The notes beneath the pieces are model-generated. The model searched no databases. It saw only the letters and a list, made by a program, of their open reading frames with translations, and was not told the origin of the DNA. From Verrucomicrobiaceae bacterium TMED86 (GTDB taxonomy: Bacteria; Verrucomicrobiota; Verrucomicrobiia; Verrucomicrobiales; Akkermansiaceae): a stretch of 42,822 nt of DNA. Both the position numbers and the translations under genes were made by a program. Location of the stretch: the NCBI GenBank assembly GCA_002172625.1, contig NHEN01000002.1, positions 1-42,822 on the forward strand. The letters run 5' to 3'. This document shows, in pieces, positions 1-42,822 of this stretch (its first letter is position 1; the number at the start of each line of letters is the position of its first letter).

Positions 1-1041
1 GAAGGTGAAATCTCCCATTTCTCGAATGTCATCGAGCAGATCAGAAAGCGTCATCGTCTCGGGGACACGGGATCCATCTTCCAGAGTGAAGAACCGATCA
101 ACCAAAGTTGCCTCGGGCCAAATGACCCAATCCGGCTTGCGAATCACCACCGGAGTCTCACTCCCCTCTGCGGACGTGGCCTTCAGATCCTCATGGGTCT
201 GCGCATCGAGGTCCGCCAAAGCACCACTGACTAGGTCAGTAAAGCCTCCAAGAATTTCCTCACGAGGCCACTCCACTTTCCCGGCAGTCTGCGGGATATT
301 TTGCTGGGCCAACAACACCTTGGCTTCGATTTGCTCGCCACTACCGGCGTGACTAAACCGAACCGATCCCACCGTAAATGATCCCATGATCACTAACATC
401 GCGGTCGCGAAATCCCAGTGAAGCAATTTCACCGACTGTTCTTTTGCTTGAAGATAAAAACGCCGTCCCACCTGCACTGCAACTGCGCTAAAAAAGACGG
501 GCAGAAATGACAGTCCGTAGACGCCCACGAATTCCGCATTCTGAGCCATAATGAGATTGTTATGGAAGGCCACGCCCAGGCCATTCCATCCGAACCCCGT
601 GAGCATCCAGCCACGGATCCATTCCATGCCACACCACCAACCGCCGAGCATCGCGGCGTAGCCAAGGCTCCGCCACATCTCTCGGAAGCGCGCAGGAATT
701 TCCGTGGCAACCTTCACCTCCTTGCGCCAGGGATTGGCCGAGTTGGCGGCAAAAGCGCCGAAGATTCCGAAGTAAACCGCAAGGTAGAGCGCCATTGTGA
801 CCGCGCCCAATCCGGTCACGGTCCAGATCCATTTGAGATTGATAAGCCAGAATCCCAGCCCGCTGAGAAAGCCAATTCCAAAGCCCGCCCGTCGTTTCTT
901 CTCGGACCTGCTCGTCCACAGAAGGGGAAGCAGGATCCACATCCACCCCCAGACGATCCAACCCAAGTTAAAGGGAGGAAAGCACAGCGCGAGAAGCGCA
1001 CCGCTCCCCACCGCCAATCCAGGTCGAAGGTAATTCTTCAT
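1..1041 (-). CDS. lnt: apolipoprotein N-acyltransferase (Lnt), first 347 codons; the 3' end lies beyond the window start
   Basis: Hand translation of the minus strand from the ATG at 1041-1039 is open to position 1. It is absent from the ORF track because there is no stop in the window. It begins MKNYLRPGLAVGSGALLALCFPPFNLGWIVWGWMWILLPLLW, followed by several Trp/Gly-rich TM helices (GWWCGMEWIRGWMLTGFGWNGLGVAF). The start of a CN-hydrolase-type domain follows (KVLLAQQNIPQ...DWVIWPE). The ATG overlaps the upstream TAA by 1 nt (TAATG). Confidence 0.7.
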   Translation of the reverse strand, partial: MKNYLRPGLAVGSGALLALCFPPFNLGWIVWGWMWILLPLLWTSRSEKKRRAGFGIGFLSGLGFWLINLKWIWTVTGLGAVTMALYLAVYFGIFGAFAANSANPWRKEVKVATEIPARFREMWRSLGYAAMLGGWWCGMEWIRGWMLTGFGWNGLGVAFHNNLIMAQNAEFVGVYGLSFLPVFFSAVAVQVGRRFYLQAKEQSVKLLHWDFATAMLVIMGSFTVGSVRFSHAGSGEQIEAKVLLAQQNIPQTAGKVEWPREEILGGFTDLVSGALADLDAQTHEDLKATSAEGSETPVVIRKPDWVIWPEATLVDRFFTLEDGSRVPETMTLSDLLDDIREMGDFTF

Positions 1042-2942
1042 TATCCCATCCGCTCGTAGGCGTCTTTTTCAAGCCAGGTCCAGAGGTTCTCCAGGGAAGC
1101 CGAAACGGCCTCGCGGGAATCTCCTTTTCCGAAGAGGTAATATTTGATTTTGGGTTCGGTTCCCGAAGGACGCACCGCAAGCCGGCGACCATCCTCAAGA
1201 TCGACAAAGAGCATCGCAGCCTCGGGAATTTCATCTCCCTCTTCGTCGTAAAACCCACCCTTGGCATAGTCCCGCACGCCGGCAGCTGCGGAACCATCCA
1301 CCTCGTCCGGAGGATTTGTGCTGTAGGATTCGACAAGGGCCGCGATCTTGCGCGCGCCTTCACCGCCTTCCATCACGAGTGATTTCCCCATTTCGAGATG
1401 CACTCCAAACTCTCCCCAAACCTGGTCGCGCAAACCGGCGATGGTCGTGCCTTCACTCATGGCGTATGCCGCCAGTTCCGCGAACATGAGAGCCGAGGCG
1501 TTTCCATCCTTATCGCGTACAAAATCCGCTCCAAGGTATCCGTAGCTTTCCTCCCCGCCGAAAACAAAGAACTTGGAATATTCGAGACGCAGCTTGCGAC
1601 TCTCTTCTTCCGAAAGACTGCGGTAGTCCCCTTTCTTGTCGGCTGGGATGGCGTCCTCGTATTTCTTGAGCTTCTCACCGATGTATTTAAATCCGGTAAG
1701 GGTATTCACCACATTGATCCCGAAGTGATGGGCCACAGTGTCTTGAAGTTCCGTCGTCACCAAGGTCTTCACCATCACCGCACGACTGCGGTTGCTCTCA
1801 GTGAGCCAGCCCAGGTCGAACATCGTCTTGATGCGATACCATCCGATAAGGGAGCCGATTTGGTTTCCGGTCAGCAATTCCATTTCTCCGTCACCATTCC
1901 GCACCGCCACGCCCATACGGTCGCAGTCAGGGTCGGTTCCGATGACCGCATCCGCGCCCACCTCTTCGGCGAGCTTAATGCCCATCGCGAGAGCGGGGCC
2001 ATTTTCCGGATTAGGCGATTCCACCGTTGGGAATCTCCCGTCATGCGCGTCCTGCTCGGGAACGGTGATCACTTCGAAGCCCAACTCACGCAGCATTGGC
2101 ACGATGATCACGCCGCCCGTGCCATGAAGGTTGGTATAAACAACTTTGGCCTTTCGTCCTTCCAAAAGATCCGGGCGAAGGAGGCAGCTGCGGACTTTGT
2201 CCATGTATACGCGGTCCATCTCTTCACCCAGCACGGTGAGCGTTCCAGGATCAGCGACCGGCACGTAGTCCTCGGTTTCCAATTCATTCACGCGGGCGAT
2301 GATCCCGCTTGCTTCAGGCTCCACGATTTGGCCGCCGTCAGAGATGTAGGCTTTGAAGCCATTATCGTGCGAGGGATTGTGGCTCGCAGTAAGACACACT
2401 CCACCGGCCGCGCGAAGATGACGAATCGCGAAGGAAATTTCCGGAGTGGCACGTGGCCCTTCGAAAAGATAGGCGTCGCAACCAAGATCGGTGGCCACCT
2501 TGGCGCAGGTCTCGGCGAAGTCTCGGGAGAAATGACGGGTGTCGTGTCCGATCACAAAGGAAGCCCGCCCTTCACCTTGGTAGGCATCGCGAATGTAGCT
2601 CACATAACCAACCATCGCGCGTTTCAGATTGAAAAAATTCATGGTGGCGGTTCCGGCGCAAGGATACTCGGGGCGATCGAGCGGGCCCCCTTCCCCCTCT
2701 TCGGCCCTGGTAATGACGCGTCCGACCGTGCGACCGCGCAACCCACCGGTGCCAAAGGCCAGAGTTTTGAAGAAGCGGTCATCAATTTCCTGCCATTCTC
2801 CGGCGGTCACGAGTTCGGTAATCGCGGCCTCCCCAAGCGGTGACGAGGTTCCCTTCAAATAGAGGTCGATATTTCCTGATGTCTCGGCAGAGATCTCACC
2901 ATTGCTGACAGCTTGCTCTAAAAGGGATTTCCAATCGCTCAT
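1041..2942 (-). CDS. phosphoglucomutase/phosphomannomutase-family phosphosugar mutase
   Basis: Tracked ORF 1041..2987. It carries the active-site Ser loop CLTASHNPSHDNGFKAY, the Mg-binding GTDPDCDR and the sugar-binding GEESYG. The track start at 2987 is a TTG. The first ATG (MSDWKSLLEQ) is at 2942 and is preferred. Confidence 0.85.
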   Translation of the reverse strand: MSDWKSLLEQAVSNGEISAETSGNIDLYLKGTSSPLGEAAITELVTAGEWQEIDDRFFKTLAFGTGGLRGRTVGRVITRAEEGEGGPLDRPEYPCAGTATMNFFNLKRAMVGYVSYIRDAYQGEGRASFVIGHDTRHFSRDFAETCAKVATDLGCDAYLFEGPRATPEISFAIRHLRAAGGVCLTASHNPSHDNGFKAYISDGGQIVEPEASGIIARVNELETEDYVPVADPGTLTVLGEEMDRVYMDKVRSCLLRPDLLEGRKAKVVYTNLHGTGGVIIVPMLRELGFEVITVPEQDAHDGRFPTVESPNPENGPALAMGIKLAEEVGADAVIGTDPDCDRMGVAVRNGDGEMELLTGNQIGSLIGWYRIKTMFDLGWLTESNRSRAVMVKTLVTTELQDTVAHHFGINVVNTLTGFKYIGEKLKKYEDAIPADKKGDYRSLSEEESRKLRLEYSKFFVFGGEESYGYLGADFVRDKDGNASALMFAELAAYAMSEGTTIAGLRDQVWGEFGVHLEMGKSLVMEGGEGARKIAALVESYSTNPPDEVDGSAAAGVRDYAKGGFYDEEGDEIPEAAMLFVDLEDGRRLAVRPSGTEPKIKYYLFGKGDSREAVSASLENLWTWLEKDAYERMG

Positions 2943-2973
2943 ATCTAGTGCGATGATAAAAGCCCGCCGCGCA

Positions 2974-3888
2974 ATGTCCAACTCCAACCCACGCCTTCAA
3001 AAATTGATCCAAACCGCCCTCGGCAAACGAGAGCACCTTCTTACCGACGAGACCGATCTGGTGCGACTCATCGACGGCGACGGCGACGGACTTCCCGGCA
3101 TCATTCTCGAGAATTTCGGTCCCGGTTGGCTTATTTCGACTCAGGAAGGCCGATTGGACCGGCGAATTATGGACGAACTTTCACGTCTGGCTCCGTCCCT
3201 CTATTGGAAGCGGCTCGACCAACATCTCAAGGAAGCACCCCAACATCTGAGCGGCCCTGAGCTCCCGGAATTCTTCACCGGCAAGGAAAACGGTCTCATC
3301 AGCCGTCTCTCATTTCAGTCCGGATACTCCCAGGGCATCTTCATCGACCAGCGCGACAACCGGGCCCACCTCCGCGAAATAGTCAAACACGGCCAAACTG
3401 TCCTCAACACCTTCTCTTATACTGGGTTTTTCTCGGTTGCCGCTGCGGCTGCCGGAGCAACCACCACCACCCTCGATCTCTCGCAAGTCTATCTCGACTG
3501 GGCGAAGGAGAACTTTCACCTCAACCAGCTCGACGTCGAGAAGCACTATTTCTGCAAGGGCGACACCTTCCATTGGCTCAAACGATTCGCCAGGCAAGGC
3601 CGTCGATTTGACTACATCATTCTCGATCCCCCGACCTTCTCCCGCGACGACAAAGGAAAGGTCTTTCGAGTTGAGAAAGACTACGGAAGGCTTTTCAAGA
3701 TGGCACTCGACTGCCTCGAGCCCGGCGGGACTATTTTGGCGTGCACAAATTTCCGCGGAATGCGCACGCACGAGTTCGAAGCCGAGTTGGAAAAATCCAG
3801 CCCGAAACCGCTCCGGATGGTCTCTGCAGAGATGCCCGACGACTTCCCCGAAAGTCCCTACCTCAAATCGGTTTGGGCAACAACCTAG
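2974..3888 (+). CDS. class I SAM-dependent methyltransferase, RlmI/YccW-like (PF10672-type)
   Basis: Tracked ORF 2902..3888, whose start is a TTG. In-frame ATGs lie at 2953 and 2974 (MSNSNPRLQKL). Motifs seen: VLNTFSYTGFFSVAAAAAGA (SAM motif I region), FDYIILDPPTFSR and GGTILACTN. The start codon is uncertain. Confidence 0.7.
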   Translation: MSNSNPRLQKLIQTALGKREHLLTDETDLVRLIDGDGDGLPGIILENFGPGWLISTQEGRLDRRIMDELSRLAPSLYWKRLDQHLKEAPQHLSGPELPEFFTGKENGLISRLSFQSGYSQGIFIDQRDNRAHLREIVKHGQTVLNTFSYTGFFSVAAAAAGATTTTLDLSQVYLDWAKENFHLNQLDVEKHYFCKGDTFHWLKRFARQGRRFDYIILDPPTFSRDDKGKVFRVEKDYGRLFKMALDCLEPGGTILACTNFRGMRTHEFEAELEKSSPKPLRMVSAEMPDDFPESPYLKSVWATT

Positions 3889-3898
3889 GGAAGTAACA

Positions 3899-6800
3899 CT
3901 ACCCCATCCAGCCAGCGAGTTCACGCTGGAGAGCCGGATTCAGATTCACGTTGAAGCTTTCGGGCAACTCAATGGTCGCCCGCTTCCCGGCCCCGCTTTG
4001 AATGTGCATCAAGACGGGGACCTTTCCAGGATACTCGCGAAGAACCTCTTTGATCTTTTGGAGATCATCCGGATTGTTCCGCCCGGTCCAGAGAATCAAT
4101 TCCAAGGCCCCTCCGACTTTCTTGCGCTTAGATTTCAGCTCTTTGATCTGGGATCCCGTCAGGCGTCGTTGCTCGGTCCGATCATCGACACTGACCTGCG
4201 CCTTGAATTGAATCACCTTACCCGCCTCCATCAGCCCGGCATCACGCGCCGGCAGATAGGACTCCGACCAACAAACCATTTCGCGATCCCCGGTAAAGTC
4301 CTGTAGATAGACTACGCCAAATGGCTTCCCGGTTCGAGTGGTCTTGTGCTCCACCATGCGAATCATTCCTGCGAAGGGAAAACGAGCCCGCTTGTCGCTG
4401 AGATCCACTTCGTCGAGGAGGCCGAACTTGATGAAACGATCGGAATCGACGACGCCGCGAAATTTATCAAGCGGATGCCCGGTGACGTAAAATCCGAGGA
4501 GTTCTTTTTCGTGTTCCAATCGCTCATCCTTCGGCCATTCCTCAATCGCCGGACTCTTATCCGTCACCGGCGGAGGGGCCGCGAATTGCATTGCGTCAAA
4601 TAAACCGCCCTGCCCAGTGGCCCGGTCTTTTTGCGCACTACTGGCACTGGCGACCACCTTTTCGACCCGTGCTGTCATCCCGGCACGCGACTCACCCGTC
4701 CAGTCGAGGGCGCCGGCCTTAATGAGGTTTTCGAGAATGCGTTTATTAATCGTTTTGGAATCGAGACGGTTGCAAAAATCATCAAGTGATTCAAAGGGAC
4801 CGTTTTCCTCGCGATCCTTGATCGCCATGGCCATGGCACCGGCACCGACATTTTTGATCGCCGCCAATCCGTAGCGAATTCCCTGCCTCCCCCCCAGAAC
4901 CTCCTCAGGCGAAAACCGCAGCTGTGACTTATTAAGATCGGGTGGAAGAATTTCAAAATTCATCCGCTGGCATTCGTTCACAAAGACACCAATTTTATCA
5001 GTGTTGTTGATCTCGTTCGACAGCAGGCCCGACATGAATTCCACCGGGAAATTCGCCTTCAAATAACCGGTCCAATACGAAATGAATCCGTAACAAGCCG
5101 AGTGTGATTTATTGAAACCATATCCTGCGAAACCCGCGATCTTATCGAAAATCAGGTTGGCATTGCGTTCATCGATATCATTGGTTTCCTTCGCCCCTTT
5201 CACGAAAGTTTCCCGCTGCTTGTCCATCTCTTCCTTCTTCTTCTTACCCATCGCGCGGCGAAGAATATCCGCACCACCCAAAGTATAACCCGCGAGCATC
5301 TTGGCGGCATTCTGAACCTGCTCCTGATAGATCATCACCCCGTAGGTGTCTCCGCAAATTTCTTCAAGGAGAGGATGTTCGTAATTGGGCTGCTGGCGCC
5401 CTTCCTTCACCTCGATCATTTGATCGATGTACTGCATCGCACCGGGACGATAGAGCGCGAGAAGGTCAATAATGTCCTCGATCTTGTTAATACCATACTT
5501 GCGGCAGGTTTCGACCATCCCGCCACTCTCCAACTGAAAGACTCCCATCGTCTCACCCGCATTGAGCATTTTAAAGGTGGCTTTGTCTTCCAGCGAGATT
5601 TCGTAAATATCAAAGTCTGGCGTGTGCTTGTGAATATGATCCACCGCCTCCTGGATCACAGTCATGTTTTTCAAGCCAAGGAAGTCCATCTTGAGCAATC
5701 CCACATCGGTAATCGCTCCCATGTCGTATTGGGTGACCACTTCCCCCTCATTACCCCGGGTCAACGGAACGTGTTCGTCGAGATTTCCATCGCCAATCAC
5801 CACTCCCGCCGCATGCACCCCAACGTTTCTGGTGAGGCCTTCCAGTTTCAAGGCATACTCCCAGAGTTGCTCATAGGTCGAACTACTTTCGATCAATTCC
5901 CTCAGCTCGGCTTTCTCCTTATACTCACCAGCCAGTTTCACTCCGGGCTTAGCCTCGATCATCTTGGAAATGGTATCCGCTTCCCCGTAGCTAATACCCA
6001 TCACCCGGGCGACATCGCGGATCACCGACTTGGCTCCCAAGGTGCCGTAGGTGATGATATGGGAGACGCAGCGCTCTCCATACTTGCGACGGACATATTC
6101 GATGACCTCGGGGCGACGGGTTTGACAGAAGTCGATATCAACATCGGGCGGACTCACCCGCTCGGGGTTAAGGAATCGCTCAAACAACAGGCCAAATCGT
6201 ATCGGACAAATGTCGGTGATCAGCATGCAATACGCGACCAAAGATCCGGCAGCCGATCCCCGGCCGGGCCCGACCGGAATCTTGTTATCCTTCGCCCAAA
6301 CAATAAAGTCTGCTGTGATCAGGAAATACGAAGAAAACTTGAGTTGGGTAATAATTCCCATCTCATACTCCAATCGCTCGATCAACTCGGGGTCCTTGGC
6401 TCTCTCACCGTAACGGAGTTCCAAACCCCGGTAGCACTCGGCCCGGAAGAATTCGTTCGGAGTCGAGCCATCTTCAGGCTGGAATTCGGGATATTTTTCG
6501 GACGAGGTCGGATCAAGGACAAACTCGACATTGCATCGCTCGGCAATCTCCAGGGTCGCATCGCATGCTCCGGGAATCTCAGCAAAGAGGTCACGCATTT
6601 CCTCGGCCGTTTTAAAGTAGACTTCAGTCGGGTATCTCATGCGATTTTCGTCGATCACAAGTCGTCCGATTCCGATGCAAATCATCACGTCATGCGCCTC
6701 GTGATCATCGCGGTTCAAAAAATGAACATCGTTCGCGGCAACAGTCTTCACGCCCATCTTTTCCGCAAAGCGAACCAACACCTCGTTGCACTTCGCCTGC

Positions 6801-7366
6801 TGCTCCATCCCGTGGTTGTGGACCTCAAAATAGAAATTTTCTTTCCCATAGATCTCTGCAAGTTCCACCGCAGTTTCCCATGCAATATCCTCCTGGTCTT
6901 GAAGAATCCACTCATTGACCGGACCGGAAATACAACCGCTCAGGCAGATGATTCCTTCCGAGAATTTTTGAAGAAGTTCGCGATCCACCCGGGGCTTTCC
7001 GTAATAGGAACCCTCCAAATGCCCCACAGAAACCAGCTTCTGCAAATTCACCCAACCGACATTATTCTCCGCCAGGAGAGTCATGTGACAGGCGCGCTTG
7101 CGGCCGGGGATTTCCTTTTTGTCCTCGATACCCTCCGGGGCGAGATAGATTTCACATCCCAGGATGGGCTTCACCCCGGCAGACTTACAGGCCTTGTAAA
7201 ACGAGATCGCTCCGAAGAGATTCCCATGATCGGTCATCGCCACCGCCGGCATTCCCAGCTCAGCAGCCCGGGCCGCCACGTCTTTGGTCCGGCAGGCTCC
7301 ATCGAGCGTGGAATACTCGGTATGCAAATGGAGATGGACAAAGGAATCGGACATCCCCGTCACCAT
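3899..7366 (-). CDS. dnaE: DNA polymerase III alpha subunit
   Basis: 1155 aa. It has an N-terminal PHP domain (FVHLHLHTEYSTLDGA), polymerase core motifs (GPGRGSAAGSLVAYCMLITDICP, DIDIDF, GLLKMDFLGL) and FNKSHSACYG. Confidence 0.97.
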   Translation of the reverse strand: MVTGMSDSFVHLHLHTEYSTLDGACRTKDVAARAAELGMPAVAMTDHGNLFGAISFYKACKSAGVKPILGCEIYLAPEGIEDKKEIPGRKRACHMTLLAENNVGWVNLQKLVSVGHLEGSYYGKPRVDRELLQKFSEGIICLSGCISGPVNEWILQDQEDIAWETAVELAEIYGKENFYFEVHNHGMEQQAKCNEVLVRFAEKMGVKTVAANDVHFLNRDDHEAHDVMICIGIGRLVIDENRMRYPTEVYFKTAEEMRDLFAEIPGACDATLEIAERCNVEFVLDPTSSEKYPEFQPEDGSTPNEFFRAECYRGLELRYGERAKDPELIERLEYEMGIITQLKFSSYFLITADFIVWAKDNKIPVGPGRGSAAGSLVAYCMLITDICPIRFGLLFERFLNPERVSPPDVDIDFCQTRRPEVIEYVRRKYGERCVSHIITYGTLGAKSVIRDVARVMGISYGEADTISKMIEAKPGVKLAGEYKEKAELRELIESSSTYEQLWEYALKLEGLTRNVGVHAAGVVIGDGNLDEHVPLTRGNEGEVVTQYDMGAITDVGLLKMDFLGLKNMTVIQEAVDHIHKHTPDFDIYEISLEDKATFKMLNAGETMGVFQLESGGMVETCRKYGINKIEDIIDLLALYRPGAMQYIDQMIEVKEGRQQPNYEHPLLEEICGDTYGVMIYQEQVQNAAKMLAGYTLGGADILRRAMGKKKKEEMDKQRETFVKGAKETNDIDERNANLIFDKIAGFAGYGFNKSHSACYGFISYWTGYLKANFPVEFMSGLLSNEINNTDKIGVFVNECQRMNFEILPPDLNKSQLRFSPEEVLGGRQGIRYGLAAIKNVGAGAMAMAIKDREENGPFESLDDFCNRLDSKTINKRILENLIKAGALDWTGESRAGMTARVEKVVASASSAQKDRATGQGGLFDAMQFAAPPPVTDKSPAIEEWPKDERLEHEKELLGFYVTGHPLDKFRGVVDSDRFIKFGLLDEVDLSDKRARFPFAGMIRMVEHKTTRTGKPFGVVYLQDFTGDREMVCWSESYLPARDAGLMEAGKVIQFKAQVSVDDRTEQRRLTGSQIKELKSKRKKVGGALELILWTGRNNPDDLQKIKEVLREYPGKVPVLMHIQSGAGKRATIELPESFNVNLNPALQRELAGWMG

Positions 7367-7569
7367 GTCACGGAACGGGCAAGTTTGAACTCAGAACTGA
7401 CGAGGTGAACACTTTGTGAATAAGTTTTCCTGATAATCCATAATTCCCCTTCTCCAAGGTAAGTTCAAGCATTGTTCCGGATCGCTAAAAAAAACTGGGC
7501 ACGCCGGATAAATGTGTTTTAGTGCGGACTGTCGGGGGGTAATTCAACATCCTCGCAACCAAAGAAAAC

Positions 7570-7914
7570 ATGAAAACTACAATCACAATGATCGCTGCTT
7601 TTGCAGCTTTCACAGCCGGAGCCGCTGCCGCTCCAGTCGTGACAACCACAACCACCCAAGCGGAAGTTGTGGCTGCTGATGAAAAGACGACCGTTTTGGC
7701 CGTCACAGGATTACGGTGAGCATCCGGATGTTCTAGAAAAGTGCAGGCTGCACTTAAAGGAGTAAAGGGAGTCACCAAAGTTAAAGTCGGCAAAAAGACC
7801 GGCACTAATGCTGACACCACCGTTACCGCTGGGAAAGGCGTCAAAGTTGCCGACATGGTCGCCGCCCTTAAAAAGGTTGGTTACGGTGCCACTGAAAAGA
7901 AGGCAGATTCGTAA
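7570..7914 (+). CDS. secreted HMA (heavy-metal-associated, MerP/CopZ-like) domain protein with an in-frame TGA at 7717-7719; candidate selenoprotein, otherwise a pseudogene
   Basis: Hand translation gives MKTTITMIAAFAAFTAGAAAAPVVTTTTTQAEVVAADEKTTVLAVTGLR-[TGA]-ASGCSRKVQAALKGVKGVTKVKVGKKTGTNADTTVTAGKGVKVADMVAALKKVGYGATEKKADS-TAA. Both halves share one frame and together give a signal peptide plus a complete beta-alpha-beta-beta-alpha-beta HMA layout. The TGA occupies the first Cys position of the metal-binding loop. Each half is under 60 aa, so the gene is missing from the ORF track. Two hairpins follow the TAA. Confidence 0.55.
7732..7761 (+). promoter_or_regulatory. SECIS-like stem-loop downstream of the in-frame TGA
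   Basis: AAGUGCA-GGC-UGCACUU forms a perfect 7-bp stem (7739-7745 with 7749-7755) with apical loop GGC at 7746-7748. A possible 3-bp lower stem pairs 7732-7734 with 7759-7761. There are 26 nt between the UGA and the apical loop. The apex resembles my memory of the E. coli fdhF SECIS apex (GCAGGUCUGC). Confidence 0.4.
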
Positions 7915-7962
7915 TCTGATTCAGTTCGATAAGAACTGAACCCTGATATTTTTCAAATTTAG

Positions 7963-8000
7963 AAACCCACGTTGTCACATGACAGCGTGGGTTTTTATTT
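7963..8000 (+). terminator. rho-independent terminator after the HMA gene
   Basis: The stem pairs AAACCCACGTTGTC (7963-7976) with GACAGCGTGGGTTT (7981-7994), with one G-U pair and loop ACAT. It is followed by a T-rich run (ending TTTTTATTT at 8000). A weaker AT-rich hairpin (TTCAGTTC/GAACTGAA) lies at 7920-7940. Confidence 0.8.
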
Positions 8001-8271
8001 AACCTTTCCGTAATATTTTCTAACTGGGAATTCCTGACAAACAGAGGGGAAATCGACGATCCACCCTTGGTGCGGAATTACATTTTATGAAATTCGCCGC
8101 CACAGACATGAAACTGGATGGCTGCAATGATGATGCCCGAGCCTCCCCGCAATGGACCCGCGAGCAATTGAGCCATGACCAAAGGAAATGGTTCCTCTCA
8201 CCGCCATGATGGGAAATTTTGTCATCGCCCACGCCAATTTGATCGATCCGGAGATTTCCTCAATTCACTCT

Positions 8272-8310
8272 CCAAAGAAAAAGCCCCGGGAGTTTGCACT
8301 CACCGGGGCT
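8272..8310 (-). terminator. rho-independent terminator after rpoC
   Basis: On the minus strand AGCCCCGG-(13 nt loop)-CCGGGGCT is followed by TTTTTCTTTGG, beginning 22 nt after the rpoC TAA. Confidence 0.8.
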
Positions 8311-8332
8311 TTGTGATTCTTAGAGGCTGATC

Positions 8333-11300
8333 TTATTCACCTAACGCCTCGGCGGGAGGAGTATCAGCAACTTCCGACGGAGGAGTAATCTCTTCACCTT
8401 CGGGTGTTTCAGGCTCTTCCTTCACAGGCTCGGGCTCTTCCACGGTCATTTCGAAGTCTGAGCTCTTGTGAACAGGGAATCCGGTTCCAGCTGGGATGAG
8501 GTGGCCGAGAATGACGTTCTCCTTGAATCCGCGGAGAGTATCAATCTTTCCGAGAGTCGCGGCATCAGTCAGCACACGGGTGGTGTCCTGGAAGGACGCT
8601 GCCGAGATGAAGGATTCCGTCTCAATCGAGGCCTTGGTGATTCCGAGGAGAACGGGCTCAGCTTCGGCAGGCTTACCACCCTCTGAAGTGACACGCTTGT
8701 TTTCGGCATTGAAGGTCGTCTTCTCAATCTGGTCACCCCAAAGGAATTCGGTATCGCCCGGCTCGGTGATCTTCACTTTGCGAAGCATTTGACGGATGAT
8801 GATCTCGATGTGCTTGTCATTAATCTCGACACCCTGCGAACGGTAAACGGTCTGAACCTCATTATTAAGGTGCTCCTGCAGTGCCTGCGGTCCGCATGCC
8901 TCGAGGAGGTCTTCCGGAGCAACAGGTCCCTCGGTAATCTGATCACCACGCAACACCGTATCTCCTTCACCAACAATCATGTGCTTGCCCATTGGAACAA
9001 GGTGATCAGCGGTTTCGCCGGATTCGAGGTGAGTTACGATGACCTTGCGCTTACCGCGGACAGTGCCTCCAAAGGAGATTTCACCGTCGAGCTTGGCAAT
9101 GACACAGGCGTCTTTCGGACGACGAGCTTCGAAGAGTTCGGCAACCCGTGGAAGACCGCCGGTAATGTCACCGGTCTTGGCAACTTTACGTGGAGTTCGT
9201 GCAAGCTGCGTTCCGCCAGCGATCTTCTGCTTATCCTTCACCGCGAGGCGAGCACCCACTGGGATCGAGTAGCTGTGAAGCACATCACCGGACTTGGCAT
9301 TAACGATAACAACCTGCGGGTGAAGGTCTTCTTTGTGCTCTGTAACAGTCATCCCCTTTTTACCGGTCTGCTTGTCTGTTTCAGACTGCACGGTAATTCC
9401 AGAAATCATGTCGCGGAACTCAACCTTGCCACCGCTTTCAGCGATGATGGGGACAGAGTGCGGATCCCAAGTCAGGATCTTCTGCCCTTTCTTCACGTTG
9501 CCGCCGTCTCCGACGGTAATGAAGGAACCAATCACAACATTGTAGGATTCAAGCTCGAGGCCATCGGCGTCGCGCACGAGAATCGAACCACCTTTGTTCA
9601 GAACAACATGGTTTCCATCAACATCCTCAACAGTGCGAAGTTCTTTGAAATACATCACACCCTTACTCTTGGACTTCACCTCGGGCTGCTTGCTGGCACC
9701 AATGGCCACACCACCGGAGTGGAATGTCCGCATGGTCAGCTGCGTTCCGGGCTCACCAATCGACTGGGCAGCGATGATACCGACGGCTTCACCAATCTTA
9801 CCAAGGTTTCCGGTCGCTAGATTGAGGCCATAACAAGTTTGGCAACATCCACGCTCGGATTCACAAGTAAGCGGAGAGCGAATCTTGAGACGCTCGTGAC
9901 CGACGTTCTCGACGGCTTTGGAAATTTCTTCATCCATCAACTGACCAATCTTAACGATGGTTTTCCCAGTGACAGGATCAACGATCTTCTCGCAGGAAGA
10001 ACGACCAAAGATACGGGACTGCAGGGAAGCTGCTTCCTCGTCACCCGAGTAAATCGCGTGAACAGTGATCCCTTTTACGGTTCCGCAATCCGGTTCGGTG
10101 ATGATCACGTCCTGGGAGACATCAACCAACTTACGGGTCATGTATCCGGAGTCCGCAGTCTTAAGAGCGGTATCGGCGAGACCTTTACGCGCTCCGTGAG
10201 TGGAGATGAAGTATTCCAACACCGAAAGGCCTTCACGGAAGTTCGAAGTAATGGGACGCTCGATAATCTCACCCGACGGTTTGGCCATCAAACCACGCAT
10301 TCCGGAGAGCTGCTTAATCTGGTTCTTGTTACCACGAGCACCGGAGTCAACCATCATGAAGAGCGGATTGGCTTTCTCGGAACCTTCGTTATACTCAAGC
10401 TTACGATAAAGAGCATTCGCGATATTGTCGGAAGCGCGGGTCCAAACGTCGACCACCTTCTGGTAGCGCTCACCGTCGGTGATGACACCATTACGGTAAT
10501 GCTTGGAAACGGTCTCAATCTCAGCGTAAGCCTTCTTGAGCTCCTCGGGCTTCTCCTCGGGAATCACCATGTCGACGATACCAATGGAACAACCGGAACG
10601 GGTCGCTTCAGCAAAGCCAAGTGACTTCAAGCGATCCATGGTCTTTACAGTCTCGGGACCACCGGCACACTGATAGCAGCGCCAAATGATGTCTCCGATT
10701 TGTCCTTTGCCGACGTTATTGTTGATAAAGCCAACTCCTTCGGGCCAGATCTCGTTGAAACGAACACGACCGGGAGTGGTTTCGAGAATCTTGGCTTCCT
10801 TGTCACCAAAGACAGTGTCTTTACCGTAGTCCGGGTTACGCACGCGGATGTACTGGTGGTAGTCGACCTTGCGGTTGGCAATCGCGAACTCCACTTCAGT
10901 GGTGTTTTCGAAGAGGCTCAAGTGACCTTGCTTTTCGATCTCCTTAGGAGTGCGAACTCGGGCCCAGGTGAGGTAGTAGGTTCCAAGAATAATGTCCTGC
11001 GAAGGAGTAATCACGGGACGTCCGGATGCCGGTGAGAAGATGTTATTGGTCGCAAGCATAAGCTGGCGACACTCCATCTGGGCTTCAACCGAAAGTGGCA
11101 CGTGCACCGCCATCTGATCACCATCGAAGTCGGCATTGTATGCTCCGCAAGTCAGCGGGTGCAAACGAATAGCAGATCCCTCAATGAGGACGGGCTCGAA
11201 AGCCTGGATGGACAAACGGTGGAGGGTCGGCGCGCGGTTCAGCATCACCGGATGACCTTTGGTCACTTCAGCAAGGATGTCCCAAACTTCGGTGGTCTTG

Positions 11301-12520
11301 CGGTCGATCATCTTCTTGGCTGAACGAACAGTATGGCAGTAACCCAGCTCCTTCAGACGACGGATGATGAACGGCTCGAAGAGAGTCAGAGCCATCTTCT
11401 TGGGAAGACCGCACTGGTTCAACTTAAGCTCAGGGCCAATCACGATCACGGAACGACCGGAGTAGTCCACACGCTTACCAAGGAGATTCTGACGGAAACG
11501 TCCGCCCTTACCCTTGAGCATATCGGAAAGCGACTTAAGAGCACGGTTGCCGGCTCCGGTCACGGCACGTCCATGACGTCCGTTATCGAAGAGGGCATCA
11601 ACCGCCTCCTGCAGCATGCGCTTTTCGTTTCGGATAATGACTTCAGGAGTCTTCAACTGCATCAAGTTGCGGAGACGATTGTTCCGGTTAATGACACGGC
11701 GATAGAGATCGTTCAGGTCGGAAGTCGCAAAGCGGCCACCTTCCAAAGGAACCAGAGGACGAAGATCGGGAGGAATGACAGGAAGAACCGTCATGATCAT
11801 CCACTCGGGACGCGTATTCGAGTAGAGGAATCCGCGGGCGAGCTTGAGGCGCTTGGCCAGCTTCTTGCGGTTCTGCTTCGAACGAGTCGCTTCCATGGCC
11901 TCTTCAAGCTCAACGATAAGCTTTTCAAGGTCGGTTTGGCTCAGGAGATCACGAATCGCCTCGGCACCCATTCCGGCGCGGAAGGCTTCGTCACCGTAAT
12001 CTTCCTCGGCGTCACGGAGTTCATTTTCAGTGAGGAGTTGGCCAGCCTCAAGAGGAGTCTTACCGGGCTCGGTCACAAGGTAGTCCTCATAGTAAATAAC
12101 ACGCTCAAGTTCACGCGCGGTCATGTCGAGGACAAGACCGATACGGGAAGGCATGCACTTGTAGAACCAAATGTGGGAGACCGGAACAGCAAGGTCGATG
12201 TGGCCCATGCGCTCACGACGAACCCGAGAGAGGGTCACCTCAACACCACAACGGTCACAGACGGTGCCCTTGTGTTTGATGCGCTTGTATTTCCCGCAGG
12301 CACATTCCCAGTCGCGGGTCGGTCCGAAGATCCGCTCGCAGAAGAGCCCGCCTTTTTCCGGCTTGAATGTCCGGTAGTTGATGGTTTCAGGATTGAGAAC
12401 CTCGCCATTGGACCAAGACCGAATGGTCTCGGGATTGGCGACGGTAATGGAAACCTGGTCGAAGGGATCCGGCTTGGTATCCACTCCGTATAGTTCGCGA
12501 AGATTAGTTTCAACACTCAT
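8333..12520 (-). CDS. rpoC: DNA-directed RNA polymerase beta' subunit
   Basis: 1395 aa. It has the zinc finger [23 protein letters not shown], the catalytic [12 protein letters not shown] and trigger-loop/bridge-helix regions. Confidence 0.98.
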
Positions 12521-12565
12521 GAGATCAGTTTAAGTAGTTTGGAATTTATGTTCTCTGGGTTGGAT

Positions 12566-16435
<3,870 letters not shown>

Positions 16436-16629
16436 AGTGTAATCCGGATGGAATTTACACCGGACCCACAGGGGCCGGTGTTAGATTTTTTGGTTTGGAA
16501 TTGCAATTCCGTTTGTGTGCGGTGAGCGGGCACGAACGGAGAACAGCTAATTTCAGTTGGTGAAACGGGCTGATCTCCGGCCGGGCCCAATCCCGGTCGA
16601 AACCGGGACTGGGGTAAAATCCGGAGGGT

Positions 16630-17007
16630 CTACTTGAGCTCGACTTTGGCGCCGGCCTCTTCGAGAGCCTTTTTAGCTTCCTCAGCAGCATCCTTGGCAA
16701 GGCCTTCGGCTACAGCAACGGGAGCTGATTCAACAAGCTTCTTGGCTTCGGCAAGACCGAGACCGGAAGCAACTCCGCGAACAGCCTTAATGACAGCAAT
16801 CTTGTTGCCACCGGCTTCTGCGAGAACCACGTCGAATTCAGTCTTCTCTTCAGCTGGAGCTGCGTCGGCGGCTGGGCCGGCTGCTGCTGCTGCGACTGGA
16901 GCAGCGGCGGAAACGCCCCACTCTTCTTCAAGGTTCTTTACCAATTCGGCTGCTTCCAAAACGGAAAGCTTACCGAGCTCTTCTGCTAATTTTGTAATGT
17001 CTGACAT
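16630..17007 (-). CDS. rplL: 50S ribosomal protein L7/L12
   Basis: 125 aa. It has an Ala-rich hinge and the C-terminal domain [25 protein letters not shown]...GAKVELK. Confidence 0.97.
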
Positions 17008-17158
17008 TGTATTGTTTTGTCGGTATCGTCGCGTTCAAGGCTTTTAAACATTTCAATCTCACTGCCGTAAGATCGACGAGGAACCAGTTTTGTTGTCCAG
17101 GAATTCCGCTCTTCGATAAATCGATGACCGGAAAACCATCCGTTCAAATTTGTTGGGT

Positions 17159-17671
17159 TTAGCCTTCGTCGGGGAACTTGGCTTTGATGACACGGGCCAG
17201 CGATCCGGCGGGCTCGTTGATGGTGCGAAGCAACTTGGTTGCCGGCGCGTTGATGGTCGAGAGAAGCATTCCAAGCATAACTTCCCGTGAAGGAAGACTC
17301 GCAAGTGCGGTGACTTGGGCGGCATCGAGAACCGATCCGTCGAGGATTCCGGCCTTGATTTCGGGCTTATTGAACTCCTTGGCGAAGTTGGCAACAGCTT
17401 TGGCCACGCCACATACATCGGAATCTCCGGTGATGAAGGCGGTCTGCCCTACAAGGCTTTCGCTGAGGTCAGGAAGTCCGGCGTCGGCGAGAACACGCTT
17501 CATGAAAGTATTCTTGGCAACGTGGCACTCGGCTCCGGCTTCGGAAAGACGACCGCGTAGTTCGTCAAACTCAGGAACAGTCACTCCGGTGTAGTCCACT
17601 ACCAAGACGAAGGGAGACACGTCCACGCGCTCCTTAATTTCATCGAGAATGTATTTTTTATCTGGGTTCAT
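17159..17671 (-). CDS. rplJ: 50S ribosomal protein L10
   Basis: 170 aa. Its position between rplA and rplL fits, as does an L10-like N-terminus (KKYILDEIKERVDVSPFVLVVDYTGVTVPEFDELR). Confidence 0.93.
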   Translation of the reverse strand: MNPDKKYILDEIKERVDVSPFVLVVDYTGVTVPEFDELRGRLSEAGAECHVAKNTFMKRVLADAGLPDLSESLVGQTAFITGDSDVCGVAKAVANFAKEFNKPEIKAGILDGSVLDAAQVTALASLPSREVMLGMLLSTINAPATKLLRTINEPAGSLARVIKAKFPDEG

Positions 17672-17680
17672 GGCAGTAGG

Positions 17681-18382
17681 TTAAGACGTGGTATAAATGG
17701 ATGGATCGAGGCTCAAACCGGGGAGCATCGATGAGGAAATGGTAATATTCTCGATGTAATTGCCTTTGGCAGAAGCGGGCTTGGCTTTCACGAGACTCTC
17801 GATGAGAGCACCGGCATTTTCGGCAATCTGCTCTTCGGAGAAGGAAGCTTTTCCGACGGCAGCAGCGATGTTGGCGTTTTTGTCGATCTTATAATCGATC
17901 CGACCGGCCTTAACTGCATTGACCGCCTTGGCCGTATCATTGGTAACCGTTCCAGTCTTGGGATTGGGCATGAGGCCGCGTGGTCCGAGAACCCGGGCAA
18001 CCTTACGCACCTCAGTCATGGCATCGGGAGTGGCGATCGCAGCGTCGAAATCGACATAACCGCCTTGCACCTTCTTGATCAGCTCTTCGAATCCCACTTC
18101 GTCAGCTCCTGCTTCTTCAGCAGCCTTGGCCGCATCGCCTTGGGCGAATACGATCACGCGGACAGTCTTACCGGTTCCGTGGGGCAGGGCCACACTTCCG
18201 CGGACCATCTGGTCGCTTTTACGAGGATCGACACCCATGTTCGCTGAAATGATGACTGTTCCGTCGAACTTGGGCGCGGGGAACTTCTTAAGAAGAGCGG
18301 CAGCGTCTGCGAGGGAGTATTTCGCTCCTTCTTCGACGAGGGCTGCGGCCTTCGCGTAACGTTTACTTCTTTTATTACTCAT
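17681..18382 (-). CDS. rplA: 50S ribosomal protein L1
   Basis: 233 aa. Motifs seen: [47 protein letters not shown] and [15 protein letters not shown]. Confidence 0.97.
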
Positions 18383-18474
18383 TGTTTTTTTGGCAGTGCG
18401 ATCGGATGGCCTATTAAAACCACCCTCCTGCTATTGGATTGCCCTCCCCTCTTCAGAGTCGGGCGAGATTGAAT

Positions 18475-18900
18475 TTAGGCTTCGATTTCGAGGCCCATCT
18501 GGCGGGCGGTGCCAGCCAAGATCTTGGCGGCCTGCTCGGGGTCGTTGGTGTTGAGATCAACGATCTTGCGGTCGACGACTTCCATCAACTTGGCGCGTGA
18601 CAGCGTGCCAACCTTAACTTTGTTGGGTTCACCGGAACCGGAAGCAAGTCCGGCAGCCTTCTTGAGAAGGACCGCTGCGGGCGGCTGCTTGGTAACGAAA
18701 GTGAAGCTGCTGTCATTATAAACCGTGATGATCGTCGGGAGGAGATCTCCGGCAGACGCCTGGGTCGCCGCGTTGAATTCCTTGCAGAAACCCATGATAT
18801 TAACTCCGGCCTGACCGAGTGCGGGACCGACGGGAGGTGAAGGATTTGCTTGTCCTGCCTGGATTTGCAGTTTGAGAACGGATTTTACTTCCTTAGCCAT
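18475..18900 (-). CDS. rplK: 50S ribosomal protein L11
   Basis: 141 aa. Motif seen: [36 protein letters not shown]. Confidence 0.97.
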
Positions 18901-18984
18901 GATATGAGGTGAGTGATAAAGTTTTGCCCTACGGGCGGAGAGGTGTGGTGGGTTTTATTGAGATAAAGTCAAGAAAGAAACAAC

Positions 18985-19554
18985 TTAGCCCTTCTCAACC
19001 TGCCAGTATTCGAGCTCCACCGGGGTGGAACGGCCAAAAATGGTAACTGCAACGCGGAGCTTGCCCTTTTCAGGGTCAATTTCCTCCACAATGCCGTTTT
19101 GACTTTCAAAGGGACCGTCGGAGACCTTTACGGTATCGCCAACTTCAAATTCGATGGACGGACGAACACTCCCCTCACGCTCCTCGATCTGACTGAGCAT
19201 GCTGGCGACTTCCTTGGCACGCATCGGGATCGGCTGGCTTTTGGCCCCGGCAAATCCGATGGCTCCATCAAGTTCCTGCATGAAATACCAGGTATCTTCG
19301 ACAACCTCGTTGTTGGGCTGCAGAAGGTGCATGTTGATGATGACGTATCCCGGGAAGAATTTCTTCTTACTCTCGGTTTTCTTGCCGGCACGGACTTCGG
19401 AGACCAATTCGGTAGGAACAAGAACATTGAAGATCTTGTCGCCAAGCTCTTCCGATTCCACGAGACGCTCGATGCGGCTCTTCACCTTCTGCTCCTGACC
19501 GGAGAGAACGTGAACCACATACCATTGGTCTTTCGGTGCGGGAATGGTGGGCAT
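18985..19554 (-). CDS. nusG: transcription termination/antitermination factor NusG
   Basis: 189 aa. It has the NGN domain (WYVVHVLSGQEQKV, FPGYVIINM) and a C-terminal KOW (GDTVKVSDGPFESQNGIVEEID). It sits between secE and rplK, the conserved position. Confidence 0.95.
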   Translation of the reverse strand: MPTIPAPKDQWYVVHVLSGQEQKVKSRIERLVESEELGDKIFNVLVPTELVSEVRAGKKTESKKKFFPGYVIINMHLLQPNNEVVEDTWYFMQELDGAIGFAGAKSQPIPMRAKEVASMLSQIEEREGSVRPSIEFEVGDTVKVSDGPFESQNGIVEEIDPEKGKLRVAVTIFGRSTPVELEYWQVEKG

Positions 19555-19599
19555 GAGAGTAGTAAGAAGTGATTGGTAAATAAAATGGGATGAAGGCGC

Positions 19600-19827
19600 C
19601 TATTGGGCGAGACCTCCGATGAATGTTACGGCTTGGGTATGAATGAGATCCCAGAGGCTGACGTAGGCGGCGAGCAGGATGATGGCAACCAGCACGACCA
19701 AAGTTGAATCAATCAATTCCTTGAATTTCTTGAATCCACGAACTTTGGGATCGGGATCCCAAGGCCAAGATGCTTTGCGGAGCTCGGTTTTGACCTCACC
19801 GATGAATTTAAAGGTTTTTTGGAACAT
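19600..19827 (-). CDS. secE: preprotein translocase subunit SecE
   Basis: 75 aa. It has the amphipathic FIGEVKTELRKASWP motif and then a single TM helix (TLVVLVAIILLAAYVSLW). It lies directly upstream of nusG. Confidence 0.9.
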   Translation of the reverse strand: MFQKTFKFIGEVKTELRKASWPWDPDPKVRGFKKFKELIDSTLVVLVAIILLAAYVSLWDLIHTQAVTFIGGLAQ

Positions 19828-19852
19828 GAAATTGAATGATTGCTAATTGAAG

Positions 19853-19928
19853 TGGCAGGACAGGCGAGACTCGAACTCGCAACACCTGGTTTTGGAAACC
19901 AGTACTCTACCAATTGAGCTACTGTCCT
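19853..19928 (-). tRNA. tRNA-Trp (anticodon CCA), 3' CCA encoded
   Basis: The minus-strand sequence is AGGACAGTAGCTCAATTGGTAGAGTACTGGTTTCCAAAACCAGGTGTTGCGAGTTCGAGTCTCGCCTGTCCTGCCA. It folds as a cloverleaf with acceptor AGGACAG/CTGTCCT, anticodon stem CTGGT/ACCAG with loop TTCCAAA, and T arm GCGAG-TTCGAGT-CTCGC. Confidence 0.95.
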
Positions 19929-20049
19929 TTTACTTTTAAAGATTTGTTTTTTGAGGCGACTGAGGGGGCACCCCTTACAGAGTGCCCCCATTAAAACCAG
20001 CCTGACAGACTGTCACCCGAGCGGGAAAACAATCTATCGATTTTAGTGA

Positions 20050-21234
20050 TTATTCGAGAATGTCGCCAACACGTCCGGCACCAACGGTGCGGCCGCCTTC
20101 ACGAATCGCGAACCGCATGGACTTCTCCATGGCAACCGGAGTGATCAGTTCAATTGTGAGGCTGACGTTATCACCAGGCATCACCATTTCAACTCCATCA
20201 GGAAGAGAAATAGAACCAGTCACGTCCGTTGTGCGGAAATAGAACTGTGGACGGTAGTTGCTGAAGAATGGAGTGTGACGTCCACCTTCGTCCTTCGAAA
20301 GAACGTAAACTTCAGCAGTGAACTTGGTGTGAGGAGTCACAGAACCAGGCTTCACGATACACTGACCACGCTCAAGGTCGTCCTTCTTAAGTCCGCGGAC
20401 AAGAAGACCGACGTTGTCCCCTGCACGACCTTCGTCGAGCAACTTACGGAACATTTCGATGTCAGTAATGGTGGTCTTCTGAGTGTCGCGGATACCCACG
20501 ATCTCAACCTCACCCATCTTCTCAATGATACCACGCTCAATACGTCCGGTAGCAACGGTTCCACGTCCTTCAATCGAGAACACGTCCTCAATAGGCATGA
20601 GGAAGTCCTGATCAACAGGGCGCTCAGGCTCAGGAATGTAGCTGTCAACAGCGTCCATGAGCTTAATGATGTTCTCCTTCTGAGCGGCGTCGCCTTCAAG
20701 AGCACCAAGGGCGGAACCCTTGACAATGGGGATGTCGTCCCCGGGAAATTCATACATGCTGAGAAGCTCGCGCACTTCCATTTCGACGAGCTCAAGAAGC
20801 TCCTCGTCGTCGACCTGATCGGTCTTATTGAGGAAGACCACAAGAGCGGGCACACCAACCTGACGAGCAAGCAGGATGTGCTCTCGGGTCTGGGGCATTG
20901 GGCCGTCCGCAGCGGAAACCACGAGAATACCACCGTCCATCTGGGCGGCTCCGGTAATCATGTTCTTCACGTAGTCAGCGTGACCTGGGCAGTCAACGTG
21001 CGCATAGTGACGAGTGTCGGTTTCATATTCGACGTGAGCGGTGGAAATAGTAATTCCACGCTCTTTCTCCTCTGGAGCGGCGTCGATTTCGTCATAAGCC
21101 TTTGCTTCTCCACCCATCTTCTCAGCGAGGACGGTGGTGATAGCGGCGGTGAGGGTGGTCTTTCCGTGGTCAACGTGGCCGATTGTGCCGACATTGACGT
21201 GAGGCTTATTCCTTTGGAACTGTTCTTTAGCCAT
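20050..21234 (-). CDS. tuf: elongation factor Tu
   Basis: Tracked ORF 20050..21387. The true start is the internal [28 protein letters not shown] at 21234, giving 394 aa. The upstream 51 codons read through the tRNA-Thr gene and are artefactual. Confidence 0.97.
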
Positions 21235-21284
21235 TGTTCTGGTTGGTTTTAATTTAGCTGTTTTTGTCGTTTGAAGATTTCTGC

Positions 21285-21359
<75 letters not shown>

Positions 21360-21596
21360 AATTCCTACAAATTTCTATCAATCGCAATTAGCATTGGGAC
21401 AAGCGCACACAAGACCATTTCTAGGTTTTATCTGCCACTCCCCGCTGCTCAAAGCGAGCGGGAAGCTATCAAAGTCGGTCACTCTGTCAAAAGTATTTTC
21501 AAAAGAATGTCTCTTTAGCTGGAAACCCTATAAAATGGAGGTTTTCGAGGGATTCCTCAAGCCAAAAAGTGGCGTTTGGAACCCCTTTTTACCGAA

Positions 21597-22391
21597 TTAT
21601 TCTTCAACTAAACGATTAAACCTCTCGATTCGCTCCGTATGACCGGATTCTTCGTCGATATCGACAATCACGCCACAGAGCCTCACCGGGCCCTTGGCCA
21701 CCGGAAATCGCGTCGGTAATCCTGTCCGAAAGCGCCAAACCACCGAATCCACCTCTCTCCCAAGGACGGACACATCCGGCCCACACATCCCGGCATCGGT
21801 CAAATAAGCCGTTCCACCAGGAAAAATCGTCTCATCCGCCGTCTGAACGTGGGTGTGTGTGCCCACCACCAGAGAAGCCAGCCCATCCAGAGCCCGTCCC
21901 ATCGCGATTTTTTCGCTTGTGGCCTCGGCATGGAAATCCACCACGATCATTTTCACCCCCTCTTCCTCCCGAAGACGCTTAATCTCGTCTTCCAGCATCG
22001 TTAAAGGGTTTTCCAGCGGCGGATTCATAAAGGTCCGCCCCATCGCATTCAACACCGCCACTTTCCCCTTCGCCGTTTCCAGCACTACTGATCCTTTCCC
22101 TGGCGCCTCCGCCGGAAAGTTGATCGGCCTCAATAGCCTCGGCTCCGTCGGGAAATAATCCAAAATATCGCGTTGGTCCCAAACATGATCCCCCGTCGTG
22201 ACCACCGCAGCCCCTACCCGAAGCAGATCAATGCTGATTTTCGGGGTAATCCCCCGCCCTCCGGCGGCATTTTCACCATTGATAATGATAAAATCCACTT
22301 CCTCCGATTTCTTGATCTCCGCCAGTTGGCCAATCACCGCCGCACGGCCGGGCGAACCAACCACATCTCCCAAAAATAAAACTCTCATCAT
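21597..22391 (-). CDS. YmdB-like (TIGR00282-type) metallophosphoesterase
   Basis: 264 aa. Motifs seen: MRVLFLGDVVGSPGR, FIIINGENAAGGRGIT, VVTTGDHVWD, DFHAEATSEK and GTHTHVQTADE. Confidence 0.85.
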   Translation of the reverse strand: MMRVLFLGDVVGSPGRAAVIGQLAEIKKSEEVDFIIINGENAAGGRGITPKISIDLLRVGAAVVTTGDHVWDQRDILDYFPTEPRLLRPINFPAEAPGKGSVVLETAKGKVAVLNAMGRTFMNPPLENPLTMLEDEIKRLREEEGVKMIVVDFHAEATSEKIAMGRALDGLASLVVGTHTHVQTADETIFPGGTAYLTDAGMCGPDVSVLGREVDSVVWRFRTGLPTRFPVAKGPVRLCGVIVDIDEESGHTERIERFNRLVEE

Positions 22392-22446
22392 GGCACTACT
22401 TTTTTTTGAAGTTGCGAGCCCTTCGGCAACGCTCCATCAGTGAAGC

Positions 22447-23658
22447 ATGACAAAAGGGGGCTGGACAACGTCAATCCACTGGATCGTGATCGCCCTCGTT
22501 GTTTTAGTCGCAGGATATCTCCTCACTCGTGAAGGCGAAGAGGCCCTGCCGCCTCCGACTCAAACCAGCCTCCGGACCGAGCTTGCCCTCGCCCAGCTCG
22601 GCATCCCGCCGGACTGGTCACATCTGGACCGCTTCCAGGATACCATTTCACGCGGCACCTTCCTCAAACGCCTCGAAACGATCTATACCACGAACGACAG
22701 CTGGAAAAAATGGATCGAGGTCTCCGACACCGAGGCCACCTTGATTACTGCGGAGGATCCTTTCATCCTCCGCTTTGCCAAATCCGACAAGAACTCTCCG
22801 GGCTCGATCTGGAATTGGAAAAAACGATCTGAACTCCTCCCTTCAAGAAATCTTCCCCTCGAAGGCCTCATCATCGCGATAGACCCCGGGCACATCGGTG
22901 GAGAATTTGCAAAAATCGAAAAGCGCAAACTCAACTACCCCAACACGCCGGTCATCGAGGAAGGCACCATGACTCTTCGCACCGCAAAGTACCTTCAACC
23001 ACTTCTCGAAAATCTCGGCGCGAGCGTCTCTCTCACCCGAACCAAAACCGAACCCGTCACCCCGCTCCGCGCCAAAAACTTCCCCGATCCGCAGCTCTTC
23101 TATCGCACCGCCGAAATCCGAGCCCGCGCCGACCTCATCAACAAACAGATCAAACCCGACCTCGTCATCTGCCTCCACTTTAATGGCTCGGGCTCTCCGG
23201 CACTCTCCTCCGGACAACACTTCCATGTCATTCTCCCCGGAGCCTTTCACGAATCCGAAATCGCGCACGACGACGAACGCTTCGAAATGCTCCAACGCCT
23301 CCTCTCCGGCACCATCGAGGAAGAACTCCCACTCGCCGCCAGCATCGCCGCCTCCTTCGAGGAAGAAACCGATCTGCCAGCCTACACCTATCGGGCCAAT
23401 CACCAATTTTCGACCAATCTCGACAACAATCCTTTCCTCTGGGCCCGCAACCTTCTCGCCACCCGCCTCTACCAGTGCCCCGTCATTTTTCTGGAACCCT
23501 ATGTCATGAACAGTACCAACTTTGTCGAACGCATCAAGGCCGGGGACTACGAAGGCATTAAATTTATTGATGGCAAAAATCGTCGCTCGGTATATCGCGA
23601 ATATGCCCACGCCGTTGCAGACGGGCTCGCGAGACACTACACTTCGATTCATGACTAA
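22447..23658 (+). CDS. membrane-anchored N-acetylmuramoyl-L-alanine amidase-like protein (Amidase_3-type)
   Basis: 403 aa. It has an N-terminal TM helix (IHWIVIALVVLVAGYLL), then IAIDPGHIGGE and DLVICLHFNGSG, which resemble the Zn-ligand motifs of MurNAc-LAA amidases. The roughly 100-aa N-terminal region is unassigned. Confidence 0.65.
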   Translation: MTKGGWTTSIHWIVIALVVLVAGYLLTREGEEALPPPTQTSLRTELALAQLGIPPDWSHLDRFQDTISRGTFLKRLETIYTTNDSWKKWIEVSDTEATLITAEDPFILRFAKSDKNSPGSIWNWKKRSELLPSRNLPLEGLIIAIDPGHIGGEFAKIEKRKLNYPNTPVIEEGTMTLRTAKYLQPLLENLGASVSLTRTKTEPVTPLRAKNFPDPQLFYRTAEIRARADLINKQIKPDLVICLHFNGSGSPALSSGQHFHVILPGAFHESEIAHDDERFEMLQRLLSGTIEEELPLAASIAASFEEETDLPAYTYRANHQFSTNLDNNPFLWARNLLATRLYQCPVIFLEPYVMNSTNFVERIKAGDYEGIKFIDGKNRRSVYREYAHAVADGLARHYTSIHD

Positions 23659-24439
23659 CCTCCTCATCGCAGGCGCCGGATTTCTTGGCTCGGAAATCGC
23701 CCGACAAGCGGCCCCGGATTTCAAGGTCACCACGCTCACCAAATCCGGCGGCGATGGCTCGCTCGCCTGCGATCTCTCCTCGGAGTCCGAGATCAAAAAG
23801 CTCCGCGAGAAAATCCCCACCCCCGATCTCATCATCCACTGCGCCAGCTCCGGCCGCGGCGGACCCGAGGCCTATCAAGCGATCTTCGTCAACGGCACCC
23901 GCCGCCTCAAAGAGACCTTCCCGGAAGCCCATCTCCTCTTCACATCCAGCACTTCCGTCTACCATCAGACCGAAGGCGAAACCGTCGATGAAACCAGCCC
24001 CACTTCTCCCGAACGCGAAACAAGCCGCCTTCTCTTAGAAGCAGAGAAACAAGTCGATACCGCCGCCCGCCTTGCCGGGCTTTACGGCCCCAACCGCAGC
24101 GTCATCCTTCGCAAGTTTCTCGCCGACGAAGCCGTCATCGAAGAAGACGGCCGACGTATCCTCAATCAAATCCACGTCCAAGACGCCGCCAGCGCCTGTC
24201 TCTTTTTAGCCAAGGGAAAACACTCTGGCGTCTTCAACGTCACCGACGACGAACCGATGAGCCAGCTCGAATGCTACCAAGGCCTCGCAAAGCACTTCAA
24301 CAAGCCCCTCCCTCCCACCGGCGAGCGCAAGCTCTCCAACAAGCGTGCATGGACCCACAAGTCCGTCAAAAATGCAAAACTTCGCCATCTCGGATGGAAA
24401 CCCAAATTCCCCCACTTTTTCTACGCTCTCAAAGAGTAG
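23651..24439 (+). CDS. NAD(P)-dependent epimerase/dehydratase-family (extended SDR) protein
   Basis: Tracked ORF 23522..24439. The likely start is the ATG at 23651 (MTNLLIAGAGFLGSEIARQ, a Rossmann GxxGxxG). It overlaps the amidase stop by 8 nt. SSTSVY lies in the catalytic region. Confidence 0.7.
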   Translation: MTNLLIAGAGFLGSEIARQAAPDFKVTTLTKSGGDGSLACDLSSESEIKKLREKIPTPDLIIHCASSGRGGPEAYQAIFVNGTRRLKETFPEAHLLFTSSTSVYHQTEGETVDETSPTSPERETSRLLLEAEKQVDTAARLAGLYGPNRSVILRKFLADEAVIEEDGRRILNQIHVQDAASACLFLAKGKHSGVFNVTDDEPMSQLECYQGLAKHFNKPLPPTGERKLSNKRAWTHKSVKNAKLRHLGWKPKFPHFFYALKE

Positions 24440-24507
24440 ACGAAAGCTCCAGCTTTCGATCCCTGCCATCCACAATGAAAGCTGAAGCTTTCAACTATTC
24501 TCCTCTG

Positions 24508-25905
24508 CTACGCGATAATCTTATCCACCAGCTTGCTATCGCGCTTCTCTGGTCCTAATTCACTCTTCGCTCCCGTGGTCTTGATCATGGTATTGTAAAC
24601 ATCCAAGCCTTCGGAATTCACATCAATAATCTCGCCGGTCTTAAGTCGTCCTCCTGCTCCGGTCACGGCATGGAAGACGCCTGAAAGCTCGCGCTTGGTA
24701 TCGTTATGACGACCGTCACCCGACTCCGTGGAAATGGTGATCATGGCATTCTCAAGAATCGTCTTCCCATTCGCCTCGCGACAGTCATCAGCCGAAAGCA
24801 AGGACAAGAAATGCGCCACTTCGCGCATCTTCATATGAGCATGCATGCGAAGCTGTTCGTTTTTCTTGTCTTCTCTGAATTTGTGCCACCATTCGTGAGA
24901 ACACCCCTTGTCGCCCGACGCCCTCAACTGCCCGGGGTCGTCAAAGGTGTAACGCTTTTCTCCATTGTAAAAGTAGTCGCCCTTCAGACGAATCCGCTCT
25001 CCGGCTGCCAAAAATGTCAGCGACCCAAAACGCGCGCGATCGGTTTGAATCGCGAGCGCATAAAGCTCCGACATCAAGTGCCATTCCCGCGTTAACTCCT
25101 CAAGAGTAATATCAATTCCCTGCCCGCCCGGATCAGCCTTTCCACCATGAGGTAGCTCTGACGGCTTCGGCTGATCGGGAGCATTTTGATCGACTTCAAA
25201 TTGAAAAGCCCGGCGTTCGTATTCGCGAACCCGGTCAAGATGATCCTTGAAACGCCCTTTCGATTCCACCCCCAGCGGCGAACGATTTCCCGAATAAAAC
25301 TGATACTGCTCCAGGACTGAATCAAGCACGCTCTTCTTCAGCCGCGCACTCGCTTCATCCACCCCCTGAATCCGACCAAAGACCCGCGCAAAGACATCCA
25401 TCGGGCGTTCCTGCATCGAAGCCGCCACCGTGCCGTCCTCTTTATAGGAATGCACGTAGCGACTCACCCGGCTACGACGGAAAAAAGTCCCCGCCACCAG
25501 CGTCGGCACAATCCCTTTTGGCTGACCATTGGGATAGTGCTCCTTGAGAAGAAGCTGATCAATCGAGGCTCCGCCCGACTTTGCCTCGCCATCCGGTCGA
25601 GTCGCCGTGAATGCTGCCGACGCCCCATCAAAATGCGCATTAATCCCAGACTCATCAGCCCGCACGTGATCGACGCCCCGCATGATGAGCAACTTATCCG
25701 CGAGCGGCTTAAGTGGCTCCATCACTCCGTCAAATCCCTCCTTCTGAAGTGGAGCCGGAATACCCAGCCCAAAGAAGACATTGAAAGCCCGCATGGGAAT
25801 CTCCGAGGCCGGTTTTTTCACGGTCGCGGCCAGCGACATCTCCTCGAAAAACGGCAAGCCAATCGTGGTTCCGGCAAGGCTGCGAAGTAAAGTGCGGCGG
25901 TTCAT
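24508..25905 (-). CDS. DUF1552 domain-containing protein
   Basis: 465 aa. It has a Tat-like N-terminus (MNRRTLLRSLAGTTIGLPFFEE). The general sequence character, and its position 4 nt downstream of a DUF1592-type gene, match the PVC DUF1592/DUF1552 pair. Confidence 0.75.
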   Translation of the reverse strand: MNRRTLLRSLAGTTIGLPFFEEMSLAATVKKPASEIPMRAFNVFFGLGIPAPLQKEGFDGVMEPLKPLADKLLIMRGVDHVRADESGINAHFDGASAAFTATRPDGEAKSGGASIDQLLLKEHYPNGQPKGIVPTLVAGTFFRRSRVSRYVHSYKEDGTVAASMQERPMDVFARVFGRIQGVDEASARLKKSVLDSVLEQYQFYSGNRSPLGVESKGRFKDHLDRVREYERRAFQFEVDQNAPDQPKPSELPHGGKADPGGQGIDITLEELTREWHLMSELYALAIQTDRARFGSLTFLAAGERIRLKGDYFYNGEKRYTFDDPGQLRASGDKGCSHEWWHKFREDKKNEQLRMHAHMKMREVAHFLSLLSADDCREANGKTILENAMITISTESGDGRHNDTKRELSGVFHAVTGAGGRLKTGEIIDVNSEGLDVYNTMIKTTGAKSELGPEKRDSKLVDKIIA

Positions 25906-25909
25906 AATT

Positions 25910-28447
25910 CTACTGAGTGATCAAGGGTGAGGTGGCCAAAGCGGTAATGACATTCTGATAGGTATGGCCGCGCTTCGTCGATTCCAAATGCACGGAATAA
26001 AGATGCGGGCGATCGCTTGTCGCGATGGGGCGCCCGAGAGCAAATTGGGCCAACTTCCAGGTAATATTCTCCTGCACCCGCTGACTGGCTGCAAGGAGGT
26101 CAAACAACTCCGGCGCGGTGTGATATTTCACCACCTTCTTCGCCCCGGGAATGAAGACCTCGCCATCCTGCCGAAGGTCGTTCTTAAACCCGTCGACTAT
26201 GGAATAATGTCCGGTGCCATCATAGCGCTCCAAGGCAAAGGCCAAGGGCTCGAACTTGGCATGACACCCTCCGCAAGACTCTGCTTTCATTCGCTTTTCG
26301 GCGACATGTCGTTGAGAGCGTCCCGGCGCCGAAGGAACTGGCGTGGTGTCCGTTCCAGGCGGCGGATCCTTCACCGAACCACGCAACAAGTCATGCAAGA
26401 CAAACAATCCCCTCGTCACCATCGAGGCATCATCACCACCCATCGTGAGCAAGCTTCCCTGGGTCAGCAACCCTCCGCGCGAAGGATTCTTTTCAAGATC
26501 GACCCGCTTAAGCTCCTCCTCTTTTCCTGAAACCGTCAAACCATAATGCTTTGCCAAACGTGGCGTCACAAAGGTTACTTGCGCATTCAAAAGATCGGAT
26601 AGAGGTCGCTTCTCCTCCCACAAAATATGCTTCACGAAAGCATCGGTCTCCCGCCGCATATCATGGGCCAATTTTGGATCCCAATTGGGATACTTCTCCT
26701 TTCCAGGCTGCAAGTGATCAAGGCGCTCCAGATGCAGCCACTCCGCGATGAAGATCTGGGACTGTGTCACCGCCCGGGGATCTCGCAGCATGCGCTCGAC
26801 CTGTTTTTTGATCTGCCCCGAATCATACAATTGATTCCTCTTAGCAGCCTCCAGCAACTCACCATCCGGCGGCCCTCCCCACACCAGATAACTCAATCGC
26901 GAAGCGATTTCATACGAGCCAATCTGTCCTTTCGGCTCGATCCGATAGTGAAACTTCGGCGACTGCAGCATCGCCTGCAGGATATACCCGACCGCGACAT
27001 CAAATCCTTCTCCCGTCGCTACTACGGTAGTGGAAATCCCCTGATAGAGATCCACATCCTGACTGCTCAACGGCCCTCGCAACACCCAGTGGCCCATCGA
27101 TTCGATCAAGGCCCGAATGGGCTTCTGAGTGACACTTCGACTCCTTGAAAACCTCTTCGCAAAAGCCCCGACATCCATCCGCTCCACAATCAACTCCGCC
27201 AAACGGGCATGCGCTTCGACGTGCTTGAAATCGACCCCCAAATTATACGCGGTATTGGTAAACCCATCCGCTCGCAAATCCGGCGGCAGCATTTCCATGG
27301 CCTCTTCGAATATATCCACGCCCGTGACCACACGCACCGTTTCAACATACTCACTCCGGGTGAGACGACGGGGGTAATTCTGAGCGTTAGAGTTCAAGGT
27401 ATGCGCCGAAGGGTCAAGTGTTTCGCTCGTCCAAACCGCGCCCGTTTCAATCCACTCGCGAAGATATTTTTTCTCTGTCGAGGTAAGAGCATCGCGTTTC
27501 TCGGGCATCTCATCCGACTCCACCGAATCCCAAAGCACACTCTTCTTGAGGTGACCTGCCGAGATCACTTTCGCATCAGCAAAAGCAGTCGTCCGCTGGG
27601 AAAGATCGAGGTCCCCTTCCGCCGTGCTGGCATCGTGACACTCCAGGCAATGCCGCGCAAAAATCGGCTCGATCTGTGCAATAAACAACTCCCGGCTCCG
27701 CCTTTTCGCCAACTCCGCCGGAGTGGCTTTTGGCCTCGGCTTATGTCCCGACTCAAAAAGTCCACGCACCTCTGATTCGCTCAGGGCCCGATCATAAATC
27801 GCGACCTGATGGTATTCCCCCAACCACGGCCGGTCTCCGGTAAATTCATTTCCCAATGCCAACAAATACCCGCCATCCCAATTGCTCGTTGCGCCACTGA
27901 CCGTCTTTTCTCCGGACTTCCGGCCATTCAGAAAAACCCGCGCCCTGCCATCCCGGCTCCGCGTGTAAACGACGTGCGTTTTTTCCAGCTTCACACTTCG
28001 TCCCGATGAGGGAAGCGACGGGATCCCGTTCTTGTCATTTTTCGTGGTCCGCAAACGCACATCATACTTGTCTCCCTCCTGCCCAAGAGTGAAATTTCGG
28101 TGAGTCGAATCCTTCGAAAGACTCACGATCCGCGCGGGACCGGCTTGTTTCCCATTCGCCGGAGTGATCCATGCCGACAACGTTATCTCTCCCGACTTCT
28201 TCACCGCAGAAATCAATCTCGCCGGAGGACGTTCACTTTTGATCATCGTCGACTTGATCACACGCAATCCACTCGCCTCCCGCTTCACCGCCTTGAGATC
28301 AGAAATGACCAAATTCACGGCCGGCTTCGCTCCCGATTGGTCCACAATCTTCGCTCCACTCTTCTCATCGAATTGATACAGCACCACCGGCTGTGGAGCG
28401 CCCCTTAAGGACGATGACGCGAGAAAGATAGAAAGCAACAAACGCAT
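25910..28447 (-). CDS. DUF1592/DUF1588/DUF1585-family protein with N-terminal LamG-like and planctomycete-type cytochrome c (CxxCH) modules
   Basis: Tracked ORF 25910..28495, whose start is a TTG. The first ATG, with a signal peptide (MRLLLSIFLASSSLRGAP), is at 28447. It has a LamG-like block (WLGEYHQVAIYDRALSESEV), a haem motif (IFARHCLECHD) and the C-terminal CGGCHAKFEPLAFALERYDGTG typical of DUF1588/1585 regions. Confidence 0.75.
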   Translation of the reverse strand: MRLLLSIFLASSSLRGAPQPVVLYQFDEKSGAKIVDQSGAKPAVNLVISDLKAVKREASGLRVIKSTMIKSERPPARLISAVKKSGEITLSAWITPANGKQAGPARIVSLSKDSTHRNFTLGQEGDKYDVRLRTTKNDKNGIPSLPSSGRSVKLEKTHVVYTRSRDGRARVFLNGRKSGEKTVSGATSNWDGGYLLALGNEFTGDRPWLGEYHQVAIYDRALSESEVRGLFESGHKPRPKATPAELAKRRSRELFIAQIEPIFARHCLECHDASTAEGDLDLSQRTTAFADAKVISAGHLKKSVLWDSVESDEMPEKRDALTSTEKKYLREWIETGAVWTSETLDPSAHTLNSNAQNYPRRLTRSEYVETVRVVTGVDIFEEAMEMLPPDLRADGFTNTAYNLGVDFKHVEAHARLAELIVERMDVGAFAKRFSRSRSVTQKPIRALIESMGHWVLRGPLSSQDVDLYQGISTTVVATGEGFDVAVGYILQAMLQSPKFHYRIEPKGQIGSYEIASRLSYLVWGGPPDGELLEAAKRNQLYDSGQIKKQVERMLRDPRAVTQSQIFIAEWLHLERLDHLQPGKEKYPNWDPKLAHDMRRETDAFVKHILWEEKRPLSDLLNAQVTFVTPRLAKHYGLTVSGKEEELKRVDLEKNPSRGGLLTQGSLLTMGGDDASMVTRGLFVLHDLLRGSVKDPPPGTDTTPVPSAPGRSQRHVAEKRMKAESCGGCHAKFEPLAFALERYDGTGHYSIVDGFKNDLRQDGEVFIPGAKKVVKYHTAPELFDLLAASQRVQENITWKLAQFALGRPIATSDRPHLYSVHLESTKRGHTYQNVITALATSPLITQ

Positions 28448-28503
28448 GACAAACCGGATCTGACCTATACGGAGATCGACCGGAGAATTTTCCAAGCAAA
28501 AGA

Positions 28504-30273
28504 TTGGCCCTCAACGATGACAGACCTATGTTTTCCTCCATGAGATCAGCGGCCCTGTTCCTCGCCGTCGCGGCCGGATACATCCTGCTGCAAGGATCTC
28601 CCGTCTCATGGCATCCCATTCTTCGAGTTTGTCTTGCCGTCACCGCCCTCGTCATCGGCATCATTATTTGGGGAAAACGAGACAAACCCACCAGCACCGT
28701 GGCCCAACCAGCCCGTCCGCCCAGGTGGCTCGACTACCTCACTGTCGGGGTTGCTCTCCTCGTCGTGGAGTGCTTTTTCCTCTTCGTCCTCGCCACTGTT
28801 CCTGACAAGGCGGAAATACTCGCTCTCGATCTCGATTCCCATCTCCATCCGGAAGGGTATGAAACCGAAGAAGAATCCGGCCCCGGTGAAGGTGCTGGAA
28901 AAAGCTCCGGAGATCAACTCAGCTCAGGCAACTGGCTCTGGCGCGGAAAAGGCGAAATCCATCTTCAAAGCAAAGGTCGGATCCGCCCCTCCAACCGCCC
29001 GGAAGTCTACCTCTGGCCCAAGAGCGACAAAGACTACAAGCTTTTCAACAACAGCCAGCGCTTCCTGAGAATCTTCACTCTGGCCACTTACAAGAAGGCC
29101 GTTTGGTCGCCTCTCGTCACCGTCCCCCGCACTCTCACCGCCGAGGATGGCCGGATCGCTCTCAATTCAAAATCCGGAAGAACCGTCGAATACGAAATCT
29201 CACACCAGGAAAATGCCAAGGGCCGTAGCCTTGCCGTCACCATTCCAACGCTCAACTCAATCGAAATTCCCTTCCTCCGCGAAACCGCCGCAGACACTTT
29301 CCGCCTCCCTCCCATCGCCGCAGACAAGACCATTTATCGCTATGCAGCCACCTCCACTTTGGGAACCTTCGACACCATCCCGGAATCGGCCTCCTTTGAA
29401 CCCGCCATCGACCCAAGAGGCGAGTATCTCCAACTTCCCAAAGACGATCTTCTCCGCGAGCGCCTCGACACTCTCGCCGCGACCTTCACCGGGTCACCCC
29501 GGGAATCACTGAGACAACTCCGCGCCCATCTTTTGCAAAATTGCACCTATTCGCTCGAAGTCGATATTCCTGATGGGAGCGATCCACTCGAAGACTTTCT
29601 CTTCGAATCCCGCAAAGGCTACTGCACTCATTTCTCCAGCGCCGGAGCCCTCCTCGCCCGCGCATTGGGGTTCCCCTCCCGCGTCGCCTTTGGATGGTCC
29701 GGAGGTCGCTACTACGGAGGACAAAACTTCTACGTCTTCCGCGGTCGCGAAGCCCACGCCTGGACCGAGATTCATCTCAAAGATCACGGCTGGGTCATCT
29801 TCGATACCACTCCGATTTCACGAGGGGAAGGATCCCCCAGTGTCGCCAACCAAGATGAGGAATCGCCCACCGATTTTAACGAAATGACGGACGAGAGCCT
29901 TACCGTCGGCTCGCTCGCTCCACTTAAAAATGCCGCCCTTGGCGTTGGCTCCATTGGCCTCGTTACCTTTATCATTGCGGTCATTGCCCGTCGCCCCAAA
30001 GAAAAGGATGCCGCTACCCGCTCTGCCGCCAATCACCTTCCACCCAGCCCTAACTACCTCACCCTTTTCAAACAAGCCTGCTCCGCCCACGGATACCCCA
30101 TGCCCGCCGGTCGCACCCTCCGCACGCACCTCGATCTCATCCCTGCCCCGGCCTTCGCCACTGACCTCCTGGACTACCACTACGCCGTGCAATACGCCGA
30201 CGCCCCGAGAGACAAGAAAAAGGAAAAGTCTCTGTCTCAACAACTCCGCCGCTGGGAGCAAGAGAGGCCTTAG
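28504..30273 (+). CDS. transglutaminase-like (TgpA-type) integral membrane protein
   Basis: 589 aa. It has N-terminal TM helices and a transglutaminase core with an intact Cys-His-Asp triad (KGYCTHFSSAGALLARALGFPSRVAFGW, EAHAWTEIH, VIFDTTP). A late TM helix follows (LGVGSIGLVTFIIAVIA). The track start is non-ATG; in-frame ATGs at 28528 and 28540 are alternative starts. Confidence 0.8.
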   Translation: MALNDDRPMFSSMRSAALFLAVAAGYILLQGSPVSWHPILRVCLAVTALVIGIIIWGKRDKPTSTVAQPARPPRWLDYLTVGVALLVVECFFLFVLATVPDKAEILALDLDSHLHPEGYETEEESGPGEGAGKSSGDQLSSGNWLWRGKGEIHLQSKGRIRPSNRPEVYLWPKSDKDYKLFNNSQRFLRIFTLATYKKAVWSPLVTVPRTLTAEDGRIALNSKSGRTVEYEISHQENAKGRSLAVTIPTLNSIEIPFLRETAADTFRLPPIAADKTIYRYAATSTLGTFDTIPESASFEPAIDPRGEYLQLPKDDLLRERLDTLAATFTGSPRESLRQLRAHLLQNCTYSLEVDIPDGSDPLEDFLFESRKGYCTHFSSAGALLARALGFPSRVAFGWSGGRYYGGQNFYVFRGREAHAWTEIHLKDHGWVIFDTTPISRGEGSPSVANQDEESPTDFNEMTDESLTVGSLAPLKNAALGVGSIGLVTFIIAVIARRPKEKDAATRSAANHLPPSPNYLTLFKQACSAHGYPMPAGRTLRTHLDLIPAPAFATDLLDYHYAVQYADAPRDKKKEKSLSQQLRRWEQERP

Positions 30274-30534
30274 TTTCCATGAGAAACACCCAATGAAAGG
30301 AATCGGAATCATTGGAGAAATGATCCCTAGTGTCATTCTTGGAGGAATTCTGCTCGGACTGGTGTCGAGCTCCGTTCTCCTGACTACTCTCTCCCCCTGC
30401 TCATCCGCCTCCCCCGCGAAGTAGGCCTCATACTCGAAAGCTCCGGCGACCGGGCCTGCTTCTCCAACCCTAGCCTCTTTGCCTTCGAAAAAGTCTGGAT
30501 CTACCGAGGCATGTAGCACTTACACTGCGAATGA

Positions 30535-32646
30535 CTAATCCACCCCCCGGATCACTTTCAAAAACGGTTCGAGGTATTTGGTCGCCTTCGCTTCCCCGAT
30601 CCCCTTCACCAGTAAACCTGCTTCCATCGTCGATGGCCTCAACCTCGCCAGGTGCTCCAACGTTTGATTTGAAAAGATGACATAGGCCGGCACGCGTTCG
30701 GCTTTTGCCATGCGATTCCGAACATCCTTCAATCGCTCATAAAGCTTCGCATCGAATCCAAGATCCTCCAAAACCACGCCATCATTCGACACTTTGGAGC
30801 CCCCGCCTTGCACCGGCCACTCAAGAGCGTAGCTGGTCTTTCCTAACATCACTTGCTCGCCACGTTGAGTGAGAGTCACGAGAGGATACTCGCCCATCTT
30901 GGTCACCAGCAGGCCACCTTCATGCAAACTCCGCGCCAGCGCATTGAGGTAAGCGGTGCCTTGCTCTTTGAGCATTCCGTAGGTTTTCAGCTCATGCAAT
31001 CGCACGCGCAGCACTTCCTGCGACTTGCTCCCCACCAACATTTGCACAATTCGCCCTCGCCCAAAGATGCCTTCCCAACCCGTCGGGGTCCGTCGTGACA
31101 TCCGTGCCACACCGCTGAGAAATTTGCGCGTAATCAAATCCTCATCCTCGGTCGGCGCCCTTCGTTCACTGCTCTCCTCTCCCCGGCAGACATCGCAACT
31201 CCCGCACAGCGGCGCATTGATCTCCCCAAAGTATTCCAGGACCCACTGCTGACGGCAGGTATTGCCATAGCAAAACTGGACCATCTTCTCCAGCTTCTCG
31301 CGATCCCGTCGTTCCTTCTCCTCCAACGCCGCTTCATCGAGCACGAGATCCTTCGCCACGACATCCGGCTTGAGTAACCTCGTCCCCTTCGCCCGCGATC
31401 CCGGCACATCGAAGCGCTCGATCCACCGACCCCTCAGCAATGATCCCAGCGCCGCCCCAATCGCCATACCATTCTTAGCCCCGATCGCCTCCTTGATCTG
31501 ATCCAAGGTTTCATGCGTCTCAAAATTCTCGTCCGCGTGATTAAGAAAGTATTGATAGACATCGCGAATCATCCCCGCTCCGGGATTCACACCATCAATG
31601 AAAAATTCCTGCGTCCGGGTGTCAGCGTAATTGAAGAGCAACTCACAAAAAGCCGCCTCCCCGTCACGTCCTGCACGACCCGCTTCCTGATAGTAAGCCT
31701 CCACCGATCCCGGGATTTCAAAGTGCACTACGAAGCGCACATCCGAGCGATCGATTCCCATGCCAAAAGCATTCGTCGCCACCGCGATGTCCGCCTTTTT
31801 GGAAATAAAAGTATTTTGGGTATCTTCCCGCTCCTGGTCACTCATCCCCCCATGATAAGCGACACATTTCAGCCCCCAGGAATGAATCGTCTCGGCCACT
31901 TCATCAACTTTCTTTCGCGTGGCACAATAAACGATCCCTGTCTTGTGCGCCTTCAGCACCTTTTGCAGTCTCGCGTATTTCTGCGCCACCTTCTCCACCG
32001 CCGTCACGGTGAAACTAAGATTCGGACGCTCAAAGCCGCTGATATTTTCGAAAGGCTCACGAAGTTGCAGCACCTTCCTAATATCCTCCCGCACTATTGG
32101 CGTGGCCGTTGCGGTGAGAGCCACACACTGGGGACGACCAAGCGCCTCCAGCGCCTTCCCCAGCTTCATGTAATCCGGCCGAAAATCGTGTCCCCATTGG
32201 CTCAAGCAGTGCGCCTCATCAATCGCCACCATCTCAATAGAAACATCCTTCAAGGCGTCCATAAACGAAGAGGCCTTAAATCGCTCCGGCGCAATGTATA
32301 CCAGTCGATAATCCCCCCGCCGCATTCCATCCAGTCGTTCCTTCTGCTCCGGCCAGCTTAAGGTCGAGTTGATCAAGGTCACGGCAACGTCCCGCTCTAC
32401 CAGCGCATCGACCTGATCTTTCATCAGCGCGATCAGCGGGCTCACCACCAAGGTCACCCCTTCCCGGCAAAGCGCCGGCAGCTGGTAACAGAGTGACTTA
32501 CCACCCCCCGTCGGCATGACCACCGAGCCGTCCTGTCCCGAGAGAATATCCCCGATCACCACTTCCTGCCCGTCAAGGAAGTCTTCGAATCCAAAGACTT
32601 CCTTTAAAACTTCCCGCGCGCGATCAAGAGATGACATCACAGCCAT
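30535..32646 (-). CDS. recQ: ATP-dependent DNA helicase RecQ
   Basis: 703 aa. Motifs seen: PTGGGKSLCYQLPA, VAIDEAHCLSQWGHDFRPDY, ATNAFGMGIDRSDVRFVVH, a Zn-binding Cys cluster (CRQQ...CGSCDVC) and a C-terminal HRDC-like region (LYERLKDVRNRMAKAERVPAYVIFSNQTLEHLA). Confidence 0.95.
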   Translation of the reverse strand: MAVMSSLDRAREVLKEVFGFEDFLDGQEVVIGDILSGQDGSVVMPTGGGKSLCYQLPALCREGVTLVVSPLIALMKDQVDALVERDVAVTLINSTLSWPEQKERLDGMRRGDYRLVYIAPERFKASSFMDALKDVSIEMVAIDEAHCLSQWGHDFRPDYMKLGKALEALGRPQCVALTATATPIVREDIRKVLQLREPFENISGFERPNLSFTVTAVEKVAQKYARLQKVLKAHKTGIVYCATRKKVDEVAETIHSWGLKCVAYHGGMSDQEREDTQNTFISKKADIAVATNAFGMGIDRSDVRFVVHFEIPGSVEAYYQEAGRAGRDGEAAFCELLFNYADTRTQEFFIDGVNPGAGMIRDVYQYFLNHADENFETHETLDQIKEAIGAKNGMAIGAALGSLLRGRWIERFDVPGSRAKGTRLLKPDVVAKDLVLDEAALEEKERRDREKLEKMVQFCYGNTCRQQWVLEYFGEINAPLCGSCDVCRGEESSERRAPTEDEDLITRKFLSGVARMSRRTPTGWEGIFGRGRIVQMLVGSKSQEVLRVRLHELKTYGMLKEQGTAYLNALARSLHEGGLLVTKMGEYPLVTLTQRGEQVMLGKTSYALEWPVQGGGSKVSNDGVVLEDLGFDAKLYERLKDVRNRMAKAERVPAYVIFSNQTLEHLARLRPSTMEAGLLVKGIGEAKATKYLEPFLKVIRGVD

Positions 32647-32732
32647 TCAAATGAACACCTATCGAAAGTGCAAGAAAATCAATTCAGTTGCATGGTTTTG
32701 GAGAAATGGCACGTTCACGTCCGCCAAAACAA

Positions 32733-33698
32733 ATGAAAACAATATCACTCATTACAGCCGTCTCGCTTCTTGCCTCATCCTTCAGCTTTGCCGGCGGAGA
32801 AGGCTGGACCAGCGACTTCGCAGCAGCGAAGGCCCAAGCCGCCAAAGAGGGCAAAGACCTCCTCATCGACTTCACCGGCTCCGACTGGTGCGGCTGGTGC
32901 ATCAAACTCAACGAGGAAGTCTTCCAACACGATCCCTTCAAGAAAGGCGTCGCTGATCAATTCGTCCTCGTGGAACTCGATTACCCACGGGACAAATCGA
33001 AGTTAGACGAAAAAACGATTAAGCAAAATGATGAGCTTAAGAGCACTTACGAACCACGAGGATTCCCGACCATCCTCCTCACCGACGCCAGCGGAAAACC
33101 ATACGCTCAAACCGGGTATCAAAAAGGAGGTCCCGAGGCCTACGTGAAGCACCTCGACGAGCTTCGCGCTAAAAAAACAGACCTCATGAAAAGCTTCGAA
33201 GAAGCCGACAAGCTTGAAGGCGTCGCCAAAGCCAAAGCTCTTGTCGAGGCTCTTGGCACACTCCAACCCCAGCATCACAAACATTACTCCGATAAAATTT
33301 CGGCCATCGAAAAGGCCGATCCAAAAGACGAATCCGGTTTTGTTAAGGAGCAAAAATTTCGTGCTGCAAAATCAGATCTCGAAAAGCAGCTGAGCACCGC
33401 CATGCGGGCCCAAAAACTTGACGATGCGATAAAAGCTGTCGATAGCTTCATCGCCAAGCACAATCCCGAAGGCGCCGAGAAGCAGGAAATCCTCGCGAAC
33501 AAAGTCAACATTTACATGTCCCAGCAGAAATTGGACGAAGCCGAAAAAGCCCTCGACGAGATCATCGCAGTCGATGCGAAATCCCAGATGGGAACTTCCG
33601 CAGCTGGCTTTAAACCCAGGTTAGCAGAAATGAAAAAGAAGGCTGCGGAAAAGAATACCGAAGAAGCTCCTGACAAGCCTGCGGAGAAATCCGAATAG
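32733..33698 (+). CDS. secreted thioredoxin-fold protein (CGWC active site) with a helical C-terminal extension
   Basis: Tracked ORF 32688..33698. The likely start is MKTISLITAVSLLASSFSFA (a signal peptide) at 32733. It has the motif LLIDFTGSDWCGWCIKLNEEVF and cis-Pro region GFPTILL. The C-terminal region of roughly 170 aa is Lys/Glu/Ala-rich and looks helical. Confidence 0.7.
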   Translation: MKTISLITAVSLLASSFSFAGGEGWTSDFAAAKAQAAKEGKDLLIDFTGSDWCGWCIKLNEEVFQHDPFKKGVADQFVLVELDYPRDKSKLDEKTIKQNDELKSTYEPRGFPTILLTDASGKPYAQTGYQKGGPEAYVKHLDELRAKKTDLMKSFEEADKLEGVAKAKALVEALGTLQPQHHKHYSDKISAIEKADPKDESGFVKEQKFRAAKSDLEKQLSTAMRAQKLDDAIKAVDSFIAKHNPEGAEKQEILANKVNIYMSQQKLDEAEKALDEIIAVDAKSQMGTSAAGFKPRLAEMKKKAAEKNTEEAPDKPAEKSE

Positions 33699-33720
33699 CT
33701 TTAACAATTACAACTCCATC

Positions 33721-33760
33721 AAAAAGCGCGCAGGGACAAGCAAGCCCCGCGCGTTTTTTT
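33721..33760. terminator. bidirectional rho-independent terminator between convergent genes
   Basis: AAAAA-GCGCGCAGGG-(9 nt loop)-CCCCGCGCG-TTTTTTT. The GC-rich stem has one mismatch. An A-tract on the left and a T-tract on the right let it work on both strands. Confidence 0.8.
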
Positions 33761-33768
33761 ATTTCGTC

Positions 33769-35151
33769 CTACTCGGTTTCAACTTCATAGACAAAGCGGA
33801 AATAACGCGCCCCTTGTGTCGCAGGCATTGATCTCGTTACCATCCCGGCGTTATTCGCCGTCACCGGAGTTCCCTCGCTCCAATTCACTAAATCTTCCGA
33901 GATTTTCAAAAGATACCTCGTCCGGGGCACTCCCGGTGTGCTCACCGTCACCCTGGGACTTCCATTCACCATCTGTACTCCCACTTCGGTTTCATCGGCA
34001 GTCAAAAGAATCACCGACAATCCACCTTCTTCCCCGAAGGGCGACGACCACTTTTCGTCGGTATACACCGAAGTCCCAGTCAAGGTTCCCAAAAACGTCA
34101 CCAAGGCCTCTTTCTGAGCCTGACTCAGATTCAAACGCTGGCCTCCCGTGGGCTGAGTCACACCCGGACGGGGCGGCGGGCCTGCCAAACGACGATCCAA
34201 TCCCGTGGTCACCGCGGGAATAGCGTTGTAGTGATTCACGACATCCAACAATGAGCTCAGCGAAGCATTGTGCATGAATCCCCCATGCGGAGTGCCGTCG
34301 GCCGACACCACATCGCGCAAACTCGGAGACCGGGTGACAGTGAAGTCCAGCCCTCCTGCCAAAGTCCCCGTCACTCCGTTATGTCCGCTATTCGGATCGA
34401 TATCGAATTCCGGCGCTTGGTGACAGGCATTGCACCCCGCCCCGCCACCCGGAGCATTCGGTGGGCTCATGAAAATGCGCTTCCCGTCGTTTTCTTCAGC
34501 AGTGAAATTTTGAAAAGGAGCGTTGGGATTATTCACTTGGGTAAGGCCTTGGTCGTACTTGCTGTCGAATGATTGAATGCTACGCACGAATTGCGCCAAG
34601 GCTCCCTGGACCCGCGCCTCGGTGATCTCGCCATCTCCATAGAGTCCGGTGAAGAGCACCCGATAAAGCTCGATGGCCTCCAGCCGATCCACCAAATATG
34701 AAAAATCCGGATCCCCTTCCGTTCCGCTGAATCCCATCTCAACATGATCCTGAATCGGCATCGTCACCTGGTCTTCCAGTGTCTCCACTCTCTCATCCCA
34801 GAAGAAATTACGCTCACGTCCGAAGCGCGCATTGATCAGACGCATCGAATGCCGCCCCGTGGCCCCGGCCACTCCCTGACTTGCGATATCAGGATCACCA
34901 AAGCCGTGCTCCTGCTGATGACATGACGAGCAAGATACCGTTCCATCCACCGAAAGTCTCGGGTCATAAAAAAGCACTCGTCCCAGAGTCGCGCCAATAT
35001 TCGAAATGCGATTATCTCCCGGCGTATTGTCCTTTTGAATATAGGCCGGCCGGTCCTGGTTGGCATATTCATGAAGTAAAGTCAGATCGAGAACCCCGTT
35101 CTGGGCCATCGCTGAGCTGATCATTGTGTAGAGGATTGTTTGAGCCTTCAT
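33769..35151 (-). CDS. di-haem cytochrome c peroxidase / MauG-family protein with an extra C-terminal domain
   Basis: Tracked ORF 33769..35169. The probable start is MKAQTILYTMISSAMA at 35151. It has two CxxCH motifs (CSSCHQQEHGF and CNACHQAPEF) at the spacing typical of the CCP_MauG family. A tail of roughly 90 aa at the C-terminus is unassigned. Confidence 0.75.
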   Translation of the reverse strand: MKAQTILYTMISSAMAQNGVLDLTLLHEYANQDRPAYIQKDNTPGDNRISNIGATLGRVLFYDPRLSVDGTVSCSSCHQQEHGFGDPDIASQGVAGATGRHSMRLINARFGRERNFFWDERVETLEDQVTMPIQDHVEMGFSGTEGDPDFSYLVDRLEAIELYRVLFTGLYGDGEITEARVQGALAQFVRSIQSFDSKYDQGLTQVNNPNAPFQNFTAEENDGKRIFMSPPNAPGGGAGCNACHQAPEFDIDPNSGHNGVTGTLAGGLDFTVTRSPSLRDVVSADGTPHGGFMHNASLSSLLDVVNHYNAIPAVTTGLDRRLAGPPPRPGVTQPTGGQRLNLSQAQKEALVTFLGTLTGTSVYTDEKWSSPFGEEGGLSVILLTADETEVGVQMVNGSPRVTVSTPGVPRTRYLLKISEDLVNWSEGTPVTANNAGMVTRSMPATQGARYFRFVYEVETE

Positions 35152-35225
35152 GTGGCACATCATCCACATGAAAGATTAAGGAATGATGACGCGAGGCCCC
35201 CAAAAGTGTTAAGAGTTCGTAAACT

Positions 35226-37526
35226 CTAAAAAACAAAGTCGTCTTCTCCGAGAATCTGCACCTCGGTCTCCAGCTCCACGCCGCGCTCCGCTCTCGCGGT
35301 CGCTTTAATCTGATCAATCAGGGCCAGAACATCCGCAGCCTTGGCCTGTCCCCGGTTTACGATGAAATTGCCGTGCTCCGGTGACACTTCGGCTTTTCCG
35401 ACTCCCGATTCCTTGAGGCCCAACTCATCAATGAGCTGCCCTGCACCCATGACTTCGGGATTTTTAAAGGTGCATCCCGCACTCGCTGCTTTTGGCTGCG
35501 TGGCATTGCGATGATGACGCGATTCCTCGAGCAATTCCTGAATCCGTTCTCCGTTTGATTCCTCACCCTGGAAGGTTGCCGAGAGTGCGTAGTTCCGGCG
35601 AAACTCGGGCACGCTGCGATATCTCGCATCGATCTCCTCCCGGCTTCGCGTTCTCACTTCGCCGTCCTCGTCGAAAAACGTCGCGTCGATCACCTGATCA
35701 AAAGTCTCAATTCCCATCGCGCCCGCATTCATCCGAAGCCCTCCGCCAACATTTCCGGGAATTCCTTCCATCCACTCGAATCCGCCAATGCCATTTTCAC
35801 GGGCCACGCTGGCAACTTTCTTAAATCGCGCTCCCGCTCCAGCCCGAATGACATTTCCTGCCGCCACCACTTCGCCAAAGGAACCTCCTTTGGGATGAAT
35901 CACCGCGCCACGAATCCCTCCATCACGAACCAAGAGATTGGATCCCCGTCCTACCACGCGGACCGGAATCCCCCGGGCCCGACAAAAGTTCACCGCATTG
36001 GCAAAGCTCTCGAAGTCACTCGGCTCGATCCAAAACTGAGCCGGACCCCCTACGCGAATCGTGGTGTGTTTCGACATCGGCTCATAGAGCTTCACATTCT
36101 CGACCCCGGCCTCTCCTTTGATCTCCTCAATCACCTTGAGATCTTTCACCAGCTTGTTTCCCGCCTCGTGGACATTCCCAGCCCCCAGAGTGAGAAATAG
36201 ATCGTCCTCTGCCAAAAGATTCCCGATGTGATGATGCGCCGTTTCGAGGTCTGGCAGATAAACCGCTTTCGTATCCCCATGAGCATGCACCGCATCCACA
36301 ATGGTCTGCCCGCTCACACCCTCAATAGGATCTTCACTCGCCGCATAAACCCGCGTCACAAAAACCATATCCGCAGCTTGCAGAGCTTTTCCAAATTCAT
36401 CGGCCAACTTCTGCGTCCGGCTATACCGATGCGGTTGAAAAAGAACCACCACACGCCCCCGGTCAAAAGTCCGCGCCGTCTGCAGTGTCGCCGCGACTTC
36501 CGTCGGATGATGCCCATAGTCATCCACCACCCGAAATCGTTTCGAAAGATACTTCGTCTCAAAACGCCGTTTTGCGCCCGCGAAGGAACTCAGCGCCCGG
36601 GCCGTTTTCTGAAAATCAACCCCACACAAATCTCCAATCGCCAGCGCACCCAGAGCATTCAAGACATTGTGCAATCCGGGAATCCCCAACTGAACGCGCC
36701 CCATTTCCTTCCCACGGAAACTCACCGTAAAACTCACCGTCCCGATCTGCTCTAAAATATCCGTGGCGGTCCAATCGGCGTCTTTCCAGCCGTATGAAAT
36801 CGAGCCCGCTCGCGGTCTGCACAAACTCGTCGCCTCCTCGCAATCCGCACAATAAACCGACGCCCCGCTTGTCTGATCCAGAAGTGTATTGAAGACCTCC
36901 CGAATCTGCTCAATCCCACGCGTGTAAAAATCCAGGTGCTCTTCCTCCACATTGAGCACGATGACATGCTTCGGCTTGTAGAGCGCCAGCGTTCCGTCCG
37001 ACTCATCACCTTCCGCGACCAAAAACTCCCCTTCCTCGTTCCACTCGGCATTCGACCCCAACACCGGAATCTCCGCACCCACATAATGACACGGCGCGAG
37101 TTCACCCTTCCGCAAAATATGCGCAATCATCGACGAAGTCGTCGTCTTGCCATGCGTCCCGGAAACAATCACGCCCGACTTGGTATGCAAAATCGCCGCG
37201 AGGCATTCCGCCCGTCGAAAAGTCGAAGTTCCGGCCTCCGTCGCCGCCGCCAAAGCTGGATTCTCTGGACGAATCGCAGACGAATAGATCACCGCGTCCA
37301 CGTCCTTCACCGCTTCCGCAGAATGCGGAGTCGAAAACTCCAATCCGCTGCTCCGTAAACGCTCGGTCTCTCCCGAAGTCACCCGGTCAGATCCGCTCAC
37401 CCGATGCCCCATCTCCAACAAAAGACGAGCCAGCCCGCTCATCCCGGATCCGGCCACTCCAATCAAATGCACCCGCAAAGGTTCATCGCGATTGAGAAGC
37501 TTTTCGCTGAATTCCTCGATGGTCAT
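35226..37526 (-). CDS. murC-murB: fused UDP-N-acetylmuramate--L-alanine ligase (MurC, N-terminal) and UDP-N-acetylenolpyruvoylglucosamine reductase (MurB, C-terminal)
   Basis: 766 aa in a single uninterrupted frame. The first ~470 residues are MurC (HLIGVAGSGMSGLARLLLEMGHRVSGSD, GTHGKTTTSSM, DDYGHHPTE). The remainder is MurB (MSKHTTIRVGGPAQFW, VVGRGSNLLVRDGGIRG, GAGCTFKNP). The junction lies near 36120. Confidence 0.9.
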   Translation of the reverse strand: MTIEEFSEKLLNRDEPLRVHLIGVAGSGMSGLARLLLEMGHRVSGSDRVTSGETERLRSSGLEFSTPHSAEAVKDVDAVIYSSAIRPENPALAAATEAGTSTFRRAECLAAILHTKSGVIVSGTHGKTTTSSMIAHILRKGELAPCHYVGAEIPVLGSNAEWNEEGEFLVAEGDESDGTLALYKPKHVIVLNVEEEHLDFYTRGIEQIREVFNTLLDQTSGASVYCADCEEATSLCRPRAGSISYGWKDADWTATDILEQIGTVSFTVSFRGKEMGRVQLGIPGLHNVLNALGALAIGDLCGVDFQKTARALSSFAGAKRRFETKYLSKRFRVVDDYGHHPTEVAATLQTARTFDRGRVVVLFQPHRYSRTQKLADEFGKALQAADMVFVTRVYAASEDPIEGVSGQTIVDAVHAHGDTKAVYLPDLETAHHHIGNLLAEDDLFLTLGAGNVHEAGNKLVKDLKVIEEIKGEAGVENVKLYEPMSKHTTIRVGGPAQFWIEPSDFESFANAVNFCRARGIPVRVVGRGSNLLVRDGGIRGAVIHPKGGSFGEVVAAGNVIRAGAGARFKKVASVARENGIGGFEWMEGIPGNVGGGLRMNAGAMGIETFDQVIDATFFDEDGEVRTRSREEIDARYRSVPEFRRNYALSATFQGEESNGERIQELLEESRHHRNATQPKAASAGCTFKNPEVMGAGQLIDELGLKESGVGKAEVSPEHGNFIVNRGQAKAADVLALIDQIKATARAERGVELETEVQILGEDDFVF

Positions 37527-38674
37527 CCTTCGATCACAGTGGCGATTTTCTCCGCGGCATCAGGCACCGCGAGCGATTTCATAGCAGCCGACATCGTCTC
37601 GATGATCTCCCCATTGAGACTGGTCAGCATATCCCGAATACCTTCTTCATTTAACTCATCCTGCTGCTTGAGAACCGCAGCGTTCGCTTCTTCATAGACT
37701 TCGGCATTCGCAGTCTGATGATCATCGGCGGCAAAAGGATAAGGCACTAACAAGGCAGGCAAGCCCACCCGGCTCAACTCGGTCAAGGAAGATGCTCCCG
37801 AACGGGCCACACAGAAATCCGCAGCCGCGTAGGCCGACGGCATTTGGTCACAAAATGCCAAAACCTTGTATCCTTCCCGGTCGCCCACCTGCGCCTTCAC
37901 GCGGTCAAAATCCGCCTGCCCTGCCAAATGCAGCACCTGCCATTCAGTCCCCTCGCTTCCCGTCGCCACCAGCTCATTGAGATTCTGCGCTCCTTGACTT
38001 CCACCCATCACGAGCAAAGTCTTTTTCTTGGGATTGAGATCAAAAACATGACAAGCCGCATGCCGACTCGGCAAAGTCTCCAGCTCATCGCGCACTGGCG
38101 TCCCGGTAATTCTCGTTTCGACTTTCGGAAAATGCTCCGCCGCAACCTCCAGCCCCAACAGCACCTCGGTGCAGCACTCGGCTGTCATTAAATTAGAACG
38201 CCCAGGCACCGCATTGGAATCGTGCACATAAGTCCGCACGCCCAGTTTCGACCCCGCATACACCGGCGGAAAAGAAGTAAAGCCGCCCATTCCCAAAACA
38301 ACATCAGCATTCTCCCGCTGAATAATGGCCCGACATTGCTTGATCGTCTTCCGCAGCCCGAGGAGGAAGGGAATCATTCTCAGCGAAAAAGTCGGTGGTT
38401 TGGCAATCGCCTTCACCGTCTCGAAGTTCAGGTTGGAATATTTCTCGGAAGCCTGGGCATCGACCTTCTTCTCTGAAATCAAGAGGAGAACCTCGTGCCC
38501 CCTCGATTTCAGCTCCTGTGCGACTGCGATTCCGGGAAAGAGATGCCCTCCGGTTCCTCCACAGGCGATGATGATGTTTAAAGGATTAGACACGTTGGAA
38601 AAATTAAGAATGAAAGGTTGGTGCAGATGTTCAACCGCGAAATATAAGAAAGCTTCGCTTCCGGGGATTGACAC
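37523..38674 (-). CDS. murG: undecaprenyldiphospho-muramoylpentapeptide beta-N-acetylglucosaminyltransferase MurG
   Basis: 383 aa in the track, with a GTG start at 38674. Motifs seen: IIIACGGTGGHLFPGIAVAQEL and GGSQGAQNLN. The first 27 codons look non-MurG, and an in-frame GTG at 38593 (SNPLNIIIACGG) is a plausible true start. The TGA stop overlaps the murC-murB ATG (ATGA). Confidence 0.9.
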   Translation of the reverse strand: MSIPGSEAFLYFAVEHLHQPFILNFSNVSNPLNIIIACGGTGGHLFPGIAVAQELKSRGHEVLLLISEKKVDAQASEKYSNLNFETVKAIAKPPTFSLRMIPFLLGLRKTIKQCRAIIQRENADVVLGMGGFTSFPPVYAGSKLGVRTYVHDSNAVPGRSNLMTAECCTEVLLGLEVAAEHFPKVETRITGTPVRDELETLPSRHAACHVFDLNPKKKTLLVMGGSQGAQNLNELVATGSEGTEWQVLHLAGQADFDRVKAQVGDREGYKVLAFCDQMPSAYAAADFCVARSGASSLTELSRVGLPALLVPYPFAADDHQTANAEVYEEANAAVLKQQDELNEEGIRDMLTSLNGEIIETMSAAMKSLAVPDAAEKIATVIEG

Positions 38675-39008
38675 GGCGTCTTTGCTCAGGCATCAAACGC
38701 CCCGTGAGCAAAAAGGTCCAAATTGTTGTCATTCGACGAGCCGCCCTGTGGCTGGCCCCGGCGCGTGTGCAGTGATTGATTGTTGATCGTTGAACTCGGA
38801 GGCGCCCGGCAAATGACGCTTCCTTGAATAATTTCTCACCCATCGGAACGTCGCGACCTGGTCCTCCTTTTCCCAGGCCATTCATGAAACCGACTACCCA
38901 AACATCCGAAGCAAGAGGCACCGCCCTCATTCTCGGCGCAACCTACATGGTCAATCGTCAGACTTCCAAAATCAGCCCACCCATGGCATCACCTCAACCA
39001 ACAAAGTC

Positions 39009-40223
39009 ATGACAACGTCAGAAAAAACACAGCAGTACCTTCTCCAAACATATGGACGGTTTCCCCTCACCATCGTGCGGGGCAGCGGAACCAAGGTGTG
39101 GGACGACCGCGGACGTGAGTATCTCGACTTCTGTGCCGGCATCGCCACCTGCTCGATCGGCCACTGCCATCCAGCTCTTTCCAAAGCGGTCGCCGACCAG
39201 GCGCAGACGCTCATGCACTGCTCAAATCTCTATGCCGGAGACAAACAAGCCGACCTCGCCGAGCTTCTTGTCGAAGGCATTATTGGCGAGCCCGGAAAGA
39301 TCTTCTTTTCCAACTCGGGCGCGGAAGCCAACGACGGCCTGATCAAACTCGCACGGAGATTTGGAGCCGAAAGCGACCGGCACGAAATCATCACCTTCAG
39401 CAAAGGTTTCCACGGTCGAACCATCGGAGCAATGTCTGCCACTGCACAGGGAAAGATCCACGGCGGCTTCGGTCCACTTTTCCCTGGCTTCGTTTATTCC
39501 GACTTTAATGACCTCGCGGCCGCCAAAGCTGCCATCACCGACAAAACGGCAGCCTTCCTCGTCGAACCCATCCAGGGCGAAGGCGGAGTGAATGTCGCCA
39601 CCAAGGAATTTCTCGAAGGTCTCGCCGCCCTCGCTAAAGAGCACAACCTTCTCCTTCTCTTGGATGAAGTCCAAACCGGCTTCGGGCGGACCGGCGAAAT
39701 CAACGGCTGGGAAGCCATCGCTCCCGACATCCAACCCGACGCCGTCTCCTGGGCCAAAGGAATGGGCGGTGGATTCCCCATCGGAGGCTTTTGGGTTTCG
39801 GAGAAGCACTCCCCCCTCCTCGGCCCCGGCAGTCACGGCTCTACCTACGGCGGCAACGCCCTGGCCTGCGCCGCCTCCCTCGCGGTCGTGCAAACAATCA
39901 TCTCGGAAAACCTCATCGAGAACGTCAAAAAAAGAGAAACCCAAATCCGTGAAACCATCTCGGCCTGGAATCATCCCGCCATCACTGGTGTCAAAGGCCA
40001 CGGTCTCCTCCTCGGAGCCAAACTCGACGAGAGCAAGCTCAGCATTCCGGAAGGAAAGGTGCCCTCGATCTACCTCACCATCGCCCTCATCGAAGCAGGG
40101 TCCCTCCACGCGCCCGCCGGCCCCGACGTCGTCCGCCTCATCCCACCGCTCAACGTCACCGCGAAGGAAGTCGATCAGATGCTCGAGATCTTCAAGTCAG
40201 TCTTGGACAACCATCTAAAGTAG
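39009..40223 (+). CDS. argD: acetylornithine aminotransferase (class III PLP aminotransferase)
   Basis: 404 aa. Motifs seen: FSNSGAEANDGLIKLAR, FHGRT, DEVQTGFGRTG, the PLP-Lys region SWAKGMGGGFPIG and GSTYGGNALA. Confidence 0.85.
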   Translation: MTTSEKTQQYLLQTYGRFPLTIVRGSGTKVWDDRGREYLDFCAGIATCSIGHCHPALSKAVADQAQTLMHCSNLYAGDKQADLAELLVEGIIGEPGKIFFSNSGAEANDGLIKLARRFGAESDRHEIITFSKGFHGRTIGAMSATAQGKIHGGFGPLFPGFVYSDFNDLAAAKAAITDKTAAFLVEPIQGEGGVNVATKEFLEGLAALAKEHNLLLLLDEVQTGFGRTGEINGWEAIAPDIQPDAVSWAKGMGGGFPIGGFWVSEKHSPLLGPGSHGSTYGGNALACAASLAVVQTIISENLIENVKKRETQIRETISAWNHPAITGVKGHGLLLGAKLDESKLSIPEGKVPSIYLTIALIEAGSLHAPAGPDVVRLIPPLNVTAKEVDQMLEIFKSVLDNHLK

Positions 40224-40243
40224 CCGAGAGCTCCAACTTTAAA

Positions 40244-40837
40244 CTACTTTCCCCCACCGTTGTAGATCGCCCCGCCAGCCCGCAGGTAATTCTGCAGCGG
40301 CTTGATCGCCGCTTCGCGTTCGATGTCCCGGAAAACCGCGATCCCGCGCTTTTCCAACTCCTCCGGCCAGCTATCCAGCTTCGGACCTTCGTCAAACCCG
40401 ACCTTTTCGGCATCCGAGGTCCTGGCCCCACACACCACACTTTTCACTCCGGACCAGGGAATCGCTCCCAGACACATCGAACAAGGCTCGACACTGGTCA
40501 CAAGTTGCAAATTGGGTCGCACCGATTTACTCAGGTCATGGGTTTTCAAGATGTTCTGCGCAAAAGACAACGCGAGAATCTCGGCATGAGAAATAGAGTA
40601 TCCTGATTCCACCACCAGATTCACTCCGAGAGAAACCAGCTCACCTGTATCAGAATCAAACACCGCCGCACCGAACGGGCCGCCGGATTCCTGGGAAACA
40701 TTCTCGTCTGCCAACTTAATCGCCAAAGCCATGCGGGATTCGATGCTCGGAAACATTTCGCTCAGCGAGCTTTCAAAATCACCGATCCAATTCGGAAGAT
40801 TTACCCGAACACTGAGAGTATGAGAAAGAGGGTTCAT
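40244..40837 (-). CDS. CMP/dCMP-type zinc deaminase (nucleoside/guanine deaminase-like)
   Basis: 197 aa. It has the HAE motif (SISHAEILALS) and the PCxxC motif (VEPCSMCLGAIPWSG). The substrate cannot be assigned. Confidence 0.75.
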   Translation of the reverse strand: MNPLSHTLSVRVNLPNWIGDFESSLSEMFPSIESRMALAIKLADENVSQESGGPFGAAVFDSDTGELVSLGVNLVVESGYSISHAEILALSFAQNILKTHDLSKSVRPNLQLVTSVEPCSMCLGAIPWSGVKSVVCGARTSDAEKVGFDEGPKLDSWPEELEKRGIAVFRDIEREAAIKPLQNYLRAGGAIYNGGGK

Positions 40838-40956
40838 TCAATAAAGAGACTTGGCTTCCCTGAAACCTAACCTACTCGGCTCCCCAAAGACACCTTTACT
40901 CCCGAATTTTCCATCATTGATCCCCCATGGATGAATTTGCAGACTCCTACGCTTTC

Positions 40957-42822
40957 ATGAAAAAATCTTATCTCCTGGCCCTCGTCCCTGTCATCGCCAT
41001 TCCCGTCCTGGGACAACTCTCAAAGGACGGCTCCCAACGAAAAGCCCCACCCAAAGGCTGGACCAAGTTCGAATGGGCTCAAAAGAAAGATATCCTCCTC
41101 AAATATTTCGCTCCGACCACCGAAGAGCTCGCCGCCATCGACAAGGCTCTTCCCACCAAACTTTCGGTCGAACCTAAAAACCCCCGCCGCATTCTCCTCT
41201 TCTACAAATGCGACTACCCGCACAGCTCTATCGCCACCGGTATCGCGGCTTTTGAAAAAATGGGCCAGGCCACCAAAGCCTTCGCAGTCGACAGCACCGA
41301 CGACCCCGAAAAGTTCTCCGCGCAAAACCTCGCGCAATACGACGCCATCCTTCTCAACAACTCCGTTGGCTACGAAGCCTTCCTCAACGAGACCCAACGT
41401 CAGGCTCTTCTCGATTTCGTTAAATCCGGCAAAGGTCTTATCGGCATCCACGCCGCTGCCGATGCCTGCAAGGAGTGGAAACCCGGGGCCGATCTCATGG
41501 GCGGCGTCTTCGAATGCCACCCCTGGACCTCCAAAGGAACTTGGGCTCTCAAAGTAGAATCTCCTCTTCATCCGCTCAACACGGCCTTCGACGAAACGGG
41601 CGACTTCATCAACGACGAGATTTATCACTACCGCAACGGTTCCTTTTCCACCGACAGATCCCGCGTCCTCCTCAGTCTCGACATGGAACAACCGCGCAAT
41701 TTTTTAGGGAGCGGACTCCAACAAAAAAATGCCGGGGTCATTGCAAAAGAAAACGACTATCCCGTCGCCTGGCTCCACCAACATGGCAAAGGCCGCGTCT
41801 TCTATTCCAACCTCGGCCACAACCATTCGACCTACTGGAATCCCAAAGTCCTGCAACACTATCTCGACGGCATCCAATACGCCCTAGGCGATCTCGAAGC
41901 CGACGCCACGCCTTCCGGGAAACTTTCCCTCATCACCATCGCCCCCGCTCCGGCCAAGCGCATCGTCTTCCTCGCCGGCCGACCATCCCATAAATCTGGC
42001 GATCACGAATTCCGCGCCGGCTGCCTTCTTCTCGCCAAAGCTCTCAACACCCAGAGCGACCTCCCCGTGAAGGCCGAGGTCATTTCCGGCTGGCCCAAAG
42101 ACGACACGGTGCTCGATGATGCCGCCGCCCTTGTCATCTACTGCGATTCCGACTCCGTTCACCGCGAGCAATACAAACGCCTCATGGAACTCCACGAAGA
42201 AGGCTCCGGCATTTTCTTCATGCACTACGGCGTGCATCCCAAGAAGCCCGAGGACGGCAAAAATTATTACCTCCCCACCGTCGGTGGCTTCATGGAATCC
42301 GGCTTCTCGGTAAATCCAAAATGGGCTGCTGATCTCAATGCAACCTCCGATCATCCTGTCCGACGCGGTTGCGAAGATCCCGTTCCCGTTTACGACGAAT
42401 GGTATTACTCCCTCCGCTTCGCAAAAAACGTGATCCCACTCGTCACAGCCATCCCCACCAAAGACAACATGGTCGCGGGATCCAACCTATGGAACGAGAA
42501 CGCCACCATGAACTATGGCAAACCTCAAAACCTCGTCTGGGGATTTGAGAACTTCGACGGCACCCGCGGCGGCGGCTTCACCGGTGGGCACTACCACCGC
42601 AACTGGGTCATCGACGGTTACCGCAAGATGATCCTCAACACCATCGTCTGGATTGCCGGCATGGATGTTCCTGAAGGCGGCGTGAAGTCCGAAAAAATCA
42701 CCGAGGAACAAATCAACGCCAATCTCGATCAAAAGGAAAACATGACGCGCATCAAGCTCCCCTTGAAAACCGCTAAGGACTACCGCCTCGCCGAACTCCG
42801 CTCCCGCGCCGAGAGAGAGAAA
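40957..42822 (+). CDS. secreted protein with two tandem ThuA-like domains; the 3' end lies beyond the window
   Basis: Hand translation is open from the ATG at 40957 to the window end (622 codons). It is absent from the ORF track because there is no stop. It has a signal peptide (MKKSYLLALVPVIAIPVLG). Domain 1 shows ILLFYKCDYPHSSIATG, GLIGIHAAADA, ECHPW and VFYSNLGHN. Domain 2 shows RIVFLAGRPSHKSGDHEF, VIYCDSD and GGFTGGHYHRNW. An in-frame ATG at 40927 is an alternative start. Confidence 0.75.
   Translation, partial: MKKSYLLALVPVIAIPVLGQLSKDGSQRKAPPKGWTKFEWAQKKDILLKYFAPTTEELAAIDKALPTKLSVEPKNPRRILLFYKCDYPHSSIATGIAAFEKMGQATKAFAVDSTDDPEKFSAQNLAQYDAILLNNSVGYEAFLNETQRQALLDFVKSGKGLIGIHAAADACKEWKPGADLMGGVFECHPWTSKGTWALKVESPLHPLNTAFDETGDFINDEIYHYRNGSFSTDRSRVLLSLDMEQPRNFLGSGLQQKNAGVIAKENDYPVAWLHQHGKGRVFYSNLGHNHSTYWNPKVLQHYLDGIQYALGDLEADATPSGKLSLITIAPAPAKRIVFLAGRPSHKSGDHEFRAGCLLLAKALNTQSDLPVKAEVISGWPKDDTVLDDAAALVIYCDSDSVHREQYKRLMELHEEGSGIFFMHYGVHPKKPEDGKNYYLPTVGGFMESGFSVNPKWAADLNATSDHPVRRGCEDPVPVYDEWYYSLRFAKNVIPLVTAIPTKDNMVAGSNLWNENATMNYGKPQNLVWGFENFDGTRGGGFTGGHYHRNWVIDGYRKMILNTIVWIAGMDVPEGGVKSEKITEEQINANLDQKENMTRIKLPLKTAKDYRLAELRSRAEREK

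What the first reader, a model, noticed from the sequence alone, without database searches (positions are those of the whole stretch)
7570..7914. HMA metal-binding gene with an in-frame TGA at the first metal-ligand Cys position: candidate selenoprotein
This gene is hidden from the ORF track. One frame reads from the ATG at 7570 to the TAA at 7912, with a single TGA at 7717-7719. Read through, it encodes a signal peptide plus a complete ferredoxin-like HMA domain: ...TTVLAVTGLR-U-ASGCSRKVQAALKGVKGV..VKVADMVAALKKVGY... The TGA falls in the loop after beta-1, where HMA proteins carry the first Cys of the G-M-x-C-x-x-C motif. The partner Cys follows at U-A-S-G-C, one residue longer than canonical CxxC. 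I recall a GMxCxxGC variant in some HMA proteins but cannot verify it. Sec replacing a redox or metal-ligand Cys is the established pattern for bacterial selenoproteins. The sequence after the TGA stays well-formed HMA sequence, with no frameshifts and a clean terminator, which argues against old decay. A recent TGY-to-TGA nonsense mutation would look the same at this one codon. I do not know whether Sec-containing HMA/MerP-like proteins are already catalogued.
Basis: partly seen in the sequence, partly recalled or inferred. Interest (0 to 1): 0.75.

Follow-up and report, generated by a model that had tools for sequence, protein, structure and literature searches.

The report
Unannotated selenocysteine metal-binding protein gene
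This small gene of a marine Akkermansiaceae bacterium almost certainly encodes an exported metal-binding (HMA) protein in which the first metal-ligand cysteine is replaced by selenocysteine, and public databases split it into two 'hypothetical protein' fragments.

Summary
ATG 7570 to TAA 7914 is one frame with a single TGA at 7717-7719. It encodes a signal peptide plus an HMA domain, and the TGA sits at the first Cys of the GMxCxxC motif.

The TGA is not a recent nonsense mutation or an assembly error. It is kept in all 14 distinct orthologues recovered, from marine Akkermansiaceae MAGs, metagenome contigs and cultured Rubritalea profundi. Amino-acid identity to the window ranges from about 60 to 98%.

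Codons directly after the TGA vary synonymously, so this stretch is translated in frame. dN/dS downstream of the TGA is 0.2-0.34 with dS at or above 1.

A 7-bp hairpin (7739-7755) has its loop 26 nt after the TGA. It is frozen at synonymous sites, shows one compensatory pair change, and fits the published bacterial SECIS model. Its apex resembles the E. coli fdhF SECIS.

TGA is an ordinary stop codon elsewhere in these genomes. No Cys orthologue exists among 1.84 billion representative proteins. More distant HMA domains with the same C-x-x-x-C spacing do exist.

Sec-containing HMA proteins are already catalogued (UxxU family, Cu-ATPases). This U-x-x-x-C exported family matches no curated model.

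The main gap is that selA/B/C/D could not be checked in these genomes. The only support is that Rubritalea marina is published as Sec-utilizing.

The parts
7570..7914 (+). Complete selenoprotein CDS. It has 114 codons including Sec, ATG start and TAA stop. Gene callers split it into 7570..7719 and 7741..7914.
   Evidence: All 14 distinct sequences (the window plus 13 orthologues) are co-linear in one frame. dN/dS is 0.03-0.34 upstream of the TGA where dS could be estimated, and 0.20-0.34 downstream of it.
7570..7629 (+). Predicted Sec-type signal peptide: MKTT n-region, hydrophobic ITMIAAFAAFTAGA core, Ala-rich A-x-A cleavage region. The boundary is approximate.
   Evidence: Read from the sequence. 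MKT[KT]ITMIAA and the A-x-A-A-P region are conserved in most orthologues. There is no twin-arginine motif and no lipobox Cys. No signal-peptide predictor was available, so this is an inference.
7693..7884 (+). HMA (heavy-metal-associated, ferredoxin-like) domain, residues 42-105.
   Evidence: Pfam PF00403 over residues 42-105. PDB HMA domain alignments. AF2 beta-alpha-beta-beta-alpha-beta topology. MerP 1osd gives TM-score 0.70 normalised to the target.
7717..7719 (+). In-frame TGA, inferred selenocysteine codon (residue 50). It takes the place of Cys1 of the metal-binding motif.
   Evidence: TGA in 12 of 12 aligned distinct orthologues plus L003 and L006. The codon before it varies (CGG, AAA, GTC) and the codon after it uses GCA, GCC, GCG, GCT or GGA. 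It aligns with Cys of GMTCxxC.
7729..7731 (+). TGT, Cys54, the partner ligand. The motif is U-A-S-G-C, that is U-x-x-x-C.
   Evidence: The Cys is invariant and is encoded TGT in 6 and TGC in 6 orthologues, a purely synonymous split.
7739..7755 (+). Candidate bacterial SECIS hairpin AAGUGCA-GGC-UGCACUU. The 7-bp stem is 7739-7745 paired with 7749-7755, and the loop is 7746-7748.
   Evidence: Hairpin energy is -7.4 kcal/mol, z = -2.95. It is invariant across orthologues apart from the loop G to U change in R. profundi and a compensatory A-U to U-A change in L010. Synonymous variation occurs in 1 of 4 hairpin codons against 29 of 32 elsewhere, p = 0.010. It fits the bSECIS model.
7960..8003 (+). 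Intrinsic terminator: a 17-bp stem-loop followed by UUUUUAUUU, 46 nt after the TAA.
   Evidence: the 96-nt region folds at -37.4 kcal/mol, z = -8.44, and 0 of 200 shuffles fold as well.

Best explanation
The region is one gene for a small exported HMA-domain protein whose UGA at 7717-7719 is decoded as selenocysteine.

Mechanism. During translation, the hairpin at 7739-7755 is proposed to recruit SelB carrying Sec-tRNA(Sec) and GTP to the ribosome paused at the UGA. The hairpin has a 7-bp stem and a GGC loop, and its loop starts 26 nt after the UGA. Sec is inserted and translation continues to the TAA at 7912.

Product. After cleavage of the signal peptide, the mature protein of about 94 residues sits in the periplasm. 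It has a beta-alpha-beta-beta-alpha-beta fold. A selenolate (U50) and a thiolate (C54) lie in the beta1-alpha1 loop as a U-x-x-x-C site.

Proposed function. By analogy with MerP and CopZ, this site would bind a soft metal ion such as Cu(I) or Hg(II). The selenolate would give higher affinity and full ionisation at physiological pH.

Shown here: the frame, the conserved TGA, translation and purifying selection on both sides of it, the conserved hairpin, and the HMA homology.

Inferred: that the inserted residue is Sec rather than another amino acid, the export of the protein, and the metal-binding role and its metal specificity.
For: Conserved TGA.
- TGA is present at the same codon in all 14 distinct sequences: the window, L001, L002, L003 (same as L004), L005-L015.
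- These come from independent assemblies: ENA and JGI metagenomes, GenBank MAGs, and the Rubritalea profundi SAORIC-165 isolate genome. Identity to the window is 60-98%.
- In a search of 1.84 billion representative proteins, 7 clusters of N-terminal fragments all end at ...SGL[RKV]. Another 7 clusters of C-terminal fragments start at the GTG codon for Val58. No full-length Cys orthologue appears.

Translation through the TGA.
- The 7 codons between the TGA and the first possible restart codon show a coding-type pattern. Ala uses GCA/GCC/GCG/GCT, Gly uses GGA/GGT, and Cys uses TGT/TGC.
- Nei-Gojobori dN/dS downstream is 0.20-0.34 with dS of 1.0-1.5.

SECIS.
- The hairpin is invariant while flanking third codon positions vary. 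Synonymous variation occurs in 29 of 32 codons outside it and 1 of 4 inside it, Fisher p = 0.010.
- The one stem change is compensatory, A-U to U-A in L010.
- It meets the published bSECIS constraints: loop of 3-9 nt, stem of 4-16 bp, G[G|U] at the start of the loop, 16-37 nt spacing, and MFE at or below -7.5 kcal/mol (PMC13188914).
- Here the loop is GGC (GUC in R. profundi), the stem is 7 bp, and the spacing is 26 nt. MFE is -9.1 to -16.2 kcal/mol for the UGA plus 45 nt in 13 orthologues.
- Its apex, UGCA-GGC-UGCA, differs from the E. coli fdhF SECIS apex, UGCA-GGUC-UGCA, by one loop base. The fdhF sequence was verified.

Position.
- U aligns with Cys1 of GMTCxxC in solved HMA domains.
- The best-scoring Cys relatives carry the same spacing, for example GMSCAKNCARKVQAAL in P0009, compared with GLRUASGCSRKVQAAL here.

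Genetic code.
- TGA ends 21 of 99 long ORFs across the clade loci.
- No in-frame TGA occurs in dnaE, rpoB, rpoC or the other long genes of the window.

Lineage.
- Rubritalea marina DSM 17716 is listed among Sec-utilizing bacteria. That set was defined by the presence of SelD, SelA and SelB (PMC5029168 Table S2).
Against: - selA, selB, selC and selD were not examined in any genome that carries this gene. None lies in the window or in the 17 fetched loci.
- No Rfam SECIS family matches, even at E up to 10.
- The hairpin alone folds at -7.4 kcal/mol, marginally short of the -7.5 criterion.
- It lacks the bulged U of the E. coli element.
- Its base is 19 nt from the UGA, against 11 nt in fdhF.
- The hairpin overlaps the conserved peptide KVQAAL, so part of its conservation is protein-level.
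- There is only one compensatory event.
- The close family has no Cys orthologue, so the classical Sec/Cys pair is seen only with distant HMA relatives.
- The Pfam HMA score is below the gathering threshold.
- The structure model has only medium confidence. Its Foldseek hits are mostly generic alpha/beta sandwiches.
- Gene neighbourhoods are variable and contain no metal-homeostasis genes, so the metal and the physiological role are unsupported by context.
Confidence: 0.85

Rival explanations
1. Programmed stop-codon read-through without selenocysteine. The UGA is decoded by a near-cognate or suppressor tRNA (Trp, Cys, Arg or Gly). The conserved hairpin acts as a read-through stimulator or ribosome pause, giving a full-length HMA protein with an ordinary residue at position 50.
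For: All sequence evidence for translation through the TGA fits this equally well. The Sec machinery was not demonstrated in these genomes. No Rfam SECIS match was found.
Against: The recoded position is exactly the first metal-ligand Cys of the HMA motif. Sec substitution at such positions is the established pattern, and Sec-HMA families are already known. The hairpin satisfies the bSECIS model and resembles the fdhF apex. A Trp, Arg or Gly there would destroy the binding site. If Cys were wanted, a TGY codon would be simpler, yet it never occurs in 14 lineages. A congener is published as Sec-utilizing.
Confidence: 0.06
2. The TGA is a true stop. The locus encodes a 49-aa secreted peptide and, separately, a 57-aa C-terminal fragment started at GTG 7741. 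Alternatively it is a decaying pseudogene.
For: This is how gene callers and RefSeq/GenBank annotate it. R. profundi has WP_165788604.1 (49 aa) and PQJ27588.1 (60 aa). The window's 57-aa piece appears as MDG1070803.1 and other accessions.
Against: The 21 nt between the TGA and the GTG evolve as codons, with synonymous Ala, Gly and Cys changes, an invariant Cys, and no indels in 14 lineages. Neither half is a complete fold. The split removes beta1 and the metal site from the rest of the domain. Both halves stay in the same frame under purifying selection at dS at or above 1. A pseudogene would not keep this over such divergence.
Confidence: 0.03
3. Genetic-code reassignment (TGA = Trp or Gly, as in codes 4 and 25), or a sequencing or assembly error at this codon.
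For: Two database proteins (P0001, P0002) carry W at this position. TGA is a rare stop in the window itself, at 2-3 of 24 genes.
Against: The W is an artefact of gene callers applying code 4 to short contigs. The DNA reads TGA, and the locus 'does not translate to query' under code 11. TGA terminates 21 of 99 long ORFs across the clade. It is absent from more than 12,000 codons of conserved genes in the window. The same TGA occurs in more than 14 independent assemblies, which excludes error.
Confidence: 0.01

Closest known systems
NCBIfam NF041115 'UxxU_metal_bind' metal-binding (seleno)protein. This is the 'putative mercuric reductase' selenoprotein of the Olavius symbiont study, listed in PMC13188914.
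   Same: A small HMA-type metal-binding protein in which the ligand Cys positions of the CxxC motif are selenocysteine. It is the best NCBIfam hit of the window protein.
   Different: The score is 35 bits against a cutoff of 95. That family has two Sec in U-x-x-U. Here there is one Sec and one Cys, spaced U-x-x-x-C, plus an N-terminal signal peptide. The host lineage also differs, being marine Akkermansiaceae.
Cation-transporting (Cu) P-type ATPase selenoproteins with UxxC in the N-terminal HMA domain (TIGR01525 class; PMC2398784, PMC5029168, PMC13188914).
   Same: Sec replaces the first Cys of the HMA metal-binding motif. By sequence, the closest solved structures to the window protein are CopA N-terminal HMA domains.
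   Different: Those are domains of large membrane pumps with canonical U-x-x-C spacing. This is a free-standing exported protein of 114 aa with no ATPase nearby.
MerP, the periplasmic Hg(II)-binding protein (TIGR02052; PDB 1afi, 1osd).
   Same: It has the same architecture: a cleavable signal peptide plus a single HMA domain in the periplasm, with two ligands in the beta1-alpha1 loop. MerP 1osd is the best HMA structural match, with TM-score 0.70 normalised to the target.
   Different: TIGR02052 scores 18 bits against a cutoff of 92.55. No mer operon (merR, merT, merA) is adjacent in any of the loci. The motif is U-x-x-x-C rather than C-x-x-C.
CopZ/Atx1 copper chaperones.
   Same: A single-domain HMA protein of similar size. 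IMG names the C-terminal fragment 'copper chaperone CopZ'.
   Different: CopZ is cytoplasmic, lacks a signal peptide, and has MxCxxC. The CopZ NCBIfam models score 23-32 bits against cutoffs of 85-95. There is no copA or csoR neighbour.
E. coli fdhF SECIS element.
   Same: The apical stem-loop, G-C, C-G and A-U pairs closing a loop that begins GG, is nearly identical. fdhF has UGCA-GGUC-UGCA and this gene has UGCA-GGC-UGCA, or GUC in R. profundi.
   Different: The loop is one base shorter. There is no bulged U. The hairpin base lies 19 nt after the UGA rather than 11 nt.

Membership tests
Bacterial selenoprotein gene (SelB/SECIS-dependent UGA recoding) | In-frame UGA conserved among orthologues, with the coding signal continuing in the same frame downstream. 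| tested here: met
   TGA in all 14 distinct sequences. Synonymous variation starts at the very next codon. dN/dS downstream is 0.20-0.34.
Bacterial selenoprotein gene (SelB/SECIS-dependent UGA recoding) | bSECIS hairpin: 3-9 nt apical loop, 4-16 bp upper stem, G in the first two loop positions, 16-37 nt from the UGA to the loop, MFE at or below -7.5 kcal/mol (PMC13188914 Fig 2 legend). | tested here: met
   Loop GGC or GUC, 7-bp stem, 26 nt spacing. MFE is -7.4 for the hairpin alone and -9.1 to -16.2 for the UGA plus 45 nt. Synonymous sites are frozen, p = 0.010, and there is one compensatory change.
Bacterial selenoprotein gene (SelB/SECIS-dependent UGA recoding) | Cys-containing homologues align Cys with the UGA position (Sec/Cys pair). 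| tested here: met
   U aligns with Cys1 of GMTCxxC in CopA and other solved HMA domains. C-x-x-x-C HMA domains P0009, P0013, P0069 and P0077 are the nearest Cys relatives. No Cys form exists within the close family.
Bacterial selenoprotein gene (SelB/SECIS-dependent UGA recoding) | The genome encodes selA, selB, selD and tRNA-Sec. | not testable with these tools
   None lies in the window or in the fetched loci. The only evidence is indirect: Rubritalea marina is listed as Sec-utilizing, defined by SelD/SelA/SelB.
Bacterial selenoprotein gene (SelB/SECIS-dependent UGA recoding) | Selenium is physically incorporated at the UGA position (75Se labelling or MS). | not testable with these tools
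   Requires an experiment.
HMA domain (Pfam PF00403) | Profile match above the gathering threshold. | tested here: not met
   21.2 bits against 24.8, E = 3.8e-4, but covering profile positions 1-61 of 62. The shortfall is consistent with the one-residue insertion in the motif and a divergent sequence. All independent PDB and NCBIfam hits are HMA proteins.
HMA domain (Pfam PF00403) | beta-alpha-beta-beta-alpha-beta ferredoxin-like fold with two thiolate ligands in the beta1-alpha1 loop (GMxCxxC). | tested here: inconclusive
   AF2 gives the expected topology with U50/C54 in the loop and helix N-terminus, but at pLDDT 62. The motif is G-L-x-U-x-x-x-C, one residue longer and with Sec. MerP 1osd gives TM-score 0.70 normalised to the target, among many generic hits.
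NF041115 UxxU metal-binding selenoprotein | Score at or above 95 bits, and a U-x-x-U motif with two Sec. | tested here: not met
   35.1 bits. There is a single TGA, and the motif is U-x-x-x-C.
MerP (TIGR02052) | Equivalog score at or above 92.55 bits, and location in a mer operon. | tested here: not met
   18.4 bits. The neighbours are dnaE and rpoC, or GNAT, Exo_endo_phos and Iso_dh genes, with no mer genes.

The most novel reading that the evidence does not exclude
This would be a Sec-only, exported metallochaperone family restricted to marine Akkermansiaceae (Rubritalea and relatives). Its selenolate-thiolate U-x-x-x-C site would have no functional Cys equivalent. It might scavenge or detoxify a soft metal such as Hg(II), methylmercury or Cu(I) at seawater concentrations, or act as a redox-active selenenylsulfide. 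In that case it would be one of very few selenoproteins in these genomes, and so a main reason they retain the whole Sec-insertion machinery.
Probability: 0.2. Interest if true: 0.7.

Novelty: new member of a known kind. Interest (0 to 1): 0.6.

Why it matters
It adds a well-supported, previously unannotated family to the small group of selenoproteins in which Sec serves as a metal ligand rather than a redox catalyst. Its features are unusual for that group. It is exported to the periplasm, has U-x-x-x-C spacing, and has no Cys-containing orthologue in about 15 billion database proteins.

It exposes a systematic annotation error. RefSeq, GenBank and IMG list two 'hypothetical protein' or 'CopZ' fragments. 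Some metagenome gene callers write Trp at the Sec position because they applied genetic code 4.

A cultured carrier, Rubritalea profundi SAORIC-165, makes the prediction directly testable. The gene is common in marine metagenomes. The window's exact C-terminal fragment alone occurs on 47 contigs.

Because the close family is Sec-only, it bears on the open question of why some proteins insist on Sec when Cys is cheaper.

Tried and rejected
- Rfam at gathering threshold on the whole window, and at E up to 10 on 7690-7800, found no SECIS family. The only hits were two chance sRNA matches.
- tRNA-Sec was sought with ARAGORN in the window and in 9 loci. None was found.
- Pfam scans of 20 window ORFs found no selA, selB or selD and no metal-homeostasis gene.
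- A scan of the window for other TGA-split ORFs found only this gene as a credible candidate.
- I tried to extend the context beyond the window ends. The exact dnaE product is not on record. The deaminase gave a 35-kb contig with nothing new.
- The GOS 'MerP' selenoprotein of 2008 was considered as a prior description. Its published sequence, HHARTSAPAGTUCQSGVQ..., is unrelated.
- Term searches of BSepDB, deep-Sep, the 2022 and 2026 reviews and the whole paper library found no HMA, PF00403, UxxxC or Verrucomicrobia selenoprotein of this type.
- The lower stem pairing the UGA region with 7771-7775, from the single-sequence fold, is not conserved in orthologues and was dropped.
- A small UGA-proximal stem, UGAGC with GCUCA, appears in many but not all orthologues. 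It was left as unproven.
Orthologues P0001 and P0002 were used instead.
- Foldseek against the PDB was only weakly informative because the model is of medium confidence.
- Conserved synteny as a functional clue was rejected. The neighbourhoods differ between sub-clades.
Full report
**1. Observation**

One frame runs from ATG 7570 to TAA 7912-7914 and is interrupted only by TGA at 7717-7719. The mechanical ORF list shows only two short pieces, 7570..7719 (49 aa) and 7741..7914 (57 aa, GTG start).

Read through, the product is MKTTITMIAAFAAFTAGAAAAPVVTTTTTQAEVVAADEKTTVLAVTGLR-U-ASGCSRKVQAALKGVKGVTKVKVGKKTGTNADTTVTAGKGVKVADMVAALKKVGYGATEKKADS.

- With Cys at U, Pfam HMA matches residues 42-105 over essentially the whole profile. 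The score is E = 3.8e-4, or 21.2 bits, just under the 24.8 gathering score.
- All NCBIfam hits are HMA-type proteins. The best is NF041115, 'UxxU metal-binding (seleno)protein', at 35 bits against a cutoff of 95.
- phmmer against the PDB returns only HMA domains: CopA, ZntA, MerP, ATP7B and CopZ. It aligns 'VTGLRcASGCSRKVQAALKGVKGV' with 'VSGMTCAA-CAARIEKGLKRMPGV'. So U sits on Cys1 of GMTCxxC, and one extra residue precedes Cys2.
- An AlphaFold2 model of the 77%-identical orthologue P0001 has beta-alpha-beta-beta-alpha-beta topology, with residues 50 and 54 between beta1 and helix 1. Mean pLDDT is 62, and 70-82 in the core.
- Foldseek gives MerP 1osd at TM-score 0.70 normalised to the target, among many generic alpha/beta sandwiches.
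- A strong intrinsic terminator follows the TAA: a 17-bp stem at 7960-7997 plus a U-run, z = -8.4.

**2. The organism**

The window carries dnaE, rpoC, rpoB, ribosomal protein genes, nusG, tuf, a murC-murB fusion and PSD/PSCyt 'planctomycete' domain proteins.

The scan of species-representative genomes with the protein alignment returned eight loci. All are from Akkermansiaceae or Verrucomicrobiales MAGs, plus the cultured Rubritalea profundi SAORIC-165. One MAG, JAQWZU01, is 98% identical to the window.

**3. Is the TGA conserved?**

Yes, without exception.

- Database proteins P0003 and P0004 stop exactly at this codon.
- P0001 and P0002 are full length with 'W' at the position.
- Their DNA reads TGA, and the loci do not translate to those products under code 11. 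The W is therefore a gene-caller artefact of applying code 4 to short contigs.
- All eight genome loci and two further ENA contigs carry TGA at the same codon.
- In total there are 14 distinct sequences at 60-98% amino-acid identity to the window. None has TGT or TGC.
- The preceding codon varies (CGG, AAA, GTC). The following codon uses GCA, GCC, GCG, GCT or GGA.
- A HMMER search of 1.84 billion cluster representatives found 7 clusters of N-terminal fragments, all ending ...SGL[RKV]. It found 7 clusters of C-terminal fragments beginning at the GTG of Val58, and no full-length Cys orthologue.

Recent nonsense mutation and sequencing error are therefore excluded.

**4. Is the region after the TGA translated in the same frame?**

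- The 21 nt between the TGA and the first possible restart (GTG 7741) behave as codons. Gly is GGA in 4 and GGT in 8 sequences. Cys is TGT in 6 and TGC in 6. Ala uses all four codons, and there are no indels.
- Nei-Gojobori dN/dS for the 58 codons after the TGA is 0.20-0.34 at dS of 1.0-1.5. That is comparable to the upstream values of 0.03-0.34, where dS could be estimated.
- A two-gene or pseudogene model does not explain this. Neither half would be a complete fold either.

**5. Is TGA reassigned?**

No. TGA ends 21 of 99 long non-overlapping ORFs across the clade loci. In the window it ends murG and at least one other ORF. The long conserved genes of the window contain no in-frame TGA.

**6. 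The hairpin**

AAGUGCA-GGC-UGCACUU at 7739-7755 folds at -7.4 kcal/mol, z = -2.95.

- Across orthologues it is invariant apart from two changes. The loop is GUC in R. profundi. In L010 an AAA to AUA change is paired with a CUU to CUA change, converting the basal A-U pair to U-A. That is a compensatory change.
- Among codons whose amino acid is invariant, 29 of 32 outside the hairpin show synonymous variation. Only 1 of 4 inside it does, and that one is the compensated change. Fisher p = 0.010.
- The bacterial SECIS model is quoted in PMC13188914. It requires a 3-9 nt loop, a 4-16 bp upper stem, G in the first two loop positions (mostly G[G|U]), 16-37 nt between the UGA and the loop, and MFE at or below -7.5 kcal/mol.
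- This element has a 3-nt loop GGC or GUC, a 7-bp stem and 26 nt of spacing. MFE for the UGA plus 45 nt is -9.1 to -16.2 kcal/mol in 13 orthologues.
- Its apex differs from the E. coli fdhF SECIS by one loop base. fdhF has ...GUUGCA-GGUC-UGCACC, and I verified that text in 5419 of 5426 E. coli genomes, under the fdhF annotation.
- Differences from fdhF are the absence of a bulged U and a hairpin base 19 nt after the UGA rather than 11 nt.
- Rfam holds no matching family.

**7. Sec machinery**

This is the weak point.

- No selA, selB, selD or tRNA-Sec lies in the window or in any fetched locus.
- Indirect evidence is that Peng et al. 2016 defined Sec-utilizing bacteria by SelD, SelA and SelB (PMC5029168). 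Their Table S2 lists Rubritalea marina DSM 17716, with one known selenoprotein, and two marine Verrucomicrobia single-cell genomes.
- The trait therefore exists in the genus that includes a carrier of this gene. It was not shown for R. profundi or for the window's organism.

**8. Relation to what is known**

- Sec-containing HMA proteins are already catalogued. [quoted passage not shown]
- The GOS 'MerP' selenoprotein is a different, unrelated sequence.
- The present family matches no curated NCBIfam model above cutoff.
- It is not found by term searches in the 2022 and 2026 reviews, BSepDB, deep-Sep or the paper library.
- Sequence databases hold it only as fragments. R. profundi has WP_165788604.1 (49 aa, 'hypothetical protein') and PQJ27588.1 / A0A2S7TXW9 (60 aa). 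The window's 57-aa piece appears as MDG1070803.1 and others ('hypothetical protein [Akkermansiaceae bacterium]') and in IMG as 'copper chaperone CopZ'. It occurs on 47 contigs.
- Its distinctive features are a single Sec, U-x-x-x-C spacing, an N-terminal signal peptide, and the lack of any Cys orthologue.
- The C-x-x-x-C spacing is itself a genuine HMA variant. The best-scoring Cys relatives are multi-domain proteins with repeats such as GMSCAKNCARKVQAAL (P0009, P0013, P0021). Small exported proteins with GMTCPNGC (P0069) and GMTCSSGC (P0077) also carry it.

**9. Function**

- Gene neighbourhoods differ between sub-clades. The window, L005 and L006 have dnaE - gene - rpoC. L007-L010, L014 and L015 have GNAT or an Exo_endo_phos gene upstream, with isocitrate/isopropylmalate dehydrogenase downstream where the contig extends that far. 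R. profundi has Ig-domain proteins nearby.
- None of these contexts contains mer, cop or czc genes. Context therefore gives no clue.
- From architecture alone, the most likely role is a MerP-like periplasmic soft-metal binder, with Sec raising affinity and nucleophilicity. This is an inference.
- A redox role for a selenenylsulfide cannot be excluded.

**10. Verdict**

I put about 0.85 on genuine Sec decoding. The remainder goes mostly to Sec-independent read-through.

It is a new, unannotated member of an already known kind, Sec-for-Cys HMA metal-binding proteins. It has some unusual features and a cultured host in which it can be tested.

Noticed in passing
L016:186-725 (TGA at 333-335); protein P0025: A second, unrelated HMA protein from a high-GC JGI metagenome contig has two HMA domains. 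The first reads GMT-U-VGC, a TGA at Cys1 with canonical U-x-x-C spacing. The second reads GLECGGC. The database protein shows W at the TGA, again from a code-4 gene call. A GC-rich hairpin, GCCCG-CGUGA-CGGGC, follows 13 nt after the TGA. This is probably another Sec-HMA family.
   Followed up: partly
L001:535-879 and L002:487-837 (proteins P0001, P0002): Metagenome gene callers translated the in-frame TGA as Trp, using genetic code 4 on short contigs. The result is full-length database proteins with a spurious W at the Sec position. Such 'W' entries could be mined systematically as a signature of missed selenoproteins.
   Followed up: partly
window, stop codons of 24 long ORFs (for example 37523-37525 and 41020-41022 are TGA): Stop-codon usage in the window is skewed: TAG 13, TAA 9, TGA 2. 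Related Akkermansiaceae loci use TGA more often, 21 of 99 overall. The reason for the low TGA and high TAG usage was not examined.
   Followed up: partly
proteins P0009, P0013, P0021 (from the search): The best-scoring Cys relatives are long proteins with 3-6 tandem HMA domains that carry a C-x-x-x-C motif (GMSCAKNC, GMRCQKNC, GMMCQKSC) instead of CxxC. At least P0013 continues into what looks like a P-type ATPase membrane region. Their source organisms are unknown.
   Followed up: no
L005:10628-11353 versus window 7915-8332: The 98%-identical JGI contig has a 241-aa metallophosphoesterase gene inserted between the selenoprotein gene and rpoC. The window and MAG L006 lack it. This is a strain-level indel next to the gene.
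   Followed up: no
window 7717-7734 and the equivalent positions in orthologues: In many orthologues the UGA itself is paired in a small upstream stem, UGAGC with GCUCA, formed with the Cys-Ser codons. The pairing is not universal: it is absent or shifted in L009, L011, L014 and L015. Its significance is unclear.
   Followed up: partly
window 35226-37526 (-): A fused MurC-MurB protein of 766 aa, with Mur ligase domains followed by FAD_binding_4 and MurB_C. It overlaps murG by 4 nt.
   Followed up: no
window 32688-35169: A Thioredoxin_7/DsbH-like exported protein (336 aa, + strand) lies convergent with a di-haem cytochrome c peroxidase (466 aa, - strand). Both were checked for in-frame TGA and none was found.
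   Followed up: partly

Follow-up and report, generated by a model that had tools for sequence, protein, structure and literature searches.

A probable SECIS hairpin within the helix α1 codons of a predicted MerP-like selenoprotein gene from marine Akkermansiaceae

The window, by which we mean the whole 42,822-nt stretch of DNA analysed here, carries a lone plus-strand unit between dnaE and rpoC, both of which lie on the minus strand (Table 1). With translation table 11 this unit appears as two open reading frames, 7570-7719 and 7741-7914, which become a single 114-codon frame if the TGA that ends the first of them is read as a sense codon. The resulting product, MKTTITMIAAFAAFTAGAAAAP...VTGLR-U-ASGC-SRKVQAALKGVKGV..., starts with a hydrophobic N-terminal signal, which is followed by an HMA-like domain. 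A terminator-like hairpin downstream of the gene ends a monocistronic unit, and a search of positions 7400-8100 against Rfam gave just weak matches to this hairpin (~7963-7999) plus sub-threshold noise. No metal-resistance genes are adjacent to the gene in the window.

Table 1 Features of the locus, and related genes referred to in the text.
Feature	Position	Strand	Details
dnaE	3899-7366	−	
Predicted selenoprotein gene	7570-7914	+	114 codons with one in-frame TGA; ATG at 7570, TAA at 7912-7914; read-through translation
Probable N-terminal signal peptide	7570-7632	+	MKTTITMIAAFAAFTAGAAAA; hydrophobic N-terminus, putative cleavage site
Predicted Sec codon, U50	7717-7719	+	UGA; aligned with Cys1 of MerP and CopA, the first metal ligand in HMA domains
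UGA-proximal hairpin	7718-7733	+	GAGCAU-CCGG-AUGUUC; present in the RNAfold MFE structure
Codon of Cys54, predicted second metal ligand	7729-7731	+	Cys invariant in relatives; gives the U-x-x-x-C loop
Probable SECIS hairpin	7739-7755	+	7-bp stem, 7739-7745 with 7749-7755; apical loop GGC, 7746-7748; within the K57-L62 codons of helix α1
Intrinsic-terminator-like hairpin and U-run	7963-7999	+	AAACCCACGUUGUCA-CA-UGACAGCGUGGGUUUUUAUUU; ~50 nt past the stop codon; several weak Rfam matches on the stem and U-tract
rpoC	8333-12520	−	
selB (L001)	C12:1483-3426	−	
selD (L010)	C2:32487-33416	−	Sec in SSCGG-U-ASKLG
Candidate FG-GAP/VCBS-like secreted selenoprotein gene (L156)	C74:15135-16316	+	Motif GVW-U-CTSS
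Cys-containing close homologue (L109)	G089:C6:17832-18167	−	Motif C-G-A-S-C
Duplicated copy (L036)	G012:C2:1892380-1892919		
Further duplicated copies			L117, L120, L122, L129, L130

As a single sequence, the product scores 21.2 bits against the Pfam HMA model (PF00403), under the gathering score of 24.8. A profile made from 15 members of the family matches MerP (PDB code 1afi, E 9e-11) and 27 further HMA chains in the PDB. The AF2 model of the domain displays the β-α-β-β-α-β fold with pLDDT values of 84-90, residues 1-34 being modelled at low pLDDT, and its best Foldseek match is again MerP (PDB code 1osd, TM 0.84). The loop GLR-U-ASG-C is one residue longer than the CxxC of classical domains (C-A-A-C of MerP in the profile alignment). 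The sequence thus departs from the GMxCxxC metal-binding motif in having Sec in place of the first Cys and a ligand-to-ligand stretch that is longer by one residue. We take the product to be a MerP-like HMA protein that is probably secreted and has a U-A-S-G-C loop predicted to bind metal.

The TGA is kept as a sense codon in the relatives of this gene. A six-frame search returned at least 26 same-genus orthologues (53-98% identity), each carrying a single TGA, always at this codon, and the TGA is invariant in the 24 of 24 orthologues that are distinct from one another. Across 301 genomes of the bacterial family, a profile search found ~90 places with one TGA at this codon, in genera g1, g19, g28, g31, g32 and g37, and the relatives with named records are MAGs of marine Akkermansiaceae and Verrucomicrobiales. 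Neither 400 genomes sampled across the phylum nor 24 genomes of other families in the order contained UGA members outside Akkermansiaceae. The protein family is almost always in the Sec form. Median dN/dS is 0.16 over the 15 codons 5′ of the TGA and 0.27 over the 50 codons 3′ of it, with dS ~0.9; there is purifying selection on both flanks, and therefore both halves are translated in this frame.

Members of the family vary in several ways around this common core. A minority (L093, L123, L135 and L136) have UxxC instead of UxxxC. Many paralogues (L038, L042 and L119-L144) carry lipoprotein-type signals, with Cys after LISC, LVSC or LVAC, and part of the family is thus probably membrane-anchored rather than soluble in the periplasm. 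Several relatives have a duplicated HMA selenoprotein. The copies are fused into a two-domain protein with two Sec codons or stand side by side as tandem genes, and each has its own hairpin (Table 1).

In a collection of 5.8 billion proteins, the family is represented solely by N-terminal fragments that stop at the TGA and by full-length products that have W there. Entries of these kinds include P0002, P0003, P0004 and P0005, in which the Trp apparently stems from code-4 style gene calls on short contigs. Because the public entries are only fragments or Trp-containing products, the family is systematically misannotated.

The hairpin of interest starts 19 nt 3′ of the UGA. The initial annotation of this DNA described it as a perfect 7-bp stem, AAGUGCA-GGC-UGCACUU, with a UGA-to-loop distance of 26 nt, and both statements are exact: the window reads AAGTGCA / GGC / TGCACTT, and positions 7720-7745 make up the 26 nt that separate UGA and loop. 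Folding of 7717-7790, and likewise of 7717-7766, with RNAfold places the hairpin in both the MFE and the centroid structures. In a 121-nt context its base pairs have probabilities of 0.66-1.0. The bare hairpin has an energy of −6.4 kcal/mol, or −7.4 kcal/mol with dangling ends. Perfect 7-bp hairpins with loops of 3-5 nt occur 14 times on the plus strand of the 42.8-kb window, two of the 14 having a loop that opens with G, and from the hairpin counts in the window the chance of finding such a hairpin in one slot of ~25 nt is ~0.001-0.01. The fold z-scores of the whole segments, −0.12 and −1.45, are not significant. As these z-scores are unremarkable, the single sequence is weak evidence by itself, and it is the comparative data that carry the case.

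Those data point to selection on the RNA. The six codons at +7 to +12 relative to the TGA (AAA GTG CAG GCT GCA CTT) show zero synonymous change among the 24 distinct orthologues at a dS of ~0.9. Synonymous variation is found in the same orthologues at other invariant residues: L-7, V-5, G-3, L-2, G+3, C+4, V+15 and G+17. RNAalifold gives the 7-bp hairpin as the sole consensus structure downstream of the UGA. We aligned 72 distinct TGA genes, using the Val codon as the anchor, and found compensatory variation at three of the seven stem pairs, the remaining pairs being essentially invariant. The closing pair (19:23) is AU in 47 genes, GC in 12 and GU in 12; pair 13:29 is AU in 50, GU in five, CG in four, GC in four and UA in one; and pair 16:26 is UA in 70 and CG in two. 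Neither the observed covariation score nor the percentage paired was reached by any of 500 shuffles, and sliding the 3′ partner drops pairing from 75% to 20-54%. The stem does not vary inside the home genus, and so the covariation derives from the remoter paralogues and the other genera.

Some of these changes can be followed through the protein. A Gln to Arg replacement on the 5′ arm (CAG to CGG) is offset by a synonymous UCU to UCC change on the 3′ arm, and a Val to Ala replacement (GUG to GCG) is offset by a synonymous GCA to GCG change. The Arg codon is always CGG, and because of this the first base of the loop stays G, as it is in 72 of the 72 genes. The second base is G or U: the loops found are GGC, GUC, GGA, GGU and GUU, and many relatives have GUC. 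As the same 18 nt encode K-V-Q-A-A-L of helix α1, the constraint on the RNA and that on the protein act together.

Two other structures near the UGA do not share this conservation. A lower helix of 3 bp, proposed between UCU (7732-7734) and GGA (7759-7761), does not survive the comparison: across relatives, no more than 41% of cells show it paired. We also considered the UGA-proximal hairpin at 7718-7733 as a part of the conserved element. It is paired in 74% of cells, a level reached by 362 of 500 shuffles, its covariation does not exceed that of the shuffles, and it is not picked by RNAalifold; this hairpin is probably facultative and lies outside the conserved element.

We then have two kinds of genes without the UGA for comparison. 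The only close homologue with Cys, L109, has TGC at the Sec codon. It writes its helix residues K-V-Q-S-V-L as GUU CAA ... GUG, and the stem is lost: the homologous segment, AAAGUUCAAUCUGUGCUU, has an energy of −2.4 kcal/mol and a loop lacking G. L109 has in addition a Cys-rich stretch near its N-terminus, EGEDCTDCPH. A search of 5.8 billion proteins for further Cys orthologues with L109 as query returned L109 alone, which leaves this close-homologue control at n = 1. The second kind is made up of 12 classical CxxC HMA domains of the same bacterial family, in which the hairpin is absent from the homologous position. Seven of the 12 were scored, at +2.8 to +14 kcal/mol, versus a median of −6.4 kcal/mol (range −8.9 to −3.5) in the U genes. 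The contrast that would be expected of a SECIS is therefore seen: TGA genes keep the hairpin by compensatory changes, and neither the single Cys homologue nor the CxxC HMA genes have it.

The genome (196 contigs, 78% complete) encodes the whole apparatus on which such an element would depend: SelB, SelA, SelD and tRNA-Sec are all present. SelB scores 275 bits, over the cut-off, and comprises the EF-Tu GTPase domain, the SelB β-barrel and a C-terminal SelB-wing_3 domain (58.6 bits). Its translation contains scattered X around residues 113-146, arising from N in the DNA, and the Pfam domain calls are unaffected by them. SelA scores 488 bits and SelD 374 bits, and the selD gene itself has a TGA. 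The tRNA-Sec gene on contig C101 was detected by both ARAGORN and Rfam (RF01852, 54 bits with a cut-off of 47).

A crude scan of the genome for a stem with a G(G/U)N triloop 14-36 nt past an ORF-interrupting TGA picked out selD, the MerP-like gene and, on contig C74, a gene for a secreted FG-GAP-like protein. The selD hairpin, CACGCAG-GUC-CUGCGUG, is located 33 nt past its UGA. Relatives of the FG-GAP-like gene with identities as low as 43% retain the TGA, and the hairpin UCCACA-G(G/U)U-UGUGGA, 20 nt after the UGA, is kept in relatives as well (the loop is GGU in this genome). Both resemble the hairpin of the MerP-like gene in having a perfect stem of 6-7 bp that is topped by a G(G/U)N triloop and follows the UGA by 20-33 nt; they differ from it in their stem sequences and host proteins and in the spacing itself, 33 and 20 nt versus 26 nt. 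All three hairpins are presumably served by one SelB.

A close known counterpart is the SECIS of E. coli fdhF, in which SelB binds a minimal upper stem-loop. Like it, the hairpin described here is intragenic, lies just 3′ of a UGA at a Sec position and has a loop opened by G. A likeness between the two apices had been suggested and is borne out by the sequences, GUGCA-GGC-UGCAC here and UUGCA-GGUC-UGCAC in fdhF; the fdhF SECIS sequence used for this comparison, with apex TTGCAGGTCTGCAC, is carried at fdhF by 5419 of the 5426 E. coli genomes. The corresponding apex in relatives of our gene is GUGC(A/G)-GUC-(U/C)GCAC. The two elements differ in the loop, which is GGUC accompanied by a bulged U in fdhF and GGC with no bulged U here, in the UGA-to-loop distance (18 nt versus 26 nt), and in the lower stem, as the element here lacks a conserved one leading back to the UGA. 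In E. coli and Moorella, a G-U dinucleotide of the SECIS loop contacts SelB, and the GGC loop of our gene is without it.

Beyond fdhF, the bSECISearch model, credited to Zhang and Gladyshev 2005 in the summary given by PMC13188914, provides a general consensus. As set out in that summary (its Fig. 2A), a bacterial SECIS has a loop of 3-9 nt, an upper stem of 4-16 bp and a UGA-to-loop distance of 16-37 nt, with one or more G at loop positions 1 and 2, usually as G[G/U]N, and an MFE of −7.5 kcal/mol or lower. Measured against this model, the hairpin agrees in loop size (3 nt), stem length (7 bp), the G[G/U]N pattern and spacing (26 nt), and it is borderline in free energy. For the latter, the outcome depends on the segment folded: −7.5 kcal/mol for 7720-7761 and −11.9 kcal/mol for 7717-7761, versus −6.4 or −7.4 kcal/mol for the bare hairpin.

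Taken from the sequence comparisons, the hairpin at 7739-7755 is very probably a genuine bacterial SECIS. We weighed this against a functional RNA that works without SelB, which might be a ribosome pause site, serving co-translational export or some other route of read-through, or an element of mRNA stability. The stem is short, the GGC loop of this genus lacks the canonical G-U, and the 4227 families of Rfam yielded no SECIS family among the matches to 7400-8100 at E ≤ 10, all of which would fit such a role, although the Rfam result has no bearing on the general mechanism. What makes this alternative very unlikely is that the hairpin is confined to members that contain the UGA and tracks it: in the UxxC variants the hairpin shifts with the coding sequence to lie 3 nt closer, so that it is found at either 23 or 26 nt after the UGA. 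The same combination of stem and G(G/U)N triloop also follows the UGA of selD and of the FG-GAP-like gene, and the SelB of this genome has an RNA-binding wing domain.

A little less credible again is the notion that the stem arises incidentally from the coding of a conserved amphipathic helix, K-V-Q-A-A-L, that it has no function as RNA, and that the UGA is decoded, or fails to be, independently of it. The position of the stem, wholly within the codons of helix α1, with the peptide VQAAL conserved, invites this thought, as does the unremarkable z-score of the single-sequence fold. However, a helix requirement of this sort would leave the six codons free to vary synonymously as other invariant residues do at the same dS, and they do not. 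It also would not call for a synonymous change on the opposite arm to match Q becoming R or V becoming A, nor for Arg to be written always as CGG, which keeps the loop G, and the Cys homologue, with K-V-Q-S-V-L in the same place, loses the stem. The least probable reading of all is that the UGA is not a Sec codon, being either a true stop that separates two small ORFs or marks a pseudogene, or a Trp codon in a reassigned code, the assumption made by some gene callers: the public fragments and W-containing proteins are of the kind it predicts, and UGA-to-Trp reassignment is reported for some Verrucomicrobiota in PMC13462651, but the 22 Trp codons of RpoC and DnaE in the window are all TGG, with no in-frame TGA in either gene, the TGA recurs as a single codon in ~90 homologues and is flanked on either side by sequence under purifying selection, its aligned counterpart is the metal-ligand Cys in MerP and TGC in the Cys homologue, and the Sec machinery in the genome is complete.

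If the hairpin is a SECIS, it would act in a way that follows established knowledge of these elements. With a ribosome at the UGA, the hairpin 19 nt downstream would be exposed at the mRNA entrance, where the C-terminal winged-helix domain of SelB would bind the apical loop that starts with G. The bound hairpin would then tether SelB-GTP-Sec-tRNA(Sec) at the A site, and the UGA would be decoded as selenocysteine, not as a stop. This mechanism of selenocysteine decoding is ordinary, and nothing in it is mechanistically new.

We wondered whether the protein family is already catalogued. The nearest NCBIfam model is NF041115, a UxxU metal-binding selenoprotein, against which our protein scores 35.1 bits versus a cut-off of 95. 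The HMA ferredoxin-like fold is common to NF041115, MerP, CopZ and the present family, which has Sec at the first ligand position. It differs from the others in having one Sec in a U-x-x-x-C loop instead of UxxU or CxxC, and in being secreted or lipoprotein-anchored. Reviews of prokaryotic selenoproteomes from 2022 and 2026 name MerT-like, P-type ATPase (UxxC), UxxU and CopZ-related 2Fe-2S families, and their open-access text contains no PF00403 family with U-x-x-x-C. As the literature coverage is that of open-access text, the status of the family as uncatalogued is provisional. A selenoprotein from the GOS survey that was called ‘MerP’ (PMC2398784) was also considered as a possible member, and its sequence is unrelated.

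We tentatively suggest, as a reading that could well be revised, that these genes form an uncatalogued family of secreted or lipoprotein-type, MerP-like U-x-x-x-C selenoproteins, seen only in Akkermansiaceae, most of them marine, in which the SECIS resides in the codons of helix α1 and the RNA and the helix have co-evolved (Q or R together with A or S). In such proteins, a Se-S chelate may provide a distinctive means of scavenging periplasmic Hg, Cu or other soft metals.

Standard annotation misses the gene described here, and recognition of the SECIS restores a 114-residue secreted selenoprotein that is predicted to bind metal, as well as a marine Akkermansiaceae family of ~90 genes. These genes are a clean illustration from nature of a doubly constrained SECIS, where helix α1 and the stem are written on the same bases, with compensatory changes in the U genes and loss of the stem in a matched Cys homologue. 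Together with selD and the FG-GAP-like gene, the family gives a working SECIS consensus for this lineage, namely a stem of 6-7 bp with a G(G/U)N triloop, 20-33 nt downstream of the UGA, which could be used to find the remaining selenoproteome.
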